A stretch of 64,000 nucleotides of DNA from Candidatus Poribacteria bacterium (GTDB lineage Bacteria > Poribacteria > WGA-4E > PCPOR2b): NCBI GenBank assembly GCA_965208675.1, contig OZ242351.1:1408001-1472000 (forward strand), in the 5' to 3' direction. Under the pieces are notes generated by a model, which saw only the letters and a program-made list of their open reading frames with translations, did no database searches and was not told the DNA's origin. Below are positions 1-64,000 of the stretch, one piece after another. The position numbers were made by a program, and so were the translations under genes. Every line of letters starts with the position of its first letter. Positions within the stretch are counted from its first letter, which is position 1.

Positions 1-918
1 AATCACATGATTCTCGCGGTGGAGAAGAAAGATGGCGCTGATTTCATCTGGTTAGATTCGACTGCGGAAACTTGTGCATTTGGTGATTTCCCTGCAAGTA
101 ATCAAGACCGGTGGGCACTTATTCTTAATCCCGACTATCTCATGAATGACATCCCTGCACAGACGCAGCGACATTCCCGAGAAAATCAGGGCAGTGTCAA
201 TTATGAAAATGAAAAACATGATACAAATGAGGGGATGACTAATCGTTTATTTCGTTTTGCAAAGAGTCCAACATCTCCGCCAGAGCAAAATTTAAAGCGC
301 ACCGTTACACAATTTCACGTCGAAAGCGATCTCTCGGTAAAGTCAACACAGGAAATCACGGTTACGGGAGATTTCAACACAAAACTCCGACATAAGTTGA
401 GACACCTTCACCCCGATGAGCGAGCGAAGTTCTTGCACGAGTACATGGAACTTGACAACCGCGCCACCTTAACCTCTTTTGAGATTTCTGAATTAGACGC
501 GATTCATGAGCAACTAAAGATTAACCTAGAATGGCACTGTGCGGACTACCTATTTGCCATTGGGCGCCAATTTCTTCTAAAACTACCGCTTGTCAAAAAC
601 CCTTACGAATCCCTGCTGAGCGAGGATCGCCGCATGTATCCAGTAGTCCTCGGAAGGACACTTACCTTTGAGGACGAAGTTACCGTTTATTTGGCATCAC
701 CTTTCGTAGGGGACTCTGTTCCAGAAAATCGAGATTTCCACAACAGCATTGGATCCGTCCAAATAAACCACGAAAAGTCCAAGCGAAAACTGTCAATGAA
801 GCAAATTCTGCGTTTGCAAAAACCTAGAGTTGAAGTCGATCAGGTGCCAGCACTGAAAGAACTCGTCAGGCTCGCCTCGAATAAGGGAACGAAACATTTG
901 GTGTTGGTGCAACCGTAA
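1..918 (+). CDS. C-terminal part of a DUF3857/transglutaminase-like domain protein (5'-truncated by window edge)
   Basis: Frame is open from base 1 (AAT CAC ATG = N-H-M). NHMILAV...WLDSTAETCAFGDFP...QDRWALI resembles the His/Asp region of transglutaminase-like domains, followed by a DUF3858-like tail. Confidence 0.6.
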   Translation, partial: NHMILAVEKKDGADFIWLDSTAETCAFGDFPASNQDRWALILNPDYLMNDIPAQTQRHSRENQGSVNYENEKHDTNEGMTNRLFRFAKSPTSPPEQNLKRTVTQFHVESDLSVKSTQEITVTGDFNTKLRHKLRHLHPDERAKFLHEYMELDNRATLTSFEISELDAIHEQLKINLEWHCADYLFAIGRQFLLKLPLVKNPYESLLSEDRRMYPVVLGRTLTFEDEVTVYLASPFVGDSVPENRDFHNSIGSVQINHEKSKRKLSMKQILRLQKPRVEVDQVPALKELVRLASNKGTKHLVLVQP

Positions 919-957
919 AAGCGAGAGAAAGGCATTGCTTTAAGTAGTAAATCCAGA

Positions 958-1407
958 ATGAATATGATTGAAGAACACGCGTGGATTCAGACGATTGTCC
1001 TCTGGGTCGCGTCCCACTTGATGGAGATTGCCATTCTGTCCGGTATTACCCTCATTGGTAGCATTGTTAGCATTGGAGCGTTAGTAATTTACCTGCCAAC
1101 AGATTATTTTACGCGTGAAAAACATGTCAGCGTTGTAGCGAACCCAATACTGCGGATCTTGCTGCGAATTTTGAAAAACATATTCGGCGTGATCGCGCTG
1201 TTCATTGGATTCATCATGTTGATTGGACCTGGTCCAGGTCCTTTGACAATCTTGGTCGGTGTCATTCTCTGCGATTTTCCAAGTAAACGGAAAGTTGAGC
1301 GCAAACTAATTGCACGCCCATTGTTACTTACCACAGCCAACAGGATTAGGGCGCGATTCAATCGCACACCGATTCTGTTATATGACAAACAGGCAGACCT
1401 AGGTTGA
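958..1407 (+). CDS. Small transmembrane protein, PGPGW-like family
   Basis: Three hydrophobic segments and the motif GFIMLIGPGPGPLTILVG..DFP.KRK.ERKL. Confidence 0.7.
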   Translation: MNMIEEHAWIQTIVLWVASHLMEIAILSGITLIGSIVSIGALVIYLPTDYFTREKHVSVVANPILRILLRILKNIFGVIALFIGFIMLIGPGPGPLTILVGVILCDFPSKRKVERKLIARPLLLTTANRIRARFNRTPILLYDKQADLG

Positions 1408-1459
1408 AAGAAGCCGACGGATACCGCTGTATGACGCCTCGGCAATGTCAATTACCCTT

Positions 1460-1508
1460 AAAAAACAAAAGGCACCCTCGAATAGTTACCGTATTGTTCA
1501 AGGATGCC
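1460..1508 (-). terminator. Intrinsic terminator downstream of the EF-G gene
   Basis: Minus strand GGCATCCTTGAA-N14-TTCGAGGGTGCC (12-bp stem with two G-U pairs) followed by TTTTGTTTTTT. Confidence 0.85.
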
Positions 1509-1540
1509 TGAAATTGATACTGTTCAGATTCGTTTACCGC

Positions 1541-3625
1541 CTACTCTTCCGCCTCCGCTTTTGCTTGATCTATAATTTTTTGTGCAATCTCGTCGGGCAC
1601 CTCTTCGTAACGTGAAAATTCCATAGTGAAGCTACCGCGTGCGCTCGTTATAGATTTCAAATCTATAGAATAGCGGAACATCTCTGCAAGCGGCACTTGC
1701 GCTTGAATGACCTGGCGTCTGCCCGACTGCTCCACGCCCATCACGCGGCCGCGCTTACTATTGAGATCGCCGATCACATCCCCCATGAATTGATCGGGAA
1801 CTGATATGGTTACGTCCATAATTGGTTCGAGCATCACCGGCCTTGCTTGGTTGGCAGCCTCCCTGAACGCGAAAGATCCAGCGATTTGGAAGGCGAGGTC
1901 TGAGGAATCAACAGGATGGTGTTTCCCGTCGTAGAGATCGACCTGGAAATCAACCACGGGATACCCCGCTAGTATTCCCTGCACCATTGATTCGCGGATG
2001 CCTTTTTCTACCGCTGGAATAAAGTTTCGCGGAATGGATCCCCCCACGATGTTGTTGACAAATTCGAATCCGGCGCCTCGATCGAGCGGTGCGAGATTTA
2101 TCCAGACATCTCCAAATTGCCCGCGTCCACCCGACTGGCGTTTGTAACGCCCCTGGACACTAGCTACGCGGTTCCGAATTGTCTCCTTATAAGGGACTAT
2201 GGGAACATCTACAGTGGTTTCAAGCCCGAATTTGTCTTTCATTCGAGCGCGTACCACACTAATATGCACCTCGCCTAATCCGGAGACTAGCAACTGTTTG
2301 GTCGTTTCATTCCGGTCAATTTGAAACGCTGGGTCTTCTTCTGACATACGGTTAAGCGTAGTTGTTAATTTCTCGTCGTCTCCTTCGCGTGCAGGGTGTA
2401 TAGCGAATGAAATTACGGGTTTGGGAAATTCAATTCCGGGGAGTTGGATTTTCTGGCCGACTTCGCAGAGCGTGTCACCTGTCTGCGTTAGCGCGAGTTT
2501 TGGCACGGCGCCGAAATCGCCTGCTCCAATTTGTGCGGTGTTAGTCAGCTCCTTCCCATTCATATAAGAAATTTTTCCGATTCGTTCGTTTTTATCTTGC
2601 CCTACGTTTAATGCTTGTGAATCGCCCTTAAGAATTCCGGAATAGACTCGAAAGAGGCTTAGCCGTCCAGCAAATGGATCAGCCAGCGTCTTGAAGACTA
2701 CTGCTGACATAGGCGTGTCGACGGAAGGCTCTCGCGCAGTCTCACCGTCTATGCTTACAACAGGTTTTGCCTCGACTGGCGAGGGGAAGCAGCTTATCAA
2801 AGTATCCATCAATGGTTGTACACCGATGTTGTTAATTGCGGAACCGCAGAGTACCGGGATAAATTGATTGGCGCGAATGCCTGTACGCAGTCCTGCGCGA
2901 ATTTCTTCTTCTGTCAGCTCACCTTCAAAAAACTTCTCGATGAGAGCATCATCGTTCTCCGCAACGGCTTCAACAAGTTGTTCGCGAGACTCTTCCGCTT
3001 GCCCTTGTAGTAGGTCTTCAGGAATGTCCACTTTGGATACAATCTTGTTTCCATCGGGTTTTGTGAACGCTCCCATTTGAACTAAATCTACTATACCTGT
3101 AAAGTTTTCTTCTTTGCCGACCGGTATCTGCAGCGGCGTCGTATTAGCTTCGAGCACCTCTCCGGTACTCGCCAAGGCGTTTTCAAAACTCGCGTTCTCC
3201 TTATCCATTTTATTGACAAAAACCAGCTTTGGCAGTTCATATTTGTCCGCAATCTCCCAAACTTTTTCTGTTCCACCTTCTACTCCGGTTGTTGCATCGA
3301 TTACCACTACCACCGCATCAACGATGCGAAGTACGCTATTAAGATCGCCGTAAAAATCCTCTGCGCCGGGCGTATCAAAGAGATTGAGTTTGTGTCCCCT
3401 CCATTCCGCAATACACACAGAACAGTTAATTGTCGTTTTGCGTGCAATTTCGTCCGGGGCGTAATCGGCAACTGTATTCCCATCATCCACTTGCCCCATT
3501 CGCTCAACTGCGCCTCCGTTATAAAGAATTGCTTCAATTAGCGAAGTCTTTCCCGCGCCGGAGTGCGAAATAACACCGATATTGCGAATCTGTTCTGTTT
3601 TGTATTCATTCATATGCTTGGACAT
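1541..3625 (-). CDS. fusA: Elongation factor G paralog (EF-G2/EFG-II-like)
   Basis: HSGAGKT, DTPG and NKMD GTPase motifs, QSGGRGQFG and HPVDSS. Stand-alone, outside the str operon. Effector RKTTI and DTPGA are divergent. Confidence 0.93.
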   Translation of the reverse strand: MSKHMNEYKTEQIRNIGVISHSGAGKTSLIEAILYNGGAVERMGQVDDGNTVADYAPDEIARKTTINCSVCIAEWRGHKLNLFDTPGAEDFYGDLNSVLRIVDAVVVVIDATTGVEGGTEKVWEIADKYELPKLVFVNKMDKENASFENALASTGEVLEANTTPLQIPVGKEENFTGIVDLVQMGAFTKPDGNKIVSKVDIPEDLLQGQAEESREQLVEAVAENDDALIEKFFEGELTEEEIRAGLRTGIRANQFIPVLCGSAINNIGVQPLMDTLISCFPSPVEAKPVVSIDGETAREPSVDTPMSAVVFKTLADPFAGRLSLFRVYSGILKGDSQALNVGQDKNERIGKISYMNGKELTNTAQIGAGDFGAVPKLALTQTGDTLCEVGQKIQLPGIEFPKPVISFAIHPAREGDDEKLTTTLNRMSEEDPAFQIDRNETTKQLLVSGLGEVHISVVRARMKDKFGLETTVDVPIVPYKETIRNRVASVQGRYKRQSGGRGQFGDVWINLAPLDRGAGFEFVNNIVGGSIPRNFIPAVEKGIRESMVQGILAGYPVVDFQVDLYDGKHHPVDSSDLAFQIAGSFAFREAANQARPVMLEPIMDVTISVPDQFMGDVIGDLNSKRGRVMGVEQSGRRQVIQAQVPLAEMFRYSIDLKSITSARGSFTMEFSRYEEVPDEIAQKIIDQAKAEAEE

Positions 3626-3778
3626 ATCTCCTTATCAATGGATTAACCTCACAGCGAGGGATTTTAGCACACGGCTATAATAATTGCAAGGAAAAACCTC
3701 GGCTTTAAAGTCATACCGGGGGTACCAAGTTACCTCGCGATGGTTCAGAATTTACGTAGGATATTGTGGTGCAAGCCG

Positions 3779-3840
3779 AAAAAAAAGAGCACAGCAGGAG
3801 GAGGCCATTGTTGTTAATTAGGACCAACTCCACTGTGCTC
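3779..3840 (-). terminator. Intrinsic terminator downstream of the TonB-dependent receptor gene
   Basis: GAGCACAG...CTGTGCTC inverted repeat with an inner GGAG/CTCC pair, followed by 8 T on the minus strand. Confidence 0.75.
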
Positions 3841-3951
3841 CCAATGAACACGCTAGTGGTAGTCAAAGATTATGACGCATCGCACCAAGGTGGTTGCCGA
3901 TTGTCGCAGCCACCATACGGTAAATGAGTTATCACCAAGCATGTTGAAAAT

Positions 3952-4074
3952 TAGATTGGGGTTATTTCACGGGATTGGGTTGAATCGAACCGACGAAAGA
4001 TACCGCATGCCACCGTTGAATTTCGCGGTTCGATTCCGCTTGAGGCTTCACCAATAAAGTGACACCCAATCTAC
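3952..4074. repeat. ~120-nt imperfect palindrome, GTAG-REP/REPIN-like
   Basis: TAGATTGGG (3952-3960) pairs with CCCAATCTA (4065-4073), and GAATCGAACCG (3982-3992) with CGGTTCGATTC (4026-4036). The minus strand starts GTAGATTGGG, like the GTAGGTTGGG element at 34511. Confidence 0.65.
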
Positions 4075-4087
4075 ATTACAGACTACA

Positions 4088-6784
4088 TTAGAAACTGTAT
4101 CCGACTTTGGCATACCAATACGCACCGTTGAACCCGAACGGACTGAATTGACCGTATTGGTTACCGATATTTCCGGATTTCGGATTTTCGTCGGGATACT
4201 CGTTGAGGATGTTCTGGACGCCGATAGTCATGATTAAGCCGGAAGCTGCCATGTAACTTGATTCCACATCGAAAAGCACTTTGCCGGTGTACGTCTCATC
4301 ATCTTCAGAATCATACCAGTCTCCAAAATAACTGCCCCGACCAAGCACGCTCCATTGGCTGGTTACGGATTGTGTTAAAGTAAGACTTGCGCGTTGTTTG
4401 GGGAGGTTCTCTTCCAGTTCTTTTATCCGATGCTCATCAAGCGTCTTCGGGTTGAATTTGGTAACTTCCGTCACAGTGCGGTTATAAACGGCAGTGACAT
4501 CACCTTTTGCTACTGGCACTGTGAGAACAACATCTACACCGTTGGTCGTTGTATCGAAGTCATTGGTAAAGAACCGAAACTCCTGTAGCCCGGCTGCACT
4601 AGTTACACCTTCCGCGAGCAACTGTGCCCTTTGTTCGTCAGTTAGTAGGTTATCTTTGGACAATGCCAAGCGATCAGTCATCCGAATATCAAACAGGTCT
4701 ACGGTGAGATTTATGTCCCTAACCTCAAACGTGAAGCCACCGGTGAAATTCTTTGACTTTTCCGGATCAAGCGAGTTATCTTCCTCCCCCGTCACAACTG
4801 CAACAGCAGGATTGGTTGAAGGGATAGTGCCGTTATTGACCAAATCATTCTTTTCAAAATTAAATTCTGTCGTAATGTTGAAGGCGTTCTGTTGCCCAGG
4901 CGTCGGCGCCCTAAAACCGGTGCTATAACTGCCGCGGAATTTCAGGACCATCTCATCATTGGCGAGCATACCGGCGTCTTCAAGGAAATCCGTAATACCG
5001 ACATTGGTCGCAACTTTATAGTTGAGCGTCTGTCCAAAATCTTCAAAATCCTCACCGCGCACTGCAAGACCGACCAGCCAGTGCTTATGCGGCCTGACTT
5101 CGCTTTCCAGATACGCTGCGACGTTTGCGCGGTTCCATTCGCCGGCAGCAATTTGGCTGAATCCGGAAAATCCGTTAGTTGCCGGCTGGTAACCCTGACC
5201 CGTCAAAGGACCGATTTGATACGATTCTCTTTGACCTTCTACAATCTCAAAGCCTTCGTTTCGATATTCTAAACCGGAGGCGAGGAACAGCCGCTCACTG
5301 AGTTCGTGCGTCACATCGAAGTTGAGGTTATAATCGGTCTGGATGTAGTCACCCGGATCAAATTCCGTGGGTGTAGCCGGCCCGAGAGAGGCGTTCACGG
5401 TATTGAAGATAAAGAAATCGGCATGATGCCGTCCAAAGTAGCCACTCAAATCCCAACCCAGTCCCGAGTTTAACACAGACTCCAGCGCGGTGCCTTGAAC
5501 CCCGACGAGCACGGAACTATCCACTGTATTTGCCCCGAATCTCGGTGTGAATCCTCCCGGAAACCACTCTCTGTACGAGAACAAATTCGGGTCATCAACG
5601 ACTTCTTGCCACTGCGCTGGATCAGCCGGGACACCATTTGCAATTGCTGTACGCTCTTCTGCGTTGGTAGCAACGGTTTTACCGGTCTCAGGGTGAGCTA
5701 ACAGTATGTCGTCATCCTCTTTCGCCGTTCCTTCCGGCAAACCTTCCAAATTCGCAACGAGTAAGTAAAATTCGTCCGGATCTCCGTCCTCGTTTGTATC
5801 GACGTTGCGGCCAAACACACCACTGCGTGTGTTAGGATTTCGGAAATAGAACCCGCCTTCCACGCTTTTGCTGGCGTAGTTTGCGTGCCCGTAGAACTTG
5901 ATGTTATCCGTGAGAGTGCTTCCATAGTTGGCGAAGAATTTGATATCATCCTCTACTATGGGTTGGCCCCAAATTTGGGCGGGATCCCTCACGCTGAAAT
6001 TACCAGCAGAAACAAGTGCATTGGCATCATCGCGTTGTACCGAGCGGATAGTCGGGTCTGAACCACCATATTCTAAGCTGAGGTTTGCCCAAGTATCCTC
6101 GCTCCCCAGACCGATATTGCCGGCCACTGCGTATTGGCGGCCATCTCCATACCGATAAATGCCCGGCTTGAATTCAAAAGAACCGCCCTGATGGCTGTCC
6201 TTGAGTTGGAAATTCATCACACCTGCAATGGCATCGGATCCGTATTGCGCGGAGGCGCCATCTCGAAGTACTTCTACCTGTCTCAGCGCAATCGCCGGGA
6301 TAGCAGACAAGTCAGGTCCTTGCGCGCCATCGGCCAACCCGTTTCCTAACCAGTGAATCACAGCCGCGCGATGACGACGTTTATTGTTGACCAACACCAA
6401 GGTGTGGTCGGGCGCCAATCCTCTTAAATTCGCAGGCCGAACGACCGTTCCTGCGTCGCTAATCGGTTGAATGTTGACGTTGAATGAAGGCACCAAGTTT
6501 CTAAACATGTCTTGTAAATCAGTGATGCCTTGCTTAGCGAGATCATCGCCACGAATGGTGTCAATCGGTACAGCAGATTCAATGACGGAACGGGGACGCG
6601 CCCTTGACCCGACGACTACCTGTTCTTCGAGCTCAATGACCGCTGCGCCTGATTCCATATCTGATGCCATGTCATCTTCAGTTGAGTCTTCCTGTGCTAG
6701 GGACACCGGTAATCCGCTCACCAAAAGCAGTGCCGCAATCCCTAAGGCTATGGTAAAAGTTCTAAAACTCAGCTCTTGTTTCAT
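4088..6784 (-). CDS. TonB-dependent outer-membrane receptor
   Basis: Signal peptide; TonB-box-like EEQVVVGSR; plug motifs NLRGL..DHTLVLVNNKR and VEVLRDGASAQYGSDAIAGV.N; LDPEKS; C-terminal GYSF; RBS AAGGAGG. Confidence 0.93.
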   Translation of the reverse strand: MKQELSFRTFTIALGIAALLLVSGLPVSLAQEDSTEDDMASDMESGAAVIELEEQVVVGSRARPRSVIESAVPIDTIRGDDLAKQGITDLQDMFRNLVPSFNVNIQPISDAGTVVRPANLRGLAPDHTLVLVNNKRRHRAAVIHWLGNGLADGAQGPDLSAIPAIALRQVEVLRDGASAQYGSDAIAGVMNFQLKDSHQGGSFEFKPGIYRYGDGRQYAVAGNIGLGSEDTWANLSLEYGGSDPTIRSVQRDDANALVSAGNFSVRDPAQIWGQPIVEDDIKFFANYGSTLTDNIKFYGHANYASKSVEGGFYFRNPNTRSGVFGRNVDTNEDGDPDEFYLLVANLEGLPEGTAKEDDDILLAHPETGKTVATNAEERTAIANGVPADPAQWQEVVDDPNLFSYREWFPGGFTPRFGANTVDSSVLVGVQGTALESVLNSGLGWDLSGYFGRHHADFFIFNTVNASLGPATPTEFDPGDYIQTDYNLNFDVTHELSERLFLASGLEYRNEGFEIVEGQRESYQIGPLTGQGYQPATNGFSGFSQIAAGEWNRANVAAYLESEVRPHKHWLVGLAVRGEDFEDFGQTLNYKVATNVGITDFLEDAGMLANDEMVLKFRGSYSTGFRAPTPGQQNAFNITTEFNFEKNDLVNNGTIPSTNPAVAVVTGEEDNSLDPEKSKNFTGGFTFEVRDINLTVDLFDIRMTDRLALSKDNLLTDEQRAQLLAEGVTSAAGLQEFRFFTNDFDTTTNGVDVVLTVPVAKGDVTAVYNRTVTEVTKFNPKTLDEHRIKELEENLPKQRASLTLTQSVTSQWSVLGRGSYFGDWYDSEDDETYTGKVLFDVESSYMAASGLIMTIGVQNILNEYPDENPKSGNIGNQYGQFSPFGFNGAYWYAKVGYSF

Positions 6785-6898
6785 GATAAGGGAAATCCTC
6801 CTTACGTTTAGAAGCGTGTTTCCGTTTAAGTGAAAATGCGGCCGCCACCTCGGCGACCTTGAGTTATCCGTATCAGTGTTGACGTGCCTCTCCTGCGG

Positions 6899-6927
6899 AT
6901 TATAAGAAAACTATGCCATATGGTCAA
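6899..6927 (-). promoter_or_regulatory. Sigma70-type promoter for the TonB receptor gene
   Basis: Minus strand TTGACC-N17-TATAAT. Confidence 0.7.
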
Positions 6928-7082
6928 TTGTATTCATCCAAGAGTCGAATCAAAAACTTTTGGACTTTTCTCATTGGAATCACCAACAATTGTAGCATAT
7001 AAATAAACGACATTTAACAAAAAAGTAAACCGTAAATTAGGTATATGGAAAAAAGACGTGGGCAAACGCCCTAGCTGTCGGT

Positions 7083-7901
7083 TCATTTTGCTTTGAGCAT
7101 GCCCCATGTTACGGCGAGTTTACCATTCGGAGAAACGGCAAGCACATCGCCTAATCCGCTCTCAAAAATAGTCTCGATTTCATCGGCAGTTAAGGCGACA
7201 CTAAAAACTACAAGTTGGTCAATGTCGCCGTTGAAGAATTCAGTCGGACCGTTATCTATTCTTGCACCGATTCCTAATGTGTCAACCGTTGTGTTCTCAT
7301 TATGCAATCTAGACCAATACTTGAAGGGACCGTCAATCTTTGAACTCGCTTTTTCTTCACCGTTCGCGTAAAGACTTACCTTATCCTTCCAGTCGACGGA
7401 GAACGCTACATGAATCCAGGCGCCCAACGGCACATCCTCGACAGGGATTAACAGACACCCTGCGGGATTGACATCGCAGTTGGGGACGTTACGCTCCATC
7501 CTCAATTCAAGTCCTCCGTTACCTGCGAGTTCGCCGAGAAAGTATCCGCCCCAACGCCAGCAATTGTAGATTCGCTGCCATCCCGACCGCACTTTAACCT
7601 TAACCCACATTGAGACGGAAAAATTTTGCGGATCATTGAATTTGAACGGTTCGGGATCGACTTTCATAAAACTTTTGCCGTCAAAACTCATGGCTTTTTT
7701 TAATTTGCCGTCTACCAATTTCGGGTCGCCATTAAGTTCACCGTTATGCCCGCCCACGGAGTCTTGCGTGCCGTCGCCCTGATCGAAATCCCACCGAGAA
7801 ACAACGTCATCTAATGCAATCTGTGAATACGAGAGACCGCTGAACATCAGTCCCATGAAGATTATGCTAGATACGCAGAATCCTTTCGAGGTTGTTTTCA
7901 T
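7083..7901 (-). CDS. Secreted LamG/concanavalin A-like domain protein
   Basis: Signal peptide from MKTTSK (ATG at 7901 preferred over 7985); W.FD.G.G, WIHVAF, LYANG, F.GDIDQL; C-terminal LAVSPNGKLAVTWGMLK. Confidence 0.85.
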   Translation of the reverse strand: MKTTSKGFCVSSIIFMGLMFSGLSYSQIALDDVVSRWDFDQGDGTQDSVGGHNGELNGDPKLVDGKLKKAMSFDGKSFMKVDPEPFKFNDPQNFSVSMWVKVKVRSGWQRIYNCWRWGGYFLGELAGNGGLELRMERNVPNCDVNPAGCLLIPVEDVPLGAWIHVAFSVDWKDKVSLYANGEEKASSKIDGPFKYWSRLHNENTTVDTLGIGARIDNGPTEFFNGDIDQLVVFSVALTADEIETIFESGLGDVLAVSPNGKLAVTWGMLKAK

Positions 7902-8248
7902 TTCGATATGTCCCCACATTTGCCCGTAGACCGTGAGATTTGAATGCACAATTTCAGTATAGACCAGTCTTGATGGATTTGTCAATCATTATAACACATA
8001 TTGAAAAAAAAGCAAATATAAGGTATCGGGTTTCCAATTTAAATGTGCCTAGCGGGCAGTCACATATAATTAGAAAACCTGACAGCCCATTTTCACCGCC
8101 GTCTGATGTGTTACTTCTAACGGATGCGGGTAGCCACACCAAGGTAACTCCCGCGAACCAACTTTCTCTTGCAATTTCACTGTAAATTGTATCAAAGTCT
8201 TACATAAAGATCTCCCATTGCAATTCAGCAACATTTTCCACAAATGAA

Positions 8249-8277
8249 TTGCCTTAATGCTCCGTTTTGGTTATAAT
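8249..8277 (+). promoter_or_regulatory. Sigma70-type promoter for radC
   Basis: TTGCCT-N17-TATAAT. Confidence 0.65.
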
Positions 8278-8352
8278 CTGATAAATCCATTATTATAAAG
8301 TGGACTCATCGCAGAATACAATACAACTTCTTACTTAATTTGGAGCCGAAAA

Positions 8353-9051
8353 ATGGAATCTACAAACGATGGGGGTCGCAATACAGACTTCGCCGATGAT
8401 GAACGCCCGCTGGAAGAACTCTATAGGTATGACCCGCACGTATTGAAAACATCACAACTTATCGCGCTTATCATTCGTACGGGAACAAATGACGATTCGG
8501 CAGTTCAACTTGCTGAACAGTTGCTGGAGAAGTACAACGGCAACCTGAAGGACATGGCTATGGCTAACGTGGAAGAAATCAAAAAGGGTATCATAGGTTT
8601 AGGAAAAACCAAAGCCGCTCATATCGTCGCTGCACTCGAACTAGGTAGGCGTTTGGCTAAATATCTGGAAGAAAAGCCGCAAATTTCCGCTCCCGCAGAC
8701 GTTGCACGAATCTTAATGCCGTCTCTACGTGATCTCAAGCAAGAAGTGTTGCACGTGCTCTGTCTTGATACGAAAAACAACGTGACCAACCAACGTCAAA
8801 TTTTTGAAGGCAGCTTAAACGTAAACATCATTCACCCTCGCGAAGTGTTTCGCTTCGCAATTGAGGAGGCATCCGCATCAATAATCCTTGTTCACAATCA
8901 TCCATCGGGCGATCCATCGCCAAGCAAAGAAGACATTCGAGCGACAAAACAGCTAATCGAAGCCGGGAATTGCATTCAGATCCCTGTGCTGGATCATATA
9001 ATCATAGGGGATGGCAGCTACGTTAGCCTAAAGGAGGAAGGATTGATTTGA
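8353..9051 (+). CDS. radC: RadC family protein (JAB/MPN domain)
   Basis: HPREVF, HNHPSGDPSPS.ED and LDHIIIG motifs; HhH-like GLGKTKA. Confidence 0.95.
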   Translation: MESTNDGGRNTDFADDERPLEELYRYDPHVLKTSQLIALIIRTGTNDDSAVQLAEQLLEKYNGNLKDMAMANVEEIKKGIIGLGKTKAAHIVAALELGRRLAKYLEEKPQISAPADVARILMPSLRDLKQEVLHVLCLDTKNNVTNQRQIFEGSLNVNIIHPREVFRFAIEEASASIILVHNHPSGDPSPSKEDIRATKQLIEAGNCIQIPVLDHIIIGDGSYVSLKEEGLI

Positions 9052-9172
9052 ACTATCCAACGCAATGCGGTTTTTGACACGCCTATCTATGCTGCACGCT
9101 TTCGCGCGACATCGACAAATGGCAATGTGATTTACCTCTGTACATCGCGTAAAACCGTAATAGTCCTAACCC

Positions 9173-10852
9173 TTATCCGGTCACCGCTCCTTTTGATGCC
9201 GAAGATACGAGTTTCGCGTATTTTGCCATAACGCCGCGGTTATAGCGCGATGTTGGTAAGTTCCAGGAGCTAAGCCGTTCTCGGATTTCGTCATCTGAGA
9301 GTAAGACTTCGAGACCACGGCTCTCTACATCAATAGAAACGACATCGCCGTCGCAAAGCACCGCAATGGGTCCTCCGCGCGCAGCTTCTGGGGCAACGTG
9401 TCCTATCATTAGACCGTGCGTAGCTCCTGAAAACCTTCCATCTGTCAAAAGCGCAACCGAATCGCCAAGTCCGGCGCCAACGATTGCCGCAGTCACACCG
9501 AGCATTTCCCGCATGCCAGGACCGCCTGCGGGGCCTTCGTAGCGGATGACTATTACATCTCCGGGGTTGATTTCGCCGCCCTTAATCTTTGCAAACGCAG
9601 CTTCTTCGCAGTCAAAAACTCGCACGGGTCCTGTGTGCGTCAGCCGCTCATTTCCCGCAACTTTGAGGACACTCCCGTCCGGTGCTAAATTTCCCTTGAG
9701 CACGACAAGCCCTCCCGTTGCCTTAATGGGCTCTGAAATAGGACGCACAACTTCCTGTCCTGCAGCTTCAACTGCGGTAGACGCCTCTTCGCCGATGGTT
9801 TTTCCAGTCACGGTCAATTCGTCCGCATGAAGGAGTCCTGCATCGAGCAGCCGTTTGGCTACGAGCTGGATACCTCCGGCGAAATGGAGATCCGCCGCGA
9901 CAAAACGCCCACCCGGCTGAAGATCTGCATAGAGCGGGGTGCGTAGATTTATCTCTTGAAAATCATCAAGCGATAATGGAATATTGGCTTCGTGCGCGAT
10001 AGCGAGTAAGTGAAGAACACCATTGGTGGATCCGCCCGTCGTCGCGATTGAGGCAATGGCATTTTCAATTGACCGCCGCGTGATGATTTGGTTAGGCCGT
10101 GTATCGTTGGCTAACATTTCCATCACCAACTGACCTGCTTGAAAGGCGACCTCATCTTTGTTAGCATCTACCGCCGGGACACTCCCGCTTCCCATCGGCG
10201 CCAAACCTAAAATCTCAATAGCTGTTGCCATGGTATTTGCGGTGTATTGCCCCCCGCATGCACCAGGCCCGGGGCATCCTTTACTCGAAAGTTCATCGAG
10301 TTCGTCAATCGTAATCTTGCCGACTGCATAAGTACCAACTGCCTCGAAGACATCCTTGATGGTCACATCTCGGTCCTGAAACCGACCCGGCATGATTGAA
10401 CCGCCGTAAAGCATCAGCGACGGAATATCGAGACGTGCGAGCGCCATGGTCGTTCCGGGAACAGTTTTGTCGCAACCCGAAAGGGCAACCACCGCGTCGA
10501 ACATGTTCCCCCGAGCGACGAGTTCAATTGAGTCAGCAATAATTTCGCGGCTGATGAGCGAAGTTTTCATACCCTCAGTGCCCATCGTAATTCCGTCAGA
10601 AATACTTACGGTGTTGAACTCAAGCGGTGTTCCACCGGCAGCTCGAATCCCTGCTTTGACTTTTGCCGCGAGCCTGCGGAGGTGATAGTTGCACGGCCCG
10701 ATTTCAATCCATGTATTGGCAACACCGATGAGCGGCCGGTCCAAATCCCCAAGCGATAGTCCGCCTTCACTAAACATGAGCATCGCTCGAGCCGCGGCAC
10801 GATCTGGACCATCTGTGATGGCGTAGCTTCGGGGTTTAAGCTTGTTTGCCAT
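9173..10852 (-). CDS. ilvD: Dihydroxy-acid dehydratase
   Basis: PCN, SDGITMG, CDKT, CGGQYTANTM, GGSTN, TDGRFSG. ATG at 10852 has a GGAGG RBS. Confidence 0.96.
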   Translation of the reverse strand: MANKLKPRSYAITDGPDRAAARAMLMFSEGGLSLGDLDRPLIGVANTWIEIGPCNYHLRRLAAKVKAGIRAAGGTPLEFNTVSISDGITMGTEGMKTSLISREIIADSIELVARGNMFDAVVALSGCDKTVPGTTMALARLDIPSLMLYGGSIMPGRFQDRDVTIKDVFEAVGTYAVGKITIDELDELSSKGCPGPGACGGQYTANTMATAIEILGLAPMGSGSVPAVDANKDEVAFQAGQLVMEMLANDTRPNQIITRRSIENAIASIATTGGSTNGVLHLLAIAHEANIPLSLDDFQEINLRTPLYADLQPGGRFVAADLHFAGGIQLVAKRLLDAGLLHADELTVTGKTIGEEASTAVEAAGQEVVRPISEPIKATGGLVVLKGNLAPDGSVLKVAGNERLTHTGPVRVFDCEEAAFAKIKGGEINPGDVIVIRYEGPAGGPGMREMLGVTAAIVGAGLGDSVALLTDGRFSGATHGLMIGHVAPEAARGGPIAVLCDGDVVSIDVESRGLEVLLSDDEIRERLSSWNLPTSRYNRGVMAKYAKLVSSASKGAVTG

Positions 10853-11182
10853 GCCTAAAATTTCCTCCATACTGTCTGTAAAAGTCGATCAATCATAACA
10901 AATCTTTACGAATTTGCCTGTATCGACAATAACCAACGGACCAGCCGATTTTCCTAGACCCATTGACCGTTCCTGTCCGTTGACATCGTATCTGAACTGC
11001 AATGAATCTTAAGCGCACGGGCGCCAGTGGTATGCGTCTCTAGTAGCGTGAGACTGACAGGCAACACGGCGTGTTGCGGCGAATCTTGAGCCAATGGCTA
11101 CAAGTCCATGTCACTCTGCAAATTCCACACTTAAGCGCTATGAAATGCCGCACGCCCGGATATTGAATGAACACCACACGGT

Positions 11183-13534
11183 TTACTTCATCCCAATCCA
11201 CGAGCCGATAACATGTCCGTATTTCGCAATTAACCCTGCGAACACCACTGATACCATCGACATCAACTTAATGAGAATGTTGAGTGACGGGCCCGAGGTG
11301 TCTTTGAACGGATCTCCGACCGTATCGCCCACGACCGTCGCTTTGTGCGGCTCGGAACCCTTGCCCCCGTGTGCGCCCTGCTCAATGTACTTTTTAGCGT
11401 TGTCCCAAGCACCGCCGGCATTCGCCATCATAACGGCAAGCACGAAGCCGGTTGCCAATCCGCCAGCAAGCAAGCCAAGCACGCCCGCGACACCGAAGAC
11501 TAATCCAACAGCCACCGGAACGATAATGGCTATCATTGAAGGAAGCACCATTTCTCTCTGTGCGCCGACGGTTGATATTCCAACGCACCGGGCGTAATCC
11601 GGTTTTTCTTCACGTTTCATGATACCGGGCCGTTCTTGGAATTGTCGGCGAACCTCTTGCACCATCGCCCCCGCAGCGCGTCCGACAGCTTTCATCGTCA
11701 AGGCGCAGAAAAAGAACGCCATCACAGCGCCGATGAACAATCCAATTAAGACCTGTGGATTCATTAGCGTAACGTCATAATAAGACATGAACTGGGATAT
11801 AGAGACCTTGGCTGTATCAACCATACCAACTCCAGGGATATCTAGCTGATGCTTGTCCGCAAGATGGATCAATCCATACCGAATCTCTTCAAGATAAGCG
11901 GCGAGCAGCGCGAGGGCGGTCAAAGCGGCGGACCCAATCGCGAATCCCTTGCCAGTTGCCGCGGTCGTGTTGCCGAGGGAATCAAGCTGATCTGTACGCT
12001 GCCGAACGATCGGATCGAGCTCCGACATCTCCGCATTACCGCCAGCGTTGTCTGCAATCGGTCCGTAAGCATCCGTCGCCAGCGTGATGCCGAGCGTTGC
12101 GAGCATTCCCACGGCTGCAATACCAACGCCATAGAGTCCCATCAGCGTATCGGTTGCCCCTCCCGGCAGATAGAAACTGACGGCGACAGCCGCGATAATT
12201 GTGACTACAGGAATGGCGGTTGATTGCATGCCAACAGCGATACCCTCAATGATAACGGTAGCCGGACCGGTCTGGGCTTGATCTGCGATGCCTCGCGTCG
12301 GTTTATAATCGTGAGACGTGAAGACCTCTGTCACTTTTCCGATAATTAGGCCAGCCAACAGCCCCGCCACAATTGCGCCCCAAATCTGCCACTTGTTCGG
12401 AAAGTCAAGGTATAACAGCACCGGAATCGAAAAAATTGCGATGCCAATTGCGCTCCCGTTGATACCGAGATTGAGCGAACCCATCAACTGCTTCATTGTT
12501 GCGCCCTCTCGGGTGCGCACCATGTAAATCCCTAAAATTGAGAGAATCACACCAATTCCCGCAATTATCATTGGTGCAGAGAGGTATTTCAGTTGCAACG
12601 CAATGTTGCTATGGTCCTTCGCGGCAACAGCAGCAACGCCGAGCGCAGCAGTCGCTAGAATCGATCCAGCGTAAGATTCATAGAGATCGGCGCCCATGCC
12701 CGCAACGTCACCCACGTTGTCTCCCACGCTGTCAGCGATAGCTGCTGGGTTACGAGCATCGTCTTCGGGAATCCCGGCTTCAACTTTCCCTACCAGATCG
12801 GCGCCAACATCTGCCGCTTTTGTGTAAATACCGCCGCCCACGCGCGCAAAGAGCGCCTGTGTGGATGCGCCCATACCGAAACTTAACATGATTACGGTGA
12901 TTTCGGGGAGCGGGTTTTCAGCCAAAAATCCCGGAAAAATCTTTGGAAAGAGATAGTATAGAATCAGGAACCAGCCGGCAATATCCAGCAGTGCGAAGCC
13001 AACTACCACTAGCCCCATTACTGCACCCGCGCGAAAAGATATCCGCAGCCCCGCATTTAACCCTTCCATTGCGGCGCTCGTTGTGCGAGCCGATGCATTG
13101 GTTGCGGTCTTCATTCCCAAAAATCCGCAGAGTCCCGAGAAAAAACCACCTGTCAGAAAAGCAAAGGGAATGACCTGGTTCTGAGCCTTCAAGACAAACG
13201 CCATCACCAGAAAAATTGCGCACAGTACCGCAAAAACAATACCGACAACCTTGTATTGCTGTCTCAAATAAGCCATTGCACCGTCGCGAACAGCCTGTGC
13301 GATTTCACGCATCACGGGTGTACCCTCGTTCTGCCGCATGACGGATTTGTAGAAAAAATACGCGAACCCCAAAGCGAACAGTGAGCCAACGGGGGCGATC
13401 CACCATGCGGAAGGCACCGTTGGCAGCGATTCAGTTTGGGCAAGAGCAGAATTTGTAATTCCAAACAGCAGACCCATTATTATCAGATAGCCGCGACTCC
13501 GATTACGGAGCCGATTATCAATTGTTTCAGTCAT
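11183..13534 (-). CDS. hppA: Membrane-bound ion-translocating pyrophosphatase, K+-dependent type (probably Na+-PPase)
   Basis: DVGADLVGKVE, DNVGDVAG, GNTTAA (Ala marks the K+-dependent class) and GDTVGDPFKDTSGP. Confidence 0.95.
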   Translation of the reverse strand: MTETIDNRLRNRSRGYLIIMGLLFGITNSALAQTESLPTVPSAWWIAPVGSLFALGFAYFFYKSVMRQNEGTPVMREIAQAVRDGAMAYLRQQYKVVGIVFAVLCAIFLVMAFVLKAQNQVIPFAFLTGGFFSGLCGFLGMKTATNASARTTSAAMEGLNAGLRISFRAGAVMGLVVVGFALLDIAGWFLILYYLFPKIFPGFLAENPLPEITVIMLSFGMGASTQALFARVGGGIYTKAADVGADLVGKVEAGIPEDDARNPAAIADSVGDNVGDVAGMGADLYESYAGSILATAALGVAAVAAKDHSNIALQLKYLSAPMIIAGIGVILSILGIYMVRTREGATMKQLMGSLNLGINGSAIGIAIFSIPVLLYLDFPNKWQIWGAIVAGLLAGLIIGKVTEVFTSHDYKPTRGIADQAQTGPATVIIEGIAVGMQSTAIPVVTIIAAVAVSFYLPGGATDTLMGLYGVGIAAVGMLATLGITLATDAYGPIADNAGGNAEMSELDPIVRQRTDQLDSLGNTTAATGKGFAIGSAALTALALLAAYLEEIRYGLIHLADKHQLDIPGVGMVDTAKVSISQFMSYYDVTLMNPQVLIGLFIGAVMAFFFCALTMKAVGRAAGAMVQEVRRQFQERPGIMKREEKPDYARCVGISTVGAQREMVLPSMIAIIVPVAVGLVFGVAGVLGLLAGGLATGFVLAVMMANAGGAWDNAKKYIEQGAHGGKGSEPHKATVVGDTVGDPFKDTSGPSLNILIKLMSMVSVVFAGLIAKYGHVIGSWIGMK

Positions 13535-13661
13535 AAAATTCCTCCTAATGAGAGTTGAAAGTATACATCAGTCACTTGCAAAAAGCCGCGCTGTTCAACG
13601 ACATTATTCTCTTTTTTTTGACCTACTTCGGAAAACTTTTTCAGCCATTGCATCAAAATCA

Positions 13662-15044
13662 TTACACCAATTTGGTTCTCATTTCATGAATATCAATCCC
13701 AAGTTCCGAGAGTGCTGCACCCACGAGATAAATCGAACCCGTGATACAAATTAAATCGGACGGGGTTGCAACGGATAGAGCAAAATCAATGGCTTCGCCC
13801 ACACAATTTTCAGACCGAATCTCCGGATTAAAATCCGACCAGGCATTAACCACTTCCCCAGCAGGCATTACGCGCGGGTTATCAATTGCCTGCGTGGCGA
13901 TGATGATGTCCGCAATTGGGCATAAGATTCTTCCGATTGCGCGGATATCCTTATCTTTCATCAAACCGGCGATAAGGATAATACGTTCATATCGAATTAC
14001 CTCCTGAATCGTCTCGCAAAGCGCCGCGGTTGAAGTTGGCGAATGGGCACCGTCCAGCAAAATTAACGGCGCCTCGTCAGTGGATGCGTTTTGTGTGATT
14101 GAAACAACTTGCATTCGCCCGGGCAGTCTAACGGCTTCCAATCCATCGTAGACACAACCTTTAGGAATAAAATGCCCTTCACTCTTGATTCGTTCAATGC
14201 AGGCTAGCGCGGTGGCAGCGTTAACCGCTTGGTGCTGACCGAGGAGCGGCAGAAACAATTTTGGATAATACTCAGTTAGCGTATTTACTTCTAGCGTCTG
14301 ACCACGTATGTTCCAAGTCTTACGCTTAAAACTAATGTCATATCCGACCCTATCAATTCCAGCGAGCCGTGCCGCAGCAACGGATTCAAAGACATTTTCG
14401 GATTCAGGCTCTTGGGGCGCCAACACAAGCGGGCAACCGTGCTTAATAATCTCGGCTTTTTCTTTAGCGATAGCTTCGAGCGTATCGCCCAGTATTGCAG
14501 TATGTTCAAGACTCACCGGCGTGATTACGGTAACGAACGGCTGCACAACATTTGTCGCATCTAGCCGCCCACCGAGTCCCACTTCCACAACCGCGAAATC
14601 AACCGCATTGTCGGCAAAATAGCAGAAGGCAAGCGCTGTATAGATTTCAAAAAATGAAACCGCCCCCACTGCGTTCATCCCTGCGACAGCTTCAATTGCG
14701 GGTTTCATTTTATTGAGGTATTCAGCGAACTCGTCCTCTGAAATCAGCTTGGCGTCTACACAACAACGCTCGCGGGGAGTTATAAAGTGGGGTGATGTAA
14801 ATGCCCCGGTTTTGTATCCCGCATGGGTGAGAATTGACGCAATGATTGCGGCTGTAGACCCCTTCCCTTTACTGCCGCCGATATGGATAACCTTTAGATT
14901 GCGATGGGGGTTTCCGAGCAGATGCAACAGGTGGGAAATGCGATTGAGGTTATAAAACCGCGCTTGCCTTGAGAAATCGGGACTCTTCTCATAGTTGATG
15001 AAGCTGTCAATATAAGCAAGAGCCGATTCATAATTTAGCATCAA
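13662..15044 (-). CDS. folC: Bifunctional dihydrofolate/folylpolyglutamate synthase
   Basis: GSKGKGS, FTSPH, EVGLGGRLDATNV, LDGAHS, TGSIY. Confidence 0.95.
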   Translation of the reverse strand: MMLNYESALAYIDSFINYEKSPDFSRQARFYNLNRISHLLHLLGNPHRNLKVIHIGGSKGKGSTAAIIASILTHAGYKTGAFTSPHFITPRERCCVDAKLISEDEFAEYLNKMKPAIEAVAGMNAVGAVSFFEIYTALAFCYFADNAVDFAVVEVGLGGRLDATNVVQPFVTVITPVSLEHTAILGDTLEAIAKEKAEIIKHGCPLVLAPQEPESENVFESVAAARLAGIDRVGYDISFKRKTWNIRGQTLEVNTLTEYYPKLFLPLLGQHQAVNAATALACIERIKSEGHFIPKGCVYDGLEAVRLPGRMQVVSITQNASTDEAPLILLDGAHSPTSTAALCETIQEVIRYERIILIAGLMKDKDIRAIGRILCPIADIIIATQAIDNPRVMPAGEVVNAWSDFNPEIRSENCVGEAIDFALSVATPSDLICITGSIYLVGAALSELGIDIHEMRTKLV

Positions 15045-15202
15045 ATTTAAAAGACTTAATAAGGAGCGCGATGCTCCTCAATGGCGGGTAAAACTACCGA
15101 TCCATCAACCGACTAGGGAACACGAAAACTTTTTCCATAGGGTTAAAACTAACGCCCGCGTTATGTAGCCGGTTGATCGTTCTGTTGATGGTTGCACAAG
15201 AT

Positions 15203-16465
15203 TCATGACCATAAATTGAGGTCTTCATAGATGGGAAACTGCTCACACAATTCCCGGACTTTTTCTCTGATACGGCTTTTGACCGTGGTGCTCTTCCGCT
15301 CTCGAAGTGCTTCACCAATGAAATCGCCTATCAATTGCATTTCCGTCTCTTTCATTCCGCGTACCGTCACCATCGGGGTACCAAGGCGAATACCGCTTGT
15401 GGTGACCGGTGAGCGTTTATCGAACGGAATTGTATTTTTGTTGACGACAATTCCCGCCTCCTCAAGGTGATTTGCGGTTTGACGACCGCTCAGTTTTTCA
15501 AAGGTGGCTGTTAGATCGACTATCATTAAATGATTATCAGTACCGCCGCTCACTAAGCGAAACTCATTCTCAATGAGGCGTTGAGCTAACGCTTTAGCGT
15601 TTTTTACAACTTGCTTTTGATACGCCTTGAATGCGGGTTCCATAGCCTCCTTGAAGCCGACTGCTTTCGCAGCGATTGCATGCATGAAGGGACCGCCCTG
15701 CAAACCGGGCATTACGGCCCGATCAATGGCTTCGGCAAACTCATTGCGGCACATGATGATTGCGCCGCGCGGGCCGCGCAAGGTTTTGTGAGTGGTTGTT
15801 GTAATGAAGTCGGAATATGGGACTGGATCCGGATGGAGATCTGCTGCGATTAGCCCAGCAATATGCGCAATATCTGCCAAAAGATAGGCATCAACGGAGT
15901 CAGCGATTTCTTGCCATTGAGCGAAATCAAACCATCGCGGATAGGCGCTCGCACCGACTATTATGAGTTTTGGACGATGTTTTTCTGCTAACGCTGCAAT
16001 GCCGTTCATGTTGATTCGCTCGGACTCTTTATCCACACCATAAGGAACAACATTATAATACCTACCGGAGAAATTCTGCGGGAGTCCATGACTGAGATGT
16101 CCGCCGTGATCGAGTTTCATTGCCAGGATGGTATCTCCCGGCTCAAGCAGCGCATGGTATACTGCCATGTTCGCTTGCGTACCGGCGTGCGCTTGGACAT
16201 TTACATGCGCCGCGCCAAATAGCCGCTTGGCACGTTCAATCGCGAGCGTCTCAATCTGATCTATAAACTCGCAGCCGTTGTAATATCGGTCGCCAGGGTA
16301 GCCTTCGGCATACTTATTGGCAAGGATACTACTCTGCATCTGCATAACCGCTTGGCTGGCGTAATTTTCCGAAGGAATCAGCGTTAAGCAGTTTTGCTGA
16401 CGATGCAAATCCCGGCGCATGATATCAACAATCTGGGGATCGAAATCAATCAGTGATTTGTTCAT
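15203..16465 (-). CDS. glyA: Serine hydroxymethyltransferase
   Basis: [27 protein letters not shown] and [12 protein letters not shown] (PLP lysine). Confidence 0.97.
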
Positions 16466-16558
16466 TGTAATAGCATTCTCACCGCAATGATTGGGATTTC
16501 AACCTCGTGTGCGGATGGTAAGGTAGGCGCTGGAATGTTGGTTGGCAATCTGTGTGGC

Positions 16559-17815
16559 CTAATCGATTAGTTTGAGCGCTTTTTCTATTGTGGCTTTGAG
16601 GCTTTCATCGCCGGACTTTTCTACCAGCTCCAACGCAGTGTTCAAATCTTGCTTAGCCGCCCAAGTGCGGCCGACTATGACCTTTACGGCTCCCCGATTG
16701 TTGTATGCCTCGGCATAATCGGGTTTCAGCCGGATTGCCTCGTCATAATCGGAAATAGCCGCGAAATGTTTGCCTAATTTATATTTTGCAATTCCCCTGC
16801 TGTTGAATGCCTCGGCATATTCTGGTTTCAGCCGGATTGCCATATCGTAATCTACAATGGCGGAGGCGTGATCCCCCGATCTACCCTTGGTAACGCCTCG
16901 ATTATGGTATGCCTCGGTGTAATCAGGTTTTAGTAAGATTGCTGTGTTATAATCGGCGATGCCAGCGAAGAATTTTCCCAATCTACCCTTAGCCATTCCC
17001 CGATTGTTATACGCCTCGGCATAACCGGCATTCAGTCGAATTGCCTCCGTATAAGCAGCGATGGCTTCACTATAGTTGCCAAGCGTATGGCATACATCGC
17101 CTCGGATAAAATACGTTTTGGCAGAAATGGATCCGCGCGGCAAAGGTTTCGCGGGCTCAGACTGTTCAAGCAGCGCTTTGAGATAGTTTGAAGGAATGGC
17201 AATATTCAGATTTTGCCCGCCTTCTATAGTCATGAAAGAGACCCCGATAACTTCACCCTTTGCGTTTAAGACGGGGCCGCCGCTGCTACCCGGGGAAACG
17301 GGCGCGGTCATCTGAATTCGTTTTTGGGTGTGCCGTTCATTGAAATTACTGATGATACCATTTGAGAACGTCCCCTCCGGGCCACTCGGATTGCCGGCAA
17401 CATAAACCGTTTCGCCAATTTTGACCGAATCGCTGTCACCGAGTTGAAGCGGATCGACGCCAAACGCGGTGACCTTTAGGAGCGCGAGGTCGTTGTTTTT
17501 GTCGGCGGCAAATACGCCTTCGATGGTATATCTCGTGTATGTGCCGGCCTGTTTTGCGCTGCCTCTTGCCACTCCCTCAATAACGTGGAAGTTGGTAGCG
17601 ATGCGGTTCTGCCCAACGAAAAACCCGCTGCCGGTTGTGAGGGTTCTGCCATTCCTATCATCCATCTTTAAATGCACCGTAGCAGCTACGGCTTTTTTGG
17701 CAATCTCCTCCTCGGTTTGCGCATTTGACGCAGCTAATAGACAGAAGGGAAGAAACCCCAAAGCTGTGAAACGAAAGCACGCTAATCTTGGAATTCTCAT
17801 AACCGTGTCCATCAT
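16559..17815 (-). CDS. Secreted trypsin-like serine protease with C-terminal TPR repeats
   Basis: GSGFF, TNFHV, NDLALL and PGSSGGP give an intact triad; about five AEAY.NRG TPR repeats. Confidence 0.9.
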   Translation of the reverse strand: MMDTVMRIPRLACFRFTALGFLPFCLLAASNAQTEEEIAKKAVAATVHLKMDDRNGRTLTTGSGFFVGQNRIATNFHVIEGVARGSAKQAGTYTRYTIEGVFAADKNNDLALLKVTAFGVDPLQLGDSDSVKIGETVYVAGNPSGPEGTFSNGIISNFNERHTQKRIQMTAPVSPGSSGGPVLNAKGEVIGVSFMTIEGGQNLNIAIPSNYLKALLEQSEPAKPLPRGSISAKTYFIRGDVCHTLGNYSEAIAAYTEAIRLNAGYAEAYNNRGMAKGRLGKFFAGIADYNTAILLKPDYTEAYHNRGVTKGRSGDHASAIVDYDMAIRLKPEYAEAFNSRGIAKYKLGKHFAAISDYDEAIRLKPDYAEAYNNRGAVKVIVGRTWAAKQDLNTALELVEKSGDESLKATIEKALKLID

Positions 17816-17932
17816 CGTCAGTTAGTTGATAGCTATGACTCAAGGAATTCGCATGGCCGGTAATGTTAGGTATGTCAGATTGTAACACAGATACCAGCTA
17901 GTTTCAAGAGAAATATCTATTCAGAGCAGCGG

Positions 17933-19603
17933 TTATCGGCGTCGCGCGATCGCGCTTATCAGTTGACTTAACTCTCCAATTTTGAGGAATTTTGCGAGAC
18001 AAACTAAAACAGCAACTCCTATCCCAATCGGGACAAACACGCCGAATGCCCTTGCGAAGAGATTGGCGATCCCGATCCATTCCTCAATCCATACGTTCGT
18101 CCGCCAGCAAATGAAGCCCATCGCTGTAGATACCGCCACGGTTTTTACAAGCATTCTCCATATCCCGCGCAGTCCCAATCCGCCGGTTCTGTGACGCAAA
18201 ACAATGAGAAGAATTATACAGTTTAGAGTGATTGTACAGGATGTGGATAGCGCCAAGGAGCGGTGTCCGAAATTGAACTGGAAAATAAGAAGATAGTTCA
18301 GCACAATATTTAGTGCGACTGCACAAAGACTTACCACGGCGGGCGTGCGCGTGTCTTTGAAGGCAAAAAAGCCATCCGACGCAATCTTGACTATTGAGAA
18401 GCCGCACAATCCAAAGGCATAGCAAAACAGAGCACCCGCCGTTTCGCTTGTGTCAATCGCACCAGTTTTTCCCCACTCAAAAACAAGCCGGCATACCGGC
18501 TCACCCAACACCATCAAGCCAACCGAGGCCGGCAGCGTCAACAACAAGATTAGCCGCAGGGCGTAAGAAAACGAACGACGGAAGTTATCAACTTCACCGC
18601 GCGCAACTAATTTAGAAAGGTTCGGGAGTGCAGCGGTAGAAATCGCTACGCCAAAAATCCCGATTGGCAGGTGCATCAGTCGAAATGCCCGAATTATCCA
18701 CGTCATCCAGCCTTTGCCTTCCGATGCAAAAATTGAGTTTACGAACAGATTCACCTGTAGTGCGGCGACGCCCAGAATCATAGGCAAAATCAGGCGGATT
18801 ACCTGTTTCACCCGATCGTCGCGGAAGCTGATCGCCAGCCGATAGCGAAATCCACACCGCCGCATTAACGGAATTTGAATTATGAATTGCAGCGCGCCGC
18901 CTACGAGTACACCGAACGCCATACCTGTTACAGGGTGAAGTCCCATGCGAGGGAGGGTGTAATACCCCCAAACACCTATAACAATCGATCCGAGATTAAA
19001 GAACAGTGAAGCGCAGGCGGGAACGCCGAATTTCCCTTTACTGTTAAGTAACCCCATGGCAACTGCCGCGAGTGAAACCAAGATGAGGAAGGGGAACATA
19101 ATTCGCGCGAGATAAACCGTCAAATCTCGTTTGCTGCTAATTCCGGCGTGTTCTGAAGGGTCTAGGGCAACATCTTGAAACCCTTTGCCAACAAACAGTA
19201 TATCCACGATAAGCGGTGCGGCGAGCACACAAATCAGCGTAAGCGCCATGAGGACTACCGCTGTTATATTGAAAACTCGGCTCGCTAGCCGCCATGCGGC
19301 GTCTTGCCCATCTTCTACGTCGGTCGCCGTAAACGCTGCAATAAATGCCTTGCTCAATACGCCTTCGCCGAAAAGATCCCGCATTAGGTTCGGGATACGG
19401 AAAGCGGCGTAGAACGCGTCGGCACTGGTTGCTGAAACAAAAAAATAGGCAATCACCTGCTCTCGGACAAGCCCTAGCAGGCGCGACGCCATTACGGCGA
19501 TGCTAACAATTCCCGCCGATCGGGTAATGCTTTTTTCATCTTCGCCGGTAAGTGAAGACACATGATGGTTTTCGTTTGTCATTTCGCCAAATGTGGGGTA
19601 CAC
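17933..19603 (-). CDS. murJ: Lipid II flippase MurJ (MviN)
   Basis: SRLLGLVRE, DAFYAAFRIPN...LFGEG, LPIGIFGVAIST, DTRTP. Confidence 0.95.
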   Translation of the reverse strand: MYPTFGEMTNENHHVSSLTGEDEKSITRSAGIVSIAVMASRLLGLVREQVIAYFFVSATSADAFYAAFRIPNLMRDLFGEGVLSKAFIAAFTATDVEDGQDAAWRLASRVFNITAVVLMALTLICVLAAPLIVDILFVGKGFQDVALDPSEHAGISSKRDLTVYLARIMFPFLILVSLAAVAMGLLNSKGKFGVPACASLFFNLGSIVIGVWGYYTLPRMGLHPVTGMAFGVLVGGALQFIIQIPLMRRCGFRYRLAISFRDDRVKQVIRLILPMILGVAALQVNLFVNSIFASEGKGWMTWIIRAFRLMHLPIGIFGVAISTAALPNLSKLVARGEVDNFRRSFSYALRLILLLTLPASVGLMVLGEPVCRLVFEWGKTGAIDTSETAGALFCYAFGLCGFSIVKIASDGFFAFKDTRTPAVVSLCAVALNIVLNYLLIFQFNFGHRSLALSTSCTITLNCIILLIVLRHRTGGLGLRGIWRMLVKTVAVSTAMGFICWRTNVWIEEWIGIANLFARAFGVFVPIGIGVAVLVCLAKFLKIGELSQLISAIARRR

Positions 19604-19684
19604 TCTATGAGATCAGAATCATACTTCTTAATATATGACAACGCCTCTATTGTCGTAATGGTTCATTTTTTGGAAAAGAGAGAA

Positions 19685-20071
19685 ATGACGATGCCGCGCA
19701 AGCGATTTTTTACCGTGGAAGAAGCTAACCAACTTATTCCGACGTTGGAACAATACATTGGAGCGTTAAAGTCGCTTCGCCTGGAGCTTGAGGCGGTGGG
19801 GGCAATATTGACTCCCTTGTTTGAGATAGTCCACCACAACGGCGGACATCCCAAAACACCCCAGTTTATCCAAGCCGTCGTTCAATTCCACGAAATTGTC
19901 GAACGCATCCATTCGCACGGCTGCCTGTTGAAGGGTGTAGATGAAGGATTAATTGACTTTCCGCACTTGCGGAAGGGCAGGGAAGTCTACCTCTGCTGGA
20001 AGTCAGGGGAGAAAGAAATTGGCTACTGGCACGATCTTGAGGCAGGTGCGGCAGGAAGGCAACCGCTTTAG
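19685..20071 (+). CDS. DUF2203 family protein
   Basis: FTVEEAN.LIP and GLIDFP...GREVYLCWK.GE..I.YWH...G..GRQPL. ATG at 19685 or 19691 is more likely than 19562. Confidence 0.88.
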   Translation: MTMPRKRFFTVEEANQLIPTLEQYIGALKSLRLELEAVGAILTPLFEIVHHNGGHPKTPQFIQAVVQFHEIVERIHSHGCLLKGVDEGLIDFPHLRKGREVYLCWKSGEKEIGYWHDLEAGAAGRQPL

Positions 20072-20246
20072 CATGACACATGCAAAGTTTAACAGAATAC
20101 CAATTGGCAGGTATCTTCTTAGCTCAACGGATACAGGATACAGCTGATATTTAGAACGACGCTTGGGGTTACGTTCGGACGCGAGTGTTCCTCCTAAAAT
20201 GTCTTACCTATTTTAACACTGAGGACATTTCTTTAGAGGCCGCTTT

Positions 20247-20885
20247 TTACGGCGATATTCGTTCAATCCGCCAATCACCATTCGGTTGGCGGGTGTATCG
20301 AATGCGGTCGTGCAGCCGGTTCGGGCGGCCGCTCCAGAACTCAATCATGTTGGGTGACAAGCAGTAGCCACCCCAATTTGACGGCAGCGGGATTTCCTCG
20401 CCCTGATATTGTGCGGCTAACTGTTTGAATCGCTCTTCCAGTACGTTGCGGCTGGGGACGACGTGGCTCTGTCTTGAGGCTAACGCAGCCAACCGGCTTC
20501 CGACAGGCCGGTTCCGAAAATAATGGTTGGAGGTTTCACGAGAAACCTTGCTAACCCGTCCAGTGATACGCACCTGCCGATCCAGTCCACGCCAATGAAA
20601 AACGAGCGCTGCAGTCGGGTTTTCCGCGAGTTCCCTCCCTTTTTGGCTTCCGTAGTCCGTATAAAATACAAAGCCCCGCTCATCGCGGCCCCGAAGCAGC
20701 ACAGTCCTCGCTGAAGGTACACCGTCCTTCGTTGCCGTCGCAAGCGTCATCGCGTCTGGCAAATCAATTTTTGCGTCAATTGCCTCTTGAAACCACACCT
20801 CAAACTGATAAAAAGGATTCGCATCAATGTGTCGCTCGTCCAATCCGGCATCGGTATATTCCCTGCGAAGTTCAGACATGTTCAA
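20247..20885 (-). CDS. pdxH: Pyridoxine/pyridoxamine 5'-phosphate oxidase
   Basis: LRREY, PSARTVLL, GFVFYT, RQVRI.G, EFWSGR.NRLHDR. Confidence 0.95.
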   Translation of the reverse strand: MNMSELRREYTDAGLDERHIDANPFYQFEVWFQEAIDAKIDLPDAMTLATATKDGVPSARTVLLRGRDERGFVFYTDYGSQKGRELAENPTAALVFHWRGLDRQVRITGRVSKVSRETSNHYFRNRPVGSRLAALASRQSHVVPSRNVLEERFKQLAAQYQGEEIPLPSNWGGYCLSPNMIEFWSGRPNRLHDRIRYTRQPNGDWRIERISP

Positions 20886-20901
20886 GGAGATTTCCCTGCG
20901 G

Positions 20902-21681
20902 CTAACACTTTATGAAAACTAACAGATCAAACGCTTCGACCACCGGCGATGGCTCTATTTCATTTTCCGCAGCCGCTTTCATCTCAAGCAACCCCGCTTG
21001 AAACTCCTCATCGGAAATGAACTCAAACGTTGACATTGATTTCGACTTGATACGTTGGTAGTACGCTTTAAGACTGCCGTTCATTTGCTGCTCGATGCGT
21101 ACCAGATCAACCTTCTCAAAACCGTTGGCGGCGAAAGCCGCTTCAACCCAGTCAACACTCGGCAAATTGCGGTTATCTACTGCCCAAGCGCTAGGGAAGA
21201 ATTCGTGGTATTTAGCTCTAGCCATCCTACCCGTGAACCCATTTCGGATAAACACGAGACCGTCCGGTTTTAGCGCACGATGTAACTCCCCGCAGGCTAG
21301 AGCAATGTCATCAAAGTGGTGGATTGCCATTGACAGGAAAGCAAAATCGCACTGCTGTTCGTCTACGGGTATGCGTTCAGCCTTTCCCTTAATATACGAA
21401 ACCCTTTGGTCTGTATTACTTTCCTCCGCGATTGCCCGCATCTTGTCCGACGGTTCGACTCCAATGACGCATGCATGAAAGTACTTCGCCAAATGGGGTG
21501 CAAATCGGCCGGTTCCAGATCCAAGATCGAGAATGGTACCACCTTTCGGTTTAGGAAGATACTTCGCGATTGCCTCCATCCAGCGGCGGATTGTTTCATC
21601 TGAAAGCACACGCCCCCGCTGATAGTTCTTGTAAAGCTCCCGATCATAATCTACTTTTTCCATGCAGTTACCAAGGTTCAC
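20902..21681 (-). CDS. Class I SAM-dependent methyltransferase
   Basis: ILDLGSGTG, GVEPS..M, IHHF and LKPDG. Start overlaps the leuB stop (alternative ATG at 21663). Confidence 0.88.
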   Translation of the reverse strand: MNLGNCMEKVDYDRELYKNYQRGRVLSDETIRRWMEAIAKYLPKPKGGTILDLGSGTGRFAPHLAKYFHACVIGVEPSDKMRAIAEESNTDQRVSYIKGKAERIPVDEQQCDFAFLSMAIHHFDDIALACGELHRALKPDGLVFIRNGFTGRMARAKYHEFFPSAWAVDNRNLPSVDWVEAAFAANGFEKVDLVRIEQQMNGSLKAYYQRIKSKSMSTFEFISDEEFQAGLLEMKAAAENEIEPSPVVEAFDLLVFIKC

Positions 21682-22763
21682 GAGTCCTGTTGAATTTCCG
21701 CAATAATTGCATCTGTCATTTCGACAGTGCCAACCGTCTGCAACCCCGGCTGTTGGATATCGACAGTGCGGAATCCCTTGTCAATGGCACGGTCAACGGC
21801 GTTTTCAACCTCCACTGCCTCATTGTTGAGATTGAAAGTGTGACGAAGCAGCAGCGCCGCGCTTAGGATGGCGGCGATTGGATTGGCGATGCCATTTCCT
21901 GCGATGTCCGGCGCCGTGCCGTGGATTGGTTCATATAATCCCTGAATTGAATGGCCGTAGCTTGCCGAAGGACACATTCCCAGGGAACCCACCAAGGCGC
22001 CGGCTTCATCAGAGAGAATATCTCCGAAGATATTGCCAGTTACTATAACGTCAAATTGGCTCGGATTCTGAATGATGAAATATGCGCACGCATCAATTAG
22101 AATATGCTCCATTTCCACGTCAGGAAAATCCAGACTGACTTTAGCTGCGACCTCACGCCACAGCCTTGAACTTTCAAGCATGTTCTCTTTCGTCACGGAT
22201 GTCAGCTTTTTAGATCGCTTTCTCGCCAGCTCAAAACTTGCACGAACCACACGATCGACTTCTCTGGTCGTGTAAGACATGGTATTGAACCCGCGTTCGC
22301 CGTCAGCTTCCTTCACGAATCCTCTGGGTTCGCCGTAGTAGATGCCGCCAGCCAACTCGCGGATGACGACAAAATCTAGACCTTCACCGATAAGGTCTGC
22401 CTTAACAGGCAAAACGGGAGCAAGCGCTTTCCTACCCCGAATCGGGCGGAGGTTCACAAAGAGATCCAACTCCTTGCGAATGGCTGCAACCGCTCGTTCC
22501 GGGCGTTCTTCACTGGGCACATCATCCCAACTAGGCCCACCCGCGGCGCCAAACAAAATTGCATCGGACAACTTGCAAAGATCTATCGTTTCGGGCGGCA
22601 GAGCCGTCCCCACCTGATCAATAGCACAGCCGCCGATTAGGGCGTGTTCGTATTCAAAGCGATGTCCATATTTTTCTTGAATTGCGTTTAACACTCGAAC
22701 TGCTTCGGTGGTTACCTCTTGTCCGATTCCGTCTCCGGGCAACACACTAATTTTTGCGTCCAT
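21678..22763 (-). CDS. leuB: 3-isopropylmalate dehydrogenase family (long bacterial type)
   Basis: [47 protein letters not shown]. Confidence 0.85.
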
Positions 22764-22859
22764 TCATTTCTCCATCATCTATTGTTGATAAATTTTCAAT
22801 TGCTTGGATTTTTGGGTGGGTCTATTTATAAAATAGCTTTCGATTAGCACAAGCACTCA

Positions 22860-23975
22860 TTACATTTTAAGATAACTCAAGGCGGTCACAAGAATATAGG
22901 CAGCGATAAGGATAACGCCGAAGGGCCGCTTCAACCTGTCTCCCGATGCAAATATCCCAACCCGAAAAACGACCAAGATGAATAACATTAGCGGGAAAAG
23001 GAGTTTGAAAAAGTGCGGCGGTGCTTCCAATCCGCCGCTTGTCACTGCGGCAGCCGCGCCAGCGACAAAAAGAACGTTGAGGATATCGGCGCCGATGACG
23101 TTTCCAACGGCGAGTCCCCCGTGTCCCTTTCGCGCAGCGGTGACGGCGGTAACGAACTCGGGAAGCGAGGTGCCGAACGCCACCAATGTGGCGGCAATGA
23201 TGCTTTCGGGTACATTTACTCTTTCGGCGACAATCTTGACAGACGGTATCAGCACCGATGACGCGCAAACCACCAATATTATGCCGAACAATAATCTAAT
23301 GACGACCAGAAAGGTATTGGCAGGACTATCCTCGTGATGTTCTTCCGCTGCGCCGCCAGCATCGCGTGACCAGCGAATAGACTGCCACATGTACACAACG
23401 AGCAATACAAGAAAGACAAATCCCATGAACCGGGGAAGCCGACCGCCGGTGTCAAAAGTTTCATTCAATGAACCAAAAGGGAGACAGGCAATTACCAGCA
23501 GAAACCCTGCTCCTAATTGGATCCAACCTTGACGATTGACAATTTTTCTATTGAGAGGCAGCGGTGCAATCAGTGCCGCGGTGCCTAGAATGAGGCCGGT
23601 ATCGCAAATGATTGAACCAACGGCGTTGCCGAGCGCAATATCCGGATCGCCCTGAATAGCGGCGAATACGGAAACAGCAGCTTCAGGCGTTGTTGTTCCA
23701 AGGCTGACAATTGTCGCACCGATAAGCGTTTGCGGGACACCCCACCGCGTTGAAAGGGTGACGGCTTGCGCCACCAGCATATCTGCCCCTTTCCCAAGGA
23801 GATAAAGCGTGACTGCGATAATGACAAACAGCCAGACTGTGTGGAGATTTCCAATCTTGGATTCAATCCAACCGTCGATTCCGTGAGCCTCATGAGTTTC
23901 CGCAGGGTCCCCATGTGCGATTAGACTGAAGAAGAGGAGTACAAAGATTAAAGCACCGAATGATTTTCGTGTCAT
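22860..23975 (-). CDS. Ca2+/Na+ antiporter (YrbG-like, CaCA family)
   Basis: Two alpha repeats (GTTTPE and GTSLPE) with GNAVGS/GNVIGA. Confidence 0.9.
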   Translation of the reverse strand: MTRKSFGALIFVLLFFSLIAHGDPAETHEAHGIDGWIESKIGNLHTVWLFVIIAVTLYLLGKGADMLVAQAVTLSTRWGVPQTLIGATIVSLGTTTPEAAVSVFAAIQGDPDIALGNAVGSIICDTGLILGTAALIAPLPLNRKIVNRQGWIQLGAGFLLVIACLPFGSLNETFDTGGRLPRFMGFVFLVLLVVYMWQSIRWSRDAGGAAEEHHEDSPANTFLVVIRLLFGIILVVCASSVLIPSVKIVAERVNVPESIIAATLVAFGTSLPEFVTAVTAARKGHGGLAVGNVIGADILNVLFVAGAAAAVTSGGLEAPPHFFKLLFPLMLFILVVFRVGIFASGDRLKRPFGVILIAAYILVTALSYLKM

Positions 23976-23981
23976 ATTATG

Positions 23982-25460
23982 TCAGTTGGCAGTCTGAATA
24001 TAGTTAATTGCCCGATCCAACCTTTCAACCACTTTCTCCCTGCCGAGCAGGGCGATAATGTCAAACAATCCCGGACCGCCGGAAACGCCGGTGAGGGCGA
24101 TTCTTAACGGCTGCATCCCGCGAATTCGTTTGATTTCCTTTTCGTCAAGAAAATTCCACATTGCAGTTTCGATTTTTTCCATTTCAAACACTTCGATTGA
24201 CTTTAAGACCTCACGCAAACCCTGCAAAATTGCGGCAGGGTCGCCTTTCCACCACTTTTTGATTGCCCGCGGGTCATAGTCAAAGTTGTCCGTGAAGAAA
24301 TAGGCGTAATCGGCAATATCCGCCAAAGTTGTCATTCGATCCCCAACTGCCTCGACAATCTTCTCTAACCAAGACTGGCAATCTTTCGTTACGTCGGTTT
24401 CCAGCAACCCGCGCTTCCGCAGAAAAGGGTGAACCGCTTCAGTCCGCTCAACCAAGTCAAGCTTCATAATGTATGTTTTGTTCAGCCATTGGAGTTTGTT
24501 AATGTCGAAGACTCCCTCACTTCTCCCGATTCGCTCGATGTTGAATTTCTCAACGAGTTCGTCCAGAGAGAATATTTCCGATTTGTCGTCGTAAGACCAG
24601 CCCAATCGAACTAGGAAGTTTATCATTGCCTCCGGCAAATAACCATCCTCGCGGTATTTTCCCACAGCAACTAAATCTCCGTGGCGCCGTTTGCTGAGTT
24701 TTTCACCCTTGCTGCTACCGAGCACCAGCGGCAGGTGCGCAAAAACCGGTAATTCAAATCCGAGGGCGCGACAGATTAAGATTTGTTTCGGGGTATTGGA
24801 TAGGTGATCTTTACCGCGAATAACATGAGAAATCCCCATCTCGTGGTCATCAATTGCCGACGTGAAATTATACAGAGGATTACCGTTGGATTTGACAATA
24901 ATGAAGTCATCGAGAGTATCGGCTTCAAATGTAACATCGCCCTGAACTAAATCGCGCACGATTATTGCGCTGTCCGATATTTTTAGCCTAACTGTCGGTT
25001 TTCGACCACCTGCGTTTAGCCTGTTTCGCTCCTGCTCTGTCAAGTGTTTACATTTTCCAGCATAGTGAGGCTGCCGTCCATCAGCGAAGGCGTTTTCTCG
25101 CATCTGCTTCAACTCATCCGCGGTGCAGTAGCAATAATAAGCATCACCACTGTCAAGCAACTTATGTACGTATTCTTGATAGAGGTTGTGCCTTTCGGAT
25201 TGGATATACGGCCCACAAGCCCCGCCCGCAATGGGACCTTCGTCCCACGTGAGTCCCAGCCATTCTAACAACTCATAGATTGACCGCGTGGATTCGTCCG
25301 TGAATCTAGATTCGTCTGTATCGTCAATTCGGAGGATGAATTGTCCATCAAAATGCCTTGCAAAAAGCCAGTTAAATAGCGCAGTGCGCGCTCCCCCGAT
25401 GTGGAGGAATCCGGTTGGAGACGGCGCGAAGCGGACTCTAACTGTTTTATCCGATACCAT
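23982..25460 (-). CDS. gltX: Glutamate--tRNA ligase
   Basis: RFAPSPTG.LHIGG, CYC zinc motif, HVIRG.DH, KLSKR. Confidence 0.96.
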   Translation of the reverse strand: MVSDKTVRVRFAPSPTGFLHIGGARTALFNWLFARHFDGQFILRIDDTDESRFTDESTRSIYELLEWLGLTWDEGPIAGGACGPYIQSERHNLYQEYVHKLLDSGDAYYCYCTADELKQMRENAFADGRQPHYAGKCKHLTEQERNRLNAGGRKPTVRLKISDSAIIVRDLVQGDVTFEADTLDDFIIVKSNGNPLYNFTSAIDDHEMGISHVIRGKDHLSNTPKQILICRALGFELPVFAHLPLVLGSSKGEKLSKRRHGDLVAVGKYREDGYLPEAMINFLVRLGWSYDDKSEIFSLDELVEKFNIERIGRSEGVFDINKLQWLNKTYIMKLDLVERTEAVHPFLRKRGLLETDVTKDCQSWLEKIVEAVGDRMTTLADIADYAYFFTDNFDYDPRAIKKWWKGDPAAILQGLREVLKSIEVFEMEKIETAMWNFLDEKEIKRIRGMQPLRIALTGVSGGPGLFDIIALLGREKVVERLDRAINYIQTAN

Positions 25461-25542
25461 TCTAAATTTATCTCCGGTTTGAAATAAATCTTCGCATGAA
25501 GTACATGGAAGTTTGATACACTTTCGTGATGTGTGGTTATGT

Positions 25543-26385
25543 TTAGCTGAAAGCCATTTCGAGCGGATTAAGCGTCAACTCAGGTGTCAGGTAGCCTGCT
25601 GTAATCTCCGCTGAATGTTCAAAGATAAGCAACCAGTTTTCCTGCCACGCCTGCTTGAGCATCCGTTCCTTAGTCTCCATCGTAGTCATCGGAAACAGAT
25701 CGTATCCCATGACATAGTGAGTTTTTAGGTGCGACAGCGTGGGAACTAGATCGGCAAGAAAACAGGCAATTTTACCTTCAGACCGCACGACCACGACCTG
25801 ATGATTTTCCGTGTGGCCTGGCGCGGACTGCACTGACACGCCGGGCGCAATCTCTTGGTCATGTGACGTAAGCACCACCTGCCCGCGCTTCATGAGTGGC
25901 TCCCAAGTGTACGGGAGATAACTGGGTTTGCTACGCGGGTCCGGCTGCTCGGCGTATGCAAGTTCGTCCCGATTGATGTAATACACAGCGCTGGAGAATG
26001 TCGGTTTTAGTTCTCCGCTGCTATCCTTGAAACAGTTCCCGCCGGAGTGGTCGAAATGCATGTGTGTGAGAATGACTTTAGTAACATCCGCCGCTTTTAC
26101 ATCCACGCCTTCAAGGCATTTTACCAGATTGGTCTGTGACCTGTCCAATCCGTAAAGAGAGGCGAATTTATCGTTGTAAATGGACCCCATGCCAGTATCG
26201 ACCAAGATGGTGTCCGCCGCATCTCGGATTAGCAGGCAATTTAGCCCAAGTAGAATTCGATTTCGCGCGTCCGCCGGATTGTCTTTTTCCCATATCACTT
26301 TCGGGATGATGCCGAACATGGCGCCGCCATCCAAACGAAATGTGCCGGCGTTAATAACAGACAACTCAAATTCACCAAACTTCAT
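25543..26385 (-). CDS. MBL-fold metallo-hydrolase (YtnP-like)
   Basis: LDGGAMFG.IPK, THMHFDHSGG, PGHT, MGYDL.P. Confidence 0.9.
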   Translation of the reverse strand: MKFGEFELSVINAGTFRLDGGAMFGIIPKVIWEKDNPADARNRILLGLNCLLIRDAADTILVDTGMGSIYNDKFASLYGLDRSQTNLVKCLEGVDVKAADVTKVILTHMHFDHSGGNCFKDSSGELKPTFSSAVYYINRDELAYAEQPDPRSKPSYLPYTWEPLMKRGQVVLTSHDQEIAPGVSVQSAPGHTENHQVVVVRSEGKIACFLADLVPTLSHLKTHYVMGYDLFPMTTMETKERMLKQAWQENWLLIFEHSAEITAGYLTPELTLNPLEMAFS

Positions 26386-26469
26386 AACAAATTCTCAGAG
26401 GACAATTTCCAGTGCCAAATACGCCGGATACTTATCCATTTCCGACTAGTAACTCACGAATGTCTCGAC

Positions 26470-27669
26470 CTAAATCTGATGGATATCCAATTCCGTCAAG
26501 GGTACATAATATGGTTTCGGAAGATCACCGAAAATTGGGCGGAAATATCCGATGCCCGCGCGTGAAATCTGGAGGTTTTCCGTATCGTAAAACCGGAGAT
26601 CAATATTACGGGGGATGACCTTGCCGGCATCGTCAAATTTGATGATCTCATCTAAAGGAAATAACTTTGGTTGAAGCCCGACTTCGGTGCGGGTAATGGC
26701 CGCGACATGGTTGGCTTGGCCTTTGGCAAATGCATCTACCGCTAACCATCCCGCTCTGACGGCGGAATCCCGATCTATCTGTATCGGTGCCCCGCACCGC
26801 TGCAGATGTGCGAGGATGAGATGACGAAAGCTTGAAAACGGAATTGCGGGTGCAAGGCGCCTTTTCATGGCGGCTGCAATAAGTTCTGAACAGCCGCCCG
26901 GTGTGGTATGGCCAAATGCGTCAATTTCTTCCTGAGAACTAATCATCAATTCGCCCTTCCGGTTCCTAATCCCTTCGGCAATTACTACGATAACGCTGCC
27001 TTTCTCCGCATACTTTTTTTCGATTGCCGCGGCAAGCCGATCAGCGTCGTAACGCACTTCAGGAACAACAATCAGATCTGCGTTTCCATAAGCGGCTGAA
27101 AGCGTGAGCCAACCCGCGTCGCGCCCCATGGTTTCAACAAAGAAAATTCTGTCATGCGAATATGCAGTTGTGCGTAGATCGCGAACACAATTTATTAGGC
27201 GGCTGGCGGCTGTCGGGAAACCGAGGCAGAAGTAGTTGACAATCTGCGAATAATCGATAGAGTCGCCGTTGGGTGCATTAAGGCCGACATCGTTATCTAT
27301 GGTTTTTGCGACGAATGTCGTCGTGAAAATCTCCGACAGTGCGGCGCCAATGCTTAACGTATCATCGCCGCCTATTGGGATAAGTCCATCAATGCGAAAT
27401 TTTCGGAGATTGTCGATAGCCTCATCCATTTTGTTTTCGGCGATGAGGTTGGTACGCGAACTTTTGAGCAGCGTGCCGCCTTGATTTTCGTCAATTAAAT
27501 CGGGAGTGAGCGTAAAGTAAGAGCCGCCATTGAGAACACCGCGCCATCCCTTCATAAACCCGATTAATTCGAAACCGAGTTCTTCTGCCTTGAGCGCCAC
27601 GCCTTCAAGTGTAGCATTCAGCGCACTCGTATCTCCACCGCCAGTTAAAACACCAATGCGCTTAGCCAT
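26470..27669 (-). CDS. pfkA: 6-phosphofructokinase family, probably PPi-dependent
   Basis: TGGGD, GGDDT, KTIDND, MGR.AGW, HLQR.G. Confidence 0.88.
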   Translation of the reverse strand: MAKRIGVLTGGGDTSALNATLEGVALKAEELGFELIGFMKGWRGVLNGGSYFTLTPDLIDENQGGTLLKSSRTNLIAENKMDEAIDNLRKFRIDGLIPIGGDDTLSIGAALSEIFTTTFVAKTIDNDVGLNAPNGDSIDYSQIVNYFCLGFPTAASRLINCVRDLRTTAYSHDRIFFVETMGRDAGWLTLSAAYGNADLIVVPEVRYDADRLAAAIEKKYAEKGSVIVVIAEGIRNRKGELMISSQEEIDAFGHTTPGGCSELIAAAMKRRLAPAIPFSSFRHLILAHLQRCGAPIQIDRDSAVRAGWLAVDAFAKGQANHVAAITRTEVGLQPKLFPLDEIIKFDDAGKVIPRNIDLRFYDTENLQISRAGIGYFRPIFGDLPKPYYVPLTELDIHQI

Positions 27670-27712
27670 TTTAACTCCTTTACATGGTATATCCCAAACA
27701 CACGATACCCGC

Positions 27713-28207
27713 TTACCAGAAATACTGCTCTGCTTCCTCTCGTTTTACGTGGTAAACGCGGCTAATCTCGGCAATGCCGCCGAGACGGTACTTTTCGGGA
27801 GCGCTCGGATGGTTTGCCGGGATACAAACTTTGTAGGAATCGGCGAGTAGTTGATAATCGCCGCCCCAAGGCGTCTCGGGGAGGGATTCAAGCAAACTCG
27901 CCCGCCAACCCTCAATCCCCGGATCAGCGATAAGGTCGTCCAATGCCTTGGGGTATTCATTGGTATATCTGTGGTACTTTTGGATGGCGATCGAAATTTC
28001 TTCGACATGCCCGTCCGCTTGGCTGACTTTGCGGTATTGCAGCCACGGGGGCAGGGCGAGCGCCGCGATGAGCACTGTTATCCCGATTAAGATGAGCAAC
28101 TGAACGCGCGTCATTCCCGTTGCGTCAAATTTGTGAAAAGATTTAAAGGGATAGGAGTTGGCATTTTTGGCCGGATTCGGGATTTTAGCGTAGGTTTTTT
28201 TGGACAT
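27713..28207 (-). CDS. Type II secretion pseudopilin GspG-like protein
   Basis: Prepilin-like G/MTRVQLL plus hydrophobic helix; YP..L.DL..DPG...W...L...P.TPWGG.Y. Confidence 0.75.
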   Translation of the reverse strand: MSKKTYAKIPNPAKNANSYPFKSFHKFDATGMTRVQLLILIGITVLIAALALPPWLQYRKVSQADGHVEEISIAIQKYHRYTNEYPKALDDLIADPGIEGWRASLLESLPETPWGGDYQLLADSYKVCIPANHPSAPEKYRLGGIAEISRVYHVKREEAEQYFW

Positions 28208-28290
28208 ATGAACTTCTAGCGATTTACGACGGTATTACTTGCGCATCACGATTTGAAAAACTGTTTCTGAGAAATCCATTAAATTGATGC

Positions 28291-28716
28291 CTATCTCGAG
28301 ATGATTAGATAAACACCGCTACAAACGAGAATCATGCCGATGACGTATCGGAGTGTGAGCGGTTCACCAAGCAGCACTAAACCGGCTAAACTCGCCAACA
28401 CCAACCCTCCAAGCCGAATAACCGGCGCCCCCACGGAAATGGGCGCTCCTGCGCCGAACGTGGCGTATAACCCCAAGGTAACGGCGCTAAATGCCACGCC
28501 CACGCCCAAAGCCGCCAAGACACCTGATGTTTGAGCGTGTTGCGGCACACCGCGAGCCCACTGCCACGCAACCCAGACTATGCCTGTGAGGAATGTACAA
28601 CTCCCGTACAACAGCAACCCCAAGCTATTCGAAAGTCTGCCTGCTGCGAGTTTCACGAAAAAGTCAGCGCTCGCCAGCGCGAGAGCGGTGATGAGCGCAT
28701 AGTGGATCCAGCCCAT
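28291..28716 (-). CDS. EamA/DMT-superfamily small membrane transporter (single repeat)
   Basis: Five hydrophobic segments and LLGEPLT....G..L...GV. ATG at 28716 preferred over 28794. Confidence 0.8.
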   Translation of the reverse strand: MGWIHYALITALALASADFFVKLAAGRLSNSLGLLLYGSCTFLTGIVWVAWQWARGVPQHAQTSGVLAALGVGVAFSAVTLGLYATFGAGAPISVGAPVIRLGGLVLASLAGLVLLGEPLTLRYVIGMILVCSGVYLIISR

Positions 28717-28800
28717 GATTTGAGCGTATCTCCAGTTTTCTCGGTCTGCTCTAGTTTGGGTGCCGCATTGATTGAAAATTAGGTACCATAGCACCCAAAT

Positions 28801-29580
28801 TTACCATGCTCCGATACCGCCGAGCAGCAGCTTGCGTACTGCCGAACCTTCATCCCGCAATCGCGCCACACGAGGGCCGCCAAAGGGTTCGCGTGACTTC
28901 ATCCAAGCGTTTTGATAGCACATGAGACAGACGCGGCGTCTTTCCGATGATTTGTTCTCCGCACCCCGGTGCCAAGTCCATCCGTCAAACATCACCGCTT
29001 GACCGGGTTTGGCAAGCACATATTTCTCGTCAGGCAACTGCACACTTCCACCTGGCGGCCGAAAAGGCGCCCTGTTGCTCCCGGGCACGATAACGATTGG
29101 ACCGTTATCCATGGTGATTTCGTCAAGATAGTATCCGCAGTTGATATGGCCCGGCGGCTGGCTACCATACGGTGATAAAGCGGGCTCCATGGGCCACGGA
29201 TTGTCACGATGCCAATTCTGGTCGGGCGCACCGGGATCGGTCACTCTTCCGGTTGCACTGTGAAGTTGAACGCAACTCCCCAATAGCGCGCGCATGCGGT
29301 TGAAAACGGGCGGGTTATCAAGCAGAAAACTAAAACAATCGTCCTCTTCCAGAAGCTCGCCAATGAACTGATCTTGGCGGCGTTCAAAGCTTTCGTCCAG
29401 GGCTAGGCGCAACGACTCGACTTGTTCCATGGAGATTGCGTTTTCCACGATGAGGTAGCCCCAGTTCAGGAAAAAAGCAACATCGCGTTCCAGACTAGGA
29501 TCCGCGTCACGGTGGCTCTCGTGAATTTCCCACTGATCCGGGATAATTGAGCGATTATCTGCCAAAACACCATCCTCCAA
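28801..29580 (-). CDS. Phytanoyl-CoA dioxygenase (PhyH) family Fe(II)/2OG oxygenase
   Basis: WHRD, YLD....NGP..IVPGS, WHRG..N.S..RR. The true start may be slightly downstream. Confidence 0.9.
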   Translation of the reverse strand: MEDGVLADNRSIIPDQWEIHESHRDADPSLERDVAFFLNWGYLIVENAISMEQVESLRLALDESFERRQDQFIGELLEEDDCFSFLLDNPPVFNRMRALLGSCVQLHSATGRVTDPGAPDQNWHRDNPWPMEPALSPYGSQPPGHINCGYYLDEITMDNGPIVIVPGSNRAPFRPPGGSVQLPDEKYVLAKPGQAVMFDGWTWHRGAENKSSERRRVCLMCYQNAWMKSREPFGGPRVARLRDEGSAVRKLLLGGIGAW

Positions 29581-29693
29581 ATATTATGATTGAAGCGCTG
29601 AACCGCCGGTTCAAATGGCAACAAGGACTACTGGTTTCCGACGGGGCAACTGGGAAACTATTAGCGGATAGCCGTTCGATAAAATTGAACACC

Positions 29694-30647
29694 TCAACTC
29701 TGCCTGACCAGTTTCTGGAGCGAACGCAATTCTCTCGGAGGATTCATGCGGCTGCCGTAGTCGCTCCAGGACACCTCAGCGACGTAGATGTCTCCTTTAG
29801 AGTCGGCAGCAATGCCGTGGGGCGAATAAAACCTGCCCGGTTCGTCGCCGTAGGAGAGGTCGCCCACCCTTGCCAGAACGTTCCCTTTGAGGTCTAGGAC
29901 AGAGACTCGAGGTCCAAGGCGCTTTCCGGCAACGTTTGTCTGGATACCCCCATAGTATTCGCCGACGTAGACTAACTGGTCGCTCCGATGGTCTACATGA
30001 ATGCAGGCTGCCCTCGACAAGTTGACCCACTGCGCCTCATACTTCCCGTTGGAATCAAACACTTGGATTCGGTGGTTTTCGCGATCAGCAACGTACACCC
30101 AGCCCTCTTTGTCCGTCACGATGTTATGCACAATATTGAACTGACCCGGATCGGTACCGGACTCGCCCCAAGAAAACAATAGGCGTCCGTCGGGCGAAAA
30201 TTTGTGAACGCGCGCATTTGCGTAGCCGTCGGCTACATACAGTTCGCCGGTTTGGGAATCCACAGCGAGGTGCGTCGGTTCGTTGAAGGGGATGCCGCTC
30301 ATCGCCGGGGAGTGCTGGTTTTCAGCGCCGAGGGTCATCAGGAGTCTTCCGTCGGGTGTAAATTTTCGGACGGTATGATCGAAGTTGTCCACGCAATAAA
30401 CCGAATCGTCGGGCCCTATGGTGACACCGTGCGGATTAGTGAATATGCCATTGCCCCAGGTTCGCACCACATTTCCTTGGGAATCGAAGACTATCATCGG
30501 GTGCGTCCCCCGGTTAAACACATAGACGTTGTCCTTCGAGTCCACAGCGACAGCCGTGGCTTCTTTGTAGGTCCAATCCTCCGGCATATTACCCCAGTTT
30601 TTGCCTGAGACTTCGTACGTAAAACTCCCGCTACCCAAACTGACCAT
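29694..30647 (-). CDS. NHL-repeat protein, peptidyl-alpha-hydroxyglycine alpha-amidating lyase-like
   Basis: NHL repeats (VAVDS.DNVYV, PHG, YVADGY.NARVHKF, YVADRENHRIQVFD); RBS GGAGG. Confidence 0.88.
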   Translation of the reverse strand: MVSLGSGSFTYEVSGKNWGNMPEDWTYKEATAVAVDSKDNVYVFNRGTHPMIVFDSQGNVVRTWGNGIFTNPHGVTIGPDDSVYCVDNFDHTVRKFTPDGRLLMTLGAENQHSPAMSGIPFNEPTHLAVDSQTGELYVADGYANARVHKFSPDGRLLFSWGESGTDPGQFNIVHNIVTDKEGWVYVADRENHRIQVFDSNGKYEAQWVNLSRAACIHVDHRSDQLVYVGEYYGGIQTNVAGKRLGPRVSVLDLKGNVLARVGDLSYGDEPGRFYSPHGIAADSKGDIYVAEVSWSDYGSRMNPPRELRSLQKLVRQS

Positions 30648-30733
30648 ATGTTACCTCCGCGATGAAGAATGCTTCGATAATTTTACAGCGTGCCATCTAT
30701 TGTAATTCGTAAATTTGTGCGAGTCTAATAACC

Positions 30734-32062
30734 TTAACCGACCAGCCATATATACCGCGCTACAAAAAGCACTGCGAACAGATAAATCAGCCAGTGCACC
30801 TGCCGACCACGGCCGCTGACGAGTTTTAACAACACATACGATATAAAGCCGAAGGCGATGCCTTCCGTAATGCTTATGGTTAGCGGCATCATCAACAGTG
30901 TCAGAAAGGCGGGGATAGATTCGGTGAAATCGTCCCAATCTATAGACACCACATTCTTTAGCATCAGACATCCGATGATAATTAGCGCCGGCGCAACCAC
31001 CGGATACAGAATTGTATTTTCTCCAATTGCGTGTCCAGCCCCAACCATCTTTATTAACGGACTAAAGAACAACGCAAGCAACATCAGAATTGCAGTAACG
31101 ATGTTGGTTATGCCGGTACGTCCGCCCGCGGATATTCCCGACGCGCTCTCAATGTAACTGGTGACGGTTGATGTGCCGAGCAGCGCGCCGGTGCTGGTGG
31201 CAACCGCATCGGAAAACAGGGCACGCCGCGCTCTCGGCAGCTTTCCATCAACCATTAAGCCGGCTTGCTCGCCGACGCCGACCAGCGTTCCGACGGTATC
31301 GAAGAGATCCAGAAAGATAAAGATGAATATTATAGCTATAAGCTCAGGATTCACGAAAATGTTGGGAATCTGGAGCTTGAAGAAGGTCGGCGCCATTGAA
31401 GGCGGTGCCGAAACAACACCCTCGAACTTCACCTGCCCCGCAATGAGCCCGACAACAGACGTAGCCAGAATACCTATCAAGATAGCGCCGCCGACATTAC
31501 GAGCGAATAGAATTGCAATCACGACTAGTCCGAACAGCGACAGCATCACCGGCGCGGATTTCAGATTTCCGAGCGTGACATAGGTCGCCGGGTGGTCGAC
31601 GATAAGCCCTCCCCACTCCAAGCCTACAAGCGCTATTAGCAATCCAATTCCAGCGGGAATTGCGTTCCTTAACGAAACCGGCAGAACCCCCATCACCTTT
31701 TCGCGCAACCCGACAAAGGAGAGCAGGACAAAAAACGCTCCCGCAATGAAAACTGCGCCGAGCGCTTGTTGCCACGCTACACCGAGCGTAAGACAAACCG
31801 TGTAGGTGAAATAGAAGTTATGTCCCATGCCCGGCGCAAGCGCAATCGGATAGTTGGCGAGGAATGCCATCAATAGCATCGCGAATGCGCTCGTAATGCA
31901 CGTTGCCGCCATCACTGCGCCGGAATCCATTCCCGCGGCTGAAAGCACCGCGGGTTGGACGAAAATAATGTACGATAGTGTCATGAACGTCGTACAGCCC
32001 GCAACAATTTCGCGTTTGACAGTCGTCCCGGATTCTTGTAACCGAAACAATCTTTCAAGCAT
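30734..32062 (-). CDS. NCS2/AzgA family purine permease
   Basis: AG.TTF.T.SYI, LAPGMG.N, D.FDT.GT, YIESASG...GGRTG.T. Confidence 0.93.
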   Translation of the reverse strand: MLERLFRLQESGTTVKREIVAGCTTFMTLSYIIFVQPAVLSAAGMDSGAVMAATCITSAFAMLLMAFLANYPIALAPGMGHNFYFTYTVCLTLGVAWQQALGAVFIAGAFFVLLSFVGLREKVMGVLPVSLRNAIPAGIGLLIALVGLEWGGLIVDHPATYVTLGNLKSAPVMLSLFGLVVIAILFARNVGGAILIGILATSVVGLIAGQVKFEGVVSAPPSMAPTFFKLQIPNIFVNPELIAIIFIFIFLDLFDTVGTLVGVGEQAGLMVDGKLPRARRALFSDAVATSTGALLGTSTVTSYIESASGISAGGRTGITNIVTAILMLLALFFSPLIKMVGAGHAIGENTILYPVVAPALIIIGCLMLKNVVSIDWDDFTESIPAFLTLLMMPLTISITEGIAFGFISYVLLKLVSGRGRQVHWLIYLFAVLFVARYIWLVG

Positions 32063-32144
32063 GCATCACCTCATTAAATCGAACGCATTTGACAGGTGTA
32101 AGGTGAAAAAAAACACCAAAATTATTTCCATTTGAATGCCCTAA

Positions 32145-32173
32145 ATTGTATTCCATTACACTTTAGATTGCAA
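32145..32173 (-). promoter_or_regulatory. Sigma70-type promoter for the NCS2 permease
   Basis: Minus strand TTGCAA-N17-TACAAT. Confidence 0.6.
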
Positions 32174-32315
32174 GCGTTAATTTACAGGTGTTAATCCGGC
32201 TAAAATACACAGTGACTGTAGATCGGGTACATCGGCGTTTCTAAGCGGAAAAAACCACGGCGTAACATCTCCGGTATGTCTATAACTTCATTTGATGATT
32301 GAGGATGGCAACGAA

Positions 32316-32431
32316 ACGGAAATTGGCGATTTACCGGTGAGCCGGTGTTGGTGGTTACCTTTTGTTAAAATGCACCGGCCCCCTTGTGGCGCGGGTTCAT
32401 TGAAATCGAAAGGTAACCAAGAAAAAAGATC
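32316..32431 (+). pseudogene. Decayed copy of the 5' end of the 32845 gene
   Basis: ACGGAAATTGG-CGATTTACCGGTGAGCCGGTGTTGGTGGTTACC vs ATGGAAAATGGACGATTGCGGGGGGAGACGGTGCTGGCGTACACC (31/45 by hand). Later blocks TCATTG and AGGTAACC..GAAAAA..GATC are also shared. Confidence 0.55.
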
Positions 32432-32725
32432 TTTACGTCTTTCGAGCGGATTGTTATGCGAATAATTTAGCAGTCATTATAGTAGAGATTTACGACTTTC
32501 ACAGGCGGTTAATCGAATAGAATGTTAAGGCAATCGAGAGGTGAACAGGTGAAGCATTTGTTGGAGTTCAGGGATTTTCCATCTAATGGATTTTGGGTTT
32601 GGTTAAGCGTGCGAGTAGGGAACGATCGACCGAACGAATGGTAAGGGCGAAAGCGTTAGCTCGCGATAGTTTTGGTGTCCGTGAAGACTAATTACAAATA
32701 ATTTGCGCCAAGCAGACTTTTTTGT

Positions 32726-32755
32726 TTGACATTCGGCATTTAGGTTGCGTATAAT
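32726..32755 (+). promoter_or_regulatory. Consensus sigma70 promoter with an adjacent palindrome
   Basis: TTGACA-N18-TATAAT, followed directly by AATTG-AA-CAATT (32756-32767) over the predicted start site. Confidence 0.8.
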
Positions 32756-32777
32756 AATTGAACAATTCAAATCCGTG

Positions 32778-32818
32778 AGGGGAGCGACATCCGCGAGGTG
32801 TCTCTCCCTTTTTTTTTT
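32778..32818 (+). terminator. Intrinsic terminator or attenuator between the promoter and the 32845 ORF
   Basis: GGGAG-c-GACATC (loop CGCGA) GGTGTC-t-CTCCC followed by T10. Confidence 0.85.
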
Positions 32819-32844
32819 GCGGTTAAAATCAGGAGGGTATATCA

Positions 32845-33279
32845 ATGGAAAATGGACGATTGCGGGGGGAGACGGTGCTGGCGTACACCTATTTTGAGAT
32901 GTATCGTGATGCGGGGGATGAGCGCTCATTGGAGGCGCTGAGCGGCCAAGAGGTAACCGGGAAAAAGAGATCGGTTTCGATGATTAAGAAGTGGTCGGCG
33001 CAAAATGATTGGGGCGAGCGCGTTGCGGCATTTGATGCGGAGGCGGCGCGACGGGCAGCAGACGCATTATTAAGGCGCCGGGCATCTGAAATCGAAGTGT
33101 TTATTGAAACGGATATGAAAATTGCGTCGCGGGTTCAGGCGTTGTGCCTCAATCAACTTCAAGTTCTAGAAACCAAAACGGATTTCGGGGAACTACGGCA
33201 ACTAGTATTGACATACAAAGAGGCGCGGCTATGGATGATGGAGCTCACAGGCGCGCTGGAGGAGGACGTACAGACATGA
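32845..33279 (+). CDS. Phage-like HTH protein, putative terminase small subunit-like
   Basis: RBS AGGAGG. GET..AY..F..YRD.G.ERSL....KKWS....W.ER..AFD followed by a coiled-coil segment, a pattern recalled from phage genes lying upstream of TerL. Confidence 0.55.
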   Translation: MENGRLRGETVLAYTYFEMYRDAGDERSLEALSGQEVTGKKRSVSMIKKWSAQNDWGERVAAFDAEAARRAADALLRRRASEIEVFIETDMKIASRVQALCLNQLQVLETKTDFGELRQLVLTYKEARLWMMELTGALEEDVQT

Positions 33280-34298
33280 GAAAGCGAATGAAATTTCACG
33301 AAGTGCGCTACCCCAAAATAGGGGTATCTAAGAGTGGCAATTCAGAGGAACAATCCCTTGCGATGCCAGCGTCTGCACAAGCGGCATCAGAACCTACACA
33401 TGGCGAAATCTATATTCCGAAGGAGACACCGGAGGAGATTGAAAGGCGCGAAAGGCGGGAAAATGAACTAATCAGGATTGCACGGATGCATGGCAGCAAC
33501 ATTCCGGGTCGCGAAGATGTTATAGAAGTTAAAAACGAAAGAACGCACTATGACGGAAGTCGGACGGGCTGCAATATTGAGGATAGTTTAATCATGTTGA
33601 CGGATATCAAGACGGGCTTTTTCAGGGCGTGCGTCGAAAAGAATGGCGGAGGTTGGTACGGCTATCCTAATCCACAGCATCTGGAAAGATATGGACTGAG
33701 TCCGTACGAATATAATAAGAGGAAGTTCAAGGAAGAACACATTCCGGTGGTTAAAGCACGGGAAAGCGAAAACCTTGTCGTCGGACTGATATATCGCAAA
33801 GCGTATCACCGTGCAACAGCGGTCAGTCCGGGTTTCGGAAAATCGGCTGAGATTTTGGTTCAGGAGTGTTGGTTTAAGTGTTATCTTCCATGGACATGCC
33901 TAGAGAGGGACATTTCCCGTTCGGTTGAAGTTGCCAACAACATACTGCAAGAATTGGAGCCGGAGATTACAGAACTGGCTAAGATAGTTGAGGCTAAGAT
34001 TAAAGCCGAACGAAGACTCTGCAAGGCGGCAAGTGAGTATGGCAACGATGCTCCTTTTGGACCTGATGGTGTTCCAGAATGGGTTGACCTTCCAATGCCT
34101 CAGACTCGTGACGAGTTAAACCGGTTGGGAGCGCTTTACAATGAAGATCGGGCGGCGGATCGCCGCGTCAAGGAGAAAGAGGATGCGCATGATCAGGGAA
34201 AGATAGGCCCGAAAGGGTCGTATAGCTTACCTGACGTGTGGGATAGAGAGACTACCTTGGAAGACTTACAGAAGCGGGTAGCAACAGGAAGCCCGTAG
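33276..34298 (+). CDS. Hypothetical protein (340 aa), no recognisable family
   Basis: ATGA overlap with the upstream stop and a GGAGGAGG RBS support a start at 33276 rather than 33144. Confidence 0.75.
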   Translation: MRKRMKFHEVRYPKIGVSKSGNSEEQSLAMPASAQAASEPTHGEIYIPKETPEEIERRERRENELIRIARMHGSNIPGREDVIEVKNERTHYDGSRTGCNIEDSLIMLTDIKTGFFRACVEKNGGGWYGYPNPQHLERYGLSPYEYNKRKFKEEHIPVVKARESENLVVGLIYRKAYHRATAVSPGFGKSAEILVQECWFKCYLPWTCLERDISRSVEVANNILQELEPEITELAKIVEAKIKAERRLCKAASEYGNDAPFGPDGVPEWVDLPMPQTRDELNRLGALYNEDRAADRRVKEKEDAHDQGKIGPKGSYSLPDVWDRETTLEDLQKRVATGSP

Positions 34299-34346
34299 TT
34301 TTTGAAGGATGGGTAGAGCGGAGAAAATAGTTGACTCGACAAGTGT

Positions 34347-34369
34347 CGCGATTCGGAGATCGCTCGTAC
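34347..34369 (-). repeat. GTAG-REP, family A (degenerate copy)
   Basis: CGCGATTCGGAGATCGCTCGTAC, 22/23 identical to 34758-34780. Confidence 0.8.
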
Positions 34370-34510
34370 GGGGGATTGGATTCTAGAATACCGGCGATAG
34401 GATTTGGTGTCTGAACTGAAATTCTTTGATTAAATTATGGGCTATGATTTAGGGAGCGCATAATTCTTCCGTGTTGGTACGGAAGGCGATTGGCTGCCGC
34501 TGAAGTTCCT

Positions 34511-34742
34511 GTAGGTTGGGTAGAGCGGATTCATCCAAGAATCGACTATTAAAATACCGCCCTCTCAACCTCGCCGCGTATCAAATTCCATGAATGCAGC
34601 GGCACCCATCGCTTTTCTACCATCTGGAGGTTTCAAAAGCGTTGGGTTTCGCTATGCCAAAATTGAGAAGATCATCGTAGGGAATTTGGACGACGATTGG
34701 GTGATGTGACGGTGTTGGCGCTATCCGCTCTACCCAACCTAC
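34511..34742. repeat. 232-bp REPIN/MITE-like element with perfect 20-bp terminal inverted repeats
   Basis: GTAGGTTGGGTAGAGCGGAT (34511-34530) and ATCCGCTCTACCCAACCTAC (34723-34742). A degenerate half-copy lies at about 34305-34322. Confidence 0.85.
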
Positions 34743-34757
34743 AAGAGTGGAAACGGC

Positions 34758-34780
34758 CGCGATTCGGAGATCGCTCCTAC
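34758..34780 (-). repeat. GTAG-REP, family A
   Basis: Reverse complement GTAGGAGCGATCTCCGAATCGCG is GTAG plus a GCGAT/ATCGC hairpin. A related ATAGGAGGGAATTTCGATTCCCGA lies at 34804-34827. Confidence 0.8.
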
Positions 34781-34899
34781 AGAAGGTTGTGTGGTTACAT
34801 TAGATAGGAGGGAATTTCGATTCCCGACGACGGGTTCAGTTTTTGTAGGTAGGGCAGCGCCGATTCACCGAAAATCGCCAACCAAAAAGAACCACCGTG

Positions 34900-35196
34900 T
34901 TAATCTTCGGTTAATGATGTCGTTCGAGGCCGAACAACTTTATAGACAGTTTCACCGGGTTTGATAAAACCGAATCGCCGTACGAGCCGCTCTTGGTCGA
35001 GTTCGTCGGTCTGGAGGTTTTCGACTCTCGTTCTCAGGCGATCCCTCTTCAATTCAAGCGCGCTTAACTCGTCCAAATATTCCTGTTTAATCTGACGTGC
35101 TTTCTGCCAATTCTGATATTCACCGACGAACCGATAAGCACTGATGATTAAGACGGGAAATGTGATGATTAACAGCCAAGATTGAAGAAATCGCAT
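34900..35196 (-). CDS. Septum formation initiator family (FtsB/DivIC-like)
   Basis: N-terminal transmembrane segment, coiled coil and ERLVR..FGFIKPGETVY. Confidence 0.85.
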   Translation of the reverse strand: MRFLQSWLLIITFPVLIISAYRFVGEYQNWQKARQIKQEYLDELSALELKRDRLRTRVENLQTDELDQERLVRRFGFIKPGETVYKVVRPRTTSLTED

Positions 35197-35212
35197 GAGG
35201 ATGGTTCCGAAT

Positions 35213-35254
35213 TAATGAGTAATGTGTAATGAGAAATGCGCAATGCGTAATGAC
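35213..35254. repeat. Tandem heptamer repeat (6 x nAATGnG-like)
   Basis: TAATGAG TAATGTG TAATGAG AAATGCG CAATGCG TAATGAC. Confidence 0.8.
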
Positions 35255-35259
35255 TGTGG

Positions 35260-36057
35260 TTAGTGAGAATTTGATCCCCAGAGGTCGTGATTATCTGTAA
35301 GAATTTCCGGGCCTTCGGGGAGAATTGCGACGGTATGTTCGAATAGCGCAGAAATGCGCCGATCTGCCGTGACCGCTGTCCAGCCGTCTTCGAGCGTTTC
35401 AGATTCGTGTGTACCTGCGTTGGTCATGGCTTCGATGGCGAGGACTGTACCGGGCCTTAATCGAACGCCTCTGCCGGGTTCTCCGTAATTGGGAACCTGA
35501 GGCTCCTCGTGTAAATTCCGCCCAATTCCGTGACCAACAAAATCTCGCACTACTGAGAATCCGTGACTTTCCACATGGGTTTGCAATGCGGAACAGGCGT
35601 CGCCGAGTCGACTTCCCGGCTTGGCGGCGTCAATTGCTTTATAGAGTGCGTTTTTGGAGACTTCCAGTAGACTTTGCGCTTCCGGTTCAATGTCTCCGAC
35701 AGGAAACGTGTAAGCATTATCCCCATGAAATCCATTGAGATAGACTGCGGTGTCAATTCCAATAATATCGCCCTCTTTTAGAATACAGTCCTTCCTTGGA
35801 ATGCCGTGAACAATTTCCTCGTTAATTGAAACGCAAATAGTTGCTGGATATGGCGGGTGATGCGGAAGTTGATACCCCAAAAACGATGAAATACCGCCAA
35901 GTTTCTTAATGGCATCCCGGGAGATTTGATCCAATTCGTAAGTTGAAATACCTGGGCTTACAGCTTCTCCGATTGTTTGAAGTACAATTGACGCGGCTTT
36001 TCCGCTGCGCCGCATTGTCTCGATTTCAGACCGGGACTTGATTCTGACTTTATTCAT
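35260..36057 (-). CDS. map: Methionine aminopeptidase type I
   Basis: C.SINEEIVHGIP, GD...ID, GHGIG..LHEEP, AIE.M, FEHT. Confidence 0.96.
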   Translation of the reverse strand: MNKVRIKSRSEIETMRRSGKAASIVLQTIGEAVSPGISTYELDQISRDAIKKLGGISSFLGYQLPHHPPYPATICVSINEEIVHGIPRKDCILKEGDIIGIDTAVYLNGFHGDNAYTFPVGDIEPEAQSLLEVSKNALYKAIDAAKPGSRLGDACSALQTHVESHGFSVVRDFVGHGIGRNLHEEPQVPNYGEPGRGVRLRPGTVLAIEAMTNAGTHESETLEDGWTAVTADRRISALFEHTVAILPEGPEILTDNHDLWGSNSH

Positions 36058-36167
36058 TTAACGCTTTTCCTAGGCAAACTTCTCCAATTGTAGACCTTAG
36101 CGCCTTGCGCACGAAGTAATTCTCCGGTACGATATAACGATTGATTCCGCAAAAGGGATTCAGTAAG

Positions 36168-37556
36168 CTAAGCAACAATCTCACCACGCAAAGTGTGCGC
36201 AGTCGCAGAATTGATATTCACCTGCACGATATCGCCAATTTTTGAATTTTCTTTCGGAAACACAATTGTTTTGAAGCTGTCAGATCTACCGTGGTATTCA
36301 TCTGCGTTGCGGCGAGACTGTCCTTCGACCAACACATTCGTGTTGCAGCCAACCAACTCCTGATTGATTTCAAGCGAAATTTTCTCTTGCAACGAAATAA
36401 TCTCCCGTAATCGCCTTCCCTTTTCCGTGCTGCTCACATCGTCATCTAGCAACTTGTAAGCAAGCGTACCTTCACGAGGCGAGTATTTGAACATGAATGC
36501 GGAATCGAATCGGATTTCATCCATGAGGCGGTAGGTTTCCATGAAATCGTGCTCAGTCTCGCCGCAGAAGCCGACGATAATATCAGTTGAAATGGCGAGA
36601 TTCGGAATGCGGCCGCGCATATTCGCCACAAGCTCGCGGTAGGCTTCGGCCGTGTATGTCCGCCGCATGGCTTTAAGCGTTTTCGTGGAGCCGGATTGCA
36701 GTGGAAGATGTATTTGTTTACAGACTTTATCGCCACCTGCAATGGCTTCAATCATGCCGTCTGTTGCGTCACTTGGATGCGGCGATGTAAATCGTATGCG
36801 TTCGATGCCCTCTATATCGTTAATTGCAAAGAGCAAATCTCCAAAATCGTGCGCTCCATCGTGGTACGAGTTCACCGTCTGGCCGAGGAGGACAACCTCT
36901 TTAAACCCGTCGTCAACTAACCGCTTAACCTCATTGACTAACAGCTTTGCCGGAACACTGCGTTCGCGGCCGCGCACGAACGGCACAATGCAAAACGTGC
37001 ACATCTTGTCACAGCCTCGTTGCACGGTCAACCACGCCCGTATTCCGTCCTTACGAATTGGCGCGATGTCGGCGTAGTCTTCGTCTTGGTCAAGCTTCAA
37101 ATTTACAAACGCATCACCTGCCGCCACTGAACGGAGCGCCGCGGGAAGGCTGCGATAGGCGTCGGGACCTAGGACCAGATCCAGGTATGGCGCGGCGTCA
37201 AGCATTTTTGACCGGGTATGCTGCGCCATGCAACCACAGACACCCAGAATAAGGTTGGGTTGCAGCCGTTTGCGATGATTGAGTTGTTTGAGACGATTAA
37301 GTACCTTGGTTTCAGCGTTATCACGTATGGCACAAGTATTGAGTAGGACTACATCAGCGTCCTCTAACCCATCGGCAGTTTCGTAACCGTTTTCCACCAA
37401 GATACCCGCCAGCAACTCGCTGTCACTCACATTCATCTGACACCCATACGTCTCTATGTAGACACGTCTTGAGGCGTGTAGTTGAATCGCCGATTCGACT
37501 GCCGGCGCAGCAGTGTATATTGGCAGTTGGGATTGAATTGGAATTTTGGATTTCAC
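36168..37556 (-). CDS. miaB: tRNA-2-methylthio-N6-dimethylallyladenosine synthase
   Basis: TYGCQMN..DSE, NTCAIR..AE, CDKMCTFC and a C-terminal TRAM domain. Confidence 0.95.
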   Translation of the reverse strand: MKSKIPIQSQLPIYTAAPAVESAIQLHASRRVYIETYGCQMNVSDSELLAGILVENGYETADGLEDADVVLLNTCAIRDNAETKVLNRLKQLNHRKRLQPNLILGVCGCMAQHTRSKMLDAAPYLDLVLGPDAYRSLPAALRSVAAGDAFVNLKLDQDEDYADIAPIRKDGIRAWLTVQRGCDKMCTFCIVPFVRGRERSVPAKLLVNEVKRLVDDGFKEVVLLGQTVNSYHDGAHDFGDLLFAINDIEGIERIRFTSPHPSDATDGMIEAIAGGDKVCKQIHLPLQSGSTKTLKAMRRTYTAEAYRELVANMRGRIPNLAISTDIIVGFCGETEHDFMETYRLMDEIRFDSAFMFKYSPREGTLAYKLLDDDVSSTEKGRRLREIISLQEKISLEINQELVGCNTNVLVEGQSRRNADEYHGRSDSFKTIVFPKENSKIGDIVQVNINSATAHTLRGEIVA

Positions 37557-37937
37557 GGTTTAATCCTGTTCGACACGACCTAAACCACGGTAGGCGTTGC
37601 GCTATCCGGATGCATCTCACCGAGTGGTATTATACTCATGACTGTAGCCATTATGCAAGCGAAATCACGAGTTTCCAGTTATAATTCAATCTACCCCGCA
37701 GCATGGAATTTGAAGCACAGATAGACGCGGTTAAAGAAATTTGCAGAAATCGAATTATTGTGTATAATATCTCTTCAAAACGCATTTTGCCGTAACATAA
37801 GCACTTCGTCATTGCAGAGCAGACGGTGTAGAATCTGCAGCTTTCCTAAAAAGATTGTCGTGCAAAGGTTTGCCTGAAATCAAACGGCCGCCGCCCGTTG
37901 ATACGAAAAAACTACGGATTTATCTAAGGAGAAATTA

Positions 37938-38990
37938 ATGCCAATATTTACGCAAGCACAGTTGAATCGGATTTCTACCGAGATTTTTGAAGCATCGTCT
38001 GTGCCGCCGGAAGAAGCGCAAACAATCAGTGAACTGCTTGTTGACGCGAACCTAGTGGGACATGACTCGCACGGCGTAATTCGAATTCCGCAGTATATCA
38101 AGCGGCTCAGGAATGGTGATATCCATCCGGGCGCGCCAATGGAGATTGAACGCGAGTCTCCATCGCATGCCGTAATTAACGGCAACTGGGGGTTTGGACA
38201 AGTTATCGGCAAAAAGGCGATGTCGCTCGCAATCCGCAAAGCGCAATCCAGTGTTATAAGCGCCGTAAGCATTTACGACTGTAACCATATCGGACGACTT
38301 GCCAGCTATACCATGATGGCGGCTGACCAGGGGCTGATTGGGATAACAATGTTGAATGCCGGCGGCGCGGCGCTATCGGTGGCTGCGTTTGGCGGCATCG
38401 ATAGACGACTCGGCACAAACCCGATTTCTGTCGCGGTGCCGGCTGGGGAGGCGGATTCGATTGTTTTGGATATCACCAGCAGCGTTGTGGCACAGGGGAA
38501 GATTGATGTGGCTGTTAATCGCGGCGATTCTGTTCCGCTTGGTTGGCTGATTGACGGCAAAGGTGAACCCACTACCGATCCACAGGATTTCGACAGTCCG
38601 TCCCCCGGTTCGATACTGCCGCTCGGCGGCTTGGCGGGACACAAGGGTTTTGGGCTAGGTTTAATCATTGACGTGTTAGCAGGTACACTGTCCGGGGGCG
38701 GCTGCAGCGGCTCAAATAATACCCGGGTCTGCAACGCCACGTTGATGATTGCCATTGACATCGTTAAGTTTATTCCACTCGAAGATTACGACCGCCATAT
38801 AGATAACCTTGTGGAGTTCATGAAATGTTCACAATTAGCCCCAGGTTTTGATGAAGTGTTGATGCCCGGTGAAATCGAGTCGCGCCAGAAACAGCAGCGT
38901 TTAAGTGAAGGGATTCCGGTCGATGACGAAACATGGCGCCAGATTCAGGAAACGGCGGCAAATGTCGGCATATCGCAACTCAAATATTGA
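37938..38990 (+). CDS. Ldh_2 (malate/L-lactate/sulfolactate dehydrogenase-like) oxidoreductase
   Basis: GHDSHG, NHIGRL..Y, GTNPIS, D..SS.VA.GK, HKG.GL, PGE.E. Confidence 0.92.
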   Translation: MPIFTQAQLNRISTEIFEASSVPPEEAQTISELLVDANLVGHDSHGVIRIPQYIKRLRNGDIHPGAPMEIERESPSHAVINGNWGFGQVIGKKAMSLAIRKAQSSVISAVSIYDCNHIGRLASYTMMAADQGLIGITMLNAGGAALSVAAFGGIDRRLGTNPISVAVPAGEADSIVLDITSSVVAQGKIDVAVNRGDSVPLGWLIDGKGEPTTDPQDFDSPSPGSILPLGGLAGHKGFGLGLIIDVLAGTLSGGGCSGSNNTRVCNATLMIAIDIVKFIPLEDYDRHIDNLVEFMKCSQLAPGFDEVLMPGEIESRQKQQRLSEGIPVDDETWRQIQETAANVGISQLKY

Positions 38991-39125
38991 TTTGGTATTA
39001 CGACGGAATTATTACTTATATGAGAACTATTATCAAGCCCTTATTGACGCGGCTCCACTCACGGTAATGCGGATTCGGCCAAATACCAAGAATTTGACGT
39101 AGAAACGTTCCAAAGGGATACGAAC

Positions 39126-40022
39126 ATGGATAAGCAGGGCGACTTCAAATCTGGTTACGTCTCCATTATAGGCGAACCGAATGTCGGGAAATCAACCCTG
39201 TTGAACGCGGTGATGGGAGAAAAATTAGCCATCGTCACGCCCAAGCCGCAGACGACCCGCAATCGAATCACGGGCATTGTCACCACAGATGAATATCAGA
39301 TTGTATTTCTGGATACGCCCGGCATACTCAAGCCAAAATACCGCCTTCATACCCGTATGTTGGACGCAGCATACAGTGCACTGAAAGACGCCGATCTTAC
39401 GCTGTATTTAGTTGACGTGCACCATATATCCACCCCCGCCGCGGAACAAATTCTTGCCGCGATAAGGAAAAATGGGCAGAAATCAATTTTAGTGATAAAC
39501 AAGATAGATTTGGCGCCAAAGCAGGTGCTGTTGCCAATTATCGAAACGTATAAAAAAGAGCCCCTGTTCGCTGAGATTGTCCCGATTTCTGCGAAGACTA
39601 GGGACGGCGTTGGACAACTTCTGCGGCTTATCGTTAAATTCCTACCTGAAGGGCAACTCTTTTTCCCCGCCGACCAAATAAGCGATTTGCCGGAGCGATT
39701 CTTTGCGGCGGAAACGATACGTGAAAAGATACTCCTTAAAACGCAGCAAGAAATTCCTTACGCTTCAAGCGTCGCCATCACAGAATTCAATCAACGGGCA
39801 AATGGGACAATTTTCATTAGTGCTACGATTTATTCCGAACGGCCATCCCAAAAGCGAATATTGATTGGGAAAGGAGGGGAAATGATTAAAATCATTGGGC
39901 AACTAGCGCGAATTGAAATACAAAAATTCTTGAATGCTTCGGTGTTTCTGGACTTGCATGTTTCGGTCAAGAAAAACTGGCGGCAAGATGAAAAGAAACT
40001 CAGAGATATGGGATTTACGTGA
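39126..40022 (+). CDS. era: GTPase Era
   Basis: GEPNVGKSTL, PQTTR, DTPG, NKID, EIPY and KH domain IGKGG. Confidence 0.96.
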   Translation: MDKQGDFKSGYVSIIGEPNVGKSTLLNAVMGEKLAIVTPKPQTTRNRITGIVTTDEYQIVFLDTPGILKPKYRLHTRMLDAAYSALKDADLTLYLVDVHHISTPAAEQILAAIRKNGQKSILVINKIDLAPKQVLLPIIETYKKEPLFAEIVPISAKTRDGVGQLLRLIVKFLPEGQLFFPADQISDLPERFFAAETIREKILLKTQQEIPYASSVAITEFNQRANGTIFISATIYSERPSQKRILIGKGGEMIKIIGQLARIEIQKFLNASVFLDLHVSVKKNWRQDEKKLRDMGFT

Positions 40023-40258
40023 AAAAAAATTGTCCCAACTTATTTTAACGAGTTTTAGCAATAGCGCGGTTTCCCGATATCATTGGTTCAAAATCTTGAA
40101 ATCAGCGGTGAAAAATAAGCATAAAAATGCTTGATCCGATTTAGATTTTTTGCTAGACTATCATCCAAATCTGGACTCGTGCCCGTTTTGAAATATTATA
40201 ATTATTAGGCTTAGATACTACCAGCACTGCTTAATCTGTATCCATCCCTTGATTCGAA

Positions 40259-41413
40259 ATGAAGACAGTATTGATTTCGGACAGAGTTAGCGGCGATTCC
40301 CCTGACTCATCCGACCCATCTGCACCGCACCAGCCGCCCGAATATCCATCGGCCGCCCCAACTTCAGCCGTACGTACACCTCACAATACAGGATTGAATC
40401 AGGCATTAACTTTCGATCGATTTGTGGTAGGTGAAAGCAACCAAAAGGCTTACGAAGCTGCGCTCGCTTTGACCGACCAAACCGCCCAGGTAGACAAGTT
40501 AATTGTCCACGGCGGCGTTGGACTTGGCAAAACCCATTTGCTGCACGCCATCGGGAACCACTTTAGACAAAAAAATCTGAATCATACCATGTACTGCCCA
40601 TCCGCTGAAAAATACGTGGGCGAATGGATTCAGTCGATAGCAAGTCCGCAGAAATCAAATACGTTACGACAGCGGTACCACACCATTGATTTGTTATTGA
40701 TTGACGACATTCACTTTTTATCCAAGCACTCGAAAATTCAGGCTGAGTTTTTTCATTTACTCAAGCACTTGAGCCAGCAAAACCAGCGAATTGTCTGTAC
40801 GTGCGATCGACTGCCCCGGTTTCTCAAAGACCACTTAGCGTCTTCAAATGTCCTCAATAACGGCTTAATCGTTGAAATTTCTCCGCCTGAATTCGACTTA
40901 CGGGTTTCGATACTAGAGCGAAAGCTGCGGGAACGGAATTGGGGACCTGTTCCGTCAAGGGTGCTAGATTATTTAGCCAAGCATCTAACACAACACGTGC
41001 GCCAGCTCGAAGGCGCATTGAATCGCCTCATGGCGGAAGCTGGTTTGGGATCGAAATTGGATCTTGAGATTGCACGCCGCGTCTTGGAGAAGCGGTCAAA
41101 CTTGAGTGTTTCGGGCGCAATCACGCTTGAAACGATTCAAGAGGCAGTGGCTCGATACTTCAATCTTACGTTATCGGATTTATGTTCTCGAAAGCGTGCT
41201 CGACGATTCGTGCTTCCACGTCAAGTCGGGATGTACCTTGCCCGCGAGCTAACCGAGCTTTCCCATTCCCAAATCAGCCTAGGTTTTGGCCAAAGCCATC
41301 ATACTACCGTGATCCGGAGTTGCCAACGTATCAATTCACTCCTCAATGGAGATTTAGTTCTCAGCCAATCTATTGAATCGTTGAAATCAGAACTGACGCA
41401 ACCCCAAAATTGA
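40259..41413 (+). CDS. Atypical DnaA-like protein (AAA+ domain III plus domain IV, no domain I)
   Basis: TFDRFVVG.SN, GGVGLGKTHLLHAIGN, LLLIDD, VRQLEGAL, PRQ.GMYLARELT, HTTV. Not adjacent to dnaN. Confidence 0.88.
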   Translation: MKTVLISDRVSGDSPDSSDPSAPHQPPEYPSAAPTSAVRTPHNTGLNQALTFDRFVVGESNQKAYEAALALTDQTAQVDKLIVHGGVGLGKTHLLHAIGNHFRQKNLNHTMYCPSAEKYVGEWIQSIASPQKSNTLRQRYHTIDLLLIDDIHFLSKHSKIQAEFFHLLKHLSQQNQRIVCTCDRLPRFLKDHLASSNVLNNGLIVEISPPEFDLRVSILERKLRERNWGPVPSRVLDYLAKHLTQHVRQLEGALNRLMAEAGLGSKLDLEIARRVLEKRSNLSVSGAITLETIQEAVARYFNLTLSDLCSRKRARRFVLPRQVGMYLARELTELSHSQISLGFGQSHHTTVIRSCQRINSLLNGDLVLSQSIESLKSELTQPQN

Positions 41414-41539
41414 ACAGATTATTTCCGTTTACTTTGATCCGGAGAATCGTGGAAAGATTCAACCTCCACACTTAACTAACGTTTACCGATAAAATCGCTG
41501 CAAGTCTTTTACTAATCTCCCATCCTCCTCTCAGACTTA

Positions 41540-41572
41540 AGGGGCAGGTTACATACCTGCCCCTACTTTTTT
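41540..41572 (+). terminator. Intrinsic terminator after the dnaA-like gene (REP-related)
   Basis: AGGGGCAGGT-TACAT-ACCTGCCCCT is a perfect 10-bp stem followed by ACTTTTTT. It shares ACCTGCCCCTAC with 46389-46400. Confidence 0.8.
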
Positions 41573-41685
41573 GATTATCACTGATTGACATCATCAGGCG
41601 GTATGGTGTATCATTTGCCCGTCACCAAGCCGTATGCGATTATAATCACATCATTGGACATTTTCTTACGGAATGGAATTGAACA

Positions 41686-42222
41686 ATGACCACGGGCGTA
41701 CACGCATCCGATGACACAGACGGCTTTAAGTCAAAGGCAACGTATTGCCTGAAATGCGCAGGCCGGCTTGAGGACCGAATCATAGAAGACAAAGCGCGCC
41801 GATCATGTACGGCATGTGATTTCGTTTTCTACCAAGACCCGAAGCCCGTCGCGGGCGTCCTTGCCGTGAGAGATGGAAATTTGTTACTCATTCAACGCGG
41901 CAATGAGCCGAAGCGCGGCCTCTGGAGTTTTCCGACAGGTTACATTGACGTTGGTGATTCTCCCGAAGAAACGGCAATCCGGGAGGCAAAGGAAGAGGCA
42001 AACGTTGAGGTACGACTCAATAGCTTACTCGGGGTGTATTCCGATAAGCGGCGCACAGTCGTTCTTGTCATCTATACCGGCACTATTGCTTCGGGGAACC
42101 CCGCGGCTGGTGCAGAGGCATTAGACGCACGGTTATTTGATCTTCATGATTTGCCAAAACTAGCGTTCGACCACGACTACGACATCTTGGCGGATTTATT
42201 TTCAAAACACTCCAAGGCATAA
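41686..42222 (+). CDS. NUDIX hydrolase with N-terminal zinc ribbon
   Basis: CLKC and CTAC zinc motifs; Nudix box GYIDVGDSPEETAIREAKEEAN. Confidence 0.92.
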   Translation: MTTGVHASDDTDGFKSKATYCLKCAGRLEDRIIEDKARRSCTACDFVFYQDPKPVAGVLAVRDGNLLLIQRGNEPKRGLWSFPTGYIDVGDSPEETAIREAKEEANVEVRLNSLLGVYSDKRRTVVLVIYTGTIASGNPAAGAEALDARLFDLHDLPKLAFDHDYDILADLFSKHSKA

Positions 42223-42345
42223 TAGAACAAAAATTGTGGACGAGTGTAAGTAAACTCTACGCGAGGGAAAAAAATCGGCGCCATCTCCGGTGAATTGAAA
42301 CACGAGGCGACCCAAATCGCTAATTTCAACTGATAGGGAGGATAC

Positions 42346-43707
42346 ATGGCACATTCAATCCTGGAACGGTATCAGAAGGAATTTTCAAAAGACAGAGAAT
42401 TAGCGCAACGTGCACACCACACTTTTCCGGACGGTGTTACGCATGACAGCCGATATGTGGACCCGTTCCCGGTCTACATCGATCATGCGCAAGGGTCGAA
42501 GAAATGGGGAATTGGCGGGAAGGAATTTATCGATTATTGGGCGGGGCACGGCGCCCTCTTGTGGGGACATAATCATCCCGACATTGTCGCGGCAGTCACC
42601 CGACAGATGCAACGGGGTACGCATTACGGTGCTAGCCATCCGCTCGAACTGGAGTGGGCGAGTTTAGTGATGGAGTTGATTCCTTCAGCGGAACGGGTAC
42701 GATTCGTCAGTTCCGGAACGGAGGCGACCCTGATGGCGATTCGACTTGCCCGCACATTTACCGGCAAGAGCAAGTTGTTGAAATTTGCGGGACATTTCCA
42801 CGGCTGGCACGATGCCGTCATATTGGCGGCAAACCCGCCTTTTGAGGCGCCTGTTGCAGGAATACCGCAAGGCATCATGGATACAACAGTGATTTGTCCA
42901 CCGAATGATATTGACGCAGTCGAGGGTTATTTGAAAAGTGATTCAGATATTGCTTGCGTCATATTGGAGCCGACCGGCGGCTCCTTCGGCGCAATTCCAA
43001 CAGGCGCGGCATTTCTTCAACAGTTACGCGCACTGACCCGTGATTACGGTGTGCTGTTAATCTTTGACGAAGTAATTACCGGTTTTAGGGTTTCTCCGGG
43101 CGGCGCTCAACAGTATTACAATATCACGCCGGATTTGACAACGCTCGCCAAGATTTTAGCCGGCGGTCTTCCCGGCGGTGCGGTTGTTGGAAAGCGGGAG
43201 ATTATTAATCTTATCTCAATTAAAGAAGAAAGGATTGCGAAGCGCGGCAAGAAAATGCCCCATCCGGGCACCTTTAACGCCAATCCGCTTTCTGCGTCGG
43301 CAGGCACCGCCATGCTGAGAGCCGCTCGGACGGGCGTCCCGCAAAAACAGGTTAACCGCACCGCGGCGATATTAAGGAATGGCTTGAACGAAATTATTGA
43401 TCGGCACCGTCTTGATTGGGCAGTTTACGGCGAGTTTTCAGAAATCAGATTTCTCGCCGGACACGGCGTTCGTGAAATGCGTACTGCAGATTTCAATCCT
43501 AGCGATTGGGATTTCCGCACTCTTAAAGAGGGCGGCAATCAAGTATTACTCATGAACCTGCGATGCGGTTTGCTGCTCAACGGGGTTGACATTGCCGAAT
43601 CGGGAGGCATGACGATGGTATCCCACACAGAATCAGACATCCAAAAAACATGCGCAGCGTTCAATCAGACCGTTGAATGGATGAAGGCAGACGGGCTTTT
43701 GGATTAA
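42346..43707 (+). CDS. Class III PLP aminotransferase (glutamate-1-semialdehyde aminomutase-like paralog)
   Basis: SGTEA, F.GHFHGWHD, FDEVITGFR, AKILAGG, GTFNANP. Confidence 0.9.
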   Translation: MAHSILERYQKEFSKDRELAQRAHHTFPDGVTHDSRYVDPFPVYIDHAQGSKKWGIGGKEFIDYWAGHGALLWGHNHPDIVAAVTRQMQRGTHYGASHPLELEWASLVMELIPSAERVRFVSSGTEATLMAIRLARTFTGKSKLLKFAGHFHGWHDAVILAANPPFEAPVAGIPQGIMDTTVICPPNDIDAVEGYLKSDSDIACVILEPTGGSFGAIPTGAAFLQQLRALTRDYGVLLIFDEVITGFRVSPGGAQQYYNITPDLTTLAKILAGGLPGGAVVGKREIINLISIKEERIAKRGKKMPHPGTFNANPLSASAGTAMLRAARTGVPQKQVNRTAAILRNGLNEIIDRHRLDWAVYGEFSEIRFLAGHGVREMRTADFNPSDWDFRTLKEGGNQVLLMNLRCGLLLNGVDIAESGGMTMVSHTESDIQKTCAAFNQTVEWMKADGLLD

Positions 43708-43784
43708 GATTGCAGATATTGAGGATTGGCTGCTTAGGGAGGCCTCGAATTGCAATTGACCTGTGCAAAAATTAGGAGATTTAG

Positions 43785-45425
43785 ATGAAAGGAATTGATG
43801 CAGTTGCAAAAGTATTGAAAATTGAAGGCGTTGAATATCTGTTCTGTTTTCCGGCGAACACGCTCATCGACGCTTCGGCGAAGATTGGGATTCGACCGAT
43901 TATGGCGCGTACGGAGCGAACCCTAATCAACATGGCGGATGGATTTAGCCGCATATCCAACGGCGAACGCATCGGCGTTGCCGTGGTACAGCGAGGGCCG
44001 GGAAGCGAAAACGCTTTCGGCGGGGTAGCGCAAGCGTACTCTGATTCCGTTCCAATTCTGGTGCTTCCCGGCGGACTCAGCCGGCGGAGTCTCGGCATTC
44101 CCACCAATTTTGAGGCGGTAAGGAATTATACGGGCGTGACCAAGTGGGTCGCCCAAGTTAATCTTGCGGACCGCATACCGGAAATGATGCGACGGGCGTT
44201 CAGTTTGCTACGGATGGGACACCCGGGACCTGTGATGCTTGAAACGCTTCAAGATGTAGAGGATGAGGAAATTGACGATGATTTCGCCTACTCATCCCCG
44301 AAGCCCGTCAAACCAGCCGGAGATTTACAGGATATTGAAGGAGCGGTCAAAGCGCTACTGGCTGCGGAGCACCCTATGCTGCATGTAGGGCAGGGCGCCC
44401 TCTACGCAGACGCGTCGGAAGAGTTGATGAAATTCGCTGAAATGTTACAGGTGCCGGTGATGACAACGATGGCAGGGAAGAGTGTGTTTCCGGAAAATCA
44501 TCCCTTGTCAATCGGCGCGAGCGGCTACAGCGGCACGGGTATGGTCAAGCACTTTTTGAATAAAGCCGATCTCGTATTTGGGATTGGGTGCAGCTTTTCA
44601 AAGTCCATTATGGCAACACCGATTCCTAGCGGCAAGGTGCTGGTTCAGAATTCAATCGATGAACTCGACATTAACAAGGATTACGCTGCCGACCACGCCA
44701 TTCTCGGCGACTCCAAGATTGTATTGAATCAACTTATCGAAGAAGCAAAAAAACAACTAGGAGACGAGGCGCCGCGGGATAGAAAAGAGGTCGTAGATGA
44801 GATTAAAACGGTGAAGGCAAATTGGTTGTCAGAGTGGATGCCGAAGCTAACGTCGGACGAAATTCCAATCAATCCGTATCGCGTCATCTGGGACTTAATG
44901 CACGCTGTGGATAGAACACAGACGATCGCCACGCATGATTCCGGAAATCCACGTGATCAGATGCTCCCCTTTTACGAAACGATTGCCCCGCGCAGCTACA
45001 TTGGCTGGGGGAAGTCCACACAGTTGGGATACGGGTTGGGGTTAACAATGGGCGCAAAACTAGCGGCGCCAGAAAAACTTGCCCTCAATGTCATGGGCGA
45101 TGCGGCGTTTGGCATGGCCGGGCTGGATTTTGAAACAGCGGCACGAGAACGCATTCCTATCCTTACAATTCTCCTCAACAACTCTGCACTCGGCGGCTAT
45201 GAGAAACACATGCCGGTCGCGACAGAACGCTACGGTACGAAATTCCTCACCGGGGACTATGCGAAGGTGGCCGAAGGCTTAGGCGGTTATAGCGAAAAGG
45301 TAGAAAGCCCCGCCGAAATAATCCCGGCTATCCATCGCTGCCAGAAAGCGATTGAAGACGGCAAACCCGCGCTACTCGAAATTATTACGTGTGAAGAAGG
45401 CATCGTGTTTTCGAGAGGTTTTTGA
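43785..45425 (+). CDS. Thiamine-diphosphate-dependent enzyme (acetolactate synthase-like superfamily)
   Basis: RTER...MADG, GPG..N and the ThDP motif GDAAFG...NN. Confidence 0.9.
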   Translation: MKGIDAVAKVLKIEGVEYLFCFPANTLIDASAKIGIRPIMARTERTLINMADGFSRISNGERIGVAVVQRGPGSENAFGGVAQAYSDSVPILVLPGGLSRRSLGIPTNFEAVRNYTGVTKWVAQVNLADRIPEMMRRAFSLLRMGHPGPVMLETLQDVEDEEIDDDFAYSSPKPVKPAGDLQDIEGAVKALLAAEHPMLHVGQGALYADASEELMKFAEMLQVPVMTTMAGKSVFPENHPLSIGASGYSGTGMVKHFLNKADLVFGIGCSFSKSIMATPIPSGKVLVQNSIDELDINKDYAADHAILGDSKIVLNQLIEEAKKQLGDEAPRDRKEVVDEIKTVKANWLSEWMPKLTSDEIPINPYRVIWDLMHAVDRTQTIATHDSGNPRDQMLPFYETIAPRSYIGWGKSTQLGYGLGLTMGAKLAAPEKLALNVMGDAAFGMAGLDFETAARERIPILTILLNNSALGGYEKHMPVATERYGTKFLTGDYAKVAEGLGGYSEKVESPAEIIPAIHRCQKAIEDGKPALLEIITCEEGIVFSRGF

Positions 45426-45491
45426 AGTCCAGTGGCGGAAACAGGTCTTGCGCTCAAACCCAGAAGAATTCCGGATTACGGCTTTTAGTCT

Positions 45492-46244
45492 TTGGTTGAC
45501 TCACAGCCCGAACCGACTATGTTGACATCCCAAACCCCTCCCGAGGCAAGTCCTCCAACAGCACTCGTGCGCCTAGGTTGCTTGAGCAAAGTTTACAAAG
45601 AAGGCAACCTACGCCGAACAGTGATAGATGAGCTGAGCGGCGCATTATACGAAGGCGAGTTTGTCTGCCTTTTGGGGAAATCAGGCAGTGGGAAAAGCAC
45701 GTTACTAAACCTCATCTCCGGAATTGATACACCCAGCAGCGGACATGTATTCATACGGCATGGCAATCGTGAAATCGCCATCACCGGACTGACCGAATAC
45801 CAGCGAACCCGTTTCCGACGTTGCCACATCGGCATTGTTTTCCAGTTTTTTAATCTCATTCCAACGCTCACCACGTTTGAAAATGTAAAATTACCGCTAG
45901 AACTTGCCGGCCTAACTACGCGCAACGCACTCGCCCGTGCGCGCGCTCTGCTTAAGCAAGTTGGGTTAGGGAACCGCCTCAATACTTATCCAGACAAGCT
46001 GAGCGGAGGGGAACAACAGCGGGTAGCCATCGCGCGTGCTCTCATTCATAATCCTCTGCTGCTGTTAGCCGATGAGCCGACGGGGAATCTAGACGCAGAA
46101 TCCAGCGAAACCGTTCTATCTCTATTGCTTGAGATGAGCGTCAAAGCAAATAAGATGTTGCTGATTGCCACGCATGCGCCGGAAATAGCGCAGCGTGCAG
46201 ACCGGGTTTTACATATTCAAAACGGAAAGCTCGTGGGCGATTAA
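45492..46244 (+). CDS. ABC transporter ATP-binding protein (LolD/MacB-like)
   Basis: [36 protein letters not shown]. Start may be the ATG at 45519. Confidence 0.93.
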
Positions 46245-46375
46245 AATTGGAGAACACCCCGCCCAAATCTCTGACGCATTAACACACCCCAAGCGTAAGT
46301 CGGAATAGACAAAAAAGCTAGGTAAGTTCTTTTGGCATTTGGCAAATCGAATCCATCTTCATGCCGCGAATTTCT

Positions 46376-46400
46376 GGGCAGGCACAAGACCTGCCCCTAC
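46376..46400 (-). repeat. GTAG-REP, family B
   Basis: Reverse complement GTAGGGGCAGGTCTTGTGCCTGCCC is GTAG plus a GGGCAGG/CCTGCCC hairpin. Confidence 0.75.
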
Positions 46401-46550
46401 AAATCCTGGTAGTCAGACGTTTCCCCCGATTTGGGTTTCTAGCGAATCAAACGGCCGTATGTTGCATTAGCAACACCAATACGTCAATACGCCTTAATGA
46501 CTGCAAAAGGGAAAGGGACAGCATACATCGCATTTTCCGCAAGTTGACTG

Positions 46551-49283
46551 ATGGAAATCGACAGAAATAGACGCCGTATTGGGATTGTTGACACGTTGTT
46601 CCACTTGGCACTGGGACACGCTTGGCGGCGCCCTCTTCAGAGTGCTTTTCTAATCATCGGAGTTGCATTGGGGGTAGGGATTATTGTTGCGATGGATCTC
46701 GCTAACAATGCGGCAAATCGTGCTTTCACCCTGAGCACTGAAGCTGTAGCCGGTAAAGCCACACATCAGATTGTCGGCGGACCTAATGGGCTGAACGACG
46801 AGGTTTATGTTGCGCTGCGGCGTCAGTTGGGCTATCGGCTTAGTGCACCGGCCGTAACAGCATACGTCACAGTCGACGAACTGGATGCGCAACCGATGCA
46901 ACTGTTTGGGGTGGACAGTTTTGCCGAATCTCCGTTTCGAAGTTATCTGGTCGATGAGCATATTGGTTTTGGAGACACTGAAACGCTCAAGGCTTTTGTG
47001 ACTCAACCGCGAACGGTTTTGATGAGCGCGGAAACCGCTCTCCGCTACAACTTGGTAAAAGGGGACAAACTCCATGTGCAAGTTGGCAGCCGGAATACTG
47101 CGCTGGAGATTATCGGTCTGCTACGCCCAGCGGAGGAACGAAGTCGGCGTGCCCTGGACGGCCTGCTAATTGCGGACATTGCGACTGCGCAAGAAGTTTT
47201 GGGCAAGACTGGTATGCTGGATCGAATCGACTTAATTGTCCCTGACGGCGATGCAGGCACAGCAGTTCTCAAAAAAATCGCTGCAATCCTCCCGCCCGGC
47301 GCCCGTATTGAGAGACCTGATGCACGCAGCGAGTCGGTCTCGGAAATGACCTCCGCATTCCAACTAAATCTCACCGCTCTCAGTCTACTAGCTTTGCTGG
47401 TTGGCGTATTCCTGATTTATAATACCGTCGCCTTCAGTGTCGTCCAGCGCCGCCCTGTTTTGGGCAGTCTGCGTGCTTTGGGCATGACTCGAGGCGAGAT
47501 TTTCACGATTGTTCTGATTGAGGCGGGTGTGCTTAGCATTATTGGAACTTTAATAGGCATCGGATTAGGGATACTCTTGAGCCGCGGCGCCGTGCAACTG
47601 GTTACACAGACGCTTAACGACATCTTTTTCGTGGTCACTGTACGTCAGATTGATGTCCCGCTACACACGCTCGTCAAAGGTGTTGTGAGCGGCATCGGTG
47701 CGGCATTAACAGGGGCGATGCTACCAGCTTACGAAGCGTCCCGTGTACCCCCCGCTGGAGCTATACGCCGCAGCAACATTGAAGAACGGACTTCCGCCGT
47801 TTTGCCGTGGGTCTGCGGGGCAGGGGTAGGTGTGCTACTGTTGGGCGTGTTTCTGCTCATTCCAGAATGGGATTTGAGTGTTACGCTTGCCGGCGTATTT
47901 GCCGTAATTATCGGCATCGCACTACTTGCACCGATAATGACCTTAGGACTGATGCGTGTCATCGAATTCGTTAACCGCGCGATAGTTTCAATACGACTTC
48001 CCGATACAACGCAAACCACCACGCCTCGCATTTCCTTACCGGATACCAATAACGGTGAAGGCGATTTACCCAAGCCGAACGCCAATACACAATCCATCAT
48101 TTTCGAGTCCTCGAAGGAATCGCGTTTTACGCTTCATGCCTTGGCGCGTATGGCGACCCGAAACATCAAACGTTCGCTAAGCCGCACCTCAGTCGCCATT
48201 GGCGCTTTGATGGTCGCGGTCAGCACGATAATTGGCGTAAGCGTGATGATTAGCAGTTTCCGCCTGACGGTAGATCGGTGGCTGACAGATTTGCTACAGG
48301 CAGATATTTTTGTTTCTCCGCCGGCGCTAGGCCGTACGGCAGCGCCGCTTGATCCAGCGGCGGCAAAGAAGTTGGCATCGTTCCCCGGTGTGGCTCAATT
48401 TGCTACGAGCCGCGTTGTGGACGTACCCACGCGTGAATTTGGCGTAATCCAACTGGTTGCAGTTAATATGGACATTGCCGGCGCCAAACGACACTACAAA
48501 ACCGCTGTGGGGAATCATGAGGCTACATGGCATGCGTTGGAAGCCGGAGGACTTATTGTTAACGAGCCGATGGCGAATCGGTTTGATTTGGGTGTGGACG
48601 ATGAAATTACATTGTTCACGGATTACGGCGAACAGCGATTCCCAATTGTGGCTGTTGACTTTGATTTTGATGTCCAACACCGGGCGTTGGTACACGATTC
48701 CATCTACCGCAAATTTTGGACGGATACCCACCTATCCTCTGTAGCGCTCTTTGTGGAACCCGATGTCGAAATTGACGCCAAGATTGATGCTTTGAGAAAG
48801 ACGTTTTCCGGCAGCCTTAACTTGACGATTCAATCTAACCGCCGGCTTCGAGAAAACAGCCTTGCAATTTTCGATCGAGCATTCAGCACGACAGCAGCGT
48901 TGCAAATGCTTGCCACGGTGGTGGCGTTTATTGGTGTTCTCAGCACGTTGATGAGTCTGCAACTTGAGCGCAGCCACGAAATCGGCACATTGCGAGCCAT
49001 CGGCATGACACGGCAACAGTTGTGGAAATTGACCTTTTTCGAAACAGGACTGATCGGAGGCAGTGCGGGGCTGATTGCTATACCGACGGGGATTATTTTG
49101 AGCGTGATTCTTATCTATGTTATCAACCTCCGTTCGTTTGGTTGGACGCTTCAGATGCAACTTCAGGCGGTACAATTCATTCAGGCGTTCGCGGTTGCGG
49201 TAGCTGCCGCGCTGCTGGCAGGCATTTACCCGGCGTGGCGATTAGGAAGAACACCGCCTGCTGATGCATTACGTATGGAGTAA
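46551..49283 (+). CDS. ABC transporter permease, duplicated FtsX/MacB-like
   Basis: Two FtsX repeats (QRR..LG.LRALG and ERSHEIG.LRAIG), periplasmic domains and a C-terminal PA..LR.E. Confidence 0.9.
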
Positions 49284-49409
49284 TAACGCCTAATGCCTGA
49301 GTCCGAACCGCATGATGTCTAGCAAAAATTAAGGCGCCATAAACGAACCGAAGGCAGCAACAGTCTAATCTTTGCAGAACAGCGCTATTGGTGCAACTTC
49401 GATGATTGC

Positions 49410-49439
49410 TTGACACCGTTAGAAAAAACGTGATAAAAT
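49410..49439 (+). promoter_or_regulatory. Sigma70-type promoter for the TPR gene
   Basis: TTGACA-N18-TAAAAT with an extended -10 TG. Confidence 0.6.
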
Positions 49440-49506
49440 TCGTTGATTTTCATGCACATAATTTTATTGACAATAACAATCTCGCTTCAGTGTAGGAGTG
49501 AATACC

Positions 49507-50748
49507 ATGAAAAAATTCGTCATTCTCGAAATCGTCGTCATCATCACTTTTGTGATTGGAGTTTTCGTCGGGTATCTGTGGTTCAAACCGGACGATAGTT
49601 ATCAAAATTACTATAAAAGAGCCGACGCAGCATGGACAGAAGCTGAGAAATTGAATACGCCGCCCGTTACACTGGACGACCCTGATGTGGACCGTATCCG
49701 GAAGGTCAGAGCCGCATATCGGACCGTTTTTGATGATTACCCGGATAGCCGTTGGGCGGATGATGCGATGTACCACATGGCGGCGGAGATTGCACGAACT
49801 GACGAAGAGGCGTTCGTTCTCTACCGGCGTCTCATTAACGACTATTCGCACAGCGAATGGGCAGATGACTCGTTATACCTAATCGCCATGGGCTCGTATC
49901 GAACTGCGGAGAGTATTCGAACGGGAGGTAAGTCAGGTTCTGCAGACCTGCATTATGAACGCGCCTATGCCCTATTCTCGCAACTGATACGAGAATATCC
50001 CGGCAGCACGCTTGTCGATGAATCTCGTCTGAATTTAGAATTGTGCCATTACGGAAAAGGCAACTTAGAGCTGGCACTTGAAGGGCTCCGAAGAATAATA
50101 GAGGACTTTAGAGATAATTACGATCTCTACATCAGGATTGAATATCGGATTGGACACATATACACTGAAAAGCAAGATTACGACAACGCCCGAAAATATT
50201 TCGAAAGAGTCGTGTTGTCCGCGCATACGGAATTGTCGCCGCTTGCGAAGTTTGGCATCGCTCAAACGCAGTTTGCGGAAAAGAGATTTGAGGACGCAAT
50301 CAAGACATATCAAGATGTCATTGACTCCTACCCTGAATCAGAATCTGCTGAAGATGCCCATTTTTACATCGGTTGGGCTTTTGACAAGTTAGATAAGTAT
50401 GACGAAGCCATTATCCAGCTTGAGACAGCGATTGAGAAATATCCGCACAATGAGGCTACCCAGAACAACCAATTTTATGTGGCTCAGATTTATTTCAAAA
50501 AGAATGATGCAGATGGGGCAATTCAGGCGTACCGGAAGGTTGCTGACAACACCACCTTTGATTACGATGCGAGACGATCTGCACAATATTGGATTGGTTG
50601 GATTTATGAAGATACGGACGATGTTAATCAAGCTGTGATGGAGTATAAAAAACTGCTAAAGAACTTCCTAGAACCTCACCGCGTTGCGCGTCACCCATCG
50701 AATAACATCAGTGAGAACTATATCAAAGACTTGGAATCGCGCGAGTAG
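49507..50748 (+). CDS. Membrane-anchored TPR protein (BamD/YbgF-like repeats)
   Basis: N-terminal transmembrane segment; repeated YP.S..A..A.Y.I TPR units; AGGAG RBS before ATG 49507. Confidence 0.87.
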   Translation: MKKFVILEIVVIITFVIGVFVGYLWFKPDDSYQNYYKRADAAWTEAEKLNTPPVTLDDPDVDRIRKVRAAYRTVFDDYPDSRWADDAMYHMAAEIARTDEEAFVLYRRLINDYSHSEWADDSLYLIAMGSYRTAESIRTGGKSGSADLHYERAYALFSQLIREYPGSTLVDESRLNLELCHYGKGNLELALEGLRRIIEDFRDNYDLYIRIEYRIGHIYTEKQDYDNARKYFERVVLSAHTELSPLAKFGIAQTQFAEKRFEDAIKTYQDVIDSYPESESAEDAHFYIGWAFDKLDKYDEAIIQLETAIEKYPHNEATQNNQFYVAQIYFKKNDADGAIQAYRKVADNTTFDYDARRSAQYWIGWIYEDTDDVNQAVMEYKKLLKNFLEPHRVARHPSNNISENYIKDLESRE

Positions 50749-50908
50749 TGATTTTGCAAATACCTAGATTCATCTTGACCTTAAACTGGAAAACTGATAA
50801 GATTGAAAATCAGCACCGAATATTGTCCATGCGGACCACCGGAATACATTGGTTACCGACCGTTATGTCAACAGAAGTGAGCATACGAAAACAGCTAAAG
50901 GGGGCGCT

Positions 50909-52534
50909 ATGCGAAAACTCCGAATCGGGATTATCGACCTTGTGACAAAAGGTCCGACGAAAGCGTTGTGGGGGCGTGTGATGCACGCCAATTTTGCCAG
51001 CATTATGCCGCAAGTTATCGGCGCATGGTGCGAAGAAGAGGGGCACGATGTCACACTTGTATGCTATACGGGTTTTGAGAACCTTACGGAGGAGTTGCCA
51101 CAGGATGTTGATTTGGTCTTTATCGGTGCGTTTTCACAGGCTGGACAATTGGCGTATGCGTTAAGCAACTTGTTTCGGTCAAAAGGCGCTGTCACTGTAC
51201 TCGGAGGGCCCCACGCTCGTTGTTACCCGCAGGATGCACAAAAGTATTTTGACTACGTCCTCGGTTTCACTGATAAAGCATTGATTCATGATGTCCTGCG
51301 CGACTGTTCGCAGCACCGACCCGTCGGCGTGCACATCGCAGCCAAGCAGCAGCCAAGAACGCTACCGGGAGTCCGCGAACGATGGAAGTTTATCGAACAG
51401 ACGCTCCACAAAGCGCCGCTCATCAAGATTGTACCAATGATCGGCAGCCTCGGTTGTCCCTACACGTGTAGTTTCTGTATTGATTCGGTCGTACCATATC
51501 AGCAATTGAGTTTTGATGTCATCAAGGATGATTTGCGGTTCCTGATGCGGAAGTTTAGGCGGCCGCGTGTCGGTTGGCACGATCCAAACTTTGGCGTACG
51601 GTTCAACGATTATATGGATGCCATTGAGGAAGCGGTGCCGCCCGACAGCATAGATTTCATCGCTGAGAGCAGTCTCGCTCTCTTGTCAGAGCCGCATTTG
51701 AAGCGGCTCAAATACAACGGATTCAAAGCTATCTTGCCCGGAATTGAGTCGTGGTACGATATGGGGAATAAGTCGAAGACCGGTAAAACGAAAGGCATTG
51801 ACAAAGTCCGCCAGGTATCCGATCACGTTAATACCATGTTACGGTATATCCCGTACGTGCAAACGAACTTCGTGTTTGGCCTTGACGTTGACGAAGGCGC
51901 GGCACCCTTTGAACTTACAAAGCGATTTTTGGATATGACTCCGGGCGCGTTTCCCGCCTATTCGCTGATTTCGTCGTTTGGACAGGCTGCGCCGCTCAAT
52001 CTCGAATACCAGCGATCCAATCGTGTATTACCCTTCCCATTCCACTTCTTGAACAACAATCACGCGATGAACGTCAGGCCGAAGCACTATGTTTGGCCGG
52101 ATTTTTATGATCAGGTGGTCGATGTGAGCAAGCATTCGTTTTCACGCCATGCAATAATTAACCGTTATCGTGTAATTAAGGATACCATCCCGCGATGGTT
52201 GAACGTTGTCAGGGCTGTATCTTCAGAAGGATTTGGCCGAATTAAGTACTTCACGGAGGTGCGCCAACGGCTAGACGCAGATAAGCAGTTCCGATCCTAT
52301 TTCGAAGGCGAGACTACCGAACTTCCGCAGTTCTATGTAGATCGCGTACGCAAAGACCTTGGATCGCTGTGGGACTGGCTTCCGAAGGGGGGACTACATC
52401 ACGACCCCAACGCTTATCTTAAATCGGAGGTTATGCCGCTTCAAACGCCTTCTAACGTCAGAGATGCAATCCAAGCACACCATACCGCTTCCACGGACAT
52501 TAGCGGTGACGCCGCGAGCCTTGAAACCGCGTGA
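50909..52534 (+). CDS. B12-binding-domain radical SAM protein
   Basis: DLVFIG...VLGGPHA (B12-binding-like), GCPYTCSFC and GIES. ATG at 50909. Confidence 0.87.
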   Translation: MRKLRIGIIDLVTKGPTKALWGRVMHANFASIMPQVIGAWCEEEGHDVTLVCYTGFENLTEELPQDVDLVFIGAFSQAGQLAYALSNLFRSKGAVTVLGGPHARCYPQDAQKYFDYVLGFTDKALIHDVLRDCSQHRPVGVHIAAKQQPRTLPGVRERWKFIEQTLHKAPLIKIVPMIGSLGCPYTCSFCIDSVVPYQQLSFDVIKDDLRFLMRKFRRPRVGWHDPNFGVRFNDYMDAIEEAVPPDSIDFIAESSLALLSEPHLKRLKYNGFKAILPGIESWYDMGNKSKTGKTKGIDKVRQVSDHVNTMLRYIPYVQTNFVFGLDVDEGAAPFELTKRFLDMTPGAFPAYSLISSFGQAAPLNLEYQRSNRVLPFPFHFLNNNHAMNVRPKHYVWPDFYDQVVDVSKHSFSRHAIINRYRVIKDTIPRWLNVVRAVSSEGFGRIKYFTEVRQRLDADKQFRSYFEGETTELPQFYVDRVRKDLGSLWDWLPKGGLHHDPNAYLKSEVMPLQTPSNVRDAIQAHHTASTDISGDAASLETA

Positions 52535-52621
52535 GTTAACAGGTTAACCAAGAAGCGGCGCTGTATGTTGTAAAGGCACGCCAATTTCCGTACTGATGCA
52601 AGAATATGTGAACGCATCAGA

Positions 52622-53689
52622 TCAATCCACCCATGCAGTTTGGGGGTTCATGATATTGGGATCGTCATCCAGTGTGAATCTTTCAGCTTCGTTTGAATTC
52701 CAATCGTCATCACTGCTGCCTTCAAGTTCAAACCCCGCATCTTTTACCATCTGGTAAACTTTATTTTTCCGATCCCCCCGCGTTACGAGGTAACCATCGA
52801 CAAAAAGCGAGTTGGCTGGATAAAGCGCGATCGACTGGAGTCCACGTAGATGCCCTTCACGGCCGCCACCGATGCGAATCTCGGCAGTTGGATTGACGAA
52901 TCGGAACATACAGAGAATTCTCAAGCAGCGTTCCGGGGTCAACTGGTTGTAATCGTAGATTGGATTTCCGCCGATGGGGACTAGGAAATTGATTGGGATG
53001 GATGGGACTTTCATACGGCGAAGGGCATGAGCAACGTCCAGAATGTCTTCATCCGATTCGCCCATTCCAACTATCATACCGCTGCAGGTTTGCAAACCCG
53101 CCTCTATTGCCGCGTTTAGCGTATCGACCCGATCTTGGTAGGTGTGCGAACTGACAATGTTCGGCGTGTGTGTTTCGCTCGTATTCAGGTTGTGATTGAG
53201 ACGGTCCAACCCAGCCGCTTTGAGTATCTTCGCTTTTTCTAAATCGATAATTCCGACAGAAAGACAGGTTTTGATGCCAACTTCATGACTGATGCGCTTG
53301 ATAATATGAGCAAGTTGTTTCGTTCTTTTTTGGGTTGGCCCTCGACCACTGGACACCATGCAGTAGCGGTAGACTCCGCTCTCTTTAGCATCATGCGCCT
53401 CTTGAAGGATGTCATCTTCGCTTTTCATAGCGTACTGCTTAATTGGGGCTTTAGACACCTTAGATTGGCCGCAATACCCGCAATCTTCGGGACATAGTCC
53501 ATTTTGGATATTGTTGATTTTGTGAATTTTGACCTTTTTCCCGAAAGCGGCCATACGCACATCGCCCGCGGCGGCGGCCATGCGTAAAACATCGACACGC
53601 GGATCCGTCAGCATCGCCACCGTGTCCACCCGTGGGAATTCTGCGCCGCGAAGTGCCGTATTGGTCCATCTATCATAGTCAATGCTCAT
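52622..53689 (-). CDS. bioB: Biotin synthase
   Basis: CPEDCGYC, NHNLNTS, CSGMIVGMGE, IPINFL, GGRE, ANSLF..GYL. Confidence 0.95.
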   Translation of the reverse strand: MSIDYDRWTNTALRGAEFPRVDTVAMLTDPRVDVLRMAAAAGDVRMAAFGKKVKIHKINNIQNGLCPEDCGYCGQSKVSKAPIKQYAMKSEDDILQEAHDAKESGVYRYCMVSSGRGPTQKRTKQLAHIIKRISHEVGIKTCLSVGIIDLEKAKILKAAGLDRLNHNLNTSETHTPNIVSSHTYQDRVDTLNAAIEAGLQTCSGMIVGMGESDEDILDVAHALRRMKVPSIPINFLVPIGGNPIYDYNQLTPERCLRILCMFRFVNPTAEIRIGGGREGHLRGLQSIALYPANSLFVDGYLVTRGDRKNKVYQMVKDAGFELEGSSDDDWNSNEAERFTLDDDPNIMNPQTAWVD

Positions 53690-53895
53690 GACATGAGCCT
53701 CCTAACGCCGTCTGAAATTAATGCGATTGGTAATTTTACCATGTGTTTGAGAAGTGAGCAAGCGATAAAAGATACAATCCCGCAATAAAGCAGAAAACTG
53801 TATTAATGACGAATTTAAAATGTGGAGCCGATTCGAATAGGGCAAAGACATCGGGAATTACACGCTAGCATTACGTGTTGGCACCGAGAAAAAAA

Positions 53896-53924
53896 TTGCT
53901 TGTCATCCAGTGTCATGCTAAAAT
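53896..53924 (+). promoter_or_regulatory. Sigma70-type promoter upstream of the second leuB-family gene
   Basis: TTGCTT-N17-TAAAAT with an extended -10 TG. Confidence 0.55.
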
Positions 53925-54135
53925 ATAATTTGCACTAATGAATGTGACTTTAGAAGCACAACCGTTATTTCCTACGAACCTGTTTGAACAATACGTGTCG
54001 AAGCCATTTTTGCGCGTTTCAGTTGCTAATAACCGTTGGAACTTCTATCGCACGGCATTTTACAATCGCTTTCGCTAATCACCCAGTTGATTCTATTCAG
54101 CCGATTAATCCCACCAAATACCTTACTCCCGCATG

Positions 54136-54160
54136 GGGCGGAGCACGATGCCCCGCCTAC
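54136..54160 (-). repeat. GTAG-REP, family C
   Basis: Reverse complement GTAG-GCGGGGCA-TCG-TGCTCCGC-CC. Confidence 0.65.
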
Positions 54161-54268
54161 GGCGCATCGTGGTGCACTGAATAAAAGGAATTATCAAACA
54201 GGTTTTAAACGCAACTGAGGCCGCACTACCGTATAGCAACCACTCAACATCATCATCGGAGGAATTCA

Positions 54269-55327
54269 ATGTATAAAATTGGCTTAATTCCCGGCGACGG
54301 AATTGGTCCCGAAATTACGCGAGAAGCCATGAAGGTCGTCGGGGCAGCAGCCGAAAAAACTAACTTTCAGTACGAAACCGTTGAATACGACTTTGGCGGC
54401 GACCGTTATCTTGAGACGGGCGAAATCCTGCCGGACTCTGCGCTAAATGAGTTTCGACAGATGGACGCAATTTTTTTAGGAGCGATTGGACACCCGGATG
54501 TTCAGCCGGGGATATTGGAGAAAGGAATCTTATTAAGAACCCGTTTTGAGTTGGATTTGTACATCAACCTACGTCCCGTAAAGCTGTACCCAGGGGTGTG
54601 GACACCCATTAAGGACAAAAGGCCGGAAGATATCGATTTCGTCATCGTTCGTGAGAACACGGAGGGATTATACGTTGGAGGGGGCGGCTTCTTGAAACAG
54701 GGAACGGCAGATGAAGTGGCGATTCAAGAGCTCATTGCCACACGCAAAGGAACGGAACGCTGTATCCGCTACGCATTTGAGTTGGCAAGGAAAAGGAATA
54801 AATCGAAGAAGTTGACGTCATGCGATAAAGCAAATGTACTTACCTATGCGCACGATCTCTGGCGCCGCGTATTTGAGGAAGTTTCCGTTGAATATCCCGA
54901 CATTGAAACAGAATTCGCGTTCGTTGATGCGACAACGATGTGGATGGTGAAGAACCCCGAATGGTTCGATGTCATTGTTACATGCAACATGTTTGGAGAC
55001 ATTATTACAGACCTTGGCGCGATGATTCAAGGCGGAATGGGCGTCGCCGCATCCGGGAATCTCCACCCCGGGAGCATGGCCATGTTTGAACCCATCCACG
55101 GGTCCGCGCCGCGCTACACCAACAAGAACCAAATCAACCCCATCGCAGCGATTTTTGCGGCGGGTATGATGCTCGAATATTTAGGGGAAACCGAAGCGGC
55201 TGGATTAGTCGATCGAGCGGCGAGCGACCTTCTTGGGAGCAATAAGCTCCGCGATCTCGCCGCCGGAAAAATGGGATATACAACCTCCCAAGTCGGCGAC
55301 ATGATTGCCGATTCCGTGTCGGCATGA
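54269..55327 (+). CDS. leuB: 3-isopropylmalate dehydrogenase family (short type)
   Basis: [58 protein letters not shown]. Confidence 0.85.
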
Positions 55328-55399
55328 AACTTGGCGGAGGTTACGGGGGAAGATAGTATAGATTCCAATTACTCTTATATTTGGCAGGAGATTCCCCTC

Positions 55400-56353
55400 A
55401 TGAGACAACTTTCCTACGTCTGCATTTTCATACTCATGCCGCTAAGTATCCCCGTAACACACGGGAATACCAGCACAGGTTGGAACACGCTAGATACGAC
55501 ACATTTCCGAATCCATTATCAATCTCATGCTAAATCTGCGCAAGAGGTTGCCGACATCGCCGAAAATTTCTATTCACAGCTAGATCGCTTGATTAACGGC
55601 ATGGCGATCGGGAAAATAGAGATTTGGATTTGCGATACGGAAGCACAGTTCCAATCGGCTGTGCACGCACCGATCCATGACTGGGCAATCGGTTGCGCCT
55701 TCCCGGTGAGCCGGCGTATTGTCATCCAGAACCCGCGTGTCATCATTGAACGAAAGTTCCAATTGTCGCAAATCGTCCGCCATGAAATTGTGCACGTTGT
55801 TTTTGGACAGCGCACGCAAAAGGCGATGAAATCCATTCCTTTGTGGTTTGTGGAAGGAATTGCGATGTATTTGTCGGAGGAATGGACACCTAATCATCAC
55901 AATCTCTTGCTCAAAAATATATTCTCAAACTCGATTATCTCACTATCAAATCTCGCCTCGGCATTTCCTCGGACCGAAATTCAGGCTCAACTTGCGTACG
56001 CGGAAAGCTTGAACGCCGTTGCGTGGCTCGTGGAACTAAGAGGAATTGATGCGTTGTGGGAGATCATCGCACGACTTGAAAGCGGTGATGATTTGAACAC
56101 CGCTTTTGAACAAACAGTCGGTTGGAATCTGAACACATTTGATTCAGAATGGCGCGCATCGCTTCCGCGGCGTTACCACCGAGCGGCGATTTTTGCCAAC
56201 CCTTATATCCTTTGGGGCGTTATTACGACGATATTCGTCCTGATTTTTCTCTACCGACGGAAACTCTTGCGGCAACGACTTGCTGAACTTAATCGCGAGG
56301 AGTCCGAGATTGATCCGTTTTTTGAGCCGGACAGAGATTCCACAAATGACTAA
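55400..56353 (+). CDS. Peptidase MA-like zinc metalloprotease domain protein, membrane-anchored
   Basis: Signal peptide, HEIVH...PLWFVEGIA.Y, LAYAES and a C-terminal transmembrane segment; AGGAG RBS before ATG 55400. Confidence 0.85.
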   Translation: MRQLSYVCIFILMPLSIPVTHGNTSTGWNTLDTTHFRIHYQSHAKSAQEVADIAENFYSQLDRLINGMAIGKIEIWICDTEAQFQSAVHAPIHDWAIGCAFPVSRRIVIQNPRVIIERKFQLSQIVRHEIVHVVFGQRTQKAMKSIPLWFVEGIAMYLSEEWTPNHHNLLLKNIFSNSIISLSNLASAFPRTEIQAQLAYAESLNAVAWLVELRGIDALWEIIARLESGDDLNTAFEQTVGWNLNTFDSEWRASLPRRYHRAAIFANPYILWGVITTIFVLIFLYRRKLLRQRLAELNREESEIDPFFEPDRDSTND

Positions 56354-56611
56354 ACGCCAGTCCTGCGAGTAAGATTGCCCAACCTCACCTTGCATCCTAG
56401 AGATTGCGGCCGTTGTCAACGGAAGTTAGCGCCGGAATTTTTGCTTTTCCTGCGTAGTATTCAGTCATTCTCAACGGAAAATCAATAACGCGAATTTCGG
56501 GGGCGGGTAGTCTGACGGACGTTTGGTACACAAAATTGCGTGCGAATTTGTATGAACGCGTGCTTGCGCCAGAAGGAGTAAAAATGTTCCGAGTTTGTGC
56601 GCGCCATAAAC

Positions 56612-57073
56612 TTACATTGCGTCGAAGAAGTCGATTAAATCCTTGCCGTGCACAGCCGCGTTTACCTGCGTGTCGAGTTTGACAATGGTTCCAGCTTTAT
56701 CAATTACAACGGTCATTCGGCTGCTCATGCCGTCCGGTTGGTCAGTCGCACCGAATAGCAAACTGAGCGTGCGGTCCGTGTCTACAAGAAGCGGAAAGCC
56801 CAAGCCGTAGCGTTGCGCAAACCTTCTGTGAATCTCGGCGTCCTGCACGCTAACACCGAAAACCTGTACATCGCGTGCTGAAAATTGGCTCGACTCATCC
56901 CGGAGTGAGCACACCTCAGCCGTTCACCCACTGGTGAAGTCTTTCGGATAAAACGCCAGCACGACATTTTTACTCCCAACGTAATCGCGCAGGCGATGAA
57001 CAACGCCGTCCGCATCTTCCATCTCAATGTCTGGCGCATCCATACCAACTTCCAACGATTTAACGTCTGTCAT
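56612..57073 (-). CDS. bcp: Selenocysteine-containing peroxiredoxin (BCP/PrxQ family), 153 aa, U50
   Basis: ATG 57073 with AGGAG RBS. MTDVKSLEVGMDAPDI...VVLAFYPKDFTSG-TGA(56926-56924)-TAEVCSLRD...GVSVQ...FPLLVD...RMTVVID. The TGA occupies the peroxidatic PxxxTxxC position. Confidence 0.9.
56887..56921 (-). promoter_or_regulatory. Candidate bacterial SECIS element
   Basis: Directly 3' of the TGA: GGCT/AGCC lower stem, GCTCA/TGAGT upper stem, and a G-containing apical loop (CTCCGGGA) about 20 nt from the UGA. Confidence 0.6.
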
Positions 57074-57423
57074 CTAATTCTCCTGTGTTTTTGCGGGTTA
57101 ATTTGAGCCGGCATTATATCAAACCGCACCGCGCCCGTCAAGACCGATTCAAAACGCACAACCGTAATACGCTGTTACTCATGGAGGAGCATCCGTAGAT
57201 TCTCCGGTTGTGCGCGCTACACTGCGAAACCGGATTGTTGCGTTGGGATTGAAGCCGAAATTGAGTAGACACAATCCACGAAAAAGTGTAGAATAATCGG
57301 CACGGTTAGAAGCGAGACTGTCGTGTAAATCCCGCATTGTGCAGCATTCCCGGTTATTAATCCGAAATGCTTCAATTGGACTAATTCGTTTGATGTTTGA
57401 TAAAGAATCAAACAGAGGTTATC

Positions 57424-57624
57424 GTGTATACCAAAATATTTGCAATATCGGGTGGTTATTTTCGCAGCATATCTAAAACGGCATTGTGCTTGCAAGAGGA
57501 AATTAATGCTTGGCTAGCGGTAAATCCAGGAATCGAAATTTTAGATATAAAGCAATCTTCATCCGGTGGAAGTGCAGAGCCAACCAAAATAATTATCTCT
57601 ATATGGTATAAACTAGATGTCTAA
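57424..57624 (+). CDS. Small hypothetical protein, Cse60-like pattern
   Basis: GAGG RBS and GTG start; KIF...LQEEINAWL....I.ILDIKQS.......ISIWY. Confidence 0.55.
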   Translation: MYTKIFAISGGYFRSISKTALCLQEEINAWLAVNPGIEILDIKQSSSGGSAEPTKIIISIWYKLDV

Positions 57625-57693
57625 TGACGGTTTGCGCGCGAATACCTCAATTCGTCGTTATTGCTTGCTACCTGCGTGTTAGATGGATATTGA

Positions 57694-58986
57694 ATGATGG
57701 AACATAAGCATACCTTTACTAACCGTTTTTCACGCATAGGTTATACGCGGCGGCGGTTCCTTGCAGTTTTAGGTAAAGGGGCCGCGCTGGCGGGCGTGGG
57801 CGTTTTTGGCGCCGGTTCGGATGCTGCCGCGCGAGGATTGTTTGGCAGAGGACTCATCCCCAGCGCTTGGGGGGAGACTGCACAGAATTTACTCCCGAAA
57901 CCGGATATGATTGTTCACGCGCAGAATCCATTTAACGGTGAGTTTCCGCCGCACCTGCTTGACGCGGACGTAACGCCCACTTTTCGGCATTTCGTGCGCA
58001 ACAACAGCAGCATACCGAAACGCGCCAAGTGCGGCGATTTAGAAGGTTGGAAATTGACGATTGACGGGGAGGTTCATAGAAAACTCATGCTCTCGATGGA
58101 CGACCTAATGCGTTTCCCAAACGTGACAGCGCATACGGTGGTGGAATGTGCAGGAAATGGCAGGAGTCTATTCACACCGAAAGTTGACGGAACGCAGTGG
58201 ATTCGCGGTGCGGTCGGCTGCAGCGAATGGACCGGGGTGCGTTTACACGATGTCTTGAAAGCCGCGGGCTTAAAAAATACCGCCGTTTACACCGGAAACT
58301 ACGGCGAAGACCTACCGGTCGATTCGGGGGAAGCGTTTTCTCGGGGGATTCCGATTGAGAAGGCAATGGATGAGCACACGTTGATTGCTTTCAAGATGAA
58401 CGGGGAGGATTTGCCGGCGGCACACGGATTTCCTGCGAGACTGATTGTGCCGGGTTGGATTGGCAGTGCGATGCAGAAGTGGTTGAACCGCATATCGATT
58501 AGAGATCGAGTTCATGACACAAAGAAAATGAGCGGGTACTCATACCGCATACCGACACATCCGCCGGTTCCGGGAAGCACACCGCCCGAAAACGTGATGG
58601 AAATTACCACGTCAGGGTTAATCAAGTCGCTCATCACCAGACCTAAATCGAACACCGCCTCGGACACCAATAGACTGGAAATCAGTGCGGGGTCGCCTAT
58701 TCAGGTTGGGGGCCACGCATGGTCGGGAGAGAACAAAGTCGATAAAGTTTATATTTCAATTGATTACGGCATCAAGTGGCAAGAGGCCAGGTTGATCCAA
58801 CCGTCGAATCAGTACGCTTGGTATCATTGGGAGACTGAAACCGCTTTTGAGAAAAGAGGATATTATGAAATATGGGCGCGAGCGTTTGACGATAAAGGCA
58901 ACGCACAACCTTTCAGGCAACCTTGGAACCCCAAAGGATACCTCGGAAATGTTATTCATAGGGTACCTGTTTTTGTCGATTCGTAA
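57694..58986 (+). CDS. Tat-exported sulfite oxidase family molybdoenzyme (SorT/SoxC-like)
   Basis: TRRRFL Tat motif, FVRN, ECAGN.R, WTGV.L, HGFP.RL.VPGW.G...KWL and a C-terminal Ig-like dimerisation domain ending WN.KGY. Confidence 0.92.
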   Translation: MMEHKHTFTNRFSRIGYTRRRFLAVLGKGAALAGVGVFGAGSDAAARGLFGRGLIPSAWGETAQNLLPKPDMIVHAQNPFNGEFPPHLLDADVTPTFRHFVRNNSSIPKRAKCGDLEGWKLTIDGEVHRKLMLSMDDLMRFPNVTAHTVVECAGNGRSLFTPKVDGTQWIRGAVGCSEWTGVRLHDVLKAAGLKNTAVYTGNYGEDLPVDSGEAFSRGIPIEKAMDEHTLIAFKMNGEDLPAAHGFPARLIVPGWIGSAMQKWLNRISIRDRVHDTKKMSGYSYRIPTHPPVPGSTPPENVMEITTSGLIKSLITRPKSNTASDTNRLEISAGSPIQVGGHAWSGENKVDKVYISIDYGIKWQEARLIQPSNQYAWYHWETETAFEKRGYYEIWARAFDDKGNAQPFRQPWNPKGYLGNVIHRVPVFVDS

Positions 58987-59372
58987 GCACAGTTTTACTG
59001 TCGCCATGCCGGATTCGTTGCTGGACCCTATTACCAGGAAAAGCATTCCCCAAATTCGAAACTCCCGACCAACCTAACCCAAGTTGCAAATTTAAGGCAA
59101 CACAATAGGCTAATCCCGCAGCGAACAATAATTCTGTACAAATGGGTTTCTCTGGCGAAGGCTTTTTCCGACGTGAGCAACAGCCCCAACAATAATCAAG
59201 AGAATAATTGAAGCACCTTCCTAGGCGTTGCCACCGACCGCGCACCCGCCGAGTTCAATCACCTTCTCAAGCCGTATCCCGCCTATGAGATGGCAGTCTA
59301 CTCTGTTTCGTTTATGACCGCCGAAAAACGATACTGTGACGATGTGATTAGGTCAAATCGGAGACAATCACG

Positions 59373-60272
59373 TTGAAGCGGAGAAGCCAACCGACATTTA
59401 CTGAAGCAATTGAGCCCTTGGATTCAGCGGAGCGGCTGCCTGCGTTCGCCGGTAGGTTTTATCCATATTCGCCAGAGGATTTGTCCGCGCAAGTACAGGG
59501 TTTCATTGACAGTGCGGAACCAAGATTGATAGATGGTGAACTCTTCGGGCTTATCTCGCCCCATGCGGGGTACCCATATTCTGGCCATGTTGCTGGCCAC
59601 GCCTACAAGCAGTTGGCGGGAAAATCTTTCGATTCCGTAGTTCTGATCGGTTTGAGCCACCGCCATCCGGTGCACGGTTCGGCAATCTACGCCGGCGGCC
59701 GGTTCCGAACGCCACTTGGGAAGATTGAGATTGACGACGAGTTAGCGAGTGAGATTTTGCGACGAAACCGGAGGGCATTCAATTTGCCCGAAGCACATGC
59801 CCGCGAGCACTGTTTGGAGGTACAGCTGCCGTTTTTGCAAAGTGCGCTTGCCGAATTCCGCATCGTCCCTATCCTGCTGCAAGACGATTCGCCCGAAAAT
59901 GTCGTCCCTTTGGGCGAGGCGATCGCCGAGGCGATGCGCGGCCGTTCTGCACTATTGGTTTGTAGTACGGATCTCTGCCACTACCCGTCGTATGATGAGG
60001 CAGTGAAGTCAGATCATGTGGTCATTGAGGCAATACAGCGCTTCAACGCTGATGAGTTACGCAAACAGATGGCGGACTATCTGCGAACTCACGCTGCGTC
60101 GGGACTCTACTGCATGATGTGCAGCACTGGCGCGGTTTATGCGACTTTGGAAGCGGCGAGACGACTCGGTGGAGCACGGATAGAGGTGCACAAGGCCGCA
60201 AATTCGGGAGATGTTCCCGGCGGACGAAGGGATCAGGTAGTCGGTTATATGGCGGCTGCTATCTATTGTTGA
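59373..60272 (+). CDS. MEMO1-family protein (AmmeMemoRadiSam system protein B)
   Basis: AG.FYP, SPHAGY.YSG, TPLG, EH.LEVQLPFL, STDL.HY, VVGY.A. Confidence 0.92.
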   Translation: MKRRSQPTFTEAIEPLDSAERLPAFAGRFYPYSPEDLSAQVQGFIDSAEPRLIDGELFGLISPHAGYPYSGHVAGHAYKQLAGKSFDSVVLIGLSHRHPVHGSAIYAGGRFRTPLGKIEIDDELASEILRRNRRAFNLPEAHAREHCLEVQLPFLQSALAEFRIVPILLQDDSPENVVPLGEAIAEAMRGRSALLVCSTDLCHYPSYDEAVKSDHVVIEAIQRFNADELRKQMADYLRTHAASGLYCMMCSTGAVYATLEAARRLGGARIEVHKAANSGDVPGGRRDQVVGYMAAAIYC

Positions 60273-60581
60273 CCGAAAGCCGTCGTCCTGTTGGCAGCGA
60301 ACCTTCACGCCAAATTCGCAGCGTCTTTCTTTATTGCACCAACGCGTCTGTAACGCGGCCTGCGGACGTGAACATTGCCAGACCACCACCGGAAACAGCC
60401 GTCAGCGGACATTTCGATTTTGATTTGGATAATTGATTGAACGTGTGATAGAATGCGCGGAGAGCGGTTTTTAAGTGGAATTTCGATGTGTTGGCATGAA
60501 ATATGCGTGTTACTTTTGGATACTTTGAAGAATATAGTGATTACATCTTACGTTTTATTCTATCAAATTTTGGATTAAGGC

Positions 60582-62969
60582 ATGAAACGCTTTATTATAC
60601 TTTTTCCGTTTTTTATCTCTCTGATTCTGTGCATACATGGCCGTGCCGAATTGCCTCACCAGTTTCTGTTTGGGCACACAAACCGTGTGCATGCGATTGA
60701 TTTTAGCCCAGACGGGCAGTGGCTTGCCTCCGGCGGAGATGGGGAAAACGGCAATTTTGAAATATACATTTGGGATGCGGCGACGGGCGGCCACATCTAT
60801 ACGCTTAACGCGCACACCGGCCGAATAATGGACCTTGTTTTTCGGAATAATGGCAATCTTGCATCGGCTTCTGTAGATGGAAGTTTACGGTTATGGGACG
60901 TTGGCACCCAAGAAGAGATTCGCCAGTTTTATGGACAGCAGGACGGGTTGGCATCAGCGGCGTTTAGCTCTGATGGAAAATGGCTGGCTGCGGGTTCGAT
61001 TGATAAGGCGCTCAGATTATGGGAAGTCGACACTGGCCGGCTAATTTCGACTTTAGAAGGACATGGCGGTACCATCTGGTCCGTAGCATTCAGTCCTGAT
61101 GGCGAAAGGATAGCATCCGCGTCAGAAGACAGAACTGTTCGTCTTTGGGACACTCCGGACAGCGATGGAAACCTGATAAATCAAACACCGACCAATATCT
61201 TTACCGGTCATACAATGCGCGTTTGGTCTCTGGCATTTCACCCCAAGAAAAATTTGGTTGCTTCAGGGTCATGGGACCACACAGTGCGCGTTTGGGATGT
61301 CGATGCAAACAGCGAGGAAGTTGTCTTTCAGACGCCCTTCGCCATGTACAATCGGCAAGTACTTTCGATTGGCTTTAGTCCGGATGGCAGGTTGCTCGCG
61401 GTAGGGTTGAGCCAGGTCGAGAACGACAACCCGCTAAAACTGTTGGACTTCACAACGGGCGGCACACTCAGGTCGTTCGACACGAAATCGCGGCACGACT
61501 TGGAATTTAGTTCAGATGGATTTCGATTAGCCACCGCGGGAGCAGTTGATGGCACAATTATCATATGGAACTCTAGCCATTCGACCCCCACGCTTATCCA
61601 ACCGGATGACGGCGATCTCATTGAGGCGGCGCAAATTACCTTAAGTTGGGAGGCAGTAGAAGACTCGGTTTATTACGATGTTGAAATCTCCGACAATCCA
61701 GACTTTATGGAGAAGACTAAACTAATAACGGTTACAGAAAGCCAGATTGACTTTGAAGTCAACGGAGAAACACCAACCTATTGGTGGCGCGTCCGTGCGG
61801 GCAGCTTCGGACAGGTCGGCGAATGGTCTAAACCTAGGTCCTTTCGCATACAGTACGAACCACCCCTTACTTGCGATATTCGAATCCTGCCGCCGCGCCG
61901 CCAAGTAAATTTGGGGGAGGAATTTCACATAGAGGTTTTAATTTACTCGGCGCTAGATCTTGCGGGATTTCAGTTTGATCTCCAATGGACGAATCCCAAT
62001 GTTCTTAATCTAGTCACAGTTACCGAATTTAGAACTATCTTTGGAGAATTTGGGATTGGTCAAGGCGGGGTGATTGACAGGGAGATGGGAGTATACAGAG
62101 ATGTTGTTGCGACCAAACCCGGTTCAAGTGGTGTGAGCGGAAGCGGCACGCTACTAAAGGTGCTTTTCAGTGGAAAAGGCATCGGCACAAGTACCATTCA
62201 ATTGAATAATCTCAAACTTGTCAATTCAGCAGGTGAACAGATTCACTGTAATATTTTCAACTCGCAGATTGAGGTCGCAGATCCGGCACGGCCGTGGGAT
62301 GTCAATGGTGACGGCGTTGTTGATGTCTTCGATCTTAGCACGGTTGCGAAATACTTTGGAAAAGAAATCACCGTGGATTTGGGGCTGAATCCTGACGTCA
62401 ACAGTGACGGTGTCGTCGATCTGAAGGACATAGTCCTTGTTGGGAACTACATTGGTGAATCCTATCTGATGGACGGACAAGAAACCTCTGCTGCACCGCA
62501 TTTCCGCCAACCGAAGAAATTGTACATACCATCCCGCCATCGACCGACATTGCTACCAGAAACACGCAATGCGCTAGAACGTATCTACACAATTTTGCAG
62601 CACAGTCCTGATAATTCTCCACCATTTGTTCGTACAAGACAGGTAATGCGTCATCTGTTGTCATCGGTTTCACCTAGCCAAGATGTATTATATCAAAACT
62701 TCCCGAATCCGTTCAATCCGGAAACATGGATTCCTTTCCAGCTCGCCGCAGACGGGGATGTGACAATCATGATTCACGACGTCAATGGATCGCTAGTCCG
62801 TAAACTTGCGATGGGGTATGTCGAAGCAAATACGTACCTCAGGCGTACTGATGCGGCTTATTGGGACGGGCGGGACCGATGGGGTGAACCTGCCGCCAGC
62901 GGTGTATATTTCTACACAATCTCAACGCGGTCATTCAAGGCTACTCGGGCTATGACGATTGTGAAATGA
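60582..62969 (+). CDS. Secreted WD40 beta-propeller + FN3-like + cohesin + dockerin + FlgD-like Ig protein
   Basis: About seven GH..WD repeats; LAGFQFDL...GVSGSGTL cohesin; two DVNGDG/DVNSDG dockerin loops; QNFPNPFNPETWIPF...WDGR...ASGVYFY. Confidence 0.9.
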   Translation: MKRFIILFPFFISLILCIHGRAELPHQFLFGHTNRVHAIDFSPDGQWLASGGDGENGNFEIYIWDAATGGHIYTLNAHTGRIMDLVFRNNGNLASASVDGSLRLWDVGTQEEIRQFYGQQDGLASAAFSSDGKWLAAGSIDKALRLWEVDTGRLISTLEGHGGTIWSVAFSPDGERIASASEDRTVRLWDTPDSDGNLINQTPTNIFTGHTMRVWSLAFHPKKNLVASGSWDHTVRVWDVDANSEEVVFQTPFAMYNRQVLSIGFSPDGRLLAVGLSQVENDNPLKLLDFTTGGTLRSFDTKSRHDLEFSSDGFRLATAGAVDGTIIIWNSSHSTPTLIQPDDGDLIEAAQITLSWEAVEDSVYYDVEISDNPDFMEKTKLITVTESQIDFEVNGETPTYWWRVRAGSFGQVGEWSKPRSFRIQYEPPLTCDIRILPPRRQVNLGEEFHIEVLIYSALDLAGFQFDLQWTNPNVLNLVTVTEFRTIFGEFGIGQGGVIDREMGVYRDVVATKPGSSGVSGSGTLLKVLFSGKGIGTSTIQLNNLKLVNSAGEQIHCNIFNSQIEVADPARPWDVNGDGVVDVFDLSTVAKYFGKEITVDLGLNPDVNSDGVVDLKDIVLVGNYIGESYLMDGQETSAAPHFRQPKKLYIPSRHRPTLLPETRNALERIYTILQHSPDNSPPFVRTRQVMRHLLSSVSPSQDVLYQNFPNPFNPETWIPFQLAADGDVTIMIHDVNGSLVRKLAMGYVEANTYLRRTDAAYWDGRDRWGEPAASGVYFYTISTRSFKATRAMTIVK

Positions 62970-63072
62970 CTCTACTCGCGCGCTTTCGATTTGCAGGTTT
63001 GCACCTGGAAATTTATTACTTCCCCTCCATTTTAGCGGGGTCCGGCGGATTAGCGCAGCAACACAAGCCAGT

Positions 63073-64000
63073 ATGACAGGACGATGCTCCATGCATTATA
63101 GGTTACGGCGACAATCTATCAAATTTACCATATTCGCTGTTTGGCTATTGAACTTTTTGGAGTTTTGCCCTTCCCCGGCACCCGCCCAACAGACCTTCCA
63201 ATGGCGCAGCTTCACACGAATCCACGATGGACTCAGCAGCAACAATGTTCGGTCAATCGCGGAAGACGGCCTCGGACAGATTTGGCTTGCGACGAGCAGC
63301 GGTTTGAGTTGTTTCAACGGTTTCTGGCATGTAATTGAAGTTTCAATCGGCGATTCGAGCAGTAGTGATATTAATCATATTTTTAGCGATATACACGGGT
63401 TCATCTGGGTGATGACAAGCGGGGGCGTCTTTCAAGGGATGCCGCGCAATGGCGGGATGGATTGGGTACATCAATACACTACGGCTGATGGGTTAATCGA
63501 CAATTCGATTACGACAGCTGTGCGGCGCGAGAATGGCGAGATTTGGGTTGGAACGCCTTCTGGCGTCAACTGGTTCGATGGGAACAGGTGGCGAGCTGCG
63601 CCAAATGCCGAAGAAGGCAGCCTTAACAAAGGCGTACGTGTCGTCTATGAAGATAAAATGGGTAATCTGTGGTTTGGGCTTTCGCGGCCAAACCGCCCTT
63701 ACTTAGTTAGCCGTTTTGACGGCGCCGAGTGGGAGGTTTTCCGTATTGAGGACGGATTGCCGAACGGTGATGTACAGGCGATTGCAGCCGATGGATTGAA
63801 CAACATTTGGGTTGGAACGACTGAAGGGGCAGCGATTTACGACGGTACAACTTGGCAGGTTATAACGTCGCCTGAACTAATTGGCAACAATGTCCAATCC
63901 ATAAAAATTGACGGTGAAGAAACAGTGTGGATTGGCACAACAAAGGGAATCAGCCTGTTCAGCCGCGGCAGTTGGAGACATTTGACAAAAGGACACGGGT
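63073..64000 (+). CDS. Secreted two-component-regulator-propeller (Reg_prop) repeat protein, 3'-truncated
   Basis: Absent from the ORF track because it runs off the window. MTGRCSMHY...DGLSSNNVRSIAEDGLGQIWLATSSGLS.F with repeated IW.GT..G units. Alternative ATG at 63091. Confidence 0.85.
   Translation, partial: MTGRCSMHYRLRRQSIKFTIFAVWLLNFLEFCPSPAPAQQTFQWRSFTRIHDGLSSNNVRSIAEDGLGQIWLATSSGLSCFNGFWHVIEVSIGDSSSSDINHIFSDIHGFIWVMTSGGVFQGMPRNGGMDWVHQYTTADGLIDNSITTAVRRENGEIWVGTPSGVNWFDGNRWRAAPNAEEGSLNKGVRVVYEDKMGNLWFGLSRPNRPYLVSRFDGAEWEVFRIEDGLPNGDVQAIAADGLNNIWVGTTEGAAIYDGTTWQVITSPELIGNNVQSIKIDGEETVWIGTTKGISLFSRGSWRHLTKGHG

Follow-up and report, generated by a model that had tools for sequence, protein, structure and literature searches.

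The gene pair at positions 32845–34298 of the stretch of 64,000 nucleotides analysed here (hereafter the window) is one copy of a phylum-wide family of free-standing two-gene cassettes. The host is a sponge-symbiont bacterium of the phylum Poribacteria. To judge by sequence, the first gene (ORF1) encodes a genuine homologue of the small terminase (TerS) of tailed phages, and the second (ORF2) encodes a partner that is not a large terminase (TerL). Our leading and still tentative reading is that the cassette derives from a phage terminase operon, that the partner keeps a TerL-like docking peptide and that the pair acts on phage packaging. On this reading, the pair may interfere with phages in a way not described before.

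The gene pair and its surroundings

The features of the region are the following, with positions counted in the window:

32302–32548, plus strand: ghost, in which the leader and the 5' end of ORF1 are repeated in degenerate form
32568–32725, plus strand: conserved upstream segment, which travels with the module and is common to the second copy in genome G007
32726–32755, plus strand: sigma-70-type promoter, TTGACA-18-TATAAT, 12/12 match
32779–32818, plus strand: leader hairpin (32779–32808) and T10 (32809–32818), between the promoter and the ribosome-binding site of ORF1
32831–32837, plus strand: ribosome-binding site of ORF1, AGGAGGG, read from the sequence
32845–33279, plus strand: ORF1, 144 aa, small-terminase (TerS) homologue
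33258–33265, plus strand: ribosome-binding site of ORF2, GGAGGAGG, within the 3' end of ORF1
33276–33314, plus strand: N-terminal peptide of ORF2, MRKRMKFHEVRYP, with F-x-x-hydrophobic-R-Y-P behind a basic run
33276–34298, plus strand: ORF2, 340 aa, genus-restricted, predicted mostly helical, no family match
34299–34899, no strand: block of dispersed repeats, outside the module, with 171 BLAST matches genome-wide

The two reading frames overlap by ATGA, with the ATG of ORF2 at 33276 and the TGA of ORF1 at 33277–33279. The preliminary description of this DNA had named two genes with strong ribosome-binding sites and such an overlap, and both frames and both sites were indeed recovered. The pair is flanked by housekeeping genes in a Pfam scan of 22 flanking ORFs (20247–46244). 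No portal, capsid or integrase gene was found among these, as had been noted before, nor was the set of integrase, replication genes, regulator and att sites that marks a satellite. The 64-kb window has no tRNA gene, and an Rfam search of it gave no match. The block of repeats beyond ORF2 marks a variable spot beside ftsB and is expanded in the related genome G005. The flanking repeats of the preliminary description are thus real, but they are spread over the whole genome and do not form the ends of the module.

The cassette lies outside a prophage context. The genome has six intact TerL-like genes of the phrog_38 type, yet neither the HK97-capsid family nor either of two portal families was matched anywhere in it. 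Scans of IMG/VR with four alignments, a method that depends on short peptide patterns, returned no relatives. Together with the lack of capsid and portal matches, this runs against the earlier concern that such pairs might occur only inside complete prophages. No phage target or helper for the cassette was identified.

Four genomes of the genus were compared: G000, which holds the window, and G005, G006 and G007. The promoter and the ribosome-binding sites are conserved across the genus copies in the alignment, and both promoter hexamers are kept in all four copies with the single exception of one -10 base (TATACT) in one of them. The leader hairpin with its T10 looks like an intrinsic terminator and is conserved in G000, G005 and both copies of G007. 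The gated promoter proposed earlier therefore has its counterpart in a perfect sigma-70 promoter followed by this hairpin and T run. In a crude scan, the terminator was not detected upstream of most copies in other genera; since it is clear only in this genus, gating is no trait of the family. Within the genus, the leader terminator would hold expression down and read-through would release it. The conservation extends upstream, as positions 32568–33264 of the window align with 7724–8421 of L016 at 81%, and a 29-nt piece of the upstream segment (32662–32690) sits 3' of ORF2 in the other G007 copy.

The small-terminase homologue and its partners

ORF1 is matched by the TerS family PHROG 6299 at E 5.7e-14, and the same profile matches 33/33 members of the ORF1 family, the best of them at E 2.4e-32. 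In addition, a distant member of the family matches annotated TerS genes in 13 phage records, and homologues are found directly upstream of TerL in ValentiniPuff, CL131 and MT839647. The first reading of this protein as small-terminase-like, of a kind seen upstream of TerL in tailed phages, was therefore upheld, and the protein is not the unrelated helix-turn-helix (HTH) protein that was considered as the alternative. The AlphaFold2 model of ORF1 (pLDDT 89.1) predicts an N-terminal winged HTH (helices 11–22, 29–32 and 44–53 and a beta hairpin) followed by a long helical hairpin (helices 56–111 and 114–135), which is the order of HTH and helical oligomerisation core that characterises a TerS. 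Foldseek against the PDB returned nothing at E <= 0.001 (Sf6 gp1 ranked 21 with E 5.5), and the fold searches of the PDB were dominated by generic helical hairpins (VIA-align Z <= 8.1). The top BFVD matches were Caudovirales proteins, some annotated as TerS, all weak and none at E <= 0.001, and no lower E than 0.099 was reached when solved structures were searched by profile. Adjacency to a large terminase, the other mark of a TerS gene, is lacking at the window and at all 51 genome places read; a TerS of the ORF1 family beside TerL was seen only in the metagenome contig L072 and in distant phages.

The ORF1 profile is present in 36 of 176 Poribacteria genomes. The 51 places at which the neighbourhood was read comprise 50 of the 53 strongest matches and one fragment row, and at none of them is TerL found downstream of the cassette ORF1. 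The two-gene layout is repeated across the phylum at the 50 strongest places read, while the partner ORFs fall into 12 unrelated BLAST clusters (body types). In three genomes ORF1, peptide and partner body are fused in one reading frame, which argues that the two genes work together.

ORF2 itself has no match in Pfam, PHROG (E <= 0.01), NCBIfam or PADLOC, in agreement with the earlier failure to recognise a Walker A/B or nuclease motif in it, and PADLOC-DB v2 has no family for either ORF1 or ORF2 at E <= 1. The term ORFan, which had been applied to ORF2, is too strong, as 17 relatives with 53–84% identity exist within the genus. These are confined to three of the four genus genomes, with none in 25 other genomes of the family and none outside the genus among 1.84 billion representatives. 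Four cysteines are invariant. The protein is predicted to be mostly helical, and its structure model is poor (pLDDT 51.9) and all-helical. VIA-align comparisons reached only Z <= 4.9, which is uninformative for so poor a model, ESM Atlas had no usable match, and no recognisable fold or catalytic motif was found. ORF2 was also considered as a TerL and rejected, because Pfam, PHROG and NCBIfam detected neither a Walker A/B ATPase nor an RNase H-like nuclease and the low-confidence model is all-helical; for comparison, the E values of true TerLs with phrog_38 lie between 1e-23 and 1e-57 in the same test. A second motif, L-x-D-I-K-T-G-F, seemingly common to the window ORF2 and to L017-type and fused bodies, was dismissed at a profile comparison probability of 4%.

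The N-terminal peptide is common to most of the otherwise unrelated partner ORFs. RY[PAST] is found within the first 35 residues of 34 of the 45 separate partner ORFs, and R-Y-P is missing from 11; between partner families hhalign aligns only the N-terminal 18–28 columns. The codons of the peptide vary freely at synonymous sites, and the sequences indicate conservation at the protein level. A link to TerL is suggested by a single contig, L072, a phage-like metagenome contig of 3.2 kb with a D5-like primase-helicase, a TerS of the ORF1 family (42% identity) and a TerL. The TerL gene overlaps the TerS gene, and its product matches phrog_38 at E 9.2e-23, starts with MGRATLNLWKYRYPQG and holds in its N-terminus ...NLWKYRYPQG, a peptide of the R-Y-P type. 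Of 33 TerL-like proteins compared with the peptide profile it was the best match, and at the correct position, with only 3.9 bits and E 0.11, and the metagenome scan gave this one locus only. No clean R-Y-P is seen in the closest full-length TerL relatives (P0049–P0053), and the peptide is absent from the TerLs of distant phages that have an ORF1-family TerS. The six resident TerL-like genes, tried as carriers of R-Y-P, all fail the peptide profile. A complex prediction of ORF1 with residues 1–45 of ORF2 scored 0.00; it was run without controls and has no bearing either way.

In phages, the N-termini of TerLs dock on TerS. In the reading that we favour, the cassettes would descend from a phage terminase operon, with ORF1 as a winged-HTH DNA binder that has a helical oligomerisation hairpin. 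In ORF2 the ATPase-nuclease body of TerL would have disappeared, if it was ever present, and the short N-terminal peptide would have been kept, behind which lineage-specific, interchangeable helical bodies are placed. The peptide would then dock ORF2 on the ORF1 oligomer, and the complex would bind DNA via the HTH of ORF1 and could be a decoy or poison of the terminase of infecting phages at the packaging step, with defence or satellite-like parasitism as the outcome. If the pair does interfere with packaging, TerS-TerL recognition would gain a docking motif that is short and open to testing.

Selection, exchange and ghost copies

Both ORFs are real genes under purifying selection: pairwise dN/dS is 0.18–0.21 for ORF1 and 0.26–0.35 for ORF2, and no genus copy has a broken frame for either gene. 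The neutral evolution that the preliminary description had allowed for was thus not observed. An inert remnant of a decayed prophage would agree with the phage-derived origin and with the decayed copies found nearby and elsewhere in the genome, but we disfavour it as barely credible, considering the intact frames with omega of 0.18–0.35, the two-gene layout repeated at the 50 strongest places, the conserved promoter and ribosome-binding sites and the fusions kept open in three genomes.

When compared with G005, ORF2 has a dS of 0.96, and the flanking genes have 0.11–0.34. The G000 ORF2 resembles the G007 copy more than that of G005, although G007 is the more distant genome, and a drop in DNA identity is also seen. 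These comparisons indicate that ORF2 has been exchanged horizontally between close relatives. G007 has the module at a different locus and, in addition, a second copy with another partner, and the module is absent from G006 of the same genus; judged by this distribution, the module is mobile. A transposon was rejected, as no terminal inverted repeats or target duplications are seen at the boundary common with G007 (32709–34321) and the hypervariable second gene is unlike a transposase.

This mobility bears on the possibility that the pair is a domesticated transcription factor, in which host genes are regulated by the TerS-like HTH protein, ORF2 serves as its co-factor and phage biology plays no part. 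The modelled HTH and oligomerisation hairpin, the purifying selection and the chromosomal housekeeping setting are all compatible with such a regulator. However, presence in only 36 of 176 genomes and absence from one genome of the same genus, a locus that varies between close relatives, exchanged alleles, unrelated partner bodies and numerous decayed copies argue for accessory, conflict-related genes and not for a fixed host regulator, which we therefore regard as very unlikely.

A toxin-antitoxin or abortive-infection pair is the foremost alternative, even if on balance an unlikely one. ORF1 would then be an HTH antitoxin and autoregulator and ORF2 a toxin held in check via its N-terminal peptide; in the varied bodies we would see toxins that replaced one another, and in the ghosts what is left of a mobile module that addicts its host. 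As in type II toxin-antitoxin systems, the genes overlap, the DNA binder comes first, and the module is mobile, patchy and often decayed. The cassette also has its own strong promoter, a multi-copy spread with many decayed fragments, varied partners behind one conserved first gene and a variable spot, where the module adjoins an AAA_16 ATPase in G005 and a gene with a weak Eco57I-like match in G007. Nevertheless, no toxin or antitoxin family is matched in Pfam, NCBIfam or PADLOC, the first gene falls in a terminase family and not in a known antitoxin family, and proteins of the ORF2 type (125–346 aa) are large for a type II toxin and have no catalytic motif. Fused toxin-antitoxin pairs are known, but in-frame fusions are unusual for the classic pairs, and the link to the TerL N-terminus would be left unexplained.

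The ghost copy mentioned in the preliminary description turned out to be a degenerate leader with the 5' end of ORF1 (32302–32548). BLAST finds six ghosts in G000, seven in G005, one in G007 and none in G006. Their core, invariant in the 14 copies, consists of GGTTACC, a CCCGC/GCGGG hairpin and GGTAACC (doubled in other copies as GGTAACC-AAAA-GGTAACC), while the flanks have diverged. The pairs of the predicted fold are invariant and just one is covarying, which speaks neither for nor against an RNA structure.

Such copies raise the question of whether the cassette could mark packaging sites. In some pac phages, e.g., SPP1, the pac site lies in the leader or 5' region of the TerS gene, and the ghosts derive from the corresponding part of a TerS-like gene. 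ORF1 would bind the chromosomal ghost cores as pac-like sites, and ORF2 would connect it with a terminase motor, be it that of a helper phage or one of the resident orphan TerL-like proteins, so that host DNA would enter particles much as it does with satellites or gene transfer agents. The invariant core among diverged flanks, the restriction of ghosts to the three module-bearing genomes of the genus, their common strand in G000 and the six intact TerL-like genes are in line with this. On the other hand, no capsid or portal to package into was found with the one capsid and two portal families searched, and the invariance of the core comes without a covariation signal and could equally be produced by gene conversion. 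Furthermore, the divergence between orthologous ghosts of G000 and G005 (89% identity) is close to that of the intergenic DNA around them (88–91%), and, in contrast to the phylum-wide cassette, ghosts have been seen in this genus only. We consider marking of packaging sites quite improbable.

A broader proposal, distinctly unlikely in our view, is that Poribacteria run a terminase-derived immune or DNA-transfer network, in which TerS-like binders would be combined with interchangeable effectors via the TerL-type peptide. Helical proteins such as ORF2 would stand at one end of the range of effectors and, at the other, the intact, multi-copy orphan TerL-like ATPase-nucleases of the same genomes. 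The ghost GGTAACC arrays would be the sites read, and the packaging machinery would have become a sensor-effector system by which invading DNA would be cut or blocked or host DNA marked for export. Whatever their role, many intact orphan terminase genes in a genome with no match to the tested capsid and portal families are a wider oddity of these uncultured sponge symbionts.

Comparison with known systems

The closest relatives in terms of sequence are the phage TerS proteins of PHROG 6299 (Aphanizomenon phage CL131, Geobacillus phage TP-84 and gene 3 of Microbacterium phage ValentiniPuff), which belong to the same family as ORF1. Similarly to ORF1, for which this is predicted by the model, they have an N-terminal HTH and a helical hairpin, and they are encoded by the first gene of an overlapping pair. 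In the phages, however, TerL comes next and is followed by the portal, whereas in the cassette a non-terminase comes next and virion genes are missing. With gene transfer agents the cassette shares that a host maintains terminase genes in the absence of a phage. Such agents, however, retain TerL together with portal and capsid, and the cassette genome has none of the tested capsid and portal families. In full-text literature searches, judged by listings and abstracts, no such TerS-partner cassette was found in print.

Satellites offer a parallel to the reading preferred here, a terminase-derived pair acting on packaging. SaPI TerS with Ppi, as well as PICI Rpp, serve to hijack or interfere with packaging. 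The same is described for PLE, with Gpi, GpsA and GpsB and with pac mimicry (Boyd and Seed, 2024; PMC11417361). The satellites (PLE, SaPI, PICI) use small, non-enzymatic, lineage-specific terminase binders, which the partner proteins of the cassette may resemble, and both have a TerS-like specificity factor outside a phage and sequence copies that resemble packaging sites. The satellite proteins are encoded on islands that also carry an integrase and genes for replication and regulation, whereas the cassette consists of two genes with no integrase in its flanks. Small terminases are known from phages, satellites and gene transfer agents, and a free-standing cassette that is under selection and exchanged, and in which a TerL-like head peptide would couple the TerS homologue to unrelated partners, differs from all of these. 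Should it prove to interfere with packaging, the pair would represent, in minimal form and encoded by the host, what the terminase-binding proteins are to satellites.

The gene pair and its surroundings

The gene pair, here called ORF1 and ORF2, occupies a 2.8-kb gap with a xanthine/uracil-type permease gene on one side and ftsB-map-miaB on the other. The names of relatives assign the organism to Candidatus Poribacteria, whose members are sponge symbionts. Every one of the 22 flanking ORFs scanned is an ordinary cellular gene, no tRNA or Rfam match was found in the window, and there is no prophage around the pair. The preliminary description had reported strong ribosome-binding sites and an ATGA overlap joining the genes, and both are present. 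The hairpin and the T run are placed between the promoter and the first ribosome-binding site, so that a transcript meets a terminator-like signal first.

Features of the locus (window coordinates)
32726-32755, + strand: perfect promoter TTGACA-18-TATAAT upstream of ORF1
32779-32808, + strand: GC-rich hairpin directly after the promoter, followed by a ten-T run
32831-32837, + strand: strong ribosome-binding site AGGAGGG of ORF1
32845-33279, + strand: ORF1, 144 aa
33258-33265, + strand: strong ribosome-binding site GGAGGAGG of ORF2
33276-34298, + strand: ORF2, 340 aa

The intergenic block at 34299-34899 is made up of dispersed repeats, which have 171 BLAST matches genome-wide, several of them near one orphan gene resembling the large terminase subunit (TerL), at 1763093-1771229. 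In G005, another genome of the genus, this block is expanded to approximately 3.5 kb.

ORF1 matches the small terminase subunit (TerS) family PHROG 6299, 'terminase small subunit' (E 5.7e-14), and so do 33 of the 33 members in the alignment of its relatives (best E 2.4e-32); Pfam, NCBIfam and PADLOC returned nothing useful. Its AlphaFold2 model, which is confident (pLDDT 89.1), has the arrangement typical of TerS: a small winged helix-turn-helix and then a long helical hairpin. Generic hairpins dominate the matches to solved structures. Among predicted viral structures the top matches are Caudovirales proteins, some of them named TerS, all weak and none with E <= 0.001. P0040, a distant member of the family, has matches in 13 phage records to genes annotated as TerS, and a homolog is found directly upstream of TerL in Microbacterium phage ValentiniPuff, Aphanizomenon phage CL131 and scaffold MT839647. 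The initial claim that ORF1 resembles a protein encoded upstream of TerL is thus borne out. ORF1 is TerS-like in sequence and architecture and not in its neighborhood, which is the defining test, and it is therefore termed a TerS homolog rather than a terminase subunit. A helix-turn-helix protein among cellular genes might also be taken for a host regulator, a reading that we regard as improbable.

No family match to ORF2 was found in four libraries. Its 17 relatives (53-84% identity) are present in three of the four genomes of the genus and in none of 25 others of the family, and an exhaustive phmmer search against 1.84 billion representatives added only fragments. In the family alignment four cysteines are invariant within a conserved core, and there is no Walker or nuclease motif, as had been read from ORF2 itself. 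The structure model, mostly helical, is of poor quality (pLDDT 51.9), and searches from it were uninformative.

Partner ORFs and the shared head peptide

Of 176 genomes in the phylum, 36 contain matches to the ORF1 profile, frequently several per genome and including many fragments. The same layout, a TerS-like gene and then an ORF usually starting 4-50 nt before its stop codon, was seen at every locus read (50 of the 53 strongest profile rows plus one fragment row), and at none of these is the partner a terminase. Separate partner ORFs number 45 and form 12 BLAST clusters of 76-346 aa, and 13 representatives had no Pfam or PHROG match. Almost all start with a lysine/arginine run, and in 34 of 45 this is followed by R-Y-P (or R-Y-A/S/T), usually as F-x-x-hydrophobic-R-Y-P. 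In profile-profile comparisons between partner families only the first 18-28 columns align (probabilities 81% and 90%), and the window ORF2 family has nothing detectable in common with a third family. Synonymous positions of the R, Y, P and F codons show free variation, and the peptide is therefore conserved as protein. In three genomes (loci L032, L039 and L042) one open frame encodes TerS-like domain, peptide and partner body together, a classic hint of two proteins working as one unit. The TerS homolog is tied to its partner by gene overlap, by the shared head peptide and by these natural fusions. The two genes could also be read as a toxin-antitoxin or abortive-infection pair, which we consider unlikely.

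As read from translations, of the ORF1 copies L043 (G105) and L017 6349-6621 (G020) one is cut short and followed by a transposase-like ORF, and 1.4 kb upstream of the other is an ORF carrying an HNH-like motif.

A single metagenome locus was recovered, the 3.2-kb phage-like contig L072. It encodes a D5-type primase-helicase, a TerS of the ORF1 family (42% identity) and a third ORF, which overlaps the TerS gene, starts MGRATLNLWKYRYPQG, runs into a Walker A motif and is open at the contig end. The third ORF matches the TerL family phrog_38 (E 9.2e-23), and its full-length relatives, 477-632 aa, carry the source name phage terminase large subunit; by homology it is a large terminase. Accordingly, in a phage-like setting an ORF1-family TerS appears to precede a TerL headed by R-Y-P, in the same position as in the partner ORFs. 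Of 33 TerL-like proteins, this TerL scores highest against the peptide profile (residues 7-15), at only 3.9 bits and E 0.11. A clean R-Y-P is absent from its closest full-length relatives, and the peptide is absent from the TerLs of distant phages. TerL N-termini bind TerS in lambda and other phages. This one short contig suggests that the partner ORFs may have retained the TerS-docking head of a TerL, its motor having been replaced.

In G000, the genome carrying the window, neither the HK97 capsid family nor two portal families gave a match; in control genomes all of them did. Even so, G000 has six intact TerL-like genes assigned to phrog_38, with open frames of 604-670 codons (copy 3, E 4.2e-55), all outside the window:

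TerL-like genes (G000:C1)
near 1042389, 1071529, 1768789 (L103), 2115867, 3833673 and 4873083

An overlapping ORF of 162-205 aa precedes five of the six, and plain ORF reading revealed no obvious virion genes within 7 kb. The genes form three groups, with 36-41% identity from one group to another. Across the phylum, 35 of the 176 genomes carry genes of this kind, with 5-8 copies per genome in this genus, and 20 of the 35 also have the ORF1 family (7.2 expected by chance, shared ancestry being uncontrolled). The R-Y-P profile finds no match at their N-termini, and none of their small partner ORFs belongs to the ORF1 family. According to ORF translations, repeated small paralogs with an N-terminal hydrophobic segment and SPVTAQ(R/K)DKFGEIECTKL lie within 7 kb of copies 2-5.

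Selection, exchange and ghost copies

G005 is collinear with the window, and the flanking proteins are 88-99.6% identical. Flanking genes have dS of 0.11-0.34 and, in eight of nine, dN/dS (omega) of 0.015-0.135. A T2SS-G-like pseudopilin gene (27713-28207) has 0.89. For ORF1 dS is 0.26 and omega 0.21, and for ORF2 0.96 and 0.26, respectively; these omega values indicate purifying selection on both genes and oppose the reading of the pair as an inert remnant, which we consider very improbable. DNA identity to G005 falls from 91.5% to 77.6% approximately 55 nt into ORF2, and at the amino acid level ORF2 shares 69% identity with its counterpart in G007, the more distant genome, against 62.5% with that of G005. 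Together with the high dS, this shows that the ORF2 allele was swapped by recombination, a horizontal exchange.

In G007 the module (promoter to stop codon, window 32709-34321) is flanked by pepA and by a gene with a weak Eco57I-like match, and a second copy with a different partner of 151 aa lies between glmS and rsmE; G006 has none. Synteny with the window stops at ftsB in both genomes, and the module therefore sits in a variable spot. In G005 an AAA_16 ATPase gene (L010 11132-12376) also occupies the spot, which looks like a variable hotspot. Other cargo here comprises four large ORFs in G007 (L050 406-5795) and other genes in G006. A 29-nt segment upstream of the promoter (32662-32690) recurs with 96.6% identity downstream of ORF2 in G007 (L009 9508-9536), a placement compatible with tandem copies in the past or with a circular intermediate.

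Degenerate copies of the leader and the ORF1 5' end, here called ghosts, are found in G000 as six copies detected by BLAST and a seventh site with an 18-nt double heptamer, all on the + strand:

Ghost sites
window 32302-32548, + strand: degenerate copy of leader and ORF1 5' end (BLAST)
G000:C1 near 842778, 1909611, 2647108, 3265434, 3468825 and 4666069, + strand: other ghost sites

Seven ghosts are found in G005 and one in G007; in G006, where the module is absent, there are none. The flanks have diverged around an invariant core of GGTTACC, a CCCGC/GCGGG hairpin and GGTAACC-AAAA-GGTAACC. In L002 (G000:C1:3468775-3469180), conserved as L008 in G005, the ghost 5' part is fused to the last approximately 190 nt of ORF2, which identifies it as an internal deletion derivative; an open frame of 58-60 codons matching ORF2 residues 288-337 is retained. 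Predicted pairs in the core almost never vary, and covariation therefore cannot decide on it. The core may be kept by selection, for instance as an ORF1 binding array, or by gene conversion, and the ghosts may be protein-binding sites, RNAs or relics. Were they pac-like sites, the pair could be a packaging-site marker, a rather improbable reading.

Possible function and described systems

The reading we favor, tentatively and at somewhat less than even confidence, is that of a docking-peptide cassette acting as a decoy or poison on phage packaging. The peptide would dock the partner onto a TerS-like oligomer, and the helix-turn-helix would carry the complex to DNA. The target would be the packaging step of a phage with a terminase of the same family, and the outcome could be host protection or service to a satellite-like element. 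The leader hairpin would, in this genus, hold expression low until read-through.

A full-text literature search, at the level of listings and abstracts, returned no account of cassettes like these, nor of Poribacteria with orphan terminase genes. The closest described counterparts are proteins by which satellites seize or block terminases. Among them are the TerS, Ppi and Rpp proteins of SaPI and PICI. PLE has Gpi, which binds TerL, GpsA and GpsB as specifiers, and pac mimicry (PMC11417361). However, PLE, SaPI and PICI are islands with an integrase and replication genes, whereas this cassette consists of two genes and nothing else.

Follow-up and report, generated by a model that had tools for sequence, protein, structure and literature searches.

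The window, by which we mean the whole 64 kb stretch of DNA analysed here, carries on its minus strand a gene (56612–57073) that, on the evidence of its sequence and relatives, very probably encodes a cytoplasmic, full-length peroxiredoxin of the atypical 2-Cys (PrxQ-like) type, in which residue 50 is selenocysteine (Sec). We put the probability of this reading at roughly 0.9 because a TGA is conserved at the peroxidatic position, both halves of the gene are under selection, a SECIS-like hairpin has been frozen behind the TGA, and SelA, SelB and SelD are reported from other members of the Poribacteria.

The gene occupies a single frame of 154 codons from an ATG at 57073 to a TAA at 56612, with one internal stop, the TGA at codon 50 (56924–56926), so that the product is 153 aa when the TGA is counted as a residue. 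The read-through context is FYPKDFTSG*TAEVCS, which places the TGA at the peroxidatic position of PxxxTxxU. A Shine-Dalgarno-like AGGAG (57080–57084) precedes the ATG and corresponds to the region of a putative internal start in the two-domain relatives described below; frame, TGA and AGGAG are all as a preliminary description of this DNA had given them. Further upstream lies a putative sigma-70-like promoter, recognized by sequence match alone (57113–57141, minus strand; TTGACG-17-TATAAT with an extended −10 TG, 11 of 12 consensus matches), and both hexamers are kept in the related loci L001 and L002 and absent in L003 and L004. There is no second or remnant peroxiredoxin copy within the 64 kb window.

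As previously noted, the table-11 ORF list includes solely the 100 aa downstream piece (56612–56914), and TGA is an ordinary stop here, used by 17 of the window's 49 main ORFs. Among these are radC and era, whose ORFs extend to the ends of their own family profiles and, hence, a genome-wide change of code is not indicated. The same observations could be taken to mean that the TGA at codon 50 is a true stop and the gene either a pseudogene or split into 49 aa and 100 aa pieces, the second starting from the GTG at 56914, and gene callers yield exactly these two pieces. We consider this very unlikely, as 78 records share the TGA and both paralogous domains of relatives carry it (among the best 80 of 216 matches), purifying selection is seen on either side of it, and the split would remove the catalytic residue and, in the structure model, cut helix alpha2.

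The assignment to the peroxiredoxins draws on the frame, the Pfam match, the model and the structural matches. Family similarity extends to both sides of the TGA, as had been claimed, with Pfam AhpC-TSA spanning residues 9–131 of the read-through product (E 1e-33). In the codon 50 column, 107 of 120 listed homologues have Cys and the remaining 13 are fragments that start downstream of the column; 89 of the 107 also have the CxxxxC spacing. An alignment of 98 sequences shows no variation at Pro43, the Cys50 column or Arg119, and Arg119 (56717–56719, minus strand), the conserved catalytic arginine of peroxiredoxins, is Arg in 153 of the 154 domains compared below. The superfamily active-site motif PxxxT/SxxC(U) is represented by P43, T47 and codon 50, and the BCP/PrxQ motif P(K/A/R)(D/A)xTxGC (PMC5302317) by PKDFTSG followed by the TGA. 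The UxxxxC arrangement noted at the outset is completed by Cys55 (56909–56911, minus strand), probably the resolving cysteine, which is Cys in all five single-domain genes and all 74 second domains (best 80 of 216 matches plus the window) and shares a helix (residues 48–59) with residue 50 in a structure model made with Cys in place of Sec (pLDDT 95). An alpha2 resolving Cys is reported for about 60 % of BCP/PrxQ members (PMC4749874), and the modelled position of C55 agrees with this. The model has the peroxiredoxin variant of the thioredoxin fold, and its top structural matches are Bcp proteins (TM 0.86–0.90).

The BCP/PrxQ label originally applied is thus borne out by the PKDxTxG motif, the alpha2 Cys and the Bcp fold, but not by the sub-motif G(V/I)SxD, strongly conserved according to PMC5302317, which reads GVSVQD with Q for D in all five single genes. 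The same Q occurs in some Cys homologues, one of them named 'bcp' in its source. The two best NCBIfam models, NF006960 and NF053650, both narrow equivalog models, gave scores of 79.7 and 92.1, below their cut-offs of 140 and 260. Because of the Q and the cut-offs we describe the protein as PrxQ-like rather than as a clean member, and the BCP/PrxQ label is probable. With the Cys enzymes E. coli Bcp and Sulfolobus Bcp1 (3DRN) it shares the fold, PKDxTxG(C/U), the CxxxxC spacing and the catalytic Arg; it differs in the TGA in place of Cys and the Q in place of D, and is 37 % identical to 3DRN.

A scan of GTDB species genomes produced 216 confirmed matches and the best 80, corresponding to 79 loci, were examined. 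They come from Poribacteria (76 loci) or are labelled 'uncultured bacterium' (three), and do not include the source genome; the closest relatives among these 80 are Poribacteria. The nearest locus shares 94 % protein and about 90 % DNA identity and has the same gene order; in OZ242326.1, from the same lineage, the DNA around the gene is about 90 % identical. When the 79 loci and the window were aligned, the peroxidatic codon was TGA in 153 of 154 domains and TGC or TGT in none, with the TGA-bearing domains sharing 37–94 % identity with the window protein; the sole exception is a TCA in a degenerate domain. Loss of both TGA and hairpin in close relatives had been named in the preliminary description as a finding that would count against a selenoprotein, and the relatives (best 80 of 216 matches) retain both. 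With the homologues carrying Cys in 107 of 120 cases, these domains TGA in 153 of 154 and Cys in none, and the hairpin frozen, Sec at the peroxidatic site, as first proposed, is still the best reading. Of 23 short protein hits, 15 end right before codon 50, seven are C-terminal pieces and one is frameshifted, and the breaking of independent assemblies at the same codon excludes sequencing error. Purifying selection acts on both halves of the gene, dN/dS between the window and four relatives being 0.06–0.12 upstream and 0.11–0.19 downstream of the TGA.

Among database proteins, 16 of 17 full-length two-domain hits have W at these positions and none has C, as would be expected if UGA were read as Trp (code 4) or through leaky near-cognate readthrough. 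The W-bearing hits sit on contigs of 0.9–4.2 kb, and their W presumably appears because the gene caller chose table 4. Termination of radC and era by TGA at their family ends also speaks against Trp, neither Trp nor leaky readthrough explains the frozen hairpin, and we know of no way in which Trp could act as a peroxidatic residue. Decoding of this kind is, in our judgement, highly improbable.

The hairpin with a G-containing loop reported to follow the TGA is present. Its upper part (56888–56910, minus strand; identified by folding and the synonymous freeze) consists of 4 bp, one bulged base and 4 bp, and bears a 6 nt loop, CGGGAU (56902–56897), 21 nt past the TGA, with a free energy of −20.2 kcal/mol. 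In the window gene a lower stem prolongs it to about 56874–56922, the register of which is not conserved across the alignment (58.6 % of cells paired). These values lie within all of the constraints listed for bacterial SECIS elements in the Fig. 2 legend of PMC13188914, namely a loop of 3–9 nt having G within its first two nucleotides (G[G|U]), spacing of 16–37 nt, a stem of at least 4 bp (here eight pairs and one bulge) and an energy of at most −7.5 kcal/mol. Shuffling over four window lengths gave z scores of −2.17, −1.64, −1.19 and −0.04, with 7, 8, 22 and 90 of 200 shuffles equal or better, a modest excess only. Hence, the hairpin stands above chance because it is conserved, not by folding energy alone.

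The conservation is at the level of synonymous codons. In the second and single domains (best 80 of 216 matches plus the window), synonymous variation collapses at U+5 to U+12, where 5 of 8 codons are invariant versus none of the other 53 (Mann-Whitney p 5.5e-6, for sequences that are related and so non-independent), and in the first domains the normalised entropy is 0.16 at the hairpin codons versus 0.75. The loop Arg codon is CGG (102) or CGT (51) in 153 of 153 domains, though these make up 41 % of Arg codons in the background, and this restriction equates to the G[G|U] rule of the bacterial SECIS model. For the stem Leu, all 153 domains use CTC (background 23 %). Across the same alignment the upper helix is 92.3 % paired, with one-sided changes in four of the eight pairs and no compensatory two-sided changes, and the consensus fold, at −3.81 kcal/mol, is a weak one.

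Individual domains were assessed with a custom script rather than bSECISearch. A first, bulge-free filter passed 30 of the 153 domains, and a bulge-tolerant filter, written after this result had been seen, passed 5/5 single, 70/74 second and 20/74 first domains (best 80 of 216 matches plus the window), compared to 7–8 % of the controls (TGA stops, 18 of 248; Cys codons, 75 of 914). Of the 40 loci in one clade, a single one has a first-domain hairpin that passes. The hairpin had also been suggested as a guide to further selenoproteins. When 5,769 in-frame TGAs flanked by open frame were scanned, 24 of the 262 candidates in the window passed the filter and on inspection only the peroxiredoxin gene was protein-like; the clusters from the other loci were judged among those listed.

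Genes for Sec insertion were sought in the window and the 79 loci (1,554,382 bases). The E. coli proteins SelA, SelB and SelD, used as tblastn queries, had no match, and the tRNAs detected by ARAGORN were a tRNA-Gln and a tRNA-Glu, both in one of the 79 loci, with none in the window and thus no tRNA-Sec; an Rfam search of the window returned nothing. As this is 1.55 Mb searched of genomes of 4.7–7 Mb, the local absence of sel genes says little. The supplement to PMC5649159, in which the columns were counted by hand, gives SelA/SelB/SelD counts of 2/1/1, 4/1/2 and 2/1/1 for bin70, bin44 and WGA-3G, and the paper notes an enrichment of SelA and SelB among sponge symbionts. GCA_016866825.1, a metagenome-assembled genome of the order DTYX01, is listed in the supplement to PMC13582414 with SelA, SelB, SelD and two tRNA-Sec. 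Hence, SelA, SelB and SelD are reported in all four Poribacteria genomes checked, the source genome not being one of them, and tRNA-Sec in the single one for which tRNAs are typed. No sel terms were found in the supplements of PMC8546597 and none of the terms sought is present in PMC12013277.

The TGA and hairpin would also be explained if the same SECIS-type signal led to recoding of the UGA to cysteine by tRNA-ReC (selC*), in which case the product would be a normal Cys PrxQ. tRNA-ReC, which decodes UGA with a SECIS, was found in about 13–17 % of the genomes of one survey (PMC13582414). In that survey's supplement, the sole Poribacteria genome with typed tRNAs has its two tRNA-Sec and no ReC, and the three further genomes above carry SelD besides SelA and SelB. 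We therefore regard recoding to Cys as unlikely.

If the residue is Sec, then by analogy with the bacterial pathway (PMC9312934) SelB carrying Sec-tRNA would bind the G-containing loop 21 nt downstream and insert Sec at the UGA. The Sec50 selenolate, held by Pro43, Thr47 and Arg119, would reduce H2O2 or organic peroxides. Resolution of the selenenic acid to a Se–S bond would fall to Cys55, which lies on the same helix, and a thioredoxin-type donor would recycle the Se–S form. The proposed cycle follows PrxQ chemistry (PMC4749874, PMC3322552), of which the selenium version is an extrapolation.

Most of the relatives have a different architecture. Among the 79 loci (best 80 of 216 matches), 74 have two peroxiredoxin domains in one frame, 150–151 codons apart, and 73 have both TGAs, as in L005 (9449–10444) and 72 similar loci. 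A hydrophobic, signal-peptide-like leader with its own ATG and Shine-Dalgarno motif, judged by hydropathy rather than SignalP, precedes the first domain in 70 of the 75 loci that have one. Codon −49, counted from the first TGA, is ATG (34) or GTG (41) in all 75, and 73 of these loci have a Shine-Dalgarno-like motif ahead of it. All 40 loci of one clade use GTG at this codon, against mixed codon use at 10 other Val sites and invariance at 2 of 37 four-fold sites. This pattern suggests that the fusion genes have a second, internal start at codon −49. A structure model of the two-domain protein has a pTM of 0.90, and its listed PDB matches span one domain only. The resolving Cys is found in 74/74 second domains versus 34/75 first domains.

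Some loci depart from this pattern (again among the best 80 of 216 matches). Of the 74 second domains, 40, from L038–L079-type loci, carry Gly for the conserved Thr of PxxxTxxU and keep the TGA, Cys and Arg. In L035 (3417–3851) the first domain has decayed, with TCA for TGA, Thr and Arg lost and no leader, while the second keeps its TGA, and three proteins similar to this decayed form are in the protein set. L037 (9883–10492) retains the leader and first domain only and has lost the second domain, the reverse of the loss in the window. Armatimonadota-type proteins (P0144, P0158 and similar) with a leader, a Cys peroxiredoxin domain and a second redoxin domain are about 30–34 % identical to the fusion.

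The window gene and L001–L004 start at the putative internal start of the fusions, and all of them are domain 1-like before the active site and domain 2-like after it. The window gene is thus a one-domain mosaic of the two ends of the fusion, with the affinity switching at 56924–56968 (minus strand) when blocks of residues were compared with 73 fusions (best 80 of 216 matches). Residues −43 to −15 are nearer domain 1 in 73/73, U+1 to U+12 and U+51 to U+96 are nearer domain 2 in 73/73, and U+13 to U+50 in 53/73. Maximum-likelihood trees likewise group the N-terminal part with domain 1 and the C-terminal part with domain 2 (100/100). A deletion between the two repeats, the DNA of which is 76 % identical around the TGAs, is a simple explanation of the mosaic. 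AU tests did not reject a single gene that branched off before the duplication (p 0.16 and 0.41) or one that is sister to all second domains (p 0.44). Origin of the single-domain form by collapse of a fusion is, thus, favoured rather than shown. A broader scheme can be proposed, in which a Poribacteria peroxiredoxin with two Sec, each with its own SECIS, is made in an exported form from the signal-peptide start and a cytoplasmic form from the ATG or GTG 49 codons before the first UGA, and was reduced in the window lineage, via recombination between the active-site repeats, to a cytoplasm-only, one-Sec mosaic. We put this forward tentatively, considering it somewhat more likely to be wrong in some part than right throughout.

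L003 and L004 (OZ240245.1) are two inverted single-domain copies, 91 % identical over about 800 nt, and bound a segment whose orientation is opposite to that in the window (compared with 34900–57100). Neighbouring genes vary by clade and no conserved redox operon was found (12 neighbour ORFs scanned of 668 clusters). A gene for a SorA-like molybdenum sulfite dehydrogenase (57694–58986), divergent from the peroxiredoxin gene, is common to L001 and L002 only (best 80 of 216 matches). The window also includes two leuB-like dehydrogenase genes (21678–22763 and 54269–55327), and read-through from the second of these into a peptidase at an in-frame TGA near 55325 was considered and rejected as the frame is shifted in L001–L003. 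Two overlapping ORFs of 144 and 384 aa (32845–34298) with no Pfam match lie in a stretch missing from the related chromosome, possibly an inserted element. A DnaA-family ORF of 384 aa (40259–41413) matches its profile from position 81 on, without the N-terminal domain.

Bacterial Sec peroxiredoxins (PF00578/COG1225 Bcp, TxxU, one Sec) have been experimentally verified (PMC13188914 Table 1; PMC9312934), so the window gene is of a known kind; 12 cases were recorded in 2006, when the selenoprotein-rich hosts listed were mostly anaerobes (PMC1794560). The window gene resembles them in PxxxTxxU, the single domain and a SECIS 3′ of the UGA, and differs in that the host here belongs to the Poribacteria, never named in the body of the 2026 review PMC13188914, and that its relatives have two domains and two TGAs versus the one Sec of the table. 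NF040737 (PrxU), which we take to be the Eubacterium acidaminophilum Sec peroxiredoxin, also has Sec at the peroxidatic site, and membership was rejected on a score of 54.6 against a cut-off of 270 and a length of 153 aa against a 233-position profile. A precedent for a PrxQ with a signal peptide is PprX of Caulobacter, an exported BCP/PrxQ with a 20 aa signal extension (PMC3322552). It differs in being a Cys enzyme, while the window gene is leaderless and its relatives combine two TGA-bearing domains with a probable second start. The doubled two-Sec form is missing from the whole 119-family table of PMC13188914, where peroxiredoxin has one Sec, has no dedicated NCBIfam model, and was not found in print in a search that lay outside most subscription papers and the supplements of selenoproteome surveys.

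The value of the window gene alone is mainly one of annotation, as databases carry it as 49 aa and 100 aa fragments, and the two-domain relatives are stored either in fragments or with the active-site residue given as Trp. The proposed two-Sec, dual-start fusion of the relatives is the part worth following. If translated as predicted, it would be a natural test of how two UGAs 150 codons apart are served by SECIS elements of unequal quality, and of one selenoenzyme sent to two compartments. For the Poribacteria, the conserved selenoprotein candidate in the closest relatives (best 80 of 216 matches) is a predicted peroxide scavenger, and it adds a concrete product to the enrichment of SelA and SelB reported earlier for sponge symbionts (PMC5649159).
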